From positions 868,001 through 932,000 of the forward strand of contig MU008174.1 in NCBI GenBank assembly GCA_010909165.1: 64,000 bases of DNA, read 5' to 3'. Shown piece after piece: positions 1-64,000 of the stretch. Source of the stretch: Anthoceros angustus. Lineage: Eukaryota > Plantae > Anthocerotophyta. Under the pieces are notes generated by a model. That model saw only the letters and a program-made list of their open reading frames with translations. It searched no databases and was not told the DNA's origin. How positions within the stretch are numbered: the first letter of the stretch is position 1; each line of letters begins with the position of its first letter. Both the position numbers and the translations under genes were made by a program.

Positions 1-881
1 CCAAGGGCTGCTTGACCCATACCCTGCTGGGAGTACCCTGCTATCATGGCATTCCACGTTACCACAGTTTTCTTCCCAAGTCCATCAAACACTCGCTGAG
101 CATCTTCGAGGCTGCCACACTTTGCATACATGTTTACCAGACTGCCACCTAACACCACATCAACCTTAAGCCCTTGTTCTCCAACCAGAGCACTGGCCAA
201 CAAATCAGCATGCACCTGCTGCCCAGTTTCCAAGTCTGCACTCCTTGCACAAGCCTGAAGTGCTGCTACATACACGTGTCCATCAGGCTCCACCCCTGAC
301 CTGAGCATCTCATGATACAGTCGTATGGCCGGCTTGGCCTGTCCGTGGTTCACATAGGCAGAGATCATGGAAGACCACATGAAGGCATCTGGCTTGGCAA
401 CCACAGTAAAAACATCGATTGCCTCCTGCAACCTGCCATAAGAGGCATACATGCGCAGGATGTGGTTGCACAGGAACGTGTCCGACTTATACCCCCTTAT
501 CACACTGAGAGCATGCACACGCCGACCTAGCACGAGATCCTTCTTTACCACACAGGTTTTTAGGACAGCAAAGAACATAGATTGAGGGACACGACATTCT
601 GTCTGCACCAGAACTCCCAGAGCCTCAACAGCCTCAGCAACCAGCCCCTGCTGACATAGTTTGCTCAAAATTTCCACCCCTGCCAAAGATTCCCTTAAAC
701 GGGCAGAATTCATTGCAAGGTTGCCGTTGCCTGATGTTTGGCATCTTGAAGTCAGCCAAGCGGACCTCTTCATTTGGTCTTTGTGATCCCACCCAGTGTT
801 CTTCGTTGGATCCAGAAAACCTGTTGCCAGGAGCTGCCCTTGCCTTCTGTGTGGATGAAATGCAACGCGCCAGACACCCAT
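1..881 (-). CDS. PLS-class PPR protein, 5' part (runs off window start)
   Basis: Manual minus-strand translation is open from ATG 881 (alternative ATG 713) to base 1: ...LCQQGLVAEAVEALGVLVQ...DTFLCNHILRMYASYGRLQEAIDVF...SLVNMYAKCGSLEDAQRVFD...VTWNAMIAGYSQQG. It is paralogous to 1379-3925. Absent from the ORF track, probably because no stop lies inside the window. Confidence 0.9.
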   Translation of the reverse strand, partial: MGVWRVAFHPHRRQGQLLATGFLDPTKNTGWDHKDQMKRSAWLTSRCQTSGNGNLAMNSARLRESLAGVEILSKLCQQGLVAEAVEALGVLVQTECRVPQSMFFAVLKTCVVKKDLVLGRRVHALSVIRGYKSDTFLCNHILRMYASYGRLQEAIDVFTVVAKPDAFMWSSMISAYVNHGQAKPAIRLYHEMLRSGVEPDGHVYVAALQACARSADLETGQQVHADLLASALVGEQGLKVDVVLGGSLVNMYAKCGSLEDAQRVFDGLGKKTVVTWNAMIAGYSQQGMGQAAL

Positions 882-1378
882 TGTTCGCAGCCAAAGGATA
901 CGCTGAACATTTGAACCCAAAATCCAGCTCCAGTGCGCCAGCTGGGCTAGTTGCGCTCAAGGTAGTGTCCATGTCCAGGAGCGTTAGGAAAGAGTCCCTG
1001 ATTCCGCAATCTGAAGCCCAAGTTCTTCAAACATTCCGCAACGAAAGTAGTCCAAGCTCCCTGCTGGAGTTCCCAGACAACAATGTCAACAATTTATGGC
1101 CACAATAAAACGTAAATCATGGGTTCCGATTTACTGTTCGAGGAACCAAATCGGCCTTTCAGCAGGGAGTCATATCGGCCTTAGATCAGGAGAGCCAAAC
1201 CCAATAGCTCATTCCCAAACCCAACAGTAATACGGCCAAGGAGGACATGAGTTCATACATGAGGGACACCATGAAGTTTAATGAGTTTGAACCCACCTAC
1301 CAAATTTCATGTTCCGTGGAAGTCTCCAAGCGTGAGCTCTACGACGACACAATTTGTCGATTGTAGTATGACGCATGG

Positions 1379-3925
1379 TTGGTACATGAGCAGTTCCATG
1401 TAGTCCTTTGGCTAAACAGTTTGTACAAGCTGGCTTGTGGTGGATGGCATGTGGATGCTCTGGATATGCAGATGGGTGGTGGTCCTCCTACATACAACCA
1501 CTCGAGGTTACCGGATGAGGCTCACCGGTCACCAGCCGCTCACCTTGTCAGGGCTGCAGGTGCAGGATACAGAACAGGAGCTCTGACAGCGGAAACCGTG
1601 AGAAAACTGTGTCAGCAGGGGCAGGTTGCTGAGGCTGTCGAGGCTCTGGGAGTTCTGGTACAGATCGAATGTTGTTTTTCCTCATCTATCTTTTATACAG
1701 TGCTGAAAGAATGTGTGGTAGAAAGGGATGTGGTTCTGGGTCGCCGTGTCCATGCTCTCAGCGTGAAGCAGGGGTATGAGTCGGACACGTTTCTGTGCAA
1801 CCACATCCTGCGAATGTATGCCTCTCGTGGCAGGTTGGGAGAAGCGATAGATGTGTTTTTCATGTTTGACAAACCGGATGCCTTCATGTGGTCCTCCATG
1901 ATTCTTGCCCACGTTAAACAGGGACAAACTAAGAAAGCCATACAACTGTATCATCGGATGCGGAGGTCAAGTGTGCAGCCAGATCGTCATGTGTTTGTAG
2001 CCGCTCTTCAGGCTTGTGCAAAAGGAGCAGACTTAAAAACTGGGCAGGAGGTTCATGCCGATCTGTTGGCCAGTGGGCTTCAGCCTCATTTGTTCGTGTG
2101 GAACTGTTTGGTGGACATGTATGCAAAGTGTGGCAACTTGGACGAAGCTCGAAAAGTGTTTGACGAACTTTGTCTAAAAGATGTGGTGACATGGAATGCC
2201 ATGATATCAGGGTACTCGCAGCAGGGTATGGGGCAGGAAGCTCTTCGCCTCTACAGTGCTATGCAGGAGGGAGGCATGGCTGAACCTGATTCTGTGACGT
2301 ATGTTTGCCTCCTGCAGGCATGTGCAGGAATGGGCACGCTGGCTTTGGAGAAGGGGAAGGAGCTTCATGCACAAATTAGAGAACGAGGACATCATGCTGA
2401 CTTGTTCGTATCCAACAGTTTGGTTAACATGTATGCAAAATGTGGGAGCTTGGAAGATGCTCAAATAGTGTTTGACGGGCTTCATCAGAAGGATGTGGTG
2501 ACATGGACAGCTCTCATAGTAGGATACTCCCAGCGAGGCATGGGACTTGAAGCCCTTCATCTTCACAGTGCTATGCAAGAAGAGGGCGTTGCTGTACCCA
2601 ATGCTGTGACATTTTCGTCTCTGCTGCAGGCATGTGCAAGTGTTGGTACCTCTGCTTTGGAGAAGGGGAAACAGCTTCACGCAGACATAAGAGAGCGAGG
2701 GTTCAAGGTTGATGTTGTTGTAGGTGGCAGCCTGGTAAACATGTATGCAAAGTGTGGCAGTCTAGAGGATGCTAAGGGCGTCTTCGATGGACTTGGTCAC
2801 AAAAATGTGGTCACATGGACTGGTCTGATAGCAGGATATGCAAACCGTGGCAGCTTGGAAGATGCTCAAAGACTGTTTGACGAGTTGCCTCAGAAAGATG
2901 TGGTGACATGGAATGCCATGATCACAGGATATTCGCAGCAGGGAATGGGGCAGAAAGCCCTTCAGCTTTACAGGGCTATGCAAGAAGAAGGAACTGTTGC
3001 ACCCAATGCTGTTACATTTGTGTGCCTCCTGCAGGCATGTGCAAATGTTGCAGCTTTGCATCTTGGACGGGACCTCCATGCACAGATTGAAGAACAAGGG
3101 CTTGAAGCTGATGTCCTTGTAGCCGTCAGTTTGATAAACATGTATACAAAGTCAGGGAGCATGGTTGATGCCCAGCAAGTGTTTGAGGCGATGCCCACAA
3201 GAAACATTGTCTCCTGGAATGCACTGATTGCAGGCTACACTCGTCAAGGAGACAGTGACGTGGTTTTCAACTTGTTGCACAGGATGAGAGAGGAAGGCAT
3301 CCAACCAGATAGCGTCACATTCCTCAGCATTCTAACAGTATGCAGTCATGTGGGTCTACTGAGTAAGGCCCAAGAGCACTTTGAGGCCATGATTAGGCAA
3401 CATGGCATCTCTCCCACACCTGAGCACTACACATGCATTGTGGATCTTCTAGGTCGTGCAGGCCAACTGGAGGAGGCACTAGCTTTGGTGAAGGCAATGC
3501 CTGTACTGCCTGATGCTGCAGTTTGGCACACTCTATTGGCCGCTTGCCGAAAGTGGAGGAACGTGGAAGTGGGACGCCATGCTTTCGAAGAAGCCGTGAA
3601 ACTAGACGAAAAAGACGCCGCAGCCTACATCCTAATGTCGACCATATATACCACTGCCCACATGTGGGAGCAGGCACAGGAAATGCAAGCAATGAGGAGA
3701 GAAATCAAGGCTTGGAAGCAGCCAGGCGAAAGCTGCTGGACAGACATGGACGGATGGGTGCATACCTTTGTGGTTGGGGATGAAAAGCATCCTGACAGTG
3801 AAGGTATATATGCAAGGCTGAAACAGCTCTTCCCGGAAATGAAGGAACGAGGCTATGTGCCACATCTGCAGGAATGCCACCCGGATGTATGTGCACTATG
3901 TCCAGAAGTGGTCATGATCTTATGA
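1379..3925 (+). CDS. PLS-class PPR protein with E1/E2 and PG box, no complete DYW domain (E+ type organellar RNA-editing factor)
   Basis: Intronless 848-aa ORF of P-L-S triplets (VVTWNAMISGYSQQG, SLVNMYAKCG), then P2-L2-S2 (EHYTCIVDLLGRAG), E1/E2 and KQPGESCWTDMDGWVHTFVVGDEKHP...GYVP, stopping 20 aa later. The true start may be a downstream Met. Confidence 0.95.
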   Translation: MVHEQFHVVLWLNSLYKLACGGWHVDALDMQMGGGPPTYNHSRLPDEAHRSPAAHLVRAAGAGYRTGALTAETVRKLCQQGQVAEAVEALGVLVQIECCFSSSIFYTVLKECVVERDVVLGRRVHALSVKQGYESDTFLCNHILRMYASRGRLGEAIDVFFMFDKPDAFMWSSMILAHVKQGQTKKAIQLYHRMRRSSVQPDRHVFVAALQACAKGADLKTGQEVHADLLASGLQPHLFVWNCLVDMYAKCGNLDEARKVFDELCLKDVVTWNAMISGYSQQGMGQEALRLYSAMQEGGMAEPDSVTYVCLLQACAGMGTLALEKGKELHAQIRERGHHADLFVSNSLVNMYAKCGSLEDAQIVFDGLHQKDVVTWTALIVGYSQRGMGLEALHLHSAMQEEGVAVPNAVTFSSLLQACASVGTSALEKGKQLHADIRERGFKVDVVVGGSLVNMYAKCGSLEDAKGVFDGLGHKNVVTWTGLIAGYANRGSLEDAQRLFDELPQKDVVTWNAMITGYSQQGMGQKALQLYRAMQEEGTVAPNAVTFVCLLQACANVAALHLGRDLHAQIEEQGLEADVLVAVSLINMYTKSGSMVDAQQVFEAMPTRNIVSWNALIAGYTRQGDSDVVFNLLHRMREEGIQPDSVTFLSILTVCSHVGLLSKAQEHFEAMIRQHGISPTPEHYTCIVDLLGRAGQLEEALALVKAMPVLPDAAVWHTLLAACRKWRNVEVGRHAFEEAVKLDEKDAAAYILMSTIYTTAHMWEQAQEMQAMRREIKAWKQPGESCWTDMDGWVHTFVVGDEKHPDSEGIYARLKQLFPEMKERGYVPHLQECHPDVCALCPEVVMIL

Positions 3926-4318
3926 AATCATAGGAAAGATGAACGATGAAGGCGTAGGCAGAATTTTCGCAGATGGGAGAAAAGATGGAAAAGATGAAAT
4001 TGGGCAGGTCGGAGGTAACATCACCTTCCTCTCATCCACTGCACAGCACGATCAGGAACCTCACACCACAGCACGATTTCCCCTGCACCACACGATCATT
4101 CCCGTTATTGCAAAACACATTAATTCTCGTTGAAAACATTTATTTGAACATTACGAAAAGCTTTTAAACGACAAATGGTTTTGTTTATGTACGTACCTAC
4201 AGTACTTCCACCCCGGAGGACGCTTTGTCGTGGTCTCGGCTGTTACTTACAGAGCTCAGCGAGATGCGAGCTTGAAGTCTTTTCACACAGTGTCGAGCAA
4301 TTGGTGGGGCTCCGAAAG

Positions 4319-7216
4319 ATGCAAGAACGGTGGAAGCTAACGGCGTGGTTAGCGTGCATTTGGTTCATCTCGCTTCTGTATGGGGAGTACATTGCATTCG
4401 TGTTGCCGAGCTTCATCTGCTCCTGGCCGCTCCTCGCCTCTGTGAGATCGCGCTCCCCGCTCTGACTGTGTTCTTGTTAAGGCTCCGGTTTACAACCTAT
4501 TATTTGGTGTGCTCCTTGTGTAGAACGTGACGGAAGCTGAAAGAAAGTCGGTGAAGCCTGTCAGAGTTGCCTTGATAGCAGATCCCCAGGCACGTTTCCC
4601 GGTTTGGCTATTTGCAGCTGCAGATTTGGAGTTCTTTTTTCCTCGGAAAAAATTGCTCCGGTTATGACTGGTTGGCGTAGGTTGGACTGCACATTGTAAT
4701 CTTTCACAGGGCTGAACGGATTGGTCTTGTTTATGGTGGCAATATCAGCTTGCAGACTGGACAACTCATGGAATGCAGCCTGGGTCACTGGGTCTGCGGC
4801 TGACTGAGTTGTATGCCGACATTTACATGTTACGTGCCTTTCGCTCTTCCATATTGGCCTTGAATCCTGACCAAATTATCTTTCTGGGGGATTATTTTAA
4901 TGGAGGGAGCGAGCTTTCTGATTATGAGTAATGTCTCCATACCCCAAAACTGTGTGTGTGTGTGTGTGATTGGAACATGTGAAGTGGGAGTGTGCTAATG
5001 CTTGTTCTGGATCATCTTGCAGGTGGAAGAATTCTCTCAAACGTTTTAGACACATTTTTGACCAGTCTCATGTGCGCTCGAAATTTCGACATGCAGGCGT
5101 TCCTGTCCACTACCTTTCTGGAAACCATGATCTTGGTTATGTGCATACTCACTGGCAAGTGCCTCTGGTAATCCTCTTACTCCGTCTGTGTGCGGAAGGA
5201 GAAGATCAGATTCCTTGTATCGTTACAGTGGAGTATGAGTGTCGGTCTCTGTCATTGTAAATGGACACAGGTCTTGGAACGGTACAAATCAGCCTTTGGT
5301 GGAGCCACCAACTTCACAGTTAAAGTGGGTGGAGTGGAGTTCATATTCATCAACGCACAGATTCTTGATGGTAAACCTCAGTCAGTACAAACTACATTTC
5401 TTGTGTCAGATAGGAGAAGGATTGGTTGACAATCTAGACAGCAAGAACTGCAACAAGAAATACTTATGGATGGAGTGTCAGCATCTCGGCTGCTACAGGA
5501 CCAGACACTGACAGCCAGACCCGAAAGGCCTGGAGCTTCATCCAGCAACTTTCAGAAGGTGCATTGGTGGATGAAATTTGCAGATGGACGAGTCTTGAAT
5601 CTGCCCACTGGCCACCGGTCATCTCCTAGATTTCTTACATCTGCTACCCTCTGTGTTTCCAGTCTCTAATCCTCCACCCCGCGTTCTGTTAAGTCATATT
5701 CCTCTATATAGACCAGATGACACTCCTTGTGGATCTCACCGGGCAAGCTCTGTCATTAATCAGGTACGTTTTCAAAGGGCATGGTTTTCGTCTTTCCTTT
5801 GCAAGACTTTGTTACGTTGTCATGCAAAGGACTGTTATAGTTATAATCTGGAGCAGCTTTCTGAATGCTGAATGCGATGCAGAGGGTTGCGAAGATCGGT
5901 CAGTTTCCCTTCAGGATTGTGTAAGAGCATATGATTACCCACTCACCATCTGCCATAGACACACGCTCTCCTGAGATGGTTTTGTAAGTAATCCAGTAAC
6001 CTGATGATGCTTGTCCTCACACATGACCGTGTGCTCAGGTATCAAAATTATCTAACAGAGGAAACATCCAAGAAGCTGCTCGATCTTTTGAAACCAGTGA
6101 GTACCCGGTTGGCTTGTTGAAGGCTGCAAAGTATGAACTTGGATTGATCATAGTCCCTCTGCTGCTTTATCTCTAGGTGGCAGTCTTCTCAGGACATGAC
6201 CATGACCAGTGTGAAACTACCCATACCGCATCAGGATCATCTGTTGTGGAGGTACTGAAAAACGTTGCCGTGCTCATGAAAGCATATCCAATGTCTCTTT
6301 ACGCTTCACGTGGAAGTTATGGCTCAACTGAACCCAAAACCTGGCATGTTCTGTGTGTAGCACACGGTTGGAACATTCAGTTGGCAGAACGGCAATATCT
6401 TCCCCTCCGTCATGCTGGTCAGTGTGGAGCCAGATTCTTCCAGCAATGGCCAAATTCTCAAGGCACCCTTGGCCTCCACTTTATGCTTCCTCCCTGTTCA
6501 GATACTTATATACGTCTGGTACGTCTCCCACCCTTTTCCTTCCTCGAGATCTACACGCTTTCTAGTTAGAGTGCCGTTGTGGTTCCCATGGGGACTCTCT
6601 TACCATGGATGCCCGCCACTGTCACAGGTATGCCATTCTAGCAGTAGCATCTGTTGTTGCCATATTCTCGTGGCCAGCACAGGGTGTGAGCCTTGGCATA
6701 TCATGGCACCAATGCCGTTCATACATCCAGGGAGTCTTAAGTCTAAGAGGAGGTGTGAAGGAAAAGAACGAGGATCTGGACACCGAATGGGAGATGGTTT
6801 GGGATGCCGAAGGCGGGATGCACCTTATCAGCAAGGGCTATACCAGGACTCCAGACAATGCACAGGGCGTCTCCTCAGACATAAGGTAATCCCTTTCGCA
6901 CCTCATGCTACTTCTTGCTCCAGCCTTGACCAGCTCTAACAGAAGGGACATCTATTCATCCAGAGGTACAGCACAAACAAGGCCCGCAGCCAAGCGTGCG
7001 GCTGCCTCAGAGCTTGACTCCACAAAACCACCGTCTCCAGGCGATCAGTCTCCGGTTGCTCCGAAACCCAGCAAAAGCAAAGGAAGATCATGCGCTATGA
7101 GGCTATTGCGAGGGTTCGGTCCTCTGATTGCCCTCATTGCTTGGAGCTTCGGGTTGTATGTGATTTTGTTCATGAAAGACTGGAGCGAGACGCAGGTCGA
7201 CCTGGATTACGAGTGA
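4319..7216 (+). CDS. Calcineurin-like metallophosphoesterase, Cdc1/MPPE1(PGAP5)-like, 12 exons
   Basis: Exons spliced by hand give an N-terminal TM helix, VALIADPQ-LAD, IFLGDYFNGG, LSGNHDLG, LLSHIPLYRPDDTPCG, YQNYL, FSGHDHDQC, HTVGTFSWQNGN, a TM segment, EMVWDAEGGMHL and a C-terminal TM segment. Eleven introns, one of them GC-AG. Confidence 0.9.
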
Positions 7217-7963
7217 GGCTGAGGGGCTTTTGGAGACTTCCGACCCGGATTTGTTTGAGCCGCAAGACCAACACAGGCAAAAGCTTGTGAATTACTGTGG
7301 TCACTCGAAGTTGCATCTGAGCAAATCGGTGCACCTGAGAAAAACGGATTGTTGAAGACAGACCCTGACCGAAAGGAAGTCGCTATCAGCGCCATGACCT
7401 GCAACATGATCCAACCACAACGATCACTGATCAGACTGCATTCTGGTATGGGAAGACTTCAATGAAGTTCGAAATGGAAAGGCTACAAATTGAGAGTCTC
7501 TCACCTCCCTGACTCCGACCTCGTCTTCCTCGCTCGCCACATCTAACATGCTATTAATCTGCAAATTGCTCAGCAGATCGATGGTGTGGGCCACGGACAC
7601 CGGGAAAAGCTCCAGAGCATCAGTCACGATGAAGGTCGCCTTCTTCTTCACAATCCCCGTCCTCTTCGACTGGCTGCCGTTAGAGGCCGCGGCTTCCCCA
7701 ACATGCCCACTGATCCCACTGACAGCAGGATTCAGCAGATGGGCTCTGGGCACCGAGAACGCAGAGTCATCCAACCACTCCACGCTCTGGTGGACGTTGG
7801 CCAGGCCGCCCAGGACCAGATGGAACCCGTATGCAGCCAGCTTGCCCAGCACGGTGCCCACTGGCAGCAGCAGGAAACTGAAGAGCATGTCCACCAACTC
7901 CTTCCCTGCTTCAATGAAGAGCACCGGGCGGGTGCTCTTCTCACGCAAGATCGTCACCTTCAT
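7207..7963 (-). CDS. DUF674 family protein, subfamily A (lacks the central Cys loop)
   Basis: LFIEAGKELVDMLFSFLLLPVGTV...GIVKKKATFIVTDALELFP...VGVRE, GT-AG intron 7399-7504, last exon VMALIATSFRSGSVFNN. An upstream N-terminal extension (8022-8318) is out of frame, so it may be a pseudogene. Confidence 0.7.
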
Positions 7964-9014
7964 CCTTACATCGTCGGCTCCTGGGTCCTTGGCCTTGGCT
8001 ACGCTGGCTGCACCTTCGAGTCTACGTCAACTTTGATTTGTCTCTCCAGCTGCATGAGCCGTTGCGCTCCTTGGCTGCAGCTGAAGCTTCCACCGTGGCC
8101 AGATCTGTCTGAGCCCCGAATTTACCCTCCTTGCCCGGGGATTTCGTCTCCTGGCTGGGGTTTACGCTTCCTGCTACCGGCTGCCGCTTCATGCCTGCAG
8201 CTGAAGCTTTAGCTGCCAGCACGGCCAAATCTGCTTGTGCACTGCCTGCAGCTTGCGCGTCGCGTCCTTTGCACGCCATCTTCCTCATCATTGCACGCAG
8301 CTTCTCCAGTCTCTGCAAGTGCTGAATCTGGATGTAGTTCTGTGAAACGTCGAATTCGAAAAACCAAGGAGGCGGCTAATTTGCTGGGTGCATTTAATGT
8401 CTTCGTACTTGAGATCAGCAGCCGATTTGAACTACCCACCGCCTTGTGCCTTGATGGCTGCCATAACTAACTAAGCCTGCCAACTGTTCATTCTAAGGGA
8501 TGCATCTGTCCAAACTCTGGACCAGATCTGGCGCAACTCACCAACCACACTCGTAGTATTACGGTCTGCCTTGTAGATGCATAGGATGCAGTAGATGATC
8601 TGTTTAACGTTCAAAGCACTTCGAGAAGTTACAGTGACCTCGAGTCCTGAAACACCAGAGTAGTGCAGAATGGAGACCATGCATCACGCCAGCATATATG
8701 CCTGATGGAGACTAGGGCAGCAGATGTTGCAACATCTTATGCATTGTCTCAGAGTCATTAGCTGGACACACGTCCTATCATAAGAGTCATACACTCTTGC
8801 TCGACACACATGTCGACACACGCTCTACACATGTGATTTCTCGTACACTCGTACCCACACTCTGCACATGTATTTTCTCACTGGCCTGCGTTGAAGAAGG
8901 ACAAACGGAGAGGTCTGGCACTGGTTGTAAGCATGGAAGAAGAAGAAGAAGAATTGTGATCTATTCATATGGTTAAGAGAGAATTTGTCATGTTTATGCC
9001 TGTAATTTGCCATT

Positions 9015-9087
9015 GGTCGCGTGGCCTAATGGATAAGGCGCTCGCCTCCGGAGCAGGAGATCGAGGGTACGAGTCCCACCGTGATCG
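9015..9087 (+). tRNA. tRNA-Arg-CCG: tRNA-Arg(CCG), degenerate (probable pseudogene)
   Basis: GGTCGCGTGGCCTAATGGATAAGGCGCTCGCCTCCGGAGCAGGAGATCGAGGGTACGAGTCCCACCGTGATCG: 73-nt cloverleaf with anticodon CCG. T-loop reads GTACGA instead of GTTCGA, with single mismatches in the anticodon and T stems. Confidence 0.8.
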
Positions 9088-10018
9088 TTATCAACCGGTA
9101 CTTTTCCGTAGTGGCCCGACATCCCACTTTCACCATGTTGCTTGAGGCTTGCACGTCATCGCTTTCCACATTTCTTAAGGACATCCTCGGAGAACTTTCC
9201 ACATTTGGACATATATCCTGCATTCAAGGCATTTCATGTCCCTAAATCTCGTGTCTGCAACCTTTTAAAACGCCAGGGACCGGCCTAGCTGAATTGTCAA
9301 GGCCCGTTACCTAGCTGAAGACGATTGCTGTTTGTGTTTCATTAATGCTCATGGGGGGTTGAAGAAGATGGAAGACGATGGCTTCGCATAATATGTGCAG
9401 CAGGCAAGTAGCTCGAGAAGCTATATGTTGTTGTTGATATTTTTCAGCCCAATACTGAATTGAGTTATCTCGCAGACAAGCCAAAGGTGTTTGTGATTTC
9501 AAAATGCTTGTCGAGGCACCGATCGTCTTGTCACAAGTAAGAAAGCAGACGGCTCAGATGTTGAGGGGAGCCGCAGTTGTGACCAAGAGAGCCGGAGACG
9601 TAAGACCCCTGGATACTGTAGAGGACTGTCTCGTTGTTTTCTCAACAGTGATGGAGAAGTATCTTTCAGAGATCCCGAAACAGTAACAAATTTTATCACA
9701 GTTTTGATGAACGCCATCGTTGAGGGCTCTCAAACAGCAGATGCCCTCAGCATTCCAACAAGGATCATTGGCAAGGTCATGGAGATGGAGGACGGGCACG
9801 AAAGCGAAGGAGGAGTTGTACAGTTGAGCTCACTCACTAACGGCTATACTGGTACTCACCATTGCATGCTCTTCAGGTGCCCGGCTAGCGTGAGGAGGGT
9901 GTGGCCAAGTCCATCATAAGCTACCAACCTGTAATGCCTTCAATGAAATGTGTGGGCGTCGTTTCCAAGGTCTACATTTACATCCTTATGTATTGTAATG
10001 TCAAACTGATGGCATGGC

Positions 10019-10092
10019 GGCCTATTAGCTCAGTTGGTTAGAGCGTCGTGCTAATAACGCGAAGGTCGCAGGTTCGAAACCTGCATAGGCCA
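10019..10092 (+). tRNA. tRNA-Ile-AAT: tRNA-Ile(AAT), intact
   Basis: GGCCTATTAGCTCAGTTGGTTAGAGCGTCGTGCTAATAACGCGAAGGTCGCAGGTTCGAAACCTGCATAGGCCA: paired stems, intact A and B boxes, T-runs downstream. Confidence 0.95.
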
Positions 10093-10144
10093 AATTTTAA
10101 CGATATATTTTTGTCACGACGAATACAGAAAAGGTCTTGATGTA

Positions 10145-10358
10145 CTTCACACCACTACTATTTAGGTGGAAGTTCAGAATAGCAAAACCACTACTATTTA
10201 GGTGGAAGTTCAGAATAGCAAAAAATTAGTGAAAGTCAAAAAATTAGTGAACTTCACACCATTACTATTTAGGTGGAAGTTTAGAATAGCAAAACCACTA
10301 CTATTTAGGTAGAAGTTCAGAATAGCAAAAAATTAGTGAAAGTCAAAAAATTAGTGAA
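10145..10358. repeat. Nested tandem repeat: 107-bp unit x2, each built from a ~36-bp doublet plus a ~19-bp doublet
   Basis: ACCACTACTATTTAGGTGGAAGTTCAGAATAGCAAA occurs four times and AAAATTAGTGAA four times; the block restarts at 10252. Confidence 0.9.
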
Positions 10359-10662
10359 AGTCTTCTGCATACAGGGCCTCTGAATGATTTCTTAGATCTT
10401 CTGCATATGGTGCGGTGTGTATGTTCCAGTGTCCCGACCAGCCAAGGCTGGGATGTCCGTCTTGCAATCAGTTACCAAACTAGTCAAAACAATGTCCGCT
10501 CCTGCAATCAAACAATGTCCGCTCCTGTAATCAGTTACCAAACTACCTAGTCAAGACCATTCCCCTTCTAAAAACCTTCACAAAAACCTTCACCTGCAAA
10601 AGCGGGAGGTGTGCTGAGCACATACGTGAAACTCTTTTATCTTATCAAAGCTACAGCATCCA

Positions 10663-11775
10663 AAGAAGAAGAAGAAGAAGAATTTTATTTAAGTCCACTA
10701 AGGACGGATTTCTGTCATGGGACTGATTTGTCATACATACAAAGAAGGGATAATGAAAATTTAACCGCTCTTCTGAATCTGGCCTGAGAACTAGTAACGT
10801 GAATCATTATGTGATGTCAGGTATGTTGAACTCTTGAAAATGTTGAGTCCGCTTCTGCCACATTTGCTTTAGGCAGACACCTACAGAAATAGGATCAGGA
10901 AAAGAGAAAAAGCGGCGAAGTGAAGATCGTGCTGTTGTAAATAGAGGGAAACTCCCCCGAATATCTTCATAGATGTGACAGAGGAACACAAAGTGTCCTT
11001 CAATCTCCACCCCCCTGTTGCATAACCTGCAGATTCTGGACTCCTTTGGTGGCTTAGGACGTAGCTATCTATCCATCTCAATCCTAAGACGGTGAGACCC
11101 GACACGAAGATGACCTATAATCATCCTTAATTTGAAAGACACAGGGGTGCGAAGGTATTGAGGGAGCACTGGTTTTCCAGAATTGGATAAAGTACGAAAA
11201 TACTGTTTATAAGTGTCAAGCCTAGGGGATAAGGGAGAGAGAGGAGACCAAGTATAGGACAAGTATGTAGTTTGCAAATCAAGGCGGATGGACTTATTTG
11301 GAGGACGTGGCAAGAATTGGAAAAGGGGATGGGCCGGAAGAATCTGGGGACAGAATCCAAATTTCTGCAGCCATGAGCAAGATTGCGCATACCAGCAAGT
11401 TTTATTTCCCAAGACGGCTAATTTCCGGGGGGACTGAAAAGCAAGAAGAAGGTATGAGGGAGGGGAGGTAGGATGATCCGAATGAGCTTCTTCCAATGAA
11501 CAGAGGCGGTAGAAGAAGTTAGTCAAGCGAAATAGACAATCCAGCTCAAGCGGGAATGTGGCAAACTCTGCTAGGAAGATGAGAAGGGGACAGACCTCTT
11601 GCACGCAATATGGGGACGGAGAAAGGATGTCTGAACCTCCTCCACGTTGCACCAATCATCGGGAGAGAGGTACGGTCCCAAAACTCCACTGCATACATAG
11701 CCGAAGGAATGACGACTGTGTTCAATAACCATTGCTGAGTGAGGATGTCCTTGATGTGCATCCGAGAGCACTAGA
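10663..11775 (-). mobile_element. 5'-truncated RTE/RTEX-like LINE 3' end
   Basis: Minus-strand ORF2 remnants VIPSAMYAVEFW, FPLELDCLFRL, LRVGSHRLRIEMDR and GHFVFLCHIYEDIR are homologous to the 36450-37700 region. The element ends in AAATAAAA followed by a (TTC)n tail. Confidence 0.85.
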
Positions 11776-11919
11776 CAAACTCAGTAGTTTGTACTCCAAT
11801 AGTTTGTACTCCAGCACACACAACCAGTGATTCAACATCTACTTAACTCCATAGACCAACAGTCACCATGGGCACTGAACACCTACCGGGCTCATAAACA
11901 TCGTGAACCCAGGACCAGA

Positions 11920-11992
11920 GGATATCTGAGTACCGTATCCCCGGATATCTGAGTACCGTATCCCCGGATATCTGAGTACCGTATCCCCGGAT
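11920..11992. repeat. 23-bp tandem repeat x3
   Basis: GGATATCTGAGTACCGTATCCCC repeated perfectly three times. Confidence 0.95.
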
Positions 11993-12689
11993 GAGAACCA
12001 TAACAGCACTGTGCAAGGGCTCCACAAACCCATCTCCCTGCTTTATCCTAAGGCCGCATGGGGTGGGAGCAGCAAACTTTGCAGGTGAGGATCAGCTGGA
12101 GGGTCCAAATCGTTTGTGGGCACGATGGCTCTGATTATATTTCACTACAGCCTGGTGTGGTGTAGTGATGCTTGGGTTGTGAAGTGTTTTGGAGGCAAGG
12201 AGAATTACGGATTGCCTTGCGAATCGGTTTTTAAATGGCAATCAGTCGGAAACTAACCCTGTTTTCAGCCATTGTATTATGGCCCATTGTCCATAATGTT
12301 GGTTAAACTTCTGGCAGATGCCGCAGCGGTAGCACAAAATTGCCATCAAGCAACAAATTGCTGACAATCAGTGACCCAAGCAAAGACTAGGAAATAGGAA
12401 ATTTCCGACCGACTGGACTGTAATAGGCTTCTTCATTCTTCTTCTTCTTCATGGTGTTCTAGAGATTCTCTAGAACACGAGATTCTGAAACAAAGTGAGC
12501 CAAGCAACGTCAGTATTCTTCGTAAGGGTCAACTAGGAAAGGCGAACTGTTAAGAACCGATCCTGTCCCAAATGACATCGCCACCAGCGACATAACCTGT
12601 TGCCAATGGAATCATCACATTGTGAAGAATCAGATTGCAATTGCCTCTGGCTGCACCAACCCATGCAAGAGCCATCCAACGAAGATCAA

Positions 12690-12900
12690 CATGGTCTCAA
12701 ATCCGAAGCCTCTCACCTCCATGACTCCGAGCACGTGTTCCTCGATCAACAAATCTAACGCGGTCTGGACGTTGTGGCGCGATTCCAATCGTTGAGCGCT
12801 TGAACGCAACCTTCTTGCACGCAGCTTCTGCTTGGAACGCATTGCTATCAATACCGAAGGCCGTTGAAGCCAGCAGAAGCTAAACGAAGGCCATGTCATG
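12690..12900 (-). pseudogene. Internally deleted DUF674 subfamily-A relic
   Basis: N-terminus MTWPSFSFCWLQRPSVLIAMRSKQKLRARRLRS, nearly identical to the copy at about 16.9 kb, is fused directly to the C-terminal motif TALDLL...VLGVMEV. Confidence 0.65.
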
Positions 12901-13121
12901 GCCGTTGCGGTACGGCGCGTGGCAGGCCTTAATGGCCTTGGGAATTGATGGGAATGCTGCCGCCTTGCGACATCTCCAGCAGCGTCTTATCAGAGTCATT
13001 AGCTCGACACACATGCCCAATAAGGAGAGGCATGCGTATGTAGGTGTTTTCTATCACGCTAGCCACGTATCTTACAGCCTCAGTCTCTGCATCATGCCAA
13101 AAGCAGAGGGACTTTCGACGA

Positions 13122-13991
13122 TTATGACGAGCTGGAGGTCCCGCCCCCAAACACGTCGTTCAGGACATTCCAAGAACAGAACGACCTCGAAAGCAGCATC
13201 AGAGCCTGCAGGAATTGACACTCAAAACCCGCGGTTACGGTTGCAAGTTGAACCCAATGGTAAGAAGGGCAAGTACAGATTAGAAGCGACATGCAAAACA
13301 GCGAATTACCTACCTCTTTGGCTCCCACATCAGCTTCGCAGCTCTCCAGCTCCCGCATGTTCAGTACCTCCAACTTGTTCAGCAGCTCAATACTCGTGAT
13401 AGTCGACACAGGCAAAATCTCCAAGGCATCTGTCACTATAAACGTTAGGTTCTTCTTCACAAATCCAGTCTTCCGTTGGGATGTGACCTGTTTTCCGATC
13501 GGCTCCTGGACCTCTGCCATCCAAACTTGTTCTGTCATACGGTTTCGGCACGAAGCACAATCGACACTGGCCGTAGCCATCCATGAGGTGGCACCAGGAC
13601 TTCTATGGACGTTGGTGCATCGGTAGTACAGCTGAGCGGCCTTCTCGCCATGACTGACATCCTGGCCAGCCTCCAGCTGCAGCAGCGATGCTTTCTTGAT
13701 ATGCTCGCTCGCCGCAGGAGTCAGCAAATCTGCTTTGTCAACATACAAAGCAGGATCGTCCAGCTTCCTCACACTGTCTGCAACGTTAGCAATGGCAGAC
13801 AGATTCCGGGAGATGTTGACGCCTGGCTTGCAGCTGGCCAACCGCGTCAAGATGGTCCCCACGGGCAGCACCAAGAAACTCAAAAGAAGATCCACAAAAT
13901 CCTTTCCGGCCTCCATGTAAAGCACGCGCTTGGTCCGCTTGTGCTTCAAGAGCCGCACCGTCATCTTGGGGCCACATTCCGACTCCTCCAT
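13122..13991 (-). CDS. DUF674 family protein, subfamily B (intact)
   Basis: MEESECGPKMTVRLLKH...LYMEAGKDFVDLLLSFLVLPVGTI...YYRC...CASC...MTEQVW...GFVKKNLTFIVTDALEILPVS...VGAKE, GT-AG intron 13206-13313, last exon ALMLLSRSFCSWNVLNDVF. Confidence 0.9.
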   Translation of the reverse strand: MEESECGPKMTVRLLKHKRTKRVLYMEAGKDFVDLLLSFLVLPVGTILTRLASCKPGVNISRNLSAIANVADSVRKLDDPALYVDKADLLTPAASEHIKKASLLQLEAGQDVSHGEKAAQLYYRCTNVHRSPGATSWMATASVDCASCRNRMTEQVWMAEVQEPIGKQVTSQRKTGFVKKNLTFIVTDALEILPVSTITSIELLNKLEVLNMRELESCEADVGAKEVGNSLFCMSLLICTCPSYHWVQLATVTAGFECQFLQALMLLSRSFCSWNVLNDVFGGGTSSSS

Positions 13992-14074
13992 CCTAGTGCC
14001 CACCAAGCGAGCGAGCGAGCCAGCCAGCAGTGCCCTGCAAACGAGCGAGCGAGCAAAGATACGTTTGCTTCGTC

Positions 14075-14090
14075 GCGCAGCATTTAATTT
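14075..14090 (-). promoter_or_regulatory. Conserved TATA-like core promoter motif of subfamily-B DUF674 genes
   Basis: AAATTAAATGCTGCGC (minus strand) is identical at 14075-14090, 22546-22561 and 28154-28169, about 85-160 bp upstream of the three intact ATGs. It is deleted upstream of the frameshifted copy at 32443. Confidence 0.55.
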
Positions 14091-14313
14091 TGTGCGAGGT
14101 GGAAGGAGATCGACATCACCTTGACTTCGGAACATCAAGCGTCGGAATTAGGAAGGACGTGTTGCCGGACGTTGGAAGGGTCGGCAAGAAGACCAAGCCC
14201 AAACGTCGCGAACGGCGGTGCGGCGAGCCGAGGTGTGATCGGTGGTAGAAGATTCGTCTGCGCGTCTCGTATAAAAGTTATAAATAAACCAAAGGGAAGC
14301 TTGCGCACCAAGT

Positions 14314-14911
14314 GCCCTATTAGCTCAGTTGGTCACCTTAGTTAGTTCCCCATGTCTCTCACCCTTCGCTCTTAGTTCCCCATGTCCTTCTCCCTTCGCT
14401 CTTTAATTGATCTTTAATTGATCAATTTCATGTCAGCTCTATCAGCTCTGGGTTAAGAGTGACCGCTGGCTAGAGCCAGCCCCTCCCGAGATCGTATTTG
14501 CAAGTTCTGTTCTTCTAATATGGAATATAAAATATATATTTTTATTTTATTACATCCTGGCCAAATACTCTATCTTGTTTAAGTGTGCAGGTTTTTCCTT
14601 GCAGCATTTTTTTTTCCTTTCATATTCTCAAGCTCTCTGCTCTGTCTTTCTAAGATGCTGGATCACAAGCTGTCCTTGCTTGGCCCCCTATAACTTTCTT
14701 GTCAATCCTCCGCCTTTTATTCTCCTTGCTTCTGTTTCTCTAGTTCAGATGTATGTATATGTACACCCTCCTTCATCCAATTTATGGCTGTACAAGTTCT
14801 GTCCCATGGTGGTTTTTCCACCCTAATGGACATAAATAAAGTTGTTGTTGTTGTTGTTAGAGCGTCGTGCTAATAACGCGAAGATCGCAGGATCGAAACC
14901 TGCATAGGCCT
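14314..14911 (+). pseudogene. tRNA-Ile(AAT) gene split by a LINE insertion
   Basis: The 5' part GCCCTATTAGCTCAGTTGGT (14314-14333) and the 3' part TAGAGCGTCGTGCTAATAACGCGAAGATCGCAGGATCGAAACCTGCATAGGCC (from 14858) rejoin to a 74-nt copy of the tRNA at 10019. Confidence 0.93.
14334..14857 (+). mobile_element. 5'-truncated RTE-like LINE 3' end with (GTT)n tail
   Basis: Aligns by eye to 37620-37985 (CTTCGCTCTTTAA, CAAGCTCTCTGCTCTG, GCTGTCCTTGCTTGGCCCC, GACATAAATAAA) and ends AATAAA-(GTT)6. Confidence 0.88.
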
Positions 14912-14989
14912 GCACATTGAAAATTTTGGAAGGAATGTCTATGTTGCTCTCCCCGCTTCGGGTAGTTTTGACTGAAGGAACACGTCTTT

Positions 14990-15990
14990 GTTCCTCTGCC
15001 CTCTTCGGGAAGTTTTCATCGAGGAATACTCTTGTTTTCCTCCCTCTGCCCTCACCGGGAAGTTTTGACCGAGGAATACTTTTGTCTTCCTCAGCACTCA
15101 AGGAAGTTGAGTTTGAGGAATACTTTTGATCTCAAAGAAGTTGAGACTTGAGGAATACTCTTGCTCTCAGGGAAGTTGAGACTTGAGGAATACTTTTGTT
15201 CTCAAGAAAGTTGAGACTTGAGGAATACTCTTGCTCTCATGGAAGTTGAGATTTGAGGAATACTCTTGTTCCAAGGAAGTTGAGACCGAGGAATACTTTT
15301 GTTTTCCTTTGGCCTTAGGGAAGTTTTGATTGAGAAATACTTTTATTCTCAGGGAAGTTTTGATTGAGAAATACTTTTATTCTCAGGGAAGTTTTGATTG
15401 AGAAATACTTTTGTTGTCAGGGAAGTTTTGATTGAGAAATACTTTTGTTCTCAGGGAAGTTTTGATTGAGAAATACTTTTGTTCTCAGGGAAGTTGAGGT
15501 CGAGGAATACATTTGTTTTCCTTTGGCCTTAGGGAAGTTGAGACCAGGAATACTTTTGTTTTCCTTTGGCCTTAGGGAAGTTTTGATTGAGAAATACTTT
15601 TATTCTCAGGGAAGTTTTGATTGAGAAATACTTTTATTCTCAGGGAAGTTTTGATTGAGAAATACTTTTGTTGTCAGGGAAGTTTTGATTGAGAAATACT
15701 TTTGTTCTCAGGGAAGTTTTGATTGAGAAATACTTTTGTTCTCAGGGAAGTTGAGGTCGAGGAATACATTTGTTTTCCTTTGGCCTTAGGGAAGTTGAGA
15801 CCGATGAATACTTTTGTTTTCCTTTGGCCTTAGGGAAGTTTTGATTGAGAAATACTTTTGTTCTCAAGGAAGTTTTGATTGGAAGTTGAGACTGAGGAAT
15901 ACCTTCATTCTCAGAAAATTGGAGAGTGGGGAATACTTTTGTTTTTCTCTATCCTTAAGGAACCTGAGATTGAGAAATACTTTTTTTCTT
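14990..15990. repeat. ~34-bp minisatellite with ~257-bp higher-order duplication
   Basis: The unit AGGGAAGTTTTGATTGAGAAATACTTTTGTTCTC and variants. The marker GTTTTCCTTTGGCCTTAGGG recurs at 15301, 15558 and 15816, and at 15515 and 15772. Both edges are degenerate. Confidence 0.92.
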
Positions 15991-16216
15991 TTGGAGAATT
16001 TAGAGACTTTATATAGATATTTCAAAGTATACAACGAAGTTTCTCATTGGGAGTTTTATCTTGGAGTAACCCCATAGTTTACAAAGATAGCTGATGCCGA
16101 TGTATGCTGGTACTGGGCAGCATCAGGTGCAGACAACGAAGCCTCTTCTCCTTCGTCGTGACTAGGCGGAGCCTTCACAGGCACAGGCTGATGTACAAAG
16201 AGGGTAGGTGATAACG

Positions 16217-16990
16217 TTAAAGGGGCTGCAGGTACTGTAAGTGCAGAACCGGCCTCCAAAGCCTCAGGGATGGCAGCAGTGACCGCGACGGACACAGGTG
16301 CCTGGTCACCCTCCTCGCACCGGCACACAGACCTAGCATCTGCAGATGCGGCTCCGCACATTCTTGGCAAGCTGTGACTTTGATGGTGATCAGCAGATGC
16401 GGGCGCTGCACGACGGCCATCAGCAGGTGCGGGTGCGGCGGCACGATGTGGTTGGCGCGGGGGCGGCTCCACATCCTGCCTCCACATTCCGCGCTCGATT
16501 GGATGTTGGCGATGCAGGCCCCGGGCATGCCGAACCCGTGTGCAGCCAGTGTGCTCAGCACGGTGCCCACTGGCAGCAGGAGGAGACTGAAGAGGAGGTC
16601 CAAGAAATCGTGGACGACTTCGAGGCAGAGGACCTCCCGTGTGCTCTTCCGGCACAGCGTCACGACGTCCATCCTTACACCTTCAGCGTCTGAGGCCATG
16701 GCCTTGGCTACGCTGCCTGCAGATTGTAGTCTGCTCTGCTCTCGACTGCAGCTGAACCTTCGACCCTGCTGGCAAGCTCTGCATGGGCCTGGAGCTTTGC
16801 GATTCTCGCTTAGGCCTTCCAATTCTTGCCACCTGAAGCTTCCACTGCGGTGAAATCTGCGTCCGGCAAAATCTGAGTCAGCCTGCTTTGAACGCAACCT
16901 TCTTGCACGCAGCTTCTGGTTTGAACGCACTGCTATCAATACCGAAGGTCGTTGAAGCCGGCATGAGCTAAACAAAGGCCATGCCATGGC
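16217..16990 (-). pseudogene. DUF674 subfamily-A pseudogene with N-terminal extension
   Basis: MAWPLFSSCRLQRPSVLIAVRSNQKLRARRLRS...VLCLEVVHDFLDLLFSLLLLPVGTVLSTLAAHG, after which similarity is lost by deletion or frameshift. Confidence 0.75.
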
Positions 16991-17850
16991 CGTTGCGGTA
17001 CGGCGAGTGGCAGGCCTTAATGGCCTTGGGAATTGGTAGGCGCCGCCTTGTGCCTTGATGACTGCGGTAACTAAGCCTGCAAATTTGTTGATCTCAAGGA
17101 TCCATCTGTCCAAACTCTGGACAGCTGATGGATCTGGCAGCACTCGCCAAGCACTGTGCTGTACCACACTTGTTACTTTAGTACGCAATATAGGATCTGT
17201 TAACCCTTCACAACACTTTGGAAAGGACAGCGAACTCGAATCCTAACACCAGAGTCGTCCAGAGTGCAAAATAGGTCTGTGACAGCTTATACATCTGACG
17301 GAGACTAGTGGACAAATGCAGCAAATGTTGCAACATCTCCAGCAGTGTCTCAGAGTCATAACATAGCTCGACACACATGCCCAGTACGAGAGGCATGCGT
17401 ATGTAGGTCTTTTCTATCACGCTAGCTAGCTCCTGATTTTCTAACCTTGCTCTCTCCTGTAATCTCAAGGATGCTGCACCACGTAATGCCATTGCAGCAA
17501 AAGGAACAGCAACTGCGGAAGGAAGGAAACCAACATCCGCAACTGCTAAGGACAAACTCTCACGATAAACGTGAAGTCTTCAGAACTTTCTCGATTACAT
17601 ACAGGGCACAACGAAGTCATAACCAGATACACATCTGTAAAGCGTAGACACAGTGTCCTGCTACTGTAAATCTCACTGGTACATCTGAAGGTTCTGACTT
17701 TGCTCTCTCCTGTACTCCCAAAGATTGTGCACCTTGGCATTGACAGCGGGACAGCAAAAAAGCCAAACCAAAACTGTTCCATGCAAAAATCTAACAAGCT
17801 CACAGCTTAGGTCGGCCACTCTCCACTGAGCAGCAAGCACAAGCTGGCCT

Positions 17851-18430
17851 TCAATCCTCAGTCTTCAAAGCAAAAGGACTTGCGAAGATTATGACGAGCT
17901 GGCCCTGGAGGGCCCAAACACCTCGCTCAGGATATTCCGAGAATTGAAGGACTTCGCCAGCAGCATCAAAGCCTGCAGGATTTGACACCCAAAATGAGTC
18001 AAGGTTGGCAAATGGATGATCCCAACGGGCGGAACGGAAGGTTGGGCATGCCAGATGCAGAGATCGAATTACCTCCGTGGCTCCAACGCAAACTTCGCAG
18101 CTCTCCAGCTCCCGCATGTTCTGAACCTCCAACTTGTTCGGCAGATTGAAACTCGTGACAGTCGACACAGGCGCAATCTCCAAAGCATCAGTCATGATGA
18201 AAAGGTTGAATTCTTCTTCACAAATCCAGCCTTGCGTTGGGATGCTACCTGGCGGTGGGATTCGGGACCTCTGTCATCCAAACCTGTACCGTCATTTGCT
18301 GGCTGCAAGTAGGAAATCGGCGGTCACTGCTATTGGACATCCAGATGCCAGAATAGTACGGTACACGGAAGCGTCGTAATTGTGTCCAGGTGAGACATTC
18401 GCACCGGTAGAGCGGGCTTCTCTTCATCCT
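17851..18430 (-). pseudogene. DUF674 subfamily-B 3' half, frameshifted
   Basis: LYRCEC...WMSNSSDRRFPTCSQQMTVQVW and MTDALEIAPVSTVTSFNLPNKLEVQNMRELESCEVCVGATEV lie in different frames; the 5' half is missing. Confidence 0.8.
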
Positions 18431-19139
18431 TGGCGACCCCAGCCTCCAGCCTCCAGCCGCGACAGAGCTATGCTCTCTTGCTATGCCCGCTCGCTACAGG
18501 AATCAGCAAACAATCCAATTTTCCTAAGAGCTGAGGATTCAGCCGGTACATCGCTAGGGTTACACTCTCGGTGGCAGATTGGGGATTGGGGAACACTGGG
18601 AACCGAACGCTGCAACGGTCTGGTCTCGCTATGGTATGGGAGAAGCAGCCATGTGGGATGGCTAGGTGGTGGGACCCACATGCTTTGGGAAGGCTGCTAT
18701 GTGAATTTGTGTGGAGATTTTCGCCCATGCCCACCCACTATGCAGGCTTGCAGGTCGCGTGCTTGGCACAGCAGCGTTTGCGTTTGCAGTATGTGCTAAT
18801 GAAAATCTGGTTGTAACATTATAAATCTGCTGCATTAAATTTCACACGTACCTACTTTAGATCAGCACACGATTTTGAACCATTTGCAGCCTTGTTCCCG
18901 TCATAAGAAGAAGTATATTAATATCCACTAATGTCCATAATGGGATTGATTTAATAGAGGTATTTAAAAAGTTTTGATATTTAATTACTAATATATTAAA
19001 TATTAGTGGTATGAAATATATCAAATATATAGTAGGTTGAAAAATTGAAATCACTTTATTCTAAAATTTCATATTTTTTTCAGAAATCTTGAAGGGAAGA
19101 AGAATTCCGAGCAATTATGAATAATTTGGGCAACCGAAG

Positions 19140-19385
19140 CATAGATGAACAAAGTGTTCTTGAGTCTCAACAATTCCTTTTTACATAACCTGCATATTTA
19201 TGTTAGATGGCCTTGGATGCAGCCATCTATCAATCTCCACCCCGAGATAGTGAGATCCCATATGAAGATGACTTACAATCATCTTAAGTTTAAAGAACAC
19301 ATTATTGCAAAGATACAACGGAAGCAAGAATCTCCCACACCTGGAGATTTCCGAAAAAATTACTTGTAAGTCTGGAGCCTACTTA
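19140..19385 (-). mobile_element. RTE-like LINE fragment
   Basis: DNA similarity to 10980-11160 (ACAAAGTG, TAACCTGCA, GTGAGA, AAGATGAC-ATAATCATC). Confidence 0.65.
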
Positions 19386-19990
19386 CCTGAAGAGATGGTG
19401 GATTGCAAAGTCATTGTGAACCATAACTACACATTGTTGCCAGGGCTTCCATCTGTCCAAGCAATGAACCAGATCTGGCTACTCACCAAACGCACTTTTA
19501 TTACTTAGATCTGCCTTCTACTATGCATAGACGATCGGAACACAGCAGTTCACAGCAGTTTGGGAAGTCCAGTGAACTGGAGTCCTAACACCAGAGTGGT
19601 GCAGATGGCAAATACAGATCATGGCAGCATATGGAGTCTAATGCACCACATGTTGCAACATCTCCTGCGTTATCTCAGAGTCACTAGGTCGACACAAATG
19701 CCCAATAACGAGATAAATGCGTATGGAGATGTATACTACCACGCTAGCTAGCTACTGATTTTCTAACCTTGCTCTCTCCTGTCCTCAAAGATTGTGCACC
19801 ACATCACATTGCCATTGCAGCAACAGCAACTGCGGAAGGAAGCAAACCAACATCCTATACTGTCATGAAAAACCTTTCACGATAAACATAACAGCTCGGC
19901 TTGGCCAATAAATCCAGTTCACAATAAGGCCATGCTGGCCTTCGAGCCTCAGTCTCTCTACTGGAAGCAGAGGGAGTAGAACGTCGGACG

Positions 19991-20800
19991 TCATGTTGGG
20001 CTGGAAGGTCTGAACAATTCGTTCAGGACGTTCTTGGAAGTGAAGGACACAAAACGCAGCTTCGGAACCTGCAGGAATTGGGGTTGACTAACCAGATACA
20101 TATCAATTTAAACAAGTCGAGGGATGATGGATTGGCTGCAACAGCAAGGGGAAAGCCTGAAACTTCAAGCAACTACACTACGTATGCCAGCATGCCAACA
20201 TCTGAGAAAGCAGGATTTCCAATACATCCGTGACGTACCTCTCCAACATGGGCTTCGCAGCTCTCCACCTCGAGCATCAGACCGAATGAAGGTCGCACTT
20301 TTCACAAATCCCGGCTTCCTCGCTGCTTCCACCTGGGGCCTGACAGATATGGTGCTACTCCGCGGCACCATTTCCGTATCTTGCATCCTCCAGCCACTGT
20401 CAGGGCAATCCCCGTCCAGACTCGTTGTTCTCCATTGAGCATCAGGCCTGCAGTACGAACGCTTGTCGAAGACCGGTTTCACCACAACAGTTGAAGCTCT
20501 GTCGGAGGATGTGGAGCTCGAGAGCCGTGCACCCAGCTGCATTGCTATCGACACCATCTGCAGCCCAACGTGCTCACTGGGGGCAGGATTAAGGAGATGG
20601 CTCTTGGGCACATGCTGAGCAGAGTCATCCAGCTGCTTCTCCACACTCTGTGCAACGTTGGGCATGGCGCCCAGAGCTCCACACCGCCCGTGTGCACCCA
20701 ATTTACTCAAGGTGTTGCCCAAGGGCAGGAGCAGGCAGCTCAGCAGCAGGTCCAAGAAGTCCTTGCCGGCTTCCAGGTCCTGTGACGCAACATCGTCCTT
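19991..20800 (-). pseudogene. DUF674 subfamily-A pseudogene
   Basis: LEAGKDFLDLLLSCLLLPLGNTLSKLGAHG...HLLNPAPSEHV...RKPGFVKSATFI then a frameshift; last exon VPKLRFVSFTSKNVLNELF. Confidence 0.78.
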
Positions 20801-21568
20801 CAGTGAGTCTTTGCGTGGGCGAGGCACAAGTGGATGCAACGCCGAGCGTGATCGACCGGGAGAAGATCCTGAGTCAGGATCCAGCCGCCCTCAGCACGCC
20901 TAATGTCTGCCTGTCTGCCGCACGCGTAATTAGCCAACTCATTGTTGATCTCAAGAACCAAATTCCGTCGAAACTCTGGTGGCCCGACAGCGCTTCACCC
21001 GCGCTTTTCCATTGCAATAAAAAAACCACGGTTGGTATCCAGACACTGTGCGATGTGATACTATGCAGTACACCAGGAAGATCGATAAGCACGTGTGTGT
21101 ATGCACGCTTGCTGGAATGCAGCAGTTTTTCAGAATATTCAGAACTTTGCTCATGCTCAACTGAAAACAAAGCATCAATTGGAAGCTAGCTGTACGCTGA
21201 AAAACTACAAACAAAGCACATCGACGACATAAGCTCTCTGTAGGCACTTGCCAACAGATAGAACACATTCTAGATACAAACGTGTAGGTATAGTATCCTA
21301 GTATTAATTCCCCGCTGACGTTTCTTAAGGTTCTCACCTTGCTCTCTCCTTACCCTCAAAGATTGTGCACCTTGGCATTGCTATTTCATACAGCGACAGC
21401 AGCCAAACCAAACCAAAACTGTTCCATGCAAAAAACCTGTTCCAAGCCAAGCTGTTAGCCTACCAGGCTAACAGCTTGGCTTGGCCACTTTCCACTGAGC
21501 AGCAAGCACATGCTGCTCTTGTAGCCTCAGTCTCTGCACCATGCCAAAAGCAGAGGGACTTGCAACGG

Positions 21569-22436
21569 TTACGATGAGCTGGTCGTAGATTCGGAGGGCC
21601 CGTTCCCAAACACATCGTTCAGGACGTTCCAAGAACAGAACGACTGTGAAAGTAGCATCAGAGCCTGCAGGAATTGGCACTCAGAATGGGCTAAGGTTTG
21701 CAATTTGATGAACCCAATAGGCAAAGGAGCAAGTACAGATTAGAAGCGGAATGCAAGGCAGAGGTCGAAGTACCTCTTTGACTCCCACATCAGCATCGCA
21801 GCTCTCCAGCTCCCGCATGTTCTGTACCTCCAACGTGTTCAGAAGTTGAATAATCGTGATAGTCGACACAGGCAAAATCTCCAAGGCATCGGTCACCATG
21901 AAGGATAGATTCTTCTTCACAAATCCTGTCTTCCGATGTGATACGACGCATTCGCTCGACTTCCGGACATCGGCCAGCCAAACTTCCTCTGTCATAGACA
22001 GTTTTCGGCAAGAGGGACAATACTGGGAACTGCTTCTAGAGATCCATACGCTGCACCGGCCATCTCTGCACCGGTAGTACAGCTGAGCGGGCGTCTCGCC
22101 GTCTCTGTCCCCAGCCTCCAGCTGCAGCAGCGACGCTTTCTTGATATGCTCGCTCGCAGTCGGAGTCAGCAAATCTGATTTCTCAACATACAAAGCAGGC
22201 TCCTCCAACTTCCTCACGCTGTCTGCAACGTTAGCGATGGAAGCAAGACTCCTGGAAATGTTGAAATCCGGCTTGCAGCTGGCCAATCGCGTCAAGATGG
22301 TCCCCACGGGCAGCACCAAGAAGCTCAAAAGAAGATCCACAAAATCCTTGCCGGCCTCCATGTAAAGCACGCGCTTGGTCCGCTTGTGCTTCAAGAGCCT
22401 CACCGTCATCTTGGGGCCACATTCCGACTCCTCCAT
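21569..22436 (-). CDS. DUF674 family protein, subfamily B (intact)
   Basis: Close paralog of 13122-13991 with the loop YYRCRDGRCSVWISRSSSQYCPSCRKLSMTEEVW; GT-AG intron 21665-21773; stop TAA at 21569. Confidence 0.9.
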
Positions 22437-23805
22437 CGTACTGCCCACCAAGCGAGCGAACCAGCCACCGCTGTCCACCAAACGAGCGAGCAAGACGCGT
22501 TTGCTTCGTCTCCTAACGATGCACCGATCTTCGAATCCGCGCGTCGCGCAGCATTTAATTTCGCACGAGCTGGAAGATCGACATCAGATTTTGCAGTTTT
22601 GCAGCTAGGCAGCTCTGGCACGCCTAAAATTATCCTGACAGACCTTTAATTAGCCTAGCAAATCTGTTTATCTCGCAGCATCTGTATCTGTCCGGACCCC
22701 ATTCGCCGGACTAACGAATCTTGTCAGGGAAGCCATCATCATCCGTCGGACATCAAAGATAGCAGTTATTGTCTGCCCACTTCCCTGCTGCAACCCAAAT
22801 GCATCAAACCAAATCTGTATGTAACCTGGCATGCATAGATGGCATCAAACGAAATGGCATAAATAAATCGATTGGCTTCATACGAGGGCCATCCACGGGT
22901 GCTCCGGGTGCTGATCGGTAGGCTTCACTCTTGACTGCCTTCAAGTGACAATTTGCAGGCTCGCTAAAGGATAGCTTAACATTCGATGCGTGGAAGAGGG
23001 CTCCTCATAAGAGTAGCGGCGTAAGGAATGTAGTTGAAATTTGGCAATAGTAGTCCTCACTATCTATGAGGTAGGATGTTAGAAATCAAAGTAGAACAAT
23101 GGTTGCAGGTTCACAAACACTGAGTAAATTCATACTCTCCAGACTCTAAGAATCGTAGTATCATGCACCGACAAGCAAAGAAGACCTCCCTCCAACTTCA
23201 AAGAGAGTAATTTCAACACGGAAAAGTAGACCGGGGCATGAGCCCATAGCAAGGATCTCTTCACCATGCCTCTAGACACTTTCCCAATTGCCTTTGAGCA
23301 TTGTGATCTTAGTGATCTTCCTTCCTTCGCAGGTAAATCGCCTCTCCTCTCCTCTGTTTGTCTTATGGCTAATGTGTTTCTCCTCCAGAAAAACATACTT
23401 CTCCACTTCACTTCATTGTGCTGCCGGAGCACTCTTGGCCGCGACCCGGTGACCTGAACAGTTTCCGAGGAAGCCGTGAAATAGCTCATTTTGTGGGTCA
23501 CTTGACAAAGGTGAAAATCTTCCATCGGCCCGCCGATGGAAGATGCCATGCTATGAGATTCAAAAGTTCCATTCAAAAGGACGGAGGCGCAGCCAAGGTC
23601 GGCTCTCTTGTCCAGGTGTCTTTGTCTGCCCCTGGTCAAACGTTCAGGAATCCAGGATGTGTCAGACATATCTGCAAAAGGCTCCGACACAGGGGCTGTC
23701 CATTGCCAACACGAAGAGCCCTCTACAAGATGTTCGAGGTAACTGTATTCCGGGCGGCAGATAAAACGGTGAAGAAAACTGGTATGTACAATGCAGCTTT
23801 CATAG

Positions 23806-24048
23806 CTGGCGAAACACGCAACCGTTGTGGTGCTTGTCATGCTCACGATGGTGAGCATTCAATGCGTGGCACAGGCGTCCAACAAGACTGGTGGGTCCCA
23901 CTCCCATGTCCCCGACCACTTTCATCGTCGACTTTTGGTCTGTGGATCCCACAGACCTTGCTACTATGGAAATTCACCACCTTGTGTCTTCCCTTACTAC
24001 TGTTCCCCGCCTCCGACTCCGAGTCCTGTGTTTTCGCCTCCTGAATGA
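23806..24048 (+). CDS. Secreted 4-Cys/polyproline peptide, copy 1 (start codon mutated ATG to CTG)
   Basis: (L)AKHATVVVLVMLTMVSIQCVAQASNKTGGSHSHVPDHFHRRLLVCGSHRPCYYGNSPPCVFPYYCSPPPTPSPVFSPPE is colinear over 243 nt with copy 3. Confidence 0.65.
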   Translation: MAKHATVVVLVMLTMVSIQCVAQASNKTGGSHSHVPDHFHRRLLVCGSHRPCYYGNSPPCVFPYYCSPPPTPSPVFSPPE

Positions 24049-24244
24049 AACCGCCTGGTGGGCACATGTGCAAACCAAGCTGGAGCTGCATCAAGTTTAT
24101 CATGCCTAGGCTAGCTGGTATGCATTTAAGTCATTTCCTTTGGGGCCATAGCTTGTAAGACTGCAAGGTGTATGCAGAGGCATTCACAACAGCGATGTCT
24201 CCAATGTTCAATGGTTGTTTTGCACCTTGAGACTAGTGTGGCTG

Positions 24245-24490
24245 TCTTGAATTCTTCTTCACGAATCCACTGTTGCGTTGGGATACTACCTTGCCGGTGG
24301 GCTTTTGGACCTGTCATCCAAACCTGTTGCGTCATATGCTTGCGGCAAGAAGGACATTTGGTACTAGTGGTCGTCATCCATATATTGGTCAACCTAGAAA
24401 CAAAACCATATGCATCGGTAAAAGAAGTGACGCAGCAGCACCGGTAGTACAATTGAGCAGGCTTCCTTTCATCTCCGGCGCCCGTAGCCC
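24245..24490 (-). pseudogene. DUF674 subfamily-B internal fragment (Cys-loop region)
   Basis: ERKPAQLYYRCCCVTS...NIWMTTTSTKCPSCRKHMTQQVW is nearly identical in DNA to 31890-32130 and is truncated at both ends. Confidence 0.85.
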
Positions 24491-24597
24491 CGGTCGATGT
24501 AACTGGCTAATGTCTCGCTGTCGTCCTGGTACAGATTCAAAAGCTGGTTATGAAAGTCCTGGAGGAACGTAAGGCTTCGGAATTTCACGAGGAACGC

Positions 24598-24801
24598 TCA
24601 GCACCCTGGCCAGTCAAGCTGATCTACATCCTTCAATTTCTCGTACCATGCTTCAGCCCTTCCTCTGAGTGAAGTGGGGAAGTACTTGAGGTACTTTCTC
24701 TCGGTCCCCATGATTCTCAAGGCATTCCTGAATCTCAACAAATGCTCATCAGGGTCATCAGCTGGGGTCCCAACTAAGGCAGGTAAGGCAGAGAGTTCCA
24801 A
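24598..24801 (-). mobile_element. Ty3/gypsy gag fragment
   Basis: DDPDEHLLRF...KYFPTSLRGRAEAWYEKL...LDW is a typical retrotransposon gag motif. Confidence 0.75.
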
Positions 24802-26114
24802 ACGCTTCTTGTCTGATGACCTCGATATTTTCTCTTGACTAACTATTACTCACTTTCTACGGTGGAACCAGCTACCTTGCTGAACGAGCTCTGCAAGCGT
24901 CAGCCTGATGAAGAGCCAGCCACAGTTGCTGATAGGCCAGGGGCATGTGCACAAAACCAAAGGGTGAGAAGAGCACCTGTTGTGGCTGTTCCTCCTGCAC
25001 AGGTCTAACACAGACTGATGCTTCCTAGCTCGTCGAGACTCTTTCGACTCTCTTCTCATTGTCACAAGATCATAACACTTTGGGTGATGCAGGTAGGACT
25101 CGCCCGGGAGTTGGGGAGGATGCGTGTATTGCTTACACATTCCAATGCCCAAGCCTCAGCAACGAGTCCCGCCCGGGTGACAAGCACTTGGGTCTAGCCT
25201 GCTCCAAGGTTGACGTTCAAGGCTACCGGGTCTGGACCTAGCCTGTAAATCTACAAGGGAGTTAGGCCTCTCTCTCTCGTAAGACTCTTGATATGCTGTT
25301 ATACCTCACGAGAGAGACTCTTGATATGCTGTTATACCTCACTCACCTGCATTCATACACGCATACAGATGACACTAAATATGAATGATGCTGGCTACGA
25401 TGCTGATATGTAGAACAAGGAAAGGCTGGCTGATGCCTGGCTGCTCGTGCTTCAGCAAAGAGGCCTGTACGGACTTCACATTGGGGACACACACAATGAT
25501 GATCAGATTCAGAACACTAGATTGCACAATAAGGGATTGGCCTCGATGAGCCAGCCTTGTCATGTAAAGACGTCCAAGTGAACAGAGATGGGCCTGAGAA
25601 TCGCCTTCTGCTTCGTTGTGGCTCAACGGCCTCGCATTCTTGTACATCTGCTGTGCCTCCAAGGGTCATTCTCTACAGCTGTACGAGGGCAAGGCCCTCC
25701 ACATATTCTCCTCTATCCTGACAGCTCTCCGCTATTCTCAAGGGCCTCCGCTAAAGTTAGAAGGCGTTTAGAACAAGTGGAGAGGATGCCCCATGCCCCG
25801 CTTTTGCCTATGCCCCTTCAATCCGCATTTACAAAGATAACCATATAGCAGGTGATGAAAGCTAGACGCTATTTAGCCTTAAATACTGAAATCGGATGCC
25901 GCACTAAGCAGTGGGGCCCACCATCCAGAAACTTGTCCAAGACGGTCGCCTTCCGGTTCCCGTGTTCATTTGGGCTAGTCCACAAGCCATGCCATAGCTT
26001 CTTTCCGATGGCCATGTCGGCGCGACCCATACCCCATGTGCCATGATCCATGCCTCATGCTCCAGGCGCGATGCCCGATGCACGAACCCGGTGGTCCTGA
26101 CCGGGGTCCCACCT

Positions 26115-26222
26115 GCAACACTGGTGGGACCCAGGTCACGACCACCGTCACCATCGACTTCTGGCATGTGGGTTTCAGTGGGTTTGCCCCTACGCAATTT
26201 CTGAACGTAAACGGACGGGGTA
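26115..26222 (+). pseudogene. Degenerate relic of the Cys-rich peptide gene
   Basis: AACACTGGTGGGACC...GACCACCGTCACCATCGACTTCTGGCATGTGGGTTT reads NTGG / DHRHHRLLACGF with a frameshift, next to a PPR tail fragment as in copies 2 and 3. Confidence 0.65.
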
Positions 26223-26234
26223 AAAGAACCCTAA

Positions 26235-26512
26235 ACCATGCTTTTTACCTCCGACTGACAAGCTATACACCAGTCCGTGTCTGTCCACCAGCTCTGGCGC
26301 TCTGGCCTGGCTGCTTCCATGCGATGTCTTCTCTCCTTGCCTGCATCTCCAGAACGCCTCCCAGATCTCAGATCTCGACACTAGTGCATATGTTGAACAT
26401 CAGCACATGCATATGCTGCGGTATGTGTTTCATCTAGCTTTTCTACTTCATTGAAGGCATGGAGACGGTCACCTCCATATTCCTCCATTTTTCACAGGCT
26501 GCACCAGCAGAC
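26235..26512 (-). pseudogene. PPR E1/E2/PG-box fragment
   Basis: GAACEKWRNMEV...HAFNEVEKLDE...AWKQPGQS..WWTD is a frameshifted copy of the 3' end of the PPR gene at 39332. Confidence 0.85.
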
Positions 26513-27142
26513 TGTACTGCAAACTCTACACTGCTGCAATCTCTACTCTGCAGAAACTGCGTCAATCCTGACTCTGTTGAAACTCTGGTGACCTGCCTAT
26601 CGCAGCCAAAGTCCTTGATCAGCCTCGCTTTTGCAATTACATGAATAACCACGGTTAAAAGACCGGACCTTGTGCCATGTGACACTGTGCAGTACAGCAA
26701 GAAAATTATAAATCAATCGTAGCTTGTGCAGATGCGTGTGTGCATGCTCACAGGAATTTATCACATTCTCCAAAATTGTAAAACTTGCTCGATTACATGC
26801 AAGGCACATCAGAGTCATGACCTCTGGAGAGACGGACATTCCTAGAAAGAAAACGACACATGGACACATTTGTAAATATGTATAGTAGCCTACAGCTAAT
26901 TCCTCACTGACATATCTTCAGATTCTGACCATTCTCTCTTTTGTCCTCCCAAAGACTGTGCAACAGCTACGCAAGCCATTTACAGCGACAGCAACCAAAC
27001 AAAACCAAAACCAAATCCAAAACTGTTTCATGCAATAATCTAACAGGGTAACAGCTTGCCTTGCCACTCTCCACCGAGCAGCAACCACATGCTGGCCTTA
27101 AGGCCTCAGTCTCGGCACCAAAACCAGAGCGACTTGCGAAGA

Positions 27143-28012
27143 TTATGACGAGCGTGCCTTGCCTGGCTCTAACACATCATTCAGGACATTCCGAGAACTG
27201 AAGGACCTCGCCAGCAGTGTCAGAGCCTGCAGAGATTGGCACCCAAAACGTTCAGGTTGGCAAAGTATGTAATGATCCCAATGGGAGGCGCGGAGGGGCA
27301 AGTACGGGAAAATGCGACATTCGAAATGCAGAGATCGCATTACCTCCGTGGCTCCAACAGCGGCTGTAGAGCTCTCCAGATCCCGCATGGTCTGGATGTC
27401 CAATTTATTGAGCAGATCGATACTCGAGATAGTCGACATAGGCGAGATTTCCAAGCCATCAGTCACGATGAATGTTGAATTTCTCTTCACGAATCCACTC
27501 TTGCGTTGGCATGCTACCTTGCTGGTGGGCGTTTGGACCTCCGCCATCCAAACCTGTTCCGTCATTTTGGTGCAGCAAGAAGGACATCTGCCACTTCCGT
27601 TATTCATCCAGAAACTACTATCATTTTGCGCACAAAGGCCGCAGTTGCACTGGTAGTACAGTTGAGCGGGCTTTTTTTCATCTGTAGCGCCCTTAGCCTT
27701 CAGCTGCAGCAGCGACGCTTTAGTGATATGCTCGCTCGCAACAGGAGTAAGCAAATCGGATTTCTCAACATACAAAGCCTGACCGTCCAGCTTTCTCACG
27801 CTGCTGGCCACGTTAGCCATAGAAGCCAGACTCTCCGACAAATCCCAAGTCTTGAAGCTAGCCAATCTCGTGAGGATGGTCCCCACGGGCAGCACAAGGA
27901 AGCTCAGAAGTAGATCCACGAAGTCCTTCCCGGCTTCCATGTAAAGCACCCGCTTGGTGCGTGCGTGCCTCAAGATCTTTACAGTCATCTTGGGTCCACT
28001 ACCCGACTCCAT
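27143..28012 (-). CDS. DUF674 family protein, subfamily B (intact)
   Basis: MESGSGPKMTVKILRH...YYQCNCGLCAQNDSSFWMNNGSGRCPSCCTKMTEQVW...; GT-AG intron 27227-27343; stop at 27143. Confidence 0.9.
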   Translation of the reverse strand: MESGSGPKMTVKILRHARTKRVLYMEAGKDFVDLLLSFLVLPVGTILTRLASFKTWDLSESLASMANVASSVRKLDGQALYVEKSDLLTPVASEHITKASLLQLKAKGATDEKKPAQLYYQCNCGLCAQNDSSFWMNNGSGRCPSCCTKMTEQVWMAEVQTPTSKVACQRKSGFVKRNSTFIVTDGLEISPMSTISSIDLLNKLDIQTMRDLESSTAAVGATEVMRSLHFECRIFPYLPLRASHWDHYILCQPERFGCQSLQALTLLARSFSSRNVLNDVLEPGKARSS

Positions 28013-29130
28013 CCCCGTCCCCAGCAAGCGAGCGACCCAGCAAGCAGGCAGGCGAGCGAGCGAGCGAGCAATGCAAGTCGCGGTTGCTACTGCGACTTGA
28101 CGAGTTCGAGACGCCAGCGGGCCGACTATATACCCGATCGGGTCCGTCGAATTGCGCAGCATTTAATTTCACACCAGCTTGAGATCAACAGCAGATTTTG
28201 CAGGTTTTGCAGCTGCAAAACGGACAGCCCTAGATGTACAGTGATTATTAGCCCACAAAGTTTGTTTAGCCACCTCATCTGTCCGGACCTGATCCGCTGC
28301 GCTAGCCATGTACGTAATCTGTTAGGAATGTCATCATCATCCATCGGACATCAAAGACTGTGTTATTTGCCAATGTCTCTGCTTCAAGCAAAAATGCCAT
28401 CCAATAAAATAGTCCATGTACATATGTAGATAGGTAATAGTCCAGGAAACCCGCACATGGCTCCGATTCGCTCCATACGATGGTCAATTCGTTGGTGTCG
28501 ATCAACTTGTTGTGCCTGGAAGGGACAATTTCAGTGATGACCGCAAGGGGGTGGCAAGTTGCAACTCTCAAGGCAAACGGGAAAGTGTGCAGAGACTTAG
28601 TAGCCTCGCCAATGGAGTGTCGACAGTTTGTGCCACCTCCAGGTCTCCAGCAGTGCAAGACCTTGGAGACTGTGAGAAACGGCTGAAAACCACAATAAAG
28701 TGAGTGAGGCCCTCCTCCTCAGGAGGAGGCTGACCCCAGGCCTGGCCGTCGGTGACGTGTCCTCACTATGTCCAGCCATGGTGGATGCCCCCACCATGCC
28801 CAGCCATCGCGTACGCATCTCCACAAGGAAGATGCGATGCTATAGCATTCCAAAATTCCATTCAAAAGGGCGGACCCAAAGCCAAGGTCGTCTCTCTTGT
28901 ACACTCGTCCATGTCCGCCCCTGGTCAAAGTTCAGGAACCCAAGGCATGCCAAACATACAAAAGACTCCAGCAGGGGATGGAACAAGAAGAGCCCTTCAG
29001 AAGCTGTTTGAGGGATTCGGGCGGCAGATACAACGGTGAAGACAATCTGGTACGTACAATTCAGGGCTAGCTCGTCCGGAATACAATACTTACGCTTATG
29101 GACATGGCTCGTGCTGCTGCAGCGTTATAC

Positions 29131-29361
29131 ATGGCGAAACTCGGAACAGTTGTGGTGCTTCTGATGCTCACGATGGTGAGCATTCAATGCGTGGCACAGG
29201 CGTCCAGCAACACCGGTGGGTCCGACTCCTATGTCACCGACCACTTTCACCGTCGACTTCTGGCCTGTGGATTCCACAGACCTTGCTACTACGGAAATTC
29301 ACGACCATGTGTCTTCCCTTACTACTGTTCCCCGCCTCCGCCTCCCAGTCCTATGTTTTAG
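29131..29361 (+). CDS. Secreted 4-Cys/polyproline peptide, copy 2 (last 4 residues lost to a TAG)
   Basis: MAKLGTVVVLLMLTMVSIQCVAQASSNTGGSDSYVTDHFHRRLLACGFHRPCYYGNSRPCVFPYYCSPPPPPSPMF*PPE*. Confidence 0.78.
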   Translation: MAKLGTVVVLLMLTMVSIQCVAQASSNTGGSDSYVTDHFHRRLLACGFHRPCYYGNSRPCVFPYYCSPPPPPSPMF

Positions 29362-29599
29362 CCTCCTGAATGAAACAGCCTGGTGGGCACATGTGCATCC
29401 CAAGCTGGAGATGCATAAAGTTCATCCTGCCCAGGCTATCTGGTATGCATTTAAGTCCTGCCCTTTGGGGCCATAGCTTATAAGACCGCAAGGCTTATTC
29501 TGAGGCATTCACTACAGCGATGTCTCCACTGTTCAATGGTTGTTTTACAACTTGAGACTAGTGTGGCTGGCTTAGTATGTTATCTACCAACTTATTAGG

Positions 29600-29752
29600 A
29601 TATGCCGATATGCCAAAGCCATTCTGGGAACAAGTTGTTTCAATCTTAATATTGTGTATATGGCTCCCATGTGAGGATGCCTTTCATTCCCGACCGAAAA
29701 CTGTGCACCAGTCCGTTCATGTCTGTCCAGCAGCTCTGGCCTGACTGCTTCC
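29600..29752 (-). pseudogene. PPR PG-box fragment
   Basis: KQSGQSCWTDMNGLVHSF...ERHPHMGAIY; the DNA matches 39360-39485. Confidence 0.85.
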
Positions 29753-30399
29753 TTGCTATGCCCAAACGCTGACTTGCAGCAAACGGCGAGAACTCTGACT
29801 CTGTCGAAACTCTGGTGGCTAGCCCGGCGAAGTCAAAGCGGACGTTTGGTCAGCTGCGCATTTTCCATTGCACCAATAACGACGGTACCTGAAAGACAAG
29901 ACCTTCTGAAATGTGACATTGTGCAGTACAGTACATCAAGAAGATTGGGATGTAAATCCTAGCTTGTACAGATGTGAGAGGCATTCAGCACATTCTCCAA
30001 CACTTCAGCAATTGCTCCATTACATAAAAGGCACATCGGAGTCATAAGACCTCGAGACAAACATGCCTACAAGTAAACGAGATATAAACAGATTTGTGGA
30101 TACAGTAGCCTACAGCTAATTTCCTTTGCACTGATGTATCTTAAGGTTCTGAGCTCAGGCTGTCTCTCTCCTGTACTCCCAAAAGCTGTACACCTTCCAA
30201 TCGGCATTGCTATTTACAACCACAGCGAACAAACAAAACCCAACCCAAAACCAAAAATGTTTCATGCAAAACTCTAACAGGCAGGTTCTGAGGCTGCTTC
30301 TTCGTCTTCTAACAGCTTGGCTTGGTCACTATCCACTGAGCAGCAGGCACATGCTGGCCCTTAAAGCTCCAGTCTCTGCACCAAAACCAGAGGTACTTG

Positions 30400-30825
30400 C
30401 GAAGATTATGACGAGCGTACCAAATCTTCTTCTGCCCGACATCAGGACAGCTGTCCCTGTCGCAACAGTAGTACAATTGAGCTGGTTTCTTGCATCCCTG
30501 CAGCTGACGCCCGTGGCCTTCACCTGCAGCAGCGATGCTTTTTTTGATATGCTCGCTCGCAACAGAAGCCAGCAAATCTGCTTTCTCAACATGCAAAAAG
30601 ACGACCGTCCAGCTTCCTGAGGCTGTTGGCAACGTTAGAAACAGAAGCCAGACTCCGTGAGAAATCGAAGGGCAGCGCGTAGCAAGCCAATCGCGTCAGG
30701 ATGGTCCTCACCAGGAGATCCACGAAGTCCTTTTCAGCTTCCATGTACAGGACCTGCTTGCTGTGCACGTGCCTCAAAATAAAAGCTTTACGGTCATCTT
30801 GGGTCATCTATCCGACTCCATCCCA
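30400..30825 (-). pseudogene. DUF674 subfamily-B pseudogene with deletions
   Basis: VLYMEAEKDFVDLLV-RTILTRLA, a frameshift, VEKADLLASVASEHIKK...PAQLYYCC, then joined to 3'-end sequence. Confidence 0.8.
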
Positions 30826-31561
30826 GTGCCCAGCAAGCGGCAGCCAGCAGGCAGCGAGCAACGAGAAGCAGCAGCAGCAGGAGCAGCATGCCCTGACATG
30901 CCAATCCATCATGTTTGATGCCCACACTACGCCCAGCCATCCAGCATGTGATCGAACGGAATTGGAGTGCTTAGTCGAAGGTGAAGAACAGAATTCGAGT
31001 GCTTAGAAGGTGATAGAACGGAATTGGAGCGCTGTCAAGGTCATGAACTGAATTGAAGTGCTTAGACACCAAAAAGGATGCGACCAGACCTTGTGCAATG
31101 TGATACTGTGCAGTACAGCAAGAGGATTGGTAAGTCAAACGTAGCCTGTGTATATGCGTGTGTGTATGCCCACAGGAATTTAGCAGATTCTCCAGAATTT
31201 TCAGAAGTTGCTCGACACAATGCACATCGGAGTCATGAGCTCTTGAGTGACGGACATGTCTACAAGTAAACGAAATATGGACACATTTATACATGCAGTA
31301 GCCTACAGCTAATTCCTCACTGAAGATTCTGGCAAGGTCTCTTCTGTCTTAAGGTCTCTTCTGTACACCCAAGGACTGCGCAACAGCTATTGCTATTCAC
31401 AGCGACAGCAACCAAGCAAACAAAACCAAAACCAAAACTATTAAATGCAAAAATCTCATAGGCTATTACAGCTTGGATTGGCCACTCTCCAGTGAGCAGC
31501 AAGCACATGCTGGCCTTAGCAGCCGCAGTCTCTGCACCAAAAACAGAGGGATTTGCGACGA

Positions 31562-32443
31562 TTATGACGAGCAAGCGCTGGCAGGCCCAAACACTTCGTT
31601 CAGAACATTCCGAGAACTGAAGGACTTCGCCAGCAGTGTCAGAGCCTGCAGAGATTGGCACCCAAAACGTTCAGATTGGCAAAGTAATGATCTCAATGGG
31701 AGGCGCGGAGGGGCAAGTACGGAAAAATGCGACATTCGAAATGCAGAGACCGCATTACCTCCGTGGCTCCAACAGCGGCTGTAGAGCTCTCCAGATCCCG
31801 CAAGGTCTGGATGTCCAATGTATTGAGCAGATCGATACTCGAGATAGTCGACATAGGCGAGATTTCCAAGCCATCAGTCACGATGAATGTTGAATTTTTC
31901 TTCACGAATCCACTCTTGCGTTGGGATACTACCTTGCCGGTGGGCTTTTGGACCTCTGTCATCCAAACCTGCTGTGTCATTTTCGTGCGGCAAGAAGGAC
32001 AGTTGGTACTAGTGGGCGTCATCCATATATTCAACATGGAAAAAGAACCATTTCTATCTGTAGAAGTGAAGCAGCTGCACCGATAGTACAATTGAGCAGG
32101 CTTCTTTTCATCTCCGGCGCCCGTAGCCGTCATGCTGCAGCAGCGAAGCTTTGTTGATATGCGCGCTCGCAACCGGAGTCAGTAAATCGGATTTCTCAAC
32201 GTACAAAGCACGACCGTCCAGCTTTCTCACGCTGATGGCCACGTTAGCCATGGAAGCTAGACTCCCCGAGGAATCCAAGGCCTTGGAGCTAGCCAACCTC
32301 GTCAGGATGGTCCCCACGGGCAGCACAAGGAAGCTCAGAAGGAGATCCACGAAGTCCTTCCCGGCTTCCATGTAAAGCACCCGCTTGGTGCGCGCGTGCC
32401 TCAAGATCTTTACAGTCATCTTGGGTCCACTACCCGACTCCAT
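31562..32443 (-). pseudogene. DUF674 subfamily-B gene with one 1-nt frameshift and a promoter deletion
   Basis: Paralog of 27143-28012. CAGCATGACGGCT versus CAGCTGAAGGCT shows one extra A near 32133, and both halves are otherwise open. About 60 bp of promoter between CCAGC microhomologies is missing. Confidence 0.82.
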
Positions 32444-33309
32444 CCCCGTCCCCAGCAAGCGAGCGACCCAGCAAGCAGGCAGGCGAGCGACCGAGCAATT
32501 CAATCAGCGGTTGCTTCTGCGCCTTGACGATTTCGAAACGCCAGCGTGAGATCACCATCAGATTTTGCTGTTTTGCAGCTGCAAAACGGACAGCCCTATT
32601 TGTACAGTGATTATTAGCCCAGCAAGTTTGTTCATCCACCGCATCTGTCCGGATCAGATTCGCTGCTCTAACCATGTACCTAATCTGTTGGGAATGTCAT
32701 CATCATCCATCGGACATCAAACACTGTTATTTGGCCCAAGTCTCTGCTGCAAGCAAAATGCCATCCATGAGATGAAACCTGTTCCGTCATCTAAGTAGAT
32801 TTGTCTTTGTCCAGCAAACCCCACCCAGTCCAACATTGCTGGATTCGGTTCCTTTGAAGGGCCAACTTCAGCGATGACCGATAGGGGGTAGCAACAAGCA
32901 TGGCAAAATTGGGAGAGCGGACAGCTTCCAGCCTGGAGGTAGGAAAAGAGAAAAAGAAGTATATTAAAGTCTATGAAGACGGAATTTTGGAGAAGTATAT
33001 TAAAGTTCGCAAAGGACAGAAATTTCGTCTCGGACTCGGAAGGTATAGATACATAAAAACATTCAATCGAGCATTAAATCTTGAATTGATTTAACAGCTG
33101 AATTTGACCTAAATACTAGTGGCATGAAGTATACTCAAACATTTAGCAAGTTGGACATACTTTGTTCAAAACTCCCACATATGTTTCAAGCATAGTTTTG
33201 CAATAATAGGGTTGGGAAAAGAAAACAAACCTCGGAGCGAAGAAGACCAAGCTACTGTAAATAAGTTCAGAAAAGTATTCCTAATATAATATTCTCGTAG
33301 ACGGGCCAG

Positions 33310-33500
33310 AGAGAAACAAAGTGTTTTTCAATCTCAACTTCCCTGTTGCCTAACCTGCATATTCTGGTCTCCTGGCTTGTATGCAACGGCTATCTATCAG
33401 TCTCAATCCTAAGACGGTGAGACCCCACTCTAAGATGATCTGTAATCATCCTAAATTGGAAGGACGCGGTTGCGAAGTTGGAGTGGAAACAAATGTCTCT
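33310..33500 (-). mobile_element. RTE-like LINE fragment
   Basis: Matches 10985-11160, for example CTCAATCCTAAGACGGTGAGACCC. Confidence 0.75.
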
Positions 33501-33559
33501 CAGTTCATAAGTCTGGAGTTTAGTGGGTATGGATATAGAGACGAAGGCCAAGTGTACGA

Positions 33560-36500
33560 AAGATAAGTCGATTGCAATTCATTGCAAATCGACCTATTGG
33601 AAGGAGGAGGCAAAAGTCTCCTCCGTTGATTCCCATGGCGACGAGGGGATGCTCGTTCGAGGACTGGGAGGGCATTTTAAAGGCTATGAAGCAGGACTTC
33701 GAGGCCGTAATACAGGGCCTTCAATCCCATCTGGTAGACTTGGAGGCGGCCACCAAGGTCAAGGTCTTGGAAGAGGCCAATGCCCATCTGCAAAAGAAAC
33801 TGGAGAAATCGAAAGCAGACATCGAGTCTCTAAAGGCTGATATTGTGCCCTTGCAGTTATGCAATGGAGACTTGGCCCATGTATTACGGGAGGAAGAGGC
33901 TTCCTGGTCAGCAGATATTCAAGCCCTTCAAGACTCTGCTGAGGACTTTATGCTTAAATTGGTTAAAATTTCCAATCAAGAATGCTTCAACTCCATCCGC
34001 AAGTATATCTGCAAGCAAGTTGACTAGGAGCTTCGGGCACGTCCTTCTGTAGAACCTGCCCAGTCATATGCTATAATTACTCCCCCTGCTATTGTGAATG
34101 CAACTATTCAAGAGTCGCATGACCGTGATAAGTGATCAAAGAATATCCGTATTACTGGTATTTTTGGTGACACGCCTGAGGCTGCTGTTAGGAATTTTCT
34201 GGCGCACACCATTGAAGTCAATGTCCATTTTGAACATGCTTGGAGAGTTGGTAAGGGCCACTCTCATCCTCCAACTTTCATTGTTCGCTTCCACTCCCTT
34301 GAGAACAGGTTGCAGGTGTTGCGGCAATGTACTTCTTTGAAAGGCTTGGAGGCCTCCAAGCCTAGGTTTTCCTAGGTTTTCATCAACCTAGATCTCACCC
34401 CCACCCAATGGGCTTACAAGAAGGATCAGTTGCTGGTATGCAAGTAGGCAAAATCGGAAGGACGACTGGCATATTTCGTTGATGACAAACTGATTATTAG
34501 AGACAATGTGCAAGGCCGGCCTCCTCCAAAGGAAAGCGAGGCCCGTATTGTTGCTGCCGACCTCCACCTGGCCTCTTGGATTTGCAATGGTTCTATTTTC
34601 TCTAAACCGGGTGGAATTCTTCAGCTCCGGATCCTTACGAGTCATGACATCGTCTTCTTGATCGAAACCCATGAGCACCATACCCGCTCTATGGCTTCTT
34701 TTCTAGGTTTTCAATGTCTTTCCTCTTTTCGACATCATGTCTCTAGTAACTCGGACAAGGCCTTTGGAGGTAGATCGCCTGCTATCTCGTGAGTCCCTGG
34801 CTGCCTTTATCTCTCTGGTCAGGATTGATGTGCAAAGCACCGTTCTATGGGTCAAGATTTCCACCTCCCTTCTGTCTTCAGTACGTGACCTTTATATGGG
34901 TGTTTGTTATTTTCCTCCCCGGTCCTCCAGATATGTTGCAAATGGTGTCGACCCATATGTCGACCTCTCCGAATCTTGTGTCTGAGTTTTCTTCTATTGC
35001 CGACATTCTCCTTGTTGGCAATTTCACGGCCTGGACTAGTTGCCAGCAGGCTTCTATTTATGATTCTATGGACTCTGACAAATTATTCCAACTGGACTCA
35101 TAGGATTTCGAGCTCAACAGGTTTTCTGATGACACCCATGAGGTCAATGCCTATGGCTCTGCCTTATTACAACTTGTTGAGGCTCACAATCTCCTCATCT
35201 TCAACGGTCTACCACGCTGGTCGTACAGTTGCAAAAATTCTTTCTTTTGCGGCGATGGTCATACTTCAAGTAGGTTGGATTATATTATTGAAGATGCTCA
35301 ACTTCTTTCCCACATCTCTAATCTGCGGACTAATGACGATGTCCGCATTGAATCTGACCATGTGGCTGATTGCTTTCAGCTTTGTGCCTTGCCTACCTCT
35401 GCACCTCTCTCTCCCCCACTCTCTATCACCACCCGCTTCCGCCTACCTTCTAGAAGGGGGTTTCAACCTCATTCCACTTGAAAGAAACATTCTGATGTAA
35501 ATACACCATGCATCCCTCTTCCTCGGCTATTGTTTCTTCCGCTAGGTCTATCTTTCCATTCAAATTCAACCTCTCTCCATCCCACAAAAATACTGCTCCC
35601 CTCCACCCTTGGTTTGATGCCGATTGTAAGCGCATGCGCTCCCAATTGCACCAGACCCTCCGCCAACTCCAACTTCCACCCTGGTCTCACCACTCTCCTC
35701 TCTATAAAGCTACTATAAAGCCTTACAAGACCTTCCTCTCCATGAAAAAGGCTCAGTTCTTCCAAACCGAACATAACCGTCTCAGCTCCCTCTTGTAGAT
35801 GTCTCCTGGTGGCTCAACCTTCAGGAAGAAATTTCATTCTAGGTCCCCCTTTCTCCTCAAAGCTAATCCCAAACTTCTTTCCTTTATTTGTTGATGGACT
35901 TTACCATATCCCCTCTCCTATCCCCGCTCCTAAGTCCTCTGATCCTCGTCTAAGGTTTTTTTCGCCAGATCTCGTAGATAGAGCCATAAAGAAGCTTCGG
36001 AGCAGGACTGCTATGGATCCTGCTAGCATCCCTGGAGACCTCTTTCGTTGTGCTGACCTTGTCTCACTCTCGTCTCACCTTGCTTCCTTTTTCAATGATG
36101 CTCTCCCCATGGATTTCCGGATAGCTGGTGTGAGAATGATATTCATCCAATTTTGAAGACTAATGACCCTTATCTCCCTTCTAACTATCGGTTTATTATT
36201 GTGGAGTCCATTTATGCCAAGATTTATAGCTTTTGTTTGGAGATTCTCACTACTTCTCGGGCTGAGGAGGATAAGGTGCGTGCTCGGGGTCAAGCTGATT
36301 TTTGCCCTCATCGGAATACTATGAACAACATCTTTACTCTCAGGGCTATTGTTGACGAGGCGCGATCTCTAAAGAAACATGTCTATTGTTGTTTTGTGGA
36401 TTTCAAGAGAGCCTTCAACTCTGTGCCTTAGGACAAGCTCTTTGATCGGTTGAAGTCTTTGAGGATGCCTCCACACATCCAGCATGCTGCTACTCTCTTG

Positions 36501-37995
36501 TATTCTTGTGTCTTTGCTCGTATTCAGACTCCCTCTGGCTTGGCTGCTCACCAGATTCCCATCCAGCTTGGCGTGAGAGAGGGTGACCCATTATCTCCTA
36601 ATCTGTGTGGTTTCTATATTGATAAACTTGAGGAGCGGCTTCTTGCAACAGGTGGCTGTGGAGCCTATTTGTTCCTTAACAGTATTCCGATCCTATTTTA
36701 TGCTGATGATATTGTCCTTTTCTCCTACACCGCTAAAGGTTTGCAATGGCAACTTGATGTGCTCTCTGACTTTTGCATTGCCAAGGGTGTTTCTGTTAAT
36801 CTTCGCAAGATAAGGATCATGAAGTTCAATTCTAGGGACTACAATGGCGTGGGCAAATTCTACTATCAAGGAGAGGAGGTGGAAATGGTCCACTCTTATA
36901 CTTATCTTGGAGTCAAGATTTTTGGCCCCAAGTTTAATTTGACTGCTTCTGCTTCCTCTGGTGCTACTCACTGTATCGCCTCGGCGTGCACTCTCAGACC
37001 CTCCTCATATAGGATGCATATTCAAGATATCAACCTCAGGAAGCGCCTATTCAACTCTCTGGTCATCCCATCTACTATGTATGGCGCAGAACTCTGGGGC
37101 CCCGATCTCTTGCCTTCTTCTTGGCCTAAGGTGGAAAAAGTACATGCTTCTTTCCTTCATGCTCACATCGCCTGTAAGTGCTCTACCCCTCTTCATGTCC
37201 TTCTCTCTGAATTTGCCGCCTTTCCCTTAGAACTTGATGGTCTCTTCCGTCTCTCCTCTAACCTTTACCGCCTCCATCTTCTTAACCAACAAAACCCTCA
37301 CCTCCCTCCTTACCTTCTCCTTTCTTTTCGGTCGTCTAGATCTCTCTAAGCTGATCGCTCTATTTCTTGTTGGTATGCCAAAGCCTCCATGTGGCTGAAG
37401 CGATACTACTTTAGTCCTTCTACTCACCCTGTTTGGCCACCCTTCAATTACCCGATCACCCCCACACTCTCCTTCTAACCACCTTATCCGTAAGGCAATC
37501 AAATTTCGATACCTCCGCCTTACTTGATACCCTATTCCCTCTGCAGCTCCTCTTTCCACCAAGCTTCTTTACTATGAGGAGCACTAACGTGTGATCTCTC
37601 TGTCTAGCTTCCCGAAACTGCCACGTTACCTTAGTTCCCCCATATCTTTCAAGCTTCGCTCTTTAACTAGTCAATTTCATGTCAGCTCCCATCACCTCCG
37701 GGTTGAGACTGACCGCTGCCTAGCAGCGCTTTTTCTCCTTTCATATTCCCAAGCTCTCTGCTCTGTGTCTTTGTGAGATGCTTGATCACAGGCTGTCCTT
37801 GCTTGGCCCCCTGTAACTTTCTTGTCAATCCTCCGTCTTTTTATTTTCCATGTTTGTGTTTCTCTATTTCAGATGTATGTATGTGTACAAATGTATGTGT
37901 ACACCCTCCTTCATCCAATTTACAGCTGTACAAATGCTGTCTCATGGTAATTTTTCCACCCTAGTAGACATAAATAAAATTGTTCTTTATTGTTG
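33560..37995 (+). mobile_element. Near-full-length degenerate LINE (RTE/RTEX-like: ORF1 + APE-RT ORF2)
   Basis: Coiled-coil/RRM-like ORF1 remnants (AWRVGK...FIVRFHS...FINLDLTP). APE motifs SWICNG, DIVFLIETH, GNFTAW, DYII, SDHV. RT motifs FVDFKRAFNSV, GVREGDPLSP, FYADDIVL. 3' end AATAAA plus TTG-rich tail. Many stops and frameshifts; boundaries approximate. Confidence 0.9.
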
Positions 37996-38794
37996 AGTGA
38001 GGTTCGATTCCTGGCAGCATTCGATTCCCGGCAGCGCTGTCCATCAAACGCGGTACAATATCTGTAAAATATTTAGCCCAATCTTGGATATAAAACAAGT
38101 TTCCGGAGGCGCCCGGGCGTCTTTGCCAAATGCCGGCATGGTGGGCCCCACGGCTTAGTGTGCCCCCGATTCAGTTTGGAAGGTTTAATAGCCTCCGGCT
38201 TGACCCAGCAAATTTGTTTATCCTCCGCATCCGTCCGGACCAGATTCGCTGCATTAACTATGTACATAGCCTGTTAGGAATGTCGTCAGCATCCATCGGA
38301 CATCAAAGACTACATACGTATGTTATTTGGCCACGTCTCTCCTGCAAGCAAAATGCCATCTAATGAAATAGTCCATGTGTGTGGTGTAGACAGAGTGATC
38401 GATGGCCCCACCATGCCTAGCCATGCTGCATGCCCACATGCGGATGCCCCCATCCGCAGTGATGGGCATCGCATATCCATCTCCAGATGGAAGGTGCTAT
38501 GTTATAGGTTTCCAAAATTCCATTCAAAAGGGCGGAGCAGAAGCCGAGGTCGTCTCCCTTTTCCTCTCGTCCATGTCCGCCCCTGGTCAAAGTTCAGGAA
38601 TCCAAGGCATGCCAAACATACAAAAGACTCCAGCAGGCGATGCAACAACAAGAGTCCTCCAGAAGCTGCTCGAGGCATTCGGGCCGTCAGAGACAACGGT
38701 GAAGAAAAATTGGTATGTACAATTCAGGGCTTGCTCGTCTGCAATACAATGCTTACGCTTATGGACATGGCTCGTGCTGTTGCAGCCTTCATAC

Positions 38795-39037
38795 ATGGCG
38801 AAACACGCAACCATTGTGGTGCTTGTCATGCTCACGATGGTGGGCATTCAATGCGTGACACCGGCGTCCAGCGACACTGCTGGGTCCGACTCCCATGTCA
38901 CCGACCACTTTCACCGTCGACTTCTGGCCTGTGGATTCCACAGACCTTGCTACTACGGAAATTCACGACCATGTGTCTTCCCTTTCTACTGTTCCCCGCC
39001 TCCACCGCCAGGACCCGTGCCCTTGCCTCCTGAATGA
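38795..39037 (+). CDS. Secreted 4-Cys/polyproline peptide, copy 3 (intact, 80 aa)
   Basis: MAKHATIVVLVMLTMVGIQCVTPASSDTAGSDSHVTDHFHRRLLACGFHRPCYYGNSRPCVFPFYCSPPPPPGPVPLPPE: hydrophobic signal-like N-terminus, RRLL, C-x5-C-x7-C-x5-C, SP5. Confidence 0.82.
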   Translation: MAKHATIVVLVMLTMVGIQCVTPASSDTAGSDSHVTDHFHRRLLACGFHRPCYYGNSRPCVFPFYCSPPPPPGPVPLPPE

Positions 39038-39331
39038 AATAGCCTGGTGGGCACATGTGCAGCCAAAGCTGGAGCTGTATCAAGTTCGTGCCTAGGCTAG
39101 CTGGTATGCATTTTAGTCTTGCCCTTCGGAGCCATGGCTTGTAAGCCTGCAAGGTTTATGCTGAGGCATTCACAAAGGCGATGCCCTTAATGTTCAATGC
39201 GAGGTTGATTTGAACTTTGGGTGTGGCTGTCCTGGCCTGTTACCTACTTACGGGGTACGCCATAACCGGCCAGCTTCTGCCAGTGCCCAGGCAAAGGACT
39301 GCATCACCAGTTTTAGTCCTGCACTGTCGAG

Positions 39332-41785
39332 TCAAAATGGCGGATACCCTTCTGTCTTTATTCTGGGACCAAGTTGTTTCAGCATTGCGTATATGGCTTC
39401 CATGCCAGGATGCCTTTTATCCCCGACCGAAAAACTGTGCACCAGTCCTTCCATGTCTGTCCACCAGCTCTGGCCCGGCTGCTTCCATGCGATTCCTTTT
39501 CTCTTTGCCTGCATCTCCAGAACGCCCTCCCAGATCTGGGCACTAGTGTATATGTTGGACATCAACACATATGCTGCGGCATCTGCTTCATCTAGCTTCA
39601 CTACTTCATTGAAAGCATGGCGACCCACCTCCACATTGCTCCACTTTTGACAGGCACCCAGCAGAGTGCGCCAAACTGCAGCATGGGGCTGGACAGGCAT
39701 GGTTCTCACCACCGCAAGTGCCTCCACAAGTTGGCCTGCTCGACCCAGGAGGTCCACCATGCATGAGTAATGCTCGGGGGTGGCCTTGATGCCATACTGT
39801 CTGCTCATACTCTCGAAGTACTCTCGCCCCTTCTTCACAAGACCCACATGGCTGCACACTGTGAGTACACTAAGGAACGTGATGCTGTCAGGCCGTAGGC
39901 CATCTCCTCTCATTTGCTGAACCAGGTTGAAGACCGTCTGGCTGTCTCCTTGACGAGAGTATCCTGCAATCAGCGCATTCCACGAGAATATGTCTCTGTC
40001 AGGCAATTCGTCAAACACCTGCTGTGCATCACCCATGCTCCCGGACTTTGCATACATGTTTATCAAACTGGTGGCTACAAGCACATCACGTTGGAGCCCT
40101 TCTCTTTCAATCTCAACATGAAGGTGCCTTCCTAGATGCAAGGCTGCCACACTTGCACAGGCTTGCAGGAGGGAAACAAAAGTCACAGAATCAGGAGAAG
40201 TGATCCCTTCTTGCTGCATACTGCTGTACAGACGAAGAGCCTCCTGACCCTTGCCTTGCTGGGAGTATCCTGCTATCATGGCATTCCATGTCACTACAGT
40301 TTTCTGAGAAAGCTTGTCGAACATGCTCTGAGCATCCTCTAAGCTGCCACACTTAGCATACATGTTTACTAGGCTGCACCCTACAACCACATCACTTTGA
40401 AGTCCACGTTCTACAATTTGTCCGTGAATCTGTTTCCCACTCTGCAACGCCACAGTACCCACACTCGCACATGCCTGCAGGACGCACACAAAAGTCACAG
40501 AATCGGGAGTCACAATGGCTTCTTCTTGCATACTGCTGTACAGCCGAAGGGCTTCCTGACCCCTTGCCTGCTGGGAATATCCTGCTATGATGGCATTCCA
40601 AGTCACCACATCTTTTCGATGACGGGCGTCAAACACACGTTGAGCATCCTCCAGACTGCCACACTTTGCGTACATGTTTATCAAGTTATTGCCTATTGTC
40701 ACATCAGCTCGAAGGCCTAGCTCTCCAATCTGAGAATGAAGCAGCTTTCCTGTGTCCAGAGCGGTGGTACCCACACTTGCACACGCCTGCAACAGGCACA
40801 GAAATGTCACACAATCTGGTGGAGTGATGCCTTCTTCTCGCATAGCACTGTACAGATCAAGGGCTTGCTGACCCATGCCCTGCTGGGAATACCCTGCAAT
40901 CAGAGCGGTCCATGTCACCACATCTTTCTGAGAAAGTCCGTCAAACACTCTCCGAGCATTTTCCAAGCTGCCACACTTTGCATACATGTCCACTAAGCAA
41001 CTACAAACAAACAGATCAGGCTCAACCCCACTGGCCACCACATCAGCATGCACCTGCTGACCAGTGCTCAAGTCTGCTCCTCGTGCACAGGCCTGCAGTG
41101 CTGCCACGAAGACATGGCCATCAGGCTTCAAACTGGTCCTGCGCATCTGATGATAAAGTTGTATGGCCTGCTGAGCTTGTCCGTGTTTGACATGCGCAGC
41201 TATAATGCAAGACCATGTGAACGCATCTGGTTTCCAAACCATGGTGAACACATCCATCGCTTCCTGCAGCATGGCATGAGAAGCATACATTCGCAGAATA
41301 TGATTGCACAAGAACGTGTCCGACTCATACCCCTTCTTCACGCTCAGACCATGCACACGGCGACCCAGAACCAAATCCTTCCTCACCACACATTCTTTCA
41401 GGACAACATGAAAGAGAGATCGAGAAACTCGACACTGTACCCGCACCAGAACTCCCAGAGCCTCAACCGCCTCCTTCACCTGCTTCTGCTGACATAGCTC
41501 GCTCACAGTTTCAGCCGTCACGCTCCATTCGTATCCCGTAGGCCTGGCACGGTCAGGACCATCCCGCAAGCTCCAGTTGGATGCAAAATCTCTACCCCCC
41601 ATCTGCATATCCAGAGCAATCGGGCACATGGAGCGCTTCTTCTTCCTCTTCCTCGTCCTGCTGTCCCACCTCCATGCTGGGCGGGCTGGAGCTCTTTCTC
41701 CAGTTCCTGTCAACCCAACAATTTGCTGACCCTGACCCCACGACGGGTGCATGTCCTGTCGCCGACGGAGAGAATCGAGCCCCAC
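39332..41785 (-). CDS. PLS-class PPR protein with E1/E2 and WW-type PG box, DYW truncated
   Basis: 817-aa intronless ORF of P-L-S triplets ending WKQPGQSWWTDMEGLVHSFSVGDKRHP...EGYPPF*. The true start may be downstream. Confidence 0.95.
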   Translation of the reverse strand: MGLDSLRRRQDMHPSWGQGQQIVGLTGTGERAPARPAWRWDSRTRKRKKKRSMCPIALDMQMGGRDFASNWSLRDGPDRARPTGYEWSVTAETVSELCQQKQVKEAVEALGVLVRVQCRVSRSLFHVVLKECVVRKDLVLGRRVHGLSVKKGYESDTFLCNHILRMYASHAMLQEAMDVFTMVWKPDAFTWSCIIAAHVKHGQAQQAIQLYHQMRRTSLKPDGHVFVAALQACARGADLSTGQQVHADVVASGVEPDLFVCSCLVDMYAKCGSLENARRVFDGLSQKDVVTWTALIAGYSQQGMGQQALDLYSAMREEGITPPDCVTFLCLLQACASVGTTALDTGKLLHSQIGELGLRADVTIGNNLINMYAKCGSLEDAQRVFDARHRKDVVTWNAIIAGYSQQARGQEALRLYSSMQEEAIVTPDSVTFVCVLQACASVGTVALQSGKQIHGQIVERGLQSDVVVGCSLVNMYAKCGSLEDAQSMFDKLSQKTVVTWNAMIAGYSQQGKGQEALRLYSSMQQEGITSPDSVTFVSLLQACASVAALHLGRHLHVEIEREGLQRDVLVATSLINMYAKSGSMGDAQQVFDELPDRDIFSWNALIAGYSRQGDSQTVFNLVQQMRGDGLRPDSITFLSVLTVCSHVGLVKKGREYFESMSRQYGIKATPEHYSCMVDLLGRAGQLVEALAVVRTMPVQPHAAVWRTLLGACQKWSNVEVGRHAFNEVVKLDEADAAAYVLMSNIYTSAQIWEGVLEMQAKRKGIAWKQPGQSWWTDMEGLVHSFSVGDKRHPGMEAIYAMLKQLGPRIKTEGYPPF

Positions 41786-41871
41786 ACTCCAGGCAGCAGG
41801 AGCACACGATCATGTGAAATTTGTCTTCTTCTTTCAGTGACATTGCCCACAACAGGAGTTGCTGGGCTTGT

Positions 41872-42015
41872 TATATATGTTGCACCAGTTTCTTCTATAT
41901 ATGTTGCACCAGTCCTACATACCTATGTTGCACCAGCCCTACATACCTACGTTGCACCAGCCATACACACCTACGTTGCACCAGTCCGACATACCTATGC
42001 TGCACCAGTCCTACA
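41872..42015. repeat. 24-bp minisatellite x6
   Basis: Consensus TACCTATGTTGCACCAGTCCTACA, six units, located between two divergent genes. Confidence 0.92.
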
Positions 42016-42142
42016 TGTCTGTATGTGTGCCATCCAGAGATCACGATAATTTGGAAATTCGGATCGCGGTTGATCGAGAGATTGACTCATTTAGGGTCGT
42101 CTGGAGCTGCACATCGCGTCTGCTAGTCGGCCACGATTTGCC

Positions 42143-44989
42143 ATGAGGATCTCCAAAGCACAGCGGGAACGGCAGAGAAAGGCTGCTGCCCGTCGCTGCC
42201 GGGAGCTGGAACTGCAGGAGAAGCTTGAACAGACGAAAAGGAGGTGGATCTCCTCTCCATGGCCGTGCCAAGTGTGTTCAGGCGCGGAGGAGGAGCAGTT
42301 TCTTCAAGAAGAGTAAAGCCTGGACGATGTTTATATGTTGTCTAGCATTTGCACATGGATTCTGGACGAGATGAAAATTTTGTACTATGGGTGTTACAGG
42401 TTCACTCCTCTGTGGCCTCTGGATTCCAGAAGTGACTGTAAGGGTTCTATCTCGTTCGGCCTTGTGGAGTGAAAATGCTTGTTTCCTCTGATTCTGTGTT
42501 CCAGCGTTCTAATTGCTGAGAAAGTCATGCAGGCTAGGTTCTTAGAAAGTCAAACAGCAAGGGACTTGATGCAAGCCGACTGCCAGATATTTGCATGGTC
42601 TTGTAGGGTTCGAATGGTTGTCTGCCTTGATGCGTCTTTCCAGCTTTCGTTTTGGCTGAGGAAGGAAGGGAGGCAGGCCAGGGTATTGATCGCAAGGTGT
42701 CCTTGTTCTGGCAGTCCAGTTTATCAGAAACGTTGTGCGGAGGAGTTTCAATAATTTTTTGGGTGAGGACAATGGCTTGTCTCTGTGCTTGCGAGAGCTT
42801 TCAGACATGGAGGTAGCAAGGAGTACACCCTTTCTACTGAAGACGCTGAATGTCCAGGCTTTGCAAGCCATTCTTTCCTTGTTTACCACACGTCGCTTCG
42901 AGAAGCTCAATAACAGGGCCTGGCTGGAGAGCAGGATCGGACGGAGGCTTTTGGGAATTAGCCTGAATGAAGAATCTATCTCTGAAACTTTGAAGCAGGT
43001 GGTAGCCATTGTAAGAAATCCCAGGTCAGCACTCGCATATGTGCCTGTGAGTGTCCTGTCTGACTTACCATCAGCACCTGTACTTGCTGCAAAGGAGGCT
43101 ATGGCAAGGCTTGATAATCTTCCTCTGCAGACGCTCTCTGTTATGAGGGAGGTCATCACTGGGAAACCGCCTTCAGAAGTGTCTTTGCTGAAAGCCAAGT
43201 ATGTCGGCAATAAGTCGAGACATATGCTTACCGTCCAGAGAGGAGCAGCACGGCTGATCCGAGAGGCCGAGGATAGTGGGAGATTGCCAGCTTTGTTGCA
43301 AAGGACTCTACTCGTTATGAGCCTTTCTGCACGAGCTTTAATTGGTGATGATGGAGAGCTGAGAGACTATGTCGAGGTACAAAACAGGGGCAGCGAAGCT
43401 CTGCAAGACCAGTTGCTGTCTGCTTACTCTTTGATTGAGAACTTCAATCTGCAACAGTTGGAAGATGCCTATTTGGCCATGACACAGCAGGCAAGGGACG
43501 ATGCCGACTGCAGACATAAATACTATGATTTCCACTCTAAGAAAAAGCAGGAATCAGATCGAAGACATCCCAATGACTACAGGCAGTCCATAAGGAGGAT
43601 CTTGTTTGACTACATTATTAGGAGTGGAGTGCAAGGGCCGCCACAACACGTGAGAAAGGCGGTGGTGGCCATGCTTGCCAATGACAGCCAGAGACGGAGA
43701 AGCCGTAAAAGTAGACTGCTCCTTTGGTTGAAAGAGCAGTTTCAAGAAGAAGTGACAAGTGTGACAGAGTTTGCCTGTCAACTAAGAGATGTCGTTGCAG
43801 GAAGAGAACATGGATTAAGTGAGTTGTCTGATGGGACAGACACAGAGTCTCCAGATGATGTGGATTGGCACTCTGATGACAGAAGAGAGCATGAGTGCAA
43901 CACAGATCTTGATCCAAATCGAGAGATGCCCAGAACCTCTCGTGTAGAAGAACAGGAAGTGCATCCAAGCGTGGGGAGGATACCGGTAGATGGTTCTCAG
44001 GGGGATCGTTCTCCTGTCGTTCATGGGGCAATCTCTGATCCAGTAGGTCCGGAATTGTCTCAGGAACCTACAAATGTCCTCAACTCTCAGGGGCATCCCG
44101 GTGGGATTCACTCGTCCAGGCCAGTGAGCAACCCATCGAGCAACCCCTCTCGGCAGGGAAGAAATAGGTCCATGAACACAACCTCAATTACGCGACGGAG
44201 TTCTCAGGAACCTGTGTCTTTTCATGCAAGCAGTGCAGCAGTAGAATCTCGTCCACAACCAACTGAAGCGTCCAGCTCGAGTGACTCTGAAGATTCGACT
44301 CCTCTGTACATACTCAGTCAGTCTGAATGGCGTCAAACAGGTGATCAAAACAACTGCCCAGAGTCTCCAAGACCTGACCACGATGGCTCCAGCCTTCCAG
44401 AGCAGCAGAAAGGGCAAATTTCACGACCCAAACGCTTCGGGACAGTAGACAAGGTCACCACTGCTGACAGGAAGAGGCAAAGGGTTGCCGATAAAGCAGC
44501 TGTGTTGACTTACAACTTTATCGGTCAAGCCATGGAGGCAGGCAGGAGGAGGCTGGGAACATCAGTGCCCACGCATGCAACGAAGTACCTGGCTGGCATT
44601 GGGTCTCAAAATCCAGGTGAGCTATGATGGTGGAACATGCGGCCCCATCAACTCCAACCCAATGCGCAGCATGAAAGTAGTAACTGGCAAGTCTCATGCA
44701 ATTCTACTCGAGTCTCATGCAATTCTACTCGAGTCTCATGCTAATCTGATCCTGTTGCAGCAACGGAGAACGTAGGTGCCTCTCAGCAGCTCAGCGAAGA
44801 TGAGATGCTCCTCAGCCTTGTCGAGAAACTTCCTTCCATGTCCGAGAGGTTGTGGCTGACACACAACCTGCCCTTTGTAGCCAGAGCATGTCATTTATAC
44901 ATGGATCTCCAGGCTGAGACTTGCCTCATCTGTGTGCTTGTATGTACAGGGCGGTGGAGGCTGTGAGGCGCCGATTCCAAGCCCGTTAG
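42143..44989 (+). CDS. Conserved uncharacterised plant protein (recalled similarity to the Arabidopsis At5g40520 family), about 5 exons
   Basis: ATG 42143 (MRISKAQRE...KRRW), a small exon near 42400-42436, a 630-codon main exon (LDNLPLQTLSVMR, LQDQLLSAY, RQSIRRILFDYI, TYNFIG), and two short 3' exons ending RRRFQAR* with GT-AG boundaries. The family call is from memory and needs BLASTP. Confidence 0.7.
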
Positions 44990-45457
44990 ATACAGCACTA
45001 AACCACTAAGCTCGGATTCAGGAAACATCCATGAGAGACATCAGGAACTGGCATCCTCAACGTCTTGCTACAGTTTCTCCACAGCCTCCCTTTCACACGC
45101 CCACACGTCCTGGCCCCTGGCGAGTCCTGGGAAAGGAACCTTCGCTGGCCCGATCGGTTCCAGCTCGAGGTGTACAGACGAGTTGCTGGATAAGTTAATG
45201 CCACGCGCGCCTGGCAGGCACCACGTGGATACGACACTGGGGACCAGCTTTCCTTCGGTCCCAGTTCCTATCAGACGTCACAACAGTGGGAGGAGAAGCA
45301 GTCCTGTGCTCAGAGTGGAACCTGGCGTGAGTGTCAGAATCGGTCAGCGGACCGGTCGGAAGGAGGGTTTGGGCAGCGAGGCAGCTGGTGTCGGGATTGT
45401 GGGCAGTGGTTGCTACGGGGGGGCTTTGAGCAGCTGGAGAATTGTTCCGTGAGGGCC

Positions 45458-47836
45458 ATGGTGAGGGACACGCAGTTCTACACGGTTCTGGGCGTTGAGC
45501 CTGACGCTACAGCCGCGGATATTAAGAAGGCCTACTATGTGAAGGTGATGGGCTGGATCCTCAGCCCCGCTTGGAGAGCTGGTTTTGCAGTTGTGTGATG
45601 AGAGTGCTGGAGCTCTCTCTGGTTTGTGGGTTTTGTGGCACGACCCTGTGAGTGTCGGAAGCGGAAGATGAATCGGGTCCTCTATGCTGATTCTGTGACC
45701 GTTTGGGTGAAGGGCAGGCTAGGAAAGTGCATCCGGACAAAAATCCAAATGACCCTCAAGCTGCAGCCAACTTCCAGGCAAGTCTGGGAATTCCATCTTT
45801 AGTGACTCAAGTGATGAATGAAGTGAAAGAAGTGATGCATGAAGTGTGGAAAATGAAGTGATGCTTGAAGTTTGGAAAATTTCAGGCTTTGGGAGAGGCG
45901 TATCAGGTTCTCAGCGATCCTCAGAAACGAGAAGCGTATGACAAATATGGGAAAATGAGCGTTCAACAGTGAGTGTCTTGTCCTGTCTTGTCTTGTTTGA
46001 ACGCTTGGAGATTTGAGCAAAATTGGTTTTGGGTTTGACAGGTTTTTGGAGGATTGTTGGGTTTGAATAAGAGAGAAGGTAGAGAAGAGTATCACAAACT
46101 TAACACCAAGCCAACTAACTTAATGAGACGTTTTACTGCACCGTGCAAATGTATCACAGGCTGTGGCCGAGCAGTGCTTTGATCTCATTTGGGTGTACTG
46201 TGACGTGTGTGCACAGGGAGTCGATGATAGATCCATCTGCTTTGTTTGGAATGCTTTTCGGAAGTGAAGCTTTTGAGGAATACGTGGGTCAGCTCACGAT
46301 TGTGGCTAATGCTAGTGTCATGATGGCTGCGGAGACGGATGGACAGCCTCCTGATATGAAGGAGATCAGAGCGAAACTGCAGGCAGGACTTCTTTTCCAC
46401 TCGCTCATTTGAATGTACTCGTAATTGGGTTTTCCTTCCTGTGTTGTTATGGGATTCCTCTCTGATACAGTGGCCTTTCCATTCAGACCGTTCAAAAACA
46501 AAGAGAGGACAAACTCGCTACACAACTACAACAGCGACTAGACCAATTTCAACCAGGTCAAATGGAAAAGTTCTTGGAGTGGGCCAAGGAAGAGCGGAAT
46601 CGGTTGGATGAAGCTGGTGCGCTTTTCTGACCATTCTGAACCAATTCGCCTATCTCTGTCTGTTGCTTCTTTCACTTGTCGGATGAGGAGGACTGTTTCC
46701 TTTCAGCCCTTCCATCCTGTCATCCCAGCTTATTGTTCTCGCCTTGTTTCCTCACTGCCATGTTGCTCCATTTTGGGTGACAAGCTCCACTGAGATGAAT
46801 TGTACGAAGTGAACTCACAGTCTTCATTGGATGCTCTTCGGCAGCTTTCTCAAAGACCATGCTTCCTACAATTGGTTACATATACTCCCGACAAGCTGCC
46901 AAAGAACTGGGGAAGAAAGCGTTTTTTGGACTCCCGTTTGTGAGCGAATGGGTACGAGACAAAGGACATCAATTCCGATCTCAATTTATGGCAATAAAAG
47001 GTAATATATTGTTCAGTCTGCCTGCCCCGCACTTCATCGTGATCTTTGCCCGGTGGCTTGGGAAAAGGTTGCAGGCTTCCTGCTTCCAGAGGCTGACGAG
47101 ATGGTATGTTGTTCTCTTCGCAGCTGCAATGGCCATCATACAATTTCAGGACGACCTAAAGAGGGAAATACTAACAGAACCTGATCAGAGTCAAGAGCAC
47201 CTTCAAAAGCTTCTAGAATCCAAGCAGGATCTATTAATCGAGCAACTTTGGAAATTGAACGTTGTTGACATCGAGTACACACTTTCGCATGTGTGTCATA
47301 AGGTAACCATCCATGTTGAAACGCTTGTTACATTGCCGCCCACCAGTAATGCCATCACTCCAGGGTCATAGTCATGTGTCTCACTTCAAATCTGTTGTTT
47401 CCTTGAAGGTTCTTACCGATCAGACAGCTTCAAAGGAAGTACTCAAGAACCGTGCAAGATTTTTGAAGAAGCTTGGAAATGTCTTTCAGGTACTTCCATG
47501 TCTAAACCGCATTCTGGACTCCCTGTACCAAGTTTTGTTGAGCGGAACTTGACTTCTCTTGACATGTGCAGGGCAAGCAGGAGGTCAAGAAAAGCGGCAT
47601 GGTGAAGTTCCTTGGAGCCGCCCATAATGCCACCAAGGTCGTAAGCCCACGTCCTCGCAAGAATCTGTTTTCTGTGGTTCCAGTGGCGGCAGGTACTGAC
47701 CCTTGACTCTGCCATGGTGCAGTCGCCACGACCACATCCAGCTGGAGCAGCAGCTTCTTCGGCCGATGCAACCCCCGAGTCACCGTCAGCTTATCCATCT
47801 CCAACGCCACCGGCTGGAGCCACGACAAATCCTTGA
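45458..47836 (+). CDS. ATJ10-like: DnaJ protein with J domain and DNAJ-X domain (chaperone DnaJ 10-like), 9 exons
   Basis: [13 protein letters not shown]...IKKAYYVK / [13 protein letters not shown] / [11 protein letters not shown] / [17 protein letters not shown] / [17 protein letters not shown] / [10 protein letters not shown] / [13 protein letters not shown], then a Pro-rich tail. Two GC-AG introns. The last exon boundary is less certain. Confidence 0.9.
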
Positions 47837-49298
47837 ACCACATCAGCTGTACTTTGCACAGCCCTTTGTCGCAACTGCTATCAGTGTTGCCATCGGCGCC
47901 AGCTGCTCCTGCGAGTAAGACACCCTTATTACTCCCTCCACCGTGTGAACATTCCTAAGCGAGTGGTTTTGTACTCCATTTCTCAACCTTGGTATCGGGG
48001 ACAAAAGCAGATCCTTTCGTCCTCCTCACGGTGTTGTACTCTTCGATGCTTCAATCATAGCAGCGGTATCATACGTTTCCCTCCTCGGACTTGTGGTAGA
48101 CGTCATGCTGGTTTGATCTAGTCTTGGACTCTAGTCTCGAGTTCTCTCAAATTTACCCTAAACAGTATGTGCACGTCTGGATCAGACTTCCGCCATAGCC
48201 ACTCCTCAGGCCCGGGCGGAACCGTCAGAAAATCCTCATCCTCGATCCTCGGAATGCAGTATGCGATACTGCGGTGTTCAAAGGCTTCCCGGATCCATCA
48301 GGAAAGCAACAGGATCCAGCAGGAAAGTGCAAAGGTGCAGAAAAGCGTGTCGATCCTACTCCAATCCCTAAGCGCTCCGGTGCGGGATTCACCAGTCTGC
48401 GTCTTTCAAAAGCGGCCGGCATCAACCGGCTTGCCAGTGTCGTTCATCAGGAAACCCGCGGATCCTGGCCGCGGACGTGTCTCGACGGAGGTTGATTTCG
48501 AACTGGCGCGATCTTGCTAGGTCATGCTTCACATCGAAGCGCTTTCGATTGCGCTTGCCAGTGTGCGTCGACGAGCAAGGTTACCGGTACAATTTGCCAC
48601 CGTTTGTGGTAGTGCTGTGCGATCCCGTCGACGGCCGCAAATTGCCGGAAGACGATGTTGAAGAAGCGCGTAGCTGTGAGAGCTGCAGTACCTCCTCACC
48701 ACCTGTCTGTTTGCGGGGGAACGGATGGAGGAAGACGCGGACACCTTTGGTGTGACATACTAGGTCTTGGAATGTAGTCGCGCAGTAAGGTGGAAAGCAG
48801 GAGGGAGGCTCCAACTCCTACCTCCTTCCTACGTCATAGATTCTTAGAAGACGTGCGTGTCGCCGCGCCTCGCGTCGTTGGAGTATGAATGACAGGAGCT
48901 GCAGGCAGGTGGAACTTGGAAGTGGAAACGACGAAGGATGCCGTCGCCCACTATGCGAGGATGACGGTTTCGATGTACGTGTCTGGGAAATTCGAATTTT
49001 TATGTTTTTCTTGTCCAAACTCTGATCCAGGCTCCAGGAAGCTGTTTGCACGGCCCGCCTCTCTTCGTTTCTGAATGATAAATTTCTCGTAAGCCATCTA
49101 TGGGTAGGGTTTGTCATAGCTGATCGGCACGATCGTAGAGTGCTGATATTTGATGGGTTCGGCACATTGGGCTTGGAGTCCAAGACATTAGCAGGAGTGG
49201 TTTGTACACACACAAAAAACATGAGACTCCATTCAAACTTCTTTTGTCCCTCTCTCACGCGGAAAGAAACTCTTCTTTCTCCCTCTTCCCTACATAGG

Positions 49299-51690
49299 GG
49301 GAAAATAAGACTTTATTATAAAAAGAAGATGGAAAAAACCCATCCACCCAAAGGGGGAAAAACCCAACCGATGTCAAAGAAGCTGCATCTCCTGTACTTG
49401 CTGTCGTTCTCTACACTGCGTTGGCCAACGCTCTCTGCAGAACGATGGAAACCTTCTGCCGGAAGAAAGCAACAATATAAGAAAGGGGGAGGCCAACGCC
49501 ATTCTTGCGGCTATGATAAGCCTTGGCGCAAGCCTTGACGAACTTGGAGAAATCCTTGCCCATGGCTCCGTGAGTCTCGATGGCAAGGGGGACGAAGGCG
49601 TGGCCGTCCTGCATAGGAGAGTACTTGTGGACCTTAACCGTCACGCATCTCTCCGCCGCCCAACTTGGAGGGTTAAGAATAACATGTTCGCAGACACAGT
49701 CCCGGGTGGGATCGGTTATAACTACATCAACAACCGAAACCTGATCCCCCTGGGTCAAAAATAGATCAGCCCTAAGCGAAACCCCGTTGAGCAGGGTATA
49801 AGGGCGCTCCCTAAATGGAAGGAACCCGCCTTTCCAAGCAATAGAGAACATGACGTCCCGGACGGCATCATGCGTAGCGGTACGCTACCCACCCGCGGAA
49901 CAGCAAGCCAAGTGCATCCCAAAGTCATGGAGAGGGGCCCGTAGCTACAAGTTGAAAGAGAGCAAGCCAGAGGATGGACCAAGCTCAGGCGAAAACGCAT
50001 CGCAGTGGAAAAAGTTGATGGTGCGATGCGGAATGCCTGAATACTAGGTCGAGCCAGAATCCAAGAACCTACCCCTTCCCCGAGCAAGAGCGAAGACGAG
50101 CCTGAGTGGGCCCAGGAATGGAGGAATCCTGGAGGAGGGCCAACTGCGCCTACCCGTACTGTTTCTCCAGGAGGGACGCTTGAAGCCCTCGGAGCCCAAT
50201 CTCGGAAAGCGAGGAAAAAGACGGCATGGCAGCCCTCGCCTCGGAGGATAAAGAGTCCCTGGCTAACCTTAGCGAGGCCTGCATGGGGAAAGTCCCCTCC
50301 TCAACGCCCGCGACAAAAGCCTCCAGGATATGAAAATGCCGAATTAAGAAATGCGCGGACAAGATGGGGGCAGAGAGAGCCCAGCTCCTTATGAAAGTAG
50401 CTAGCGCGGAGGCCTCCGTCGCCAGCAAACCAATGCCCCCAAAAGCGACGGGAAGGGTGCACACTCGAAGGTGCCTGGGCCGATGATGTCACCTAAAACC
50501 TACATAAGCTGCTTGTCGAAATTCCTTAGGCTAAACAAGAAAAGCAAGGAAGGGGTAGCTGTTCAGAGAAAGTATCCTGGCCGGCGCGCAAGACATAAGG
50601 AGAGGATCCCAAACACCACTTGCGGGTCTCCCAGTTGAGAAAGGTCGTCGATGTATACCAAATCCTCAGCCAAAGCTGCGTCCACATGATCATGGATGAA
50701 GGCAGGAGGCTTAATCGGGACACTAAGAACCCGAAGCCCCAGCGGAGAAGCAATATCCCCCTCCGGATACCGAAGAAAAAGCACAACGCCAGAGGGAGAC
50801 CAAACCTTGCACTTAATGATTTTAACCTTCAAACCGAGGTGGAAGAGCTCTGAAGCGAAGAAATCAAACGCCACCTTAACCTTGTCTCTATGCCCGAGGA
50901 TATGGGTATCATCGGCCACAAACGGTATAAACATTTCCACATCGAAGAGGCAGTTGAAGACAAAGCCCTGAAATGCGCCATGGCAAAGAGAGCACCCTCC
51001 AGAGGGTCACCTTGCCTAGTGCTTGTCGCCGAGCTTAGCACGGAAACCCCTTCCACCAAGGGGCCATGCTGATAATAGAGGTTGGAAGGAGACCCATAAA
51101 AGGAGTGGACAAAGGGAATAAGGCTGGTCAACTGCCCACCTGTGTTCTTGAGCTCGTCGAAGATGGCCGACCGTGAGACAGTGTTGAAGGCATACTCCAT
51201 GTCGATGTGAAGAGCAACCCAATCAAGATGGGTCTCGAGAACCGCCTCCACTCCGAAAGCCACATACTCGCAGCCCCTCAGCGTAGCAATCCCAAACCGA
51301 TGAGGACTAAGATGGGCCTGGAACTGCTTCCAGAGCTGGATGGCAATACTACGGCCAATAAGCCGCAAGAACGCCTCCCCGACAGCCGTAAGTCGCAGCT
51401 GAGCCTCCCAAGTCATCCGATCAAAATCCTGTTGGACTCGAAAAATGTGGTTCTTGACCCTACGAGGCTTAAATAATTTCCCGCACACGAGACACAGAGT
51501 GTCCTTCACAGGGACGGGAGAAGGGGGCCCCATGCATCGAAAAAAGAAAAACCTGAAAAATTCCACCCCACAACACCGACACGGGTCACCCGCACGATGA
51601 CACCTGACATGGGTCATCCGCACACTGCGCTTCACGCCCGGCCGATCCTCCGTCTGACAGCACTCTTGCACAAGGGCAAGGGTAAGGGCC
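49299..51690 (-). mobile_element. Degenerate CRE-clade (restriction-like endonuclease) non-LTR retrotransposon
   Basis: C2H2-like CLVCGKLFKPRRVKNH; RT motifs AVGEAFLRL, IDMEYAFNTVSR, RQGDPLEGALF, FVADD; CCHC HLACC...HDAVRD; RLE RADLFL...VDVVITDP...KVHKY...FVPLAIETHG...QKVSIVLQR. AATAAA at the 3' end; possible 7-bp TSD ACATAGG. Confidence 0.85.
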
Positions 51691-51870
51691 ACATAGGCAC
51701 AAGATACATGAGCACAAGCTGAACTGCTTGTGGAAAACTCTAATATTATTTATTAAATATAAATTAAGAGTAAAATTAAAGGCAAATTAAGAGATTTAGA
51801 TACAAAAAATGATTGGGAGTCACAACTAGCCCGTTAGAATAATTAACCTAAAGTACCCCGGTCGCCCAAA

Positions 51871-52055
51871 AACAAACAGAGTACTTCTCGCTTCTTAATT
51901 CCAGAAGGACGGTACGACTCATATTGAATCACGAAGTTGTACTCCTGCAAAATAAGTGTCCAACAACAAACAGAGTACTTCTCGCTTCTTAATCCCGGAA
52001 GGACGGTACGACTCATATTGAATCACGAAGTTATACTCCTGCAAAATAAGTGTCC
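51871..52055. repeat. 94-bp tandem duplication
   Basis: AACAAACAGAGTACTTCTCGCTTCTTAAT...AAAATAAGTGTCC at 51871 and 51965. Confidence 0.92.
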
Positions 52056-55000
52056 GCCTTGCTAACTTACATGTGAGCTTCTTGCTTTTCATTAGCCATT
52101 TCGCTATGATTTTTTTCTTTTTCTGCAAAGCCTCACTGTGAGGATCCTTGAGCAACATTTGCTGAGCGTGAGCCAAGCATGCTTGATTTTATAGCAGGAA
52201 AATCTCTCATGTCTACTATGTATAAGAGCTTATCAACCATTGAGATTCAAAGAGATGCCTCAAATCGAGATGCTCGACCTCTAGTTGTTGTGTTGAAGTC
52301 GTTTTGTGACAGAGAAAATCACAAGGCTTGGTAGGAAAGTTGATTTGGGCTGGGATTTTGAAAGGATGTTCGGTTTCATCTAGTGAGCCTAGCTTAAATT
52401 TTGCTCAAATTTTTGTGGCAATGTATGTTGTAACCAATTGAAGATGCTGCATCCAGTCGTCAATGCAATGGGGCCAAAAAAAAGGTTGGTGGAAGCTTGT
52501 GTCTTCGATTCTTCTTGAAGAATATAGATTGATAGAATGCAAGGTTCTGATAATCATGCAACAAAATGGTAAGGCTATTTATTTTTGTGATTCATTATCA
52601 ATAATTAATGGTGAATTGGCTAGATAATTGAATTTAATAATTACTATAAATTACTTAGAGTTCAATTTCAGATTATTGGCCATTTTAAGGTTAATCCAAA
52701 AAGACGAAGCATGACCCAACGATTCTATAAACGAAACTGGCTGATTTTTTGGACTTTTTGATTGAATTTTTTTTCAAGATGGACATGGATAGATGGAGCT
52801 TGACCATGGGGGCTTTGATGAAGAGCGTTATGCGGGTTCCCCGCGGGATCTATGGTGCCGAGGCATATGATGGCTCGAAGTCCCAACACAACACGATGGT
52901 TGCTTGGTCCATTCAGTGAGCAAGTTACATGATCTCTATGATGCCGTGTGACATTAATATGAGTGCTTGGGTTTAGTGTTTGATTTGTGTTAACTAATCT
53001 AATTAATTATCTTTAAGTACTTGATATTAATTAATCTAAATCACTTTTATTAAGTAAGTATTGATTAGTATTAATTAAATATGACTAGCACTAGCTAAGT
53101 GGAGAAGCACAAGTGATATACTAAATTACATATTCCTTGCATATTATATTATATTCTTAGGATATTTCTGGCATATACTGATGCCAATAGGATATCTTAA
53201 GAATATGCCGATGTCAAGGGCTACTACATATAGACCCTTTCACAAAGGACAAGCTCAATTCATAGCTTGTCCTCTAAATGTACAAAGCAAGTGTATTGTG
53301 AGAAGGCCAAAGCTATGACTCCGAGAGCGACGTGTGAGGAATTTGCGTGTTGTTCTCATGGGGAGAGTGTATTTATGCCACGACATGCGAGCTACTCTCT
53401 CCTATTGTTACAAGCTATGATCTCTTGTGTACGCTAGATAAGCGAGCTAGGATTGATACGCTTGCTATGCAATTTAGGCGATGCTAGGCTACAGAAGGCT
53501 TAATGTGCTAGGCTTGTTAGCCGTGCTAGTGTCCTAAGTGTGCTTGGCGATGCTAGGCCGTGCTAGGCTTATAACTTCGTCACACCTCAAATCGGGGTAT
53601 TGCGTTGGGGGATGTTCACACCTTGTTCATTCTCACTAAGAAATTCATGCGTCTACACAAGAAGAATCAACTCAGGCCTAATCCAATGAGCTGGGGCAAG
53701 CTGATAACTTTTCTAAGGTCTAGGATATCATTTGGTCGCTTCCTTGCCATGTGAAGCAAAAAACTCAGGGTGTTGTACATCAGGAGTTGTTGGTGCGACC
53801 GTTATATAGTTGTAAGCGTAGGTTGGAAAATCGTATTTTGCTTTTCTACCAGCCAGAAGCAGGATTTTCTGCTTTGTTAGGAGTTCCGTTAGGGATCCTG
53901 GATCTCTTGTATTCCTTTCTATAGATATTAATCTAATCTTTTTCCAAGTTAAAAAGTCTGATATTGGGGCATACAAACCTATTTCAGTGACATCCAATCA
54001 TATGTCGACACTTATCATACACTTGCTTGCTCCACCTCGGCGAGGCATGGCTATTGGATTGCACTAAATGGGAGAGCCAACGAGTTTTGCGCCCAAATCT
54101 CCCTCCTGTTTTATTGATCTCTTGTTTTTCAAGTTACTAACTCACTCATATACCTCAACTACTTACGATAGGAATTTACAAACTCTTGATTGTCTAACTG
54201 CTTAAAATCTTACCCTGACCCCACAAATTTCATGTGCTCCCTACAAGTCATAAGACTCTGCAAAGGGCTTGAACTTCCTCTTCATATTGAATTGTAGCAA
54301 TGCACATTGTCAAAACTTCAGAGCCGATACAAATGGCCCAAGGCATAGCAAATGCAGACAACACATTAGGCTTGCAATGCGCTAGACAGAAAGGGTTGTT
54401 GCACGTAGTGCGCTACGTCGAAACCGCCCTAACTTGCCTTTACTCCCTTCTAACCTGCTCCAAATCTTGCTCTAACCTGCTTCAAACCCGCCATAATATG
54501 TGCTCTCTCCTTCCTAACCCTCTTCAACCTCGGTTCTCAGCCCACCGCAACTTGGCCCAAACCCTACACCTCGGAAGCCCACAATTTTGATTCACGACCA
54601 GAGCCGAAGTGCGGAAGGAAAAAAGAGGCATGAGCTTCTTTGCAAAACAGAGGTGTCCTCTTTCGTAGGGCCAAAAATTTTGGATCGATTACCAAACCAG
54701 ATAGAACAATTTTTCGCATTCAACATGGACGGTTATTTTTGGAAAGACGGCACATGCATTGCAGGTACACTATTTGTTACCAATAAATAAATTGGTTACC
54801 AACAAAGAGCTAAGTGGAAAAATAGCCAACCAAGATAAAAATATAACGATTTTATAGTGCATGCCAACAAGCAAAGTACCGGTACGCGTAATGAAACCTC
54901 TTTCTTTATTATCAGTATTCTCAAAGATATGTCGTGTCACATGATGTCAATAAAAGAAAAGCTGCTCAACAAGGCACTCTTTGTTAACGATACTTATATT

Positions 55001-56933
55001 GACCGGAGGTCGACAAAACCCACATGTAGCTCAAACATCCACCCTCCATCCTCCGTGCACTTTTTGTCTTGACCAGAGGGCAATAAACGTGCATGTAACT
55101 AAAACATCGACCCTCCATCCTCAATTCATTGATGATAATTATGACGCACGAGTTTACAACAATATGTACATCTCGGCACACATATCCAGAAGCATAAATT
55201 AACCCATAATGGTCACCCATAGTTCTCATCTCGAAACTAGTTACACATATTATTATACGCCTTTTTCTTTACAAACTTGAATATTCTGGGTGCGCTGCAT
55301 AGGTAGGTGATTGAATGTTTTTTAAGATTATTTAGACGTTCTTATTTTCCTCCTAGTTCTATGTCATGATTGATTAGTCCATTATTTTACAAGTTTTTAC
55401 TAATAATATTAATTTTAAATATATAAAGAATATTTGATAAAATGATAATAATTTTGGTGCCAAATGGGGATCCTTCGATGCAAGAGATGATGATGAAATC
55501 AATTATCGAGAATTAATAAAAATCAATAGCATTAATTAAGCTTACTTCCCACCAGAATTATGACGAGAATAATTTTAGATTACCTAAAATGCGTCCACTA
55601 ACCGGCAATCTTGCACTCTGACCCCCTGTCGCTTCTCGACGACGGGCGATGGGTGATAATTTTCGCCAGTTTCACCCTGGGGGCACAACGGAGCTACTCT
55701 ACGGTTACATTGTCGCATAATGCATTCATGCCAGTACCGCAGCGCACATTATTGGGCCCGGGGCGTTCCATTCGAAGCTACAGCCTAGACAAGCGAAACC
55801 AGGCCGGCGAAACCAGGGTGGCGAAAGAGGCCGGCGAAACCGGCCTGCAGAGCCGGCCCTCCTGTGGGTCATGGGGTACAGTAGAGAGAGAGAGCGGAGG
55901 CGCGAGCGAGCGAGCGAGCAAGCGAGCCAGCCAGCCAGGCAGCGAGCCGACCTTTGTCCTGGTTTGGCGAAGGAGTTGCCGCAAACCCATCCTTCCCCTG
56001 GGTTTTGTTGCCTCGATTGCTGCCGATCGAGGCGGGCCGGGCATTTTCGTCCCATTGCGCTGCCTGGTGCTGCATGTGCTGCGCGCGCGCGTGCTGGACG
56101 CGGAGTCGAATTCTTGCAGCTAGCGGCGCCGGGAGCCGGCAGGGGAGAACAGGAGCCTCGTCGAGCAGCTGCGCGCGGGGCGGAGGCTTGAATTGCGTGA
56201 AGGCAGCGGAGGGAGGGGGTTTGTGAGGTGGGTTTTTGCTTCTGTCGGTCTGGGTGGCGGAGGTCCCGGGGCGGGACAGGACGGCGGGGGCAAGAAAGCG
56301 GCGCTCGCGGGGGTGATTGCGTCCCGGCGGTGGTATTTTTGAGGTGGGTTTTTCGCGGCGAGCAGAACAATTGGCGGGACGCCCGGTGGGTGTCGGTGTG
56401 GTGGATTCGGGGAGCCTCGGCGTTGTGGGTTCTTTGGGGGAGTGGATGGGGTGTCGGCAGGGTGCAAGAAAGGGCGTGGCAAGAATTGGAAGCGGGGTGG
56501 AGGCGGCAGAAATTTTTTCCTTTAACCAAGAACGCTGCTAGTACGACTCGGGATCGAGTTGGGTTAGGGAAAGATCGAGGCGAGTCAAGATTTGAGGCGG
56601 CTGCATTTTCGTCTGCGCTGGTGGGGTGGATTTTGAGGGAGTGCGGAAGTTTGGGTGAGGTTGTGAATGGTTGTTGCACACGGAAGAGGAAGAAGGAGGA
56701 GGAGGAGAGGAGGAGGAGAGGAGATTTGGAGTGGGTGGCCCATGTCAGCTGCAAGGGCAGGGACAGGGGGATGTGGTGTTGAGCTGGAGTGGTGTGGGGG
56801 GCTCTGTATGGAGCAGGAGATTTGGTGGAGGAGGGAGCAGTTGCAGGCAACTGGAGTGTCGTAATGGGTTTGGAGGTGATGGAGTTAGGTCTGTAGGAGG
56901 GAGGATGCAGAGTAGGAAGGAAGGGTGGAATGC

Positions 56934-58077
56934 ATGTTCGTGGATAGGGGGGATCTCGGTGGAGGGGGGACATCTGAGGACTTGTTTCATCAGCCGTTAG
57001 CCACCCTGGCGTTTGCAGGAAGACCGGGGCTCATGGGGGAGAGTTTGGCTGTGATGCAAGCCATGCAGCTGCAGCCTTCTCCTCCCTCTGGGCCTCTTGC
57101 TGTCCCCACTGGGAGTGGGGATCTTGCAGGTGTGTCATCGGGCAGGATGCGGAAGAAGGAGGATCGGATACCGCAATGGGGTTACCATGAGACGAAGGAG
57201 TTCATTGCCATCCGAGCCGAGCTCGAGAAGGACTTCACGCAGACAAAGCGGAATAAGACCCTGTGGGAGCTGATTGCTGGCAAGATGAAGGAGAAGGGGT
57301 TTCGTCGAAGTGCTGACCAATGCAAGTGCAAGTGGAAGAATCTGGTGAACAGATACAAGGTTGGGGCTGGGCAGTGTCGCATTATGCGTTTTGGTTTTGG
57401 TTTTCTTGGACCTGGTGTTGGGGGAGTATATTGTGGCTTTTGTTGGGCATTGGTTTGGTAGGTTGGAGTGATGAAGCCTTTGTTGTCTATGTTTGCAGGG
57501 GAAGGAGACATCAGAGCCTGACAATGGTAGGCAGTGCCCGTTTTATGAAGAGCTTGATGCAATCTTCAAGGAACGTTTGAAGAATTCGGACAGGCTTCTG
57601 CTGGAGTCGGAGTCCGGGGCAAGGCCCAAGAAGAAAGGTAAGAGGTTGAAGCGTAGCCTGGTTGGGGAGAAGTCATCGGATGATGACACCGAGGACGATG
57701 ATGACGAGGATGAAGAGAGTGAGGATGAGCGAGTTGTGCGACGCAAGAAGAGGAAAGCTGACAAAGAAAGGCAGCGTGTGACTGCCGAAAAATATCGAGC
57801 AAGCAGCATGCAGGAAGTGCTTGAGGACTTTTTCCAACAGCAGCAAAGGGTGGAGGAGCAGTGGAGGGAGTTAGTGGAGAGAAGGGAGCATGAGAGAAGG
57901 GTACGGGAACAGGAGTGGAGGGATGTAGTGGAAAAGCTTGAGCAGGAGCGGACTGCAAGGGAGCAGCTCTTTCGAGAGCGTGAGGAGCAGAGACGAGCAA
58001 AGGAAGAAGCTCGAGCTGAGAAACGAGATGAACTATTTGCTGCTCTCATCAGCAAGTTCGTCAATGAGGACCACTAG
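56934..58077 (+). CDS. GT-3-like: Trihelix (Myb/SANT-like) transcription factor, GT-3 subgroup, 2 exons
   Basis: RIPQWGYHETKEFIAIRAELEKDFTQTKRNKTLWELIAGKMKEKGFRRSADQCKCKWKNLVNRYK, GT-AG intron 57360-57498, GKETSEPDNGRQCPFYEELDAIF, then an acidic/NLS linker and an E/R-rich coiled coil ending RAEKRDELFAALISK. Confidence 0.93.
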
Positions 58078-59249
58078 CAGATCTGCTTTGGGGATATGGC
58101 AAAGTGTGGGGGCCTGCCTATGCTCCAGCAGGGCAAGCAGCATCTGTGGATTCGGTAGTCATTGATCACCGCATTGCTTCTTTGAGTGTCTGTGTGCAAT
58201 CTGGACGCAGATGCCATTCTGTACTGTAGGAGTTACATCTCTGACCTTAGAACAGGAGGCTCAAGGCTGTGCATCTGTCCGGCCTGCAGCCAATTTCGGC
58301 GAATTTTTCATTTTGTGGGTTCTGGGTAGCTGCTCCGATTTAGATTACGCAGGAATTTCACCTGCAGACTAAAAAGCGATGCTGCTCAAGCTGGAAAAAT
58401 GCGCTTGTAAAGTACGTGCCGCAAGGATGCTAGGTGTGGAAGTTTGGGTGGAGGTCTTCCACCCCTTCTCAAAATTCTGTGATCAGGACAAACAAGATAA
58501 GGTGGTCTCCGTGGATTGTCATCTGGAAGTGTTCTTAGCTCTAGCTTTTGTCCAAACACTCCATCTGGACAATTGCTATCCAGATTCTTTTGGAGCTTCC
58601 TATGTCCTCGTAAAGCATCTACAGCAAAGCGTCCTGTCGATAACGTGTTTAGTGTGAGTCGAATGTAGACATTCGGCGAGTCAGTGGACGTCACGGAATG
58701 AAAGGAGAGTCTCAGGAATTTTCTCACTTTTTTAAAGCCAGGATTCTGACAAGACAAGACCATGACGCTACCTCCAGGCTCGACAAATAAGTTGTTGAGT
58801 CTTAGACAGAACTCCATAATTTGGATGCAGACATGCTTGCGACATAACGCTTTCCGAACATGTCTGCTTATGGCAGCCAGACTTGTTGCCTGCTTCAGCA
58901 AGATTTTCTCTACGACGAATATCCTGGAAGGACAACTAAGTAGCCAGTACGGACGAATGGACCCCCAAACTTGAAATAACGAGGAAAGCTTGACTGTGGT
59001 TCAGCCCAACGATCGCTCATAGCTTGTCCTCACCATTTTTCGCATGCATCTGCAACATAAACACATACCCAATGTTTGAGGAACATCTCCACGTGTTCAA
59101 ACGTTTAAAGACACTTATAACACAAACCAGCCATACTAGAAATACCTTGGTGTGTCGGGAGGACCAAATAACCTTTGAATGTCATCCCGGACTGATGAGA
59201 ACCGCAGGTCTGCACGAGACCTGCAGAACTGATTTTATGGGCTGCCTGA

Positions 59250-60755
59250 TCATAAGTATGTGCCCATAGGGACATTATGAAGGAGGTTGTGAGCTATCAC
59301 ATCCCGCTGTTGCAGTGCAGATACCGGCGAGTTAGTCAGCTCTGCATACATTACATCATCTGCTATGTTGTAGGTAAGCTCAGGGTCAAAGCCTTCATCA
59401 TGCTGTTCGCAGACATTGTGGAGGACACAACAAGCACCAAGCACCGCCGGCAGTTCCTGCAATTTGACCTCTGACCTCCTCTGGAGAAAGCGCCAGCGTC
59501 CCTTAAGCCTTCCAAAAGCCCCCTCAGCAATCTTCTGTGCCTCTTTGATCTTCTCATTGAACGTGTGATGAGCCCACGTCATATTTTGGTGCATGTACGG
59601 AACCAAGAGCCAGTCCAAAAGCGGATACCCCGCACCACCCACGAGCCACATTCCTTTGAGCGAGCCATTATAACCCCGCTGAAACAAGGCAGATTTCTCC
59701 AACACCTGCGAGTCAGGCATGGATCCCGGCCAACCTATACATACATCGGTGAATGCCCCTTTGATGTCCACCACACCCTGCAATGTGATGGAGTAAGATG
59801 TCTTCTGATTGCGATCAGTGTGCCGCTTGTTGTAGTATGCTGCCACATTGATCTTAGGAGCAATGATGGGAATATGTGTGGTATACATTGACCCCACTAC
59901 ATTCTGTATCCCACAAACACCTTCATAGTCATGCATCACAGCCTGCAGTCGCTCTTCTGATGGCCACTGCACATACTTGGGAAGAAGCACATCATTGATG
60001 GCAGCACAGACTTCAAGGATGAGCTTGTGGCAGGTTGAGATACCGAGACCAAACCTTTTGGAAACCAGTCTCAGGGGCTCACCTGTTGCCAAACGCCAAA
60101 TGCAAACGGCTACCCGCTGCCTGACCGGAATGGCAGCACGTAGCATGGTGTCCTCCTTGGCCACCACAGACCTAAGTTCCTCGCATATCCTATCAAACGT
60201 ACTAGGACTCATCCTAAAGGCTCTGTGAAATTCCTCAACAGGAAACCCTGGATGACTGCACCTTTCCCACCATGCTTGCGAGCGAGTTTTGACCCACAGT
60301 CGACGTTGCACACTAGTCTGGGTAGAAATGGCTGCTCCAACTGCGGCTGCTGCCAACCGGGTCCGCTTGAACCTGCATCGCTCCAGCTCATCCAAATCCG
60401 CATACTCTTCTTGCAGCTGGCTATAGTACTCCATTAGGTCATTCATTCTCCGTCGGTGTTCCTCCTCCAGAAACTCCCATTCCAAGCGATACAGCCTCTC
60501 AATCTCCTCCTGCTCCTGCCTCCGTTGCTCTTCGTACAGCAGGAACATGAGCAACACCTTCAAGGTGGCCTTCTTGCGGCTCCTGGGACGCTTGCGCTGT
60601 ATCAAACCGTTCATGTCCAGCACCTCCGTGGTCAATTCCTTCCCCTGATCCTCATCCATCTGTCCCTCCAGCATGGCTGAAAAATCCAGAGCGCCTTGCA
60701 TGACTTCGGAGCCTTGGCAGGTCATCACCTCCTGGTCATGCAACACTTGATGCAT
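59250..60755 (-). CDS. Domesticated PIF/Harbinger-derived nuclease (HARBI1/ALP1-like, At5g12010-type), catalytically inactive
   Basis: Intact 501-aa ORF: RRLWVK, FRMSPSTFDRIC, RQRVAVCIWRLATG, GSMYTTHIPI, GWPGSMPD, GGAGYPLLDWLLVPY, EGAFGRLKGRW, CCVLHNVCE. The canonical IDGTH and GDSGY aspartates are replaced. Confidence 0.92.
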   Translation of the reverse strand: MHQVLHDQEVMTCQGSEVMQGALDFSAMLEGQMDEDQGKELTTEVLDMNGLIQRKRPRSRKKATLKVLLMFLLYEEQRRQEQEEIERLYRLEWEFLEEEHRRRMNDLMEYYSQLQEEYADLDELERCRFKRTRLAAAAVGAAISTQTSVQRRLWVKTRSQAWWERCSHPGFPVEEFHRAFRMSPSTFDRICEELRSVVAKEDTMLRAAIPVRQRVAVCIWRLATGEPLRLVSKRFGLGISTCHKLILEVCAAINDVLLPKYVQWPSEERLQAVMHDYEGVCGIQNVVGSMYTTHIPIIAPKINVAAYYNKRHTDRNQKTSYSITLQGVVDIKGAFTDVCIGWPGSMPDSQVLEKSALFQRGYNGSLKGMWLVGGAGYPLLDWLLVPYMHQNMTWAHHTFNEKIKEAQKIAEGAFGRLKGRWRFLQRRSEVKLQELPAVLGACCVLHNVCEQHDEGFDPELTYNIADDVMYAELTNSPVSALQQRDVIAHNLLHNVPMGTYL

Positions 60756-61382
60756 TTCCCTCCGTTCCTCGGCAACACAAGAGCGAATGCGGGTTGTCTG
60801 CCGGGAACTCTGCCACTAGCTCAAATGGTCGAGTATCACCAGCACCTGGTGCGGTATGGTTTCATCCATCTGCAGGCAAGGAAACTACATGCTTTTCATC
60901 ACCAAATCATCTCGGCCGCACCTGACTCTCGTTAGCTACTGAGGGGATGCCTTCATGTCGTGAGACGGGGCATCGATCCTTCGCTTGAATCATGTCTTAC
61001 AGGTTCTGCCCATGCAATCTCTGCTCGTTCGGTCGCCTCCTTCTTGTCCGCCTGTCGGCATGAACTCAGGATTTCGTTGCCTGCATTATAAATCAAGCGT
61101 TGAACTTGTTTCAACCCTATTTCGGTAGACGACACTACACGACGCTTGGGAAACTTTGAAAAGTGAAGGTGCCAGAGGATACAAGAATATATGATAAATT
61201 TAATTAAATAAATATTATTTTTCTGAAAAGATCTACCGAGCCATGTCCAAGGTTTATAGGAAGGAGAAATGTGGATTATGGAGGCTATGTTCAAGAAATA
61301 ATGAATGTTGGTAATTGTTTTATATTTAAAATTTACATGATTTCACAATATTTAATTATTTATTGTTCATTGGAAGAAATAA

Positions 61383-61837
61383 TGTTAGTAGCAGTAGAAA
61401 CCTTAGTCTTAAGTTTCTACTCCTAGTCTCAGGATTTATTACTAATTAATGTGAGACTAGGGTTCCAAGTCTAGTGATAAACGTGAGACTCCGAGGGTTG
61501 CCTAGTCTCACGTTTATCATTAATTTAGACTTATTACCAAACGTGCCATAAATCCATGTGCCGCATTGCGAGATTTCCAACACTCCCCTTGATGCAAATA
61601 TGGATCTCTCAATCAACTACCTTAGTCTTAAGTTTCTACTCCTAGTCTCAGGGTTTATTACTAATTAATGTGAGACTAGGGTTCCAAGTCTAGTGATAAA
61701 CGTGAGACTCCGAGGGTTGCCTAGTCTCACGTTTATCATTAATTTAGACTTATTACCAAACGTGCCATAAATCCATGTGCCGCATTGCGAGATTTCCAAC
61801 ACTCCCCTTGATGCAAATATGGATCTCTCAATCAACT
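61383..61837 (-). mobile_element. Copia-type LTR (about 200 bp, TG...CA) plus polypurine tract, tandemly duplicated
   Basis: TGTTAG (61383) to TTCCAACA (61582) is followed by CTCCCCTTGA, which on the minus strand is PPT AGGGGAG then TGTTGG. A 219-bp unit is repeated from 61401 and 61620. Confidence 0.75.
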
Positions 61838-61985
61838 GGCATTTTGCAATGACATTAATCTTTAAATCTTCATTACATCCAGCAGTTAATTTTGATCAGC
61901 AAGTACATATATGTGATGGAGCATTGTTTGAGTTGACGGCTTAGACTTGGAAACTCCATGAGTAGGTGAGGTAAGTGAGGGAATT

Positions 61986-62113
61986 TAAGCTAGGAATAAC
62001 CTAATTCCGAATGAGCTTGATGGAGTAATGGACCGTGTCCAAAATCTAGTAAGCTAGGAATAACCTAATTCCGAATGAGCTTGATGGAGTAATGGACCGT
62101 GTCCAAAATCCAG
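61986..62113. repeat. 64-bp tandem duplication
   Basis: TAAGCTAGGAATAACCTAATTCCGAATGAGCTTGATGGAGTAATGGACCGTGTCCAAAATC at 61986 and 62050. Confidence 0.92.
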
Positions 62114-62659
62114 AAAAAAAGTGTAAATTGAAGATGCACTTAGCATAAGTGATTGGTTCTGAAAATATGGCTTGGTTCAGGGTTTAGAGTTCATGGATAT
62201 ATTCCTAAACTCTAAACTCTGAAAATATGGTTCTGAAAAATCCATAGAATCATGCATTTTCGGTTGTGATCCTTTGTGGTTGTTTATTTGCTAAGGCATC
62301 TTAAACAAGATTTGCTAAAGCACGACATTTTACTAATTGTCTGGGGATTCATTAGATTACATTCGGGTTAGAAAGAGGATTTGCTCGTCTCTGACACGTC
62401 CTATGGCTGCATATTCAGGTGGTATGTGGCGCAACTACTGAGCCGAGTGCTCTTATAAAAAGCCGCGACAGTCAAGCCAGGCTCTTGCTAGGTAATGCTC
62501 ACATCAGATCGCTCCTACTAGTGTGGTGGAGTATGACTTCGTCGAAGCCGAGAATATTAAGCATGTGCATAGTTTGTCGATATTGCCTCGTCCGAGAATT
62601 CATGGCACAACCTAGGTGACACTTACACCCGAGGGCTTGGGGAGAGAATACCTTCAACA

Positions 62660-62760
62660 ACATGAAGTAGATCCTGAGTATTAAGTGCAGTCTTCATCCA
62701 CTTGTGCCAAACTTCAAATTCATGCACTTGGACAATTTGAACAAGTGGTCCAGTTGATTT
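62660..62760 (-). mobile_element. Possible Copia gag N-terminal relic
   Basis: The minus-strand frame FEVWHKWMKTALNTQD resembles the gag NY..W...M...L motif, on the same strand as the LTR/PPT at 61.4 kb. Confidence 0.35.
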
Positions 62761-63052
62761 GATCTTTCTCTTGAAAGTCGATATTAACATTCATCATATT
62801 GATTATAGAAGCCCGGTGGTATTGATGGAGGTGGAAGAGGAGTTTAAGTACTAAAGTTAGAAGTGCAGACCGCGTTGGTTAGGGTTTGCTTAGCTTAACC
62901 CAGCGTGGTCATACCCTTTGGTATCTGCTACTGAAGAGGTACAACTCTTCAGACATAGGCTATGAAAGCCTATCTCTTGTAATCAAACGTTGTCAATCAG
63001 TAAAGCACTAATCTTTGATCAAAACTCACTTCCACAAATACCTTTTACAACT

Positions 63053-63064
63053 TGGTATCAGAGC
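63053..63064 (+). mobile_element. tRNA-iMet primer-binding site of an LTR retrotransposon (or pararetrovirus-like element) extending to the right
   Basis: TTTTACA-ACT-TGGTATCAGAGC: an LTR-like CA end, a 3-nt gap and the canonical PBS. Confidence 0.75.
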
Positions 63065-63359
63065 TCCTTGTTTCATAAGAAAAGGAAAAATGCACTACGA
63101 CATTGTTATTGTTGTGGTTATAGCTTACGCATTTCTTTGTAATGATAGATATACTTGTCCTTTAAAAATTATTAAATATATGGCTATATATTACACTAAC
63201 ATGTTTTTATCATTATAGCTTGAAATTGCTGTTTGTTCTAAATGGTTTGGTTATGCCTCCAACATCTCATATTCCTAGATAAATCTGGGTAGAACAATTC
63301 TTCTTAAGCTGCTAGGTATTCACTCTCTAGCACCTTTTTCATACTTCATTAGCAAGTCC

Positions 63360-63962
63360 TTGTCTTCTTATATTCTTCTTAATCCCTTGTTCACCTTATC
63401 TTCAATTATGGCTAGAAGACACAACAAGTCTTCCTCACATAGGAGATCACAAGATCGTCACCACAATGGTCGACATCATTCGTCTAGCAATTCTAGAAGA
63501 TCATCCACATCAAGGAATTATCAGCAACTAGGTCACATACTTGCTGGTGTCTTATCAATGTTCTTCAACAATCAACGAACAGAAAAAACAGCTTTGGACT
63601 CCTCCACCAATCCCTCTAGTTCAGAACATTATACTTATCATCCTCAAATACAATCCAACAAGCCTTGGTCGAGGAGCTCTAATTCTGATTTATTGAGGTA
63701 CTGTGGAGAGCACTTGAAGAGCACTAGTACTCGTCATCGAAACTCTCTTGTTTACACACCAGCTACGCCAGTTGCTTCTCATACCAGATCCTCGCCTTGC
63801 CGCAGTCATTCCAATGTTAGCAAAGCGTCTATGACTCACCAGAATCCAGCAAAGCAATGGTACTATGGAGATGGTAGTTTTGCTTCACCTCCTGCAAGAT
63901 CACTAACTGCCCCTTATCGTTCTTCCGAAGCCTTGGGGACCAAAGTTACATCAAATCATTAG
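63360..63962 (+). CDS. Unassigned 200-aa S/R/H-rich ORF downstream of the PBS (possible element-encoded ORF)
   Basis: Open frame in AT-rich DNA (MARRHNKSSSHRRSQDRHHNGRHH...); no recognised motif. Confidence 0.3.
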   Translation: MSSYILLNPLFTLSSIMARRHNKSSSHRRSQDRHHNGRHHSSSNSRRSSTSRNYQQLGHILAGVLSMFFNNQRTEKTALDSSTNPSSSEHYTYHPQIQSNKPWSRSSNSDLLRYCGEHLKSTSTRHRNSLVYTPATPVASHTRSSPCRSHSNVSKASMTHQNPAKQWYYGDGSFASPPARSLTAPYRSSEALGTKVTSNH

Positions 63963-64000
63963 GGGGATAGAACTGAATCACTAGGAGCCTATGTATCTAT

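Follow-up and report, generated by a model that had tools for sequence, protein, structure and literature searches.

The gene studied here belongs to a small family of peptide genes which lies in the window (the whole 64,000-nt stretch of hornwort DNA analysed) together with DUF674 genes, a retroelement fragment and a PPR gene. The coordinates of the features are collected in Table 1. The ORF under study, hereafter named copy C, has the layout of a precursor with a signal peptide, a short pro-region containing RRLL, a four-Cys part and a Pro-rich tail. This layout had been proposed earlier from inspection of the DNA letters (hereafter, the sequence-only reading); it is supported by the features predicted here, and every motif on which it was based (hydrophobic N-terminus, HFHRRLL, four-Cys core, YY, FP(F/Y)Y and SP5 followed by PPE) is present in the 80-aa precursor.

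The hydrophobic N-terminus of copy C corresponds to residues 5-18 and reaches a Kyte-Doolittle hydrophobicity of 3.0 over 12 residues, which was matched by none of the 258 other ATG-initiated ORFs of at least 50 aa in the window. According to the -3/-1 rule, cleavage of the signal is predicted after Cys20 or after Ala24. Ser25 is preceded by A-Q-A in copies A and B (see below) and by T-P-A in copy C, so that cleavage after Cys20 is also possible in the latter. The pro-region is a short stretch rich in Ser, Asp and His, with HFHRRLL at residues 38-44 and the RRLL tetrapeptide at residues 41-44. The predicted mature peptide of 36 residues (window:38927-39034:+) begins with A-C-G-F-H-R-P-C-Y-Y, and a size of about 3.9 kDa and a pI of about 7.9 were calculated for it, i.e. 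it would be weakly cationic. Its four Cys are located at residues 46, 52, 60 and 66, with the YY pair after the second one and FP(F/Y)Y before the fourth. The precursor is shorter than about 160 aa, has a predicted signal peptide and has four conserved Cys in its C-terminal, mature portion, as expected for a small secreted Cys-rich pre-pro-peptide.

Table 1. Features of the copy C gene, its sister copies and neighbouring genes (window coordinates).
Feature	Position	Strand	Observations
Copy C coding sequence	38795..39037	+	ATG start, 80 codons (80 aa) plus TGA; sole fully intact copy; inside the exact 695-nt X1 contig
Predicted signal peptide, residues 1-24	38795..38866	+	Lys3, then 14-residue hydrophobic run
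Pro-region, residues 25-44	38867..38926	+	RRLL at its end (38915-38926); motif inspection of the copies
Cys core of the predicted mature peptide, residues 45-66	38927..38992	+	C-x5-C-x7-C-x5-C; motif inspection
Pro-rich tail, residues 67-80	38993..39034	+	SPPPPP, then a variable stretch, ending in PPE; motif inspection
3' UTR and downstream end of the duplicated module	39038..39247	+	Homology with copies B and A to about 39247; runs towards the 3' end of the convergent PPR gene
Putative non-coding exon 1 (5' leader) of copy C	38469..38712	+	244-nt X1 contig ending just before GT; 5 upstream ATGs
Putative 73-nt GT..AG intron in the 5' leader	38713..38785	+	Ends 9 nt before the ATG; X1 contigs stop and start at its borders; junction itself unobserved
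Copy B	29131..29361	+	ATG kept; TAG at codon 77; 76 aa; tail four residues short
Copy A, probable pseudogene	23806..24048	+	CTG replaces ATG; putative intron upstream has lost 58 nt
Relic of a fourth copy, 63 nt	26139..26201	+	H-R-L-L-A-C-G-F stretch kept, then internal deletion and stop codons
DUF674 gene paired divergently with copy B	27143..28162	-	Pfam PF05056, E=2e-32
Sister DUF674 copies	21681-22493, 31693-32172	-	Pfam; E down to 3e-34 among the three copies
E-type PPR gene, downstream of and convergent with copy C	39332-41785	-	Pfam: E motif, no DYW-domain match

Copies of the peptide gene and the duplicated unit

Two more full-length copies, named B and A, were found by tblastn and DNA alignment, and the alignment of the three copies, 243 nt long, contains no indel. 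The earlier claim of an 80-aa precursor conserved without frameshift in three copies stands as far as the reading frame is concerned; it does not hold for the precursor as a whole, because the start codon of copy A has been lost (CTG) and a TAG interrupts copy B at codon 77. The RRLL tetrapeptide and all four Cys are invariant across the three copies. RRLL is said to be kept also in the relic of the fourth copy, the retained stretch of which reads H-R-L-L-A-C-G-F. The sequence adjoining this relic (26238-26514) matches the 3' end of the PPR gene (39410-39668); in the region 26139-26514 the RLLACGF part is thus joined straight to sequence like 39410-39668. This suggests that the junction between the peptide gene and the PPR gene was itself once duplicated and then internally deleted.

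The peptide module comprises about 780 nt and extends over 38467-39247 (copy C), 28805-29587 (copy B) and about 23535-24249 (copy A). The tandemly duplicated unit is formed by this module and a divergently oriented DUF674 gene, with a shared spacer between them. In the third unit a retroelement, with an RVT_1 domain at 36450-37349 (E=8e-14), splits the DUF674 half from peptide copy C, and its insertion accounts for the spacing of 9.7 kb in this unit versus 5.3 kb in the other units. The wider block of the retroelement fragment spans about 32770-38200 and occupies the position that the shared divergent spacer has in the other units. The ORF of the third DUF674 copy (31693-32172) is much shorter (159 aa).

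Several other features of the window were noted. The PPR gene contains internal 312-nt repeats at 40147-41070, and its 3' end lies under the same X1 contig as copy C (see below). The variant letters over this gene stem from contigs of paralogous PPR genes that passed the 90% likeness limit, and so they are no evidence of RNA editing. Two tRNA genes (Rfam RF00005, 45.5 and 70 bits) are located 1 kb apart on the plus strand, at 9015-9087 and 10019-10092, and a 630-codon plus-strand ORF at 42735-44627 gave no Pfam match.

Transcript evidence

One public run, X1, covers the region; it is only guessed to be RNA, and its contigs carry no strand information. Two X1 contigs match the window without mismatches, one at 38469-38712 (244 nt) and the other at 38785-39479 (695 nt), and coverage is zero on 38713-38784 as well as on 36681-38309, which contains retroelement and intergenic sequence. 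The contig ends fall on a plus-strand GT (38713) and a plus-strand AG (38785), i.e. on the borders of the putative leader intron, and both splice sites are kept in copy B. The single-base indels found in the leader relative to copy B indicate that the leader is not coding. Three stretches of 31 nt or more that copy C shares letter for letter with copy B are crossed by the two contigs without a break. If genomic DNA of this genome had been assembled with k=31, contigs should end at such shared stretches, and hence unbroken ones are not expected from genomic DNA.

Taken with the position of the contig ends, this makes it probable that copy C has a plus-strand transcript whose first exon is non-coding; the contigs are strandless and the second one overlaps the 3' end of the PPR gene. 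Copy B is apparently silent in the X1 sample, since the 31-mers that it shares with copy C do not interrupt the contigs of the latter. The sequence-only reading had made the peptide gene depend on the existence of a transcript, and the X1 contigs, from a run guessed to be RNA, make such a transcript probable.

Five ATGs are present in the leader upstream of the ORF. Those at 38573 and 38609 are read across the putative splice, in a frame which ends at 38858 and therefore overlaps the main ATG. Upstream ATGs are common in the leaders of plant genes. The overlapping ones count against efficient translation of copy C unless the true transcription start lies further downstream.

Constraint on the coding sequence

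Stop codons are scarce on the plus strand of the module (0.028 per codon, versus 0.038 for the window), with about one stop per plus-strand frame across the ORF, in all three frames. Because the plus-strand frames are nearly free of stops here, an open frame alone is weak evidence for coding. Long plus-strand open frames overlap the ORF in different frames, at 38320-39033 (237 codons) and at 38402-39037 (211 codons). A longer protein starting at 38320 or 38402 was rejected: 1-nt differences in length between the copies disrupt the frames upstream, homology begins only near 38467, and no Pfam match was obtained. ORFs of the opposite strand had no Pfam match either, and an RNA family was rejected as the identity of the locus.

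Over the whole ORF, the substitution pattern is close to neutral. Identity between copies is 88-90% in the ORF and 89% in the upstream leader of the C/B pair, i.e. the ORF is no better conserved, and the differences are spread evenly by codon position (9/7/9, 11/9/10 and 8/7/8). The lineage-specific ratios of non-synonymous to synonymous changes, 10:5 for copy C, 5:3 for copy B and 9:4 for copy A, match the neutral expectation of 73% non-synonymous changes, and disabling substitutions (2 of about 38) occur at roughly the number expected under neutrality. Indels show another distribution: among the copies, 10 events are found in the flanks (483 nt) and none in the 243-nt ORF (P=0.0065). One of the flank events is a 1-nt indel in copy B; it falls after the 3' splice site and before the ATG, and thus locates the beginning of the coding frame at the ATG.

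Depletion of substitutions was seen in codons 37-70, which extend from the last part of the pro-region, RRLL included, through the Cys core to S-P-P-P. In the lineages of copies C and B this segment has accumulated 2 substitutions versus 13.2 expected from the flank rates (P=2e-4, about 6.6-fold depleted), and 1 non-synonymous change versus 9.7 expected (P=7e-4). In the ATG-less copy A, 7 changes were counted in the same codons versus 10.3 expected, a difference that is not significant and corresponds to the flank rate. The signal region and residues 25-36 also change at the flank rate, and variation within the ORF is highest in codons 71-81, with 7 changes specific to copy C in 33 nt. A dN/dS near 1 had been named in the sequence-only reading as evidence against the gene. 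Such a value (about 1) was obtained for the signal and pro-region, in contrast to 0.2-0.3 for the core; the whole ORF, with its neutral-like ratios, gave 0.5-0.6.

One run of 90 nt (38895-38984) is identical in copies B and C and contains no synonymous change; the next-longest identical run is 28 nt. A single identical run of this kind could be produced by gene conversion, which would give the same picture as selection. Constraint is seen in codons 37-70 only, where, judging from the alignments, gene conversion could explain the identity of copies B and C as well as selection does.

Search for relatives

No described family was recognised. The searches used the coding sequence, which in the proposed gene model falls entirely within exon 2. 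The three copies gave no family in a Pfam-A hmmscan with E-values up to 10, and a word-index protein search found no relative of the peptide. Exact-sequence look-ups of copy C, of copy C extended by three upstream codons and of copy B returned nothing. A HMMER profile search against 1.84 billion protein representatives yielded neither a relative nor a RALF, and its single match, P0001, was discarded as spurious, since it consists of five tandem repeats that share the short stretch W-D-H-F-H-R-R and lack a counterpart of the Cys pattern. P0001 is a predicted protein of 438 aa with five near-identical repeats of about 76 residues, and looks like a translated tandem DNA repeat. Scans of metagenomes found no relative, and a sequence search of the PDB with the alignment profile gave no match, the RALF chains included. 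The ESM Atlas gave a value of 0.82 for the precursor, no result for the mature part and no relative. Hence, the description of the family as unrecognised holds for Pfam, the PDB, the HMMER search, the metagenomes and the ESM Atlas.

Structure prediction with AlphaFold gave a pLDDT of 46 for the precursor. For the mature part, a pLDDT of 73 and a pTM of 0.23 were obtained, and the model, which is of modest confidence, contains short beta-bridges only. A Foldseek search of the PDB with this moderate-confidence model of the mature part returned nothing.

The neighbouring genes serve to gauge these searches. The best database match of the PPR gene has 60% identity, and the contig on which it lies (L001) shows no synteny with the locus and does not contain the peptide; the best match of the DUF674 neighbour has 41% identity. 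These figures indicate that the libraries hold no close kin of the species, and therefore the blank result means that the family is not detectable in distant plants, not that it is unique to the species.

Interpretation of the locus

We regard as slightly better than even the reading that copy C is a functional coding gene for a lineage-specific small secreted Cys-rich pre-pro-peptide, part of a tandemly duplicated unit undergoing birth-and-death decay, in which copy C alone has stayed intact and is transcribed. The unit, composed of the minus-strand DUF674 gene, the shared spacer and the plus-strand peptide gene, would have been duplicated in tandem and then decayed copy by copy, which would leave C intact, B with its tail cut, A without a start and the fourth copy as a relic. 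The mRNA would be formed from a non-coding first exon and the remainder of the gene after removal of the 73-nt leader intron. Translation would begin at 38795, the product would enter the ER, and the signal peptide would be removed near residues 20-24. A subtilase of the S1P/SBT6.1 type in the secretory pathway may then cut after RRLL (residue 44) and release a peptide of about 36 residues (38927-39034, plus strand). The 22-residue core would be stapled by two disulfides, and the 5/7/5 symmetry of its loops would fit a C1-C4/C2-C3 hairpin with a G-N-S turn. Finally, the Ser-Pro5 tail may be hydroxylated and O-arabinosylated, and would form a glycomodule for solubility or stability. As regards the product of copy C, we infer processing, disulfides and glycosylation alike from its motifs.

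The motifs themselves have precedents. RRLL is present in the precursor of moss PpRALF1, and the RR site is where S1P cleaves the precursors of RALFs (PMC9933782); RRLL is also present in Arabidopsis Pro-PME3 (10.1101/2022.07.28.501549). The use of RRXL as an S1P-type cleavage motif, which the sequence-only reading had taken as established, is thus documented, in the form RRLL, for the moss RALF precursor and for Pro-PME3 (PMC9933782, 10.1101/2022.07.28.501549). Ser-Hyp3+ is the motif for contiguous Hyp arabinosylation (PMC8012813), and HPATs, the arabinosyltransferases that act on Ser-Hyp3+, are described as plant enzymes whose family is deeply conserved, with studies in both Arabidopsis and a moss (PMC4738400). 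The same tail had also been proposed to anchor the peptide to the wall. This proposal was not supported: SP3+ occurs just once in the tail, a Tyr cross-linking motif is missing, no other part of the ORF varies as much, and copy B has a truncated version. For these reasons a solubility or stability glycomodule is more plausible than a covalent wall anchor as the predicted role of the SP5 tail.

The alternative that survives best, which we consider rather unlikely though to be taken seriously, is that of a dying or never-fixed orphan gene, whose ORF either coded for a secreted peptide in the past or looks like one by accident. The whole family would be drifting to pseudogenes, copy C would not yet have been hit, and its transcript would be functionless. 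This would agree with the near-neutral substitution of the whole ORF, with the loss of the ATG in one copy, the early stop in another and the decay of a further one to a relic, with the uATGs that overlap the main start codon and with the lack of detected relatives, and the identity of the B and C cores could come from gene conversion. It is less easily reconciled with the single non-synonymous change versus 9.7 expected in the core of the ATG-bearing copies while the ATG-less copy drifts, with the absence of indels from the ORF, with the preservation of a complete pre-pro-peptide layout and with the probable transcription of copy C.

It is improbable, in our estimation, that the ORF is a chance product in duplicated non-coding DNA and that the RNA signal comes from the leader or 3' UTR of neighbouring genes (e.g. 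antisense read-through of the PPR gene) or from a non-coding RNA. The three plus-strand frames are almost free of stops, and the ORF is overlapped by the open frames at 38320-39033 and 38402-39037; conservation of the flanks is about equal to that of the ORF taken as a whole, and the X1 contigs are strandless, the 695-nt one entering the 3' end of the PPR gene. Against these points, the X1 contig ends coincide with a plus-strand GT..AG pair, a signal-like N-terminus of this strength was found in 0 of the 258 control ORFs, the shortage of indels and substitutions is specific to the ORF and its core, and neither the other frames nor the opposite strand have a Pfam match.

If copy C is read as a functional peptide gene, its product would be slightly more likely an apoplastic peptide for defence or interaction with microbes than a conserved developmental hormone. 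This is a guess, and the slight lean comes from the family being an orphan, tandemly duplicated and of fast turnover, with a peptide that is only weakly cationic. A more specific version, which we hold to be distinctly improbable, sees in the peptide a hornwort-lineage functional analogue of the RALF/NCR type: a two-disulfide hairpin with an arabinosylated Hyp tail, released by S1P and either signalling in the apoplast or modulating microbes (e.g. cyanobacterial symbionts) through a partner unrelated to the known peptide receptors. In that case it would represent a new class of ligand in which a Cys knot and a glycomodule are combined.

From its sequence, the family appears to match none of those described and yet to be of an ordinary kind of lineage-specific gene. 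If real, it would be a previously unannotated lineage-specific family of secreted peptides in a non-seed plant, in which the RRxL pro-peptide grammar of RALFs and pectin methylesterases would have been reused for unrelated Cys scaffolds. Its value would lie mainly in annotation and as a test case, the 36-residue candidate being suitable for chemical synthesis and for use in apoplast peptidomics and bioassays. Plant genomes contain many orphan families of Cys-rich peptides, and the general picture would change only if a function or a receptor came to light.

Comparison with known families

The architecture of the predicted peptide has a parallel in Art v 1 and Amb a 4, secreted proteins with an N-terminal disulfide domain and a C-terminal Hyp-rich O-glycosylated tail (PMC8012813), the glycosylation of the tail being a prediction in the case of copy C. 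A disulfide core joined to a Hyp-rich tail is for this reason not a new combination, as had been proposed, since the same layout is known in these two proteins (PMC8012813). They differ from the copy C peptide in their 8-Cys defensin fold, in a much longer Hyp-rich domain, in having no RRxL pro-peptide and in their occurrence in angiosperm pollen, and no sequence similarity to them was found.

As regards the tail, extensins and the CLE, PSY1 and HypSys peptides have in common with copy C a Ser-Pro3+ motif, which by the contiguity rule is predicted to be hydroxylated and arabinosylated (PMC8012813). Unlike an extensin as defined in the literature (PMC8012813), each copy has a single motif, SPPPPP in C and B or SPPPTP in A, and no repeats; there is no YVY-type motif, and no Tyr is present in residues 67-80 of any copy. 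CLE, PSY1 and HypSys are hormones without a Cys core, whereas copy C has one.

Among Cys-rich peptides, alpha-hairpinins are characterised by the pattern CxxxC...CxxxC, and hevein-like peptides by a chitin-binding motif that contains a CC pair (PF00187). The Cys spacing of copy C is different, it has no CC pair, and no Pfam match was obtained.

With regard to processing, the group II pectin methylesterases, pro-proteins processed by S1P or other subtilases at RRLL or RKLL, carry the identical RRLL tetrapeptide at the junction between the pro-region and the mature part. They are enzymes of several hundred residues, and the cleavage motif alone is common to them and to the peptide.

RALFs of clades I-III resemble the copy C peptide in several respects, namely a signal peptide, a pro-region ended by RRxL (RRLL in PpRALF1), a four-Cys mature peptide with two disulfides (predicted in our case) and evolution by tandem duplication, as seen in the peptide family of the window. 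The mature RALF peptide has about 50 aa, with a first Cys loop of x9-10 and a last loop of x5. The Cys core of copy C comprises 22 residues with loops x5/x7/x5, of which the last loop alone agrees, and it is followed by the additional Pro-rich tail. YISY, the receptor-binding motif of RALFs (PMC9933782), occurs nowhere in copy C, and none of the copies matched the RALF profile PF05498 in Pfam at E-values up to 10, in the profile search of the PDB or with HMMER. That copy C is a highly diverged and shortened RALF, acting via CrRLK1L/LLG or LRX partners, is accordingly very improbable: the signal peptide, the PpRALF1-like RRLL, the four Cys, the x5 last loop and the YY pair agree with it, and the missing profile and PDB chain matches (RALF entries included), the missing YISY and the short x5/x7/x5 core stand against it. 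The conclusion of the sequence-only reading that this is not a RALF, drawn there from the YISY motif and the Cys spacing, is upheld and extended by the profile searches. Judged by these features, the copy C peptide resembles RALFs in its processing grammar and is not a member of that family.
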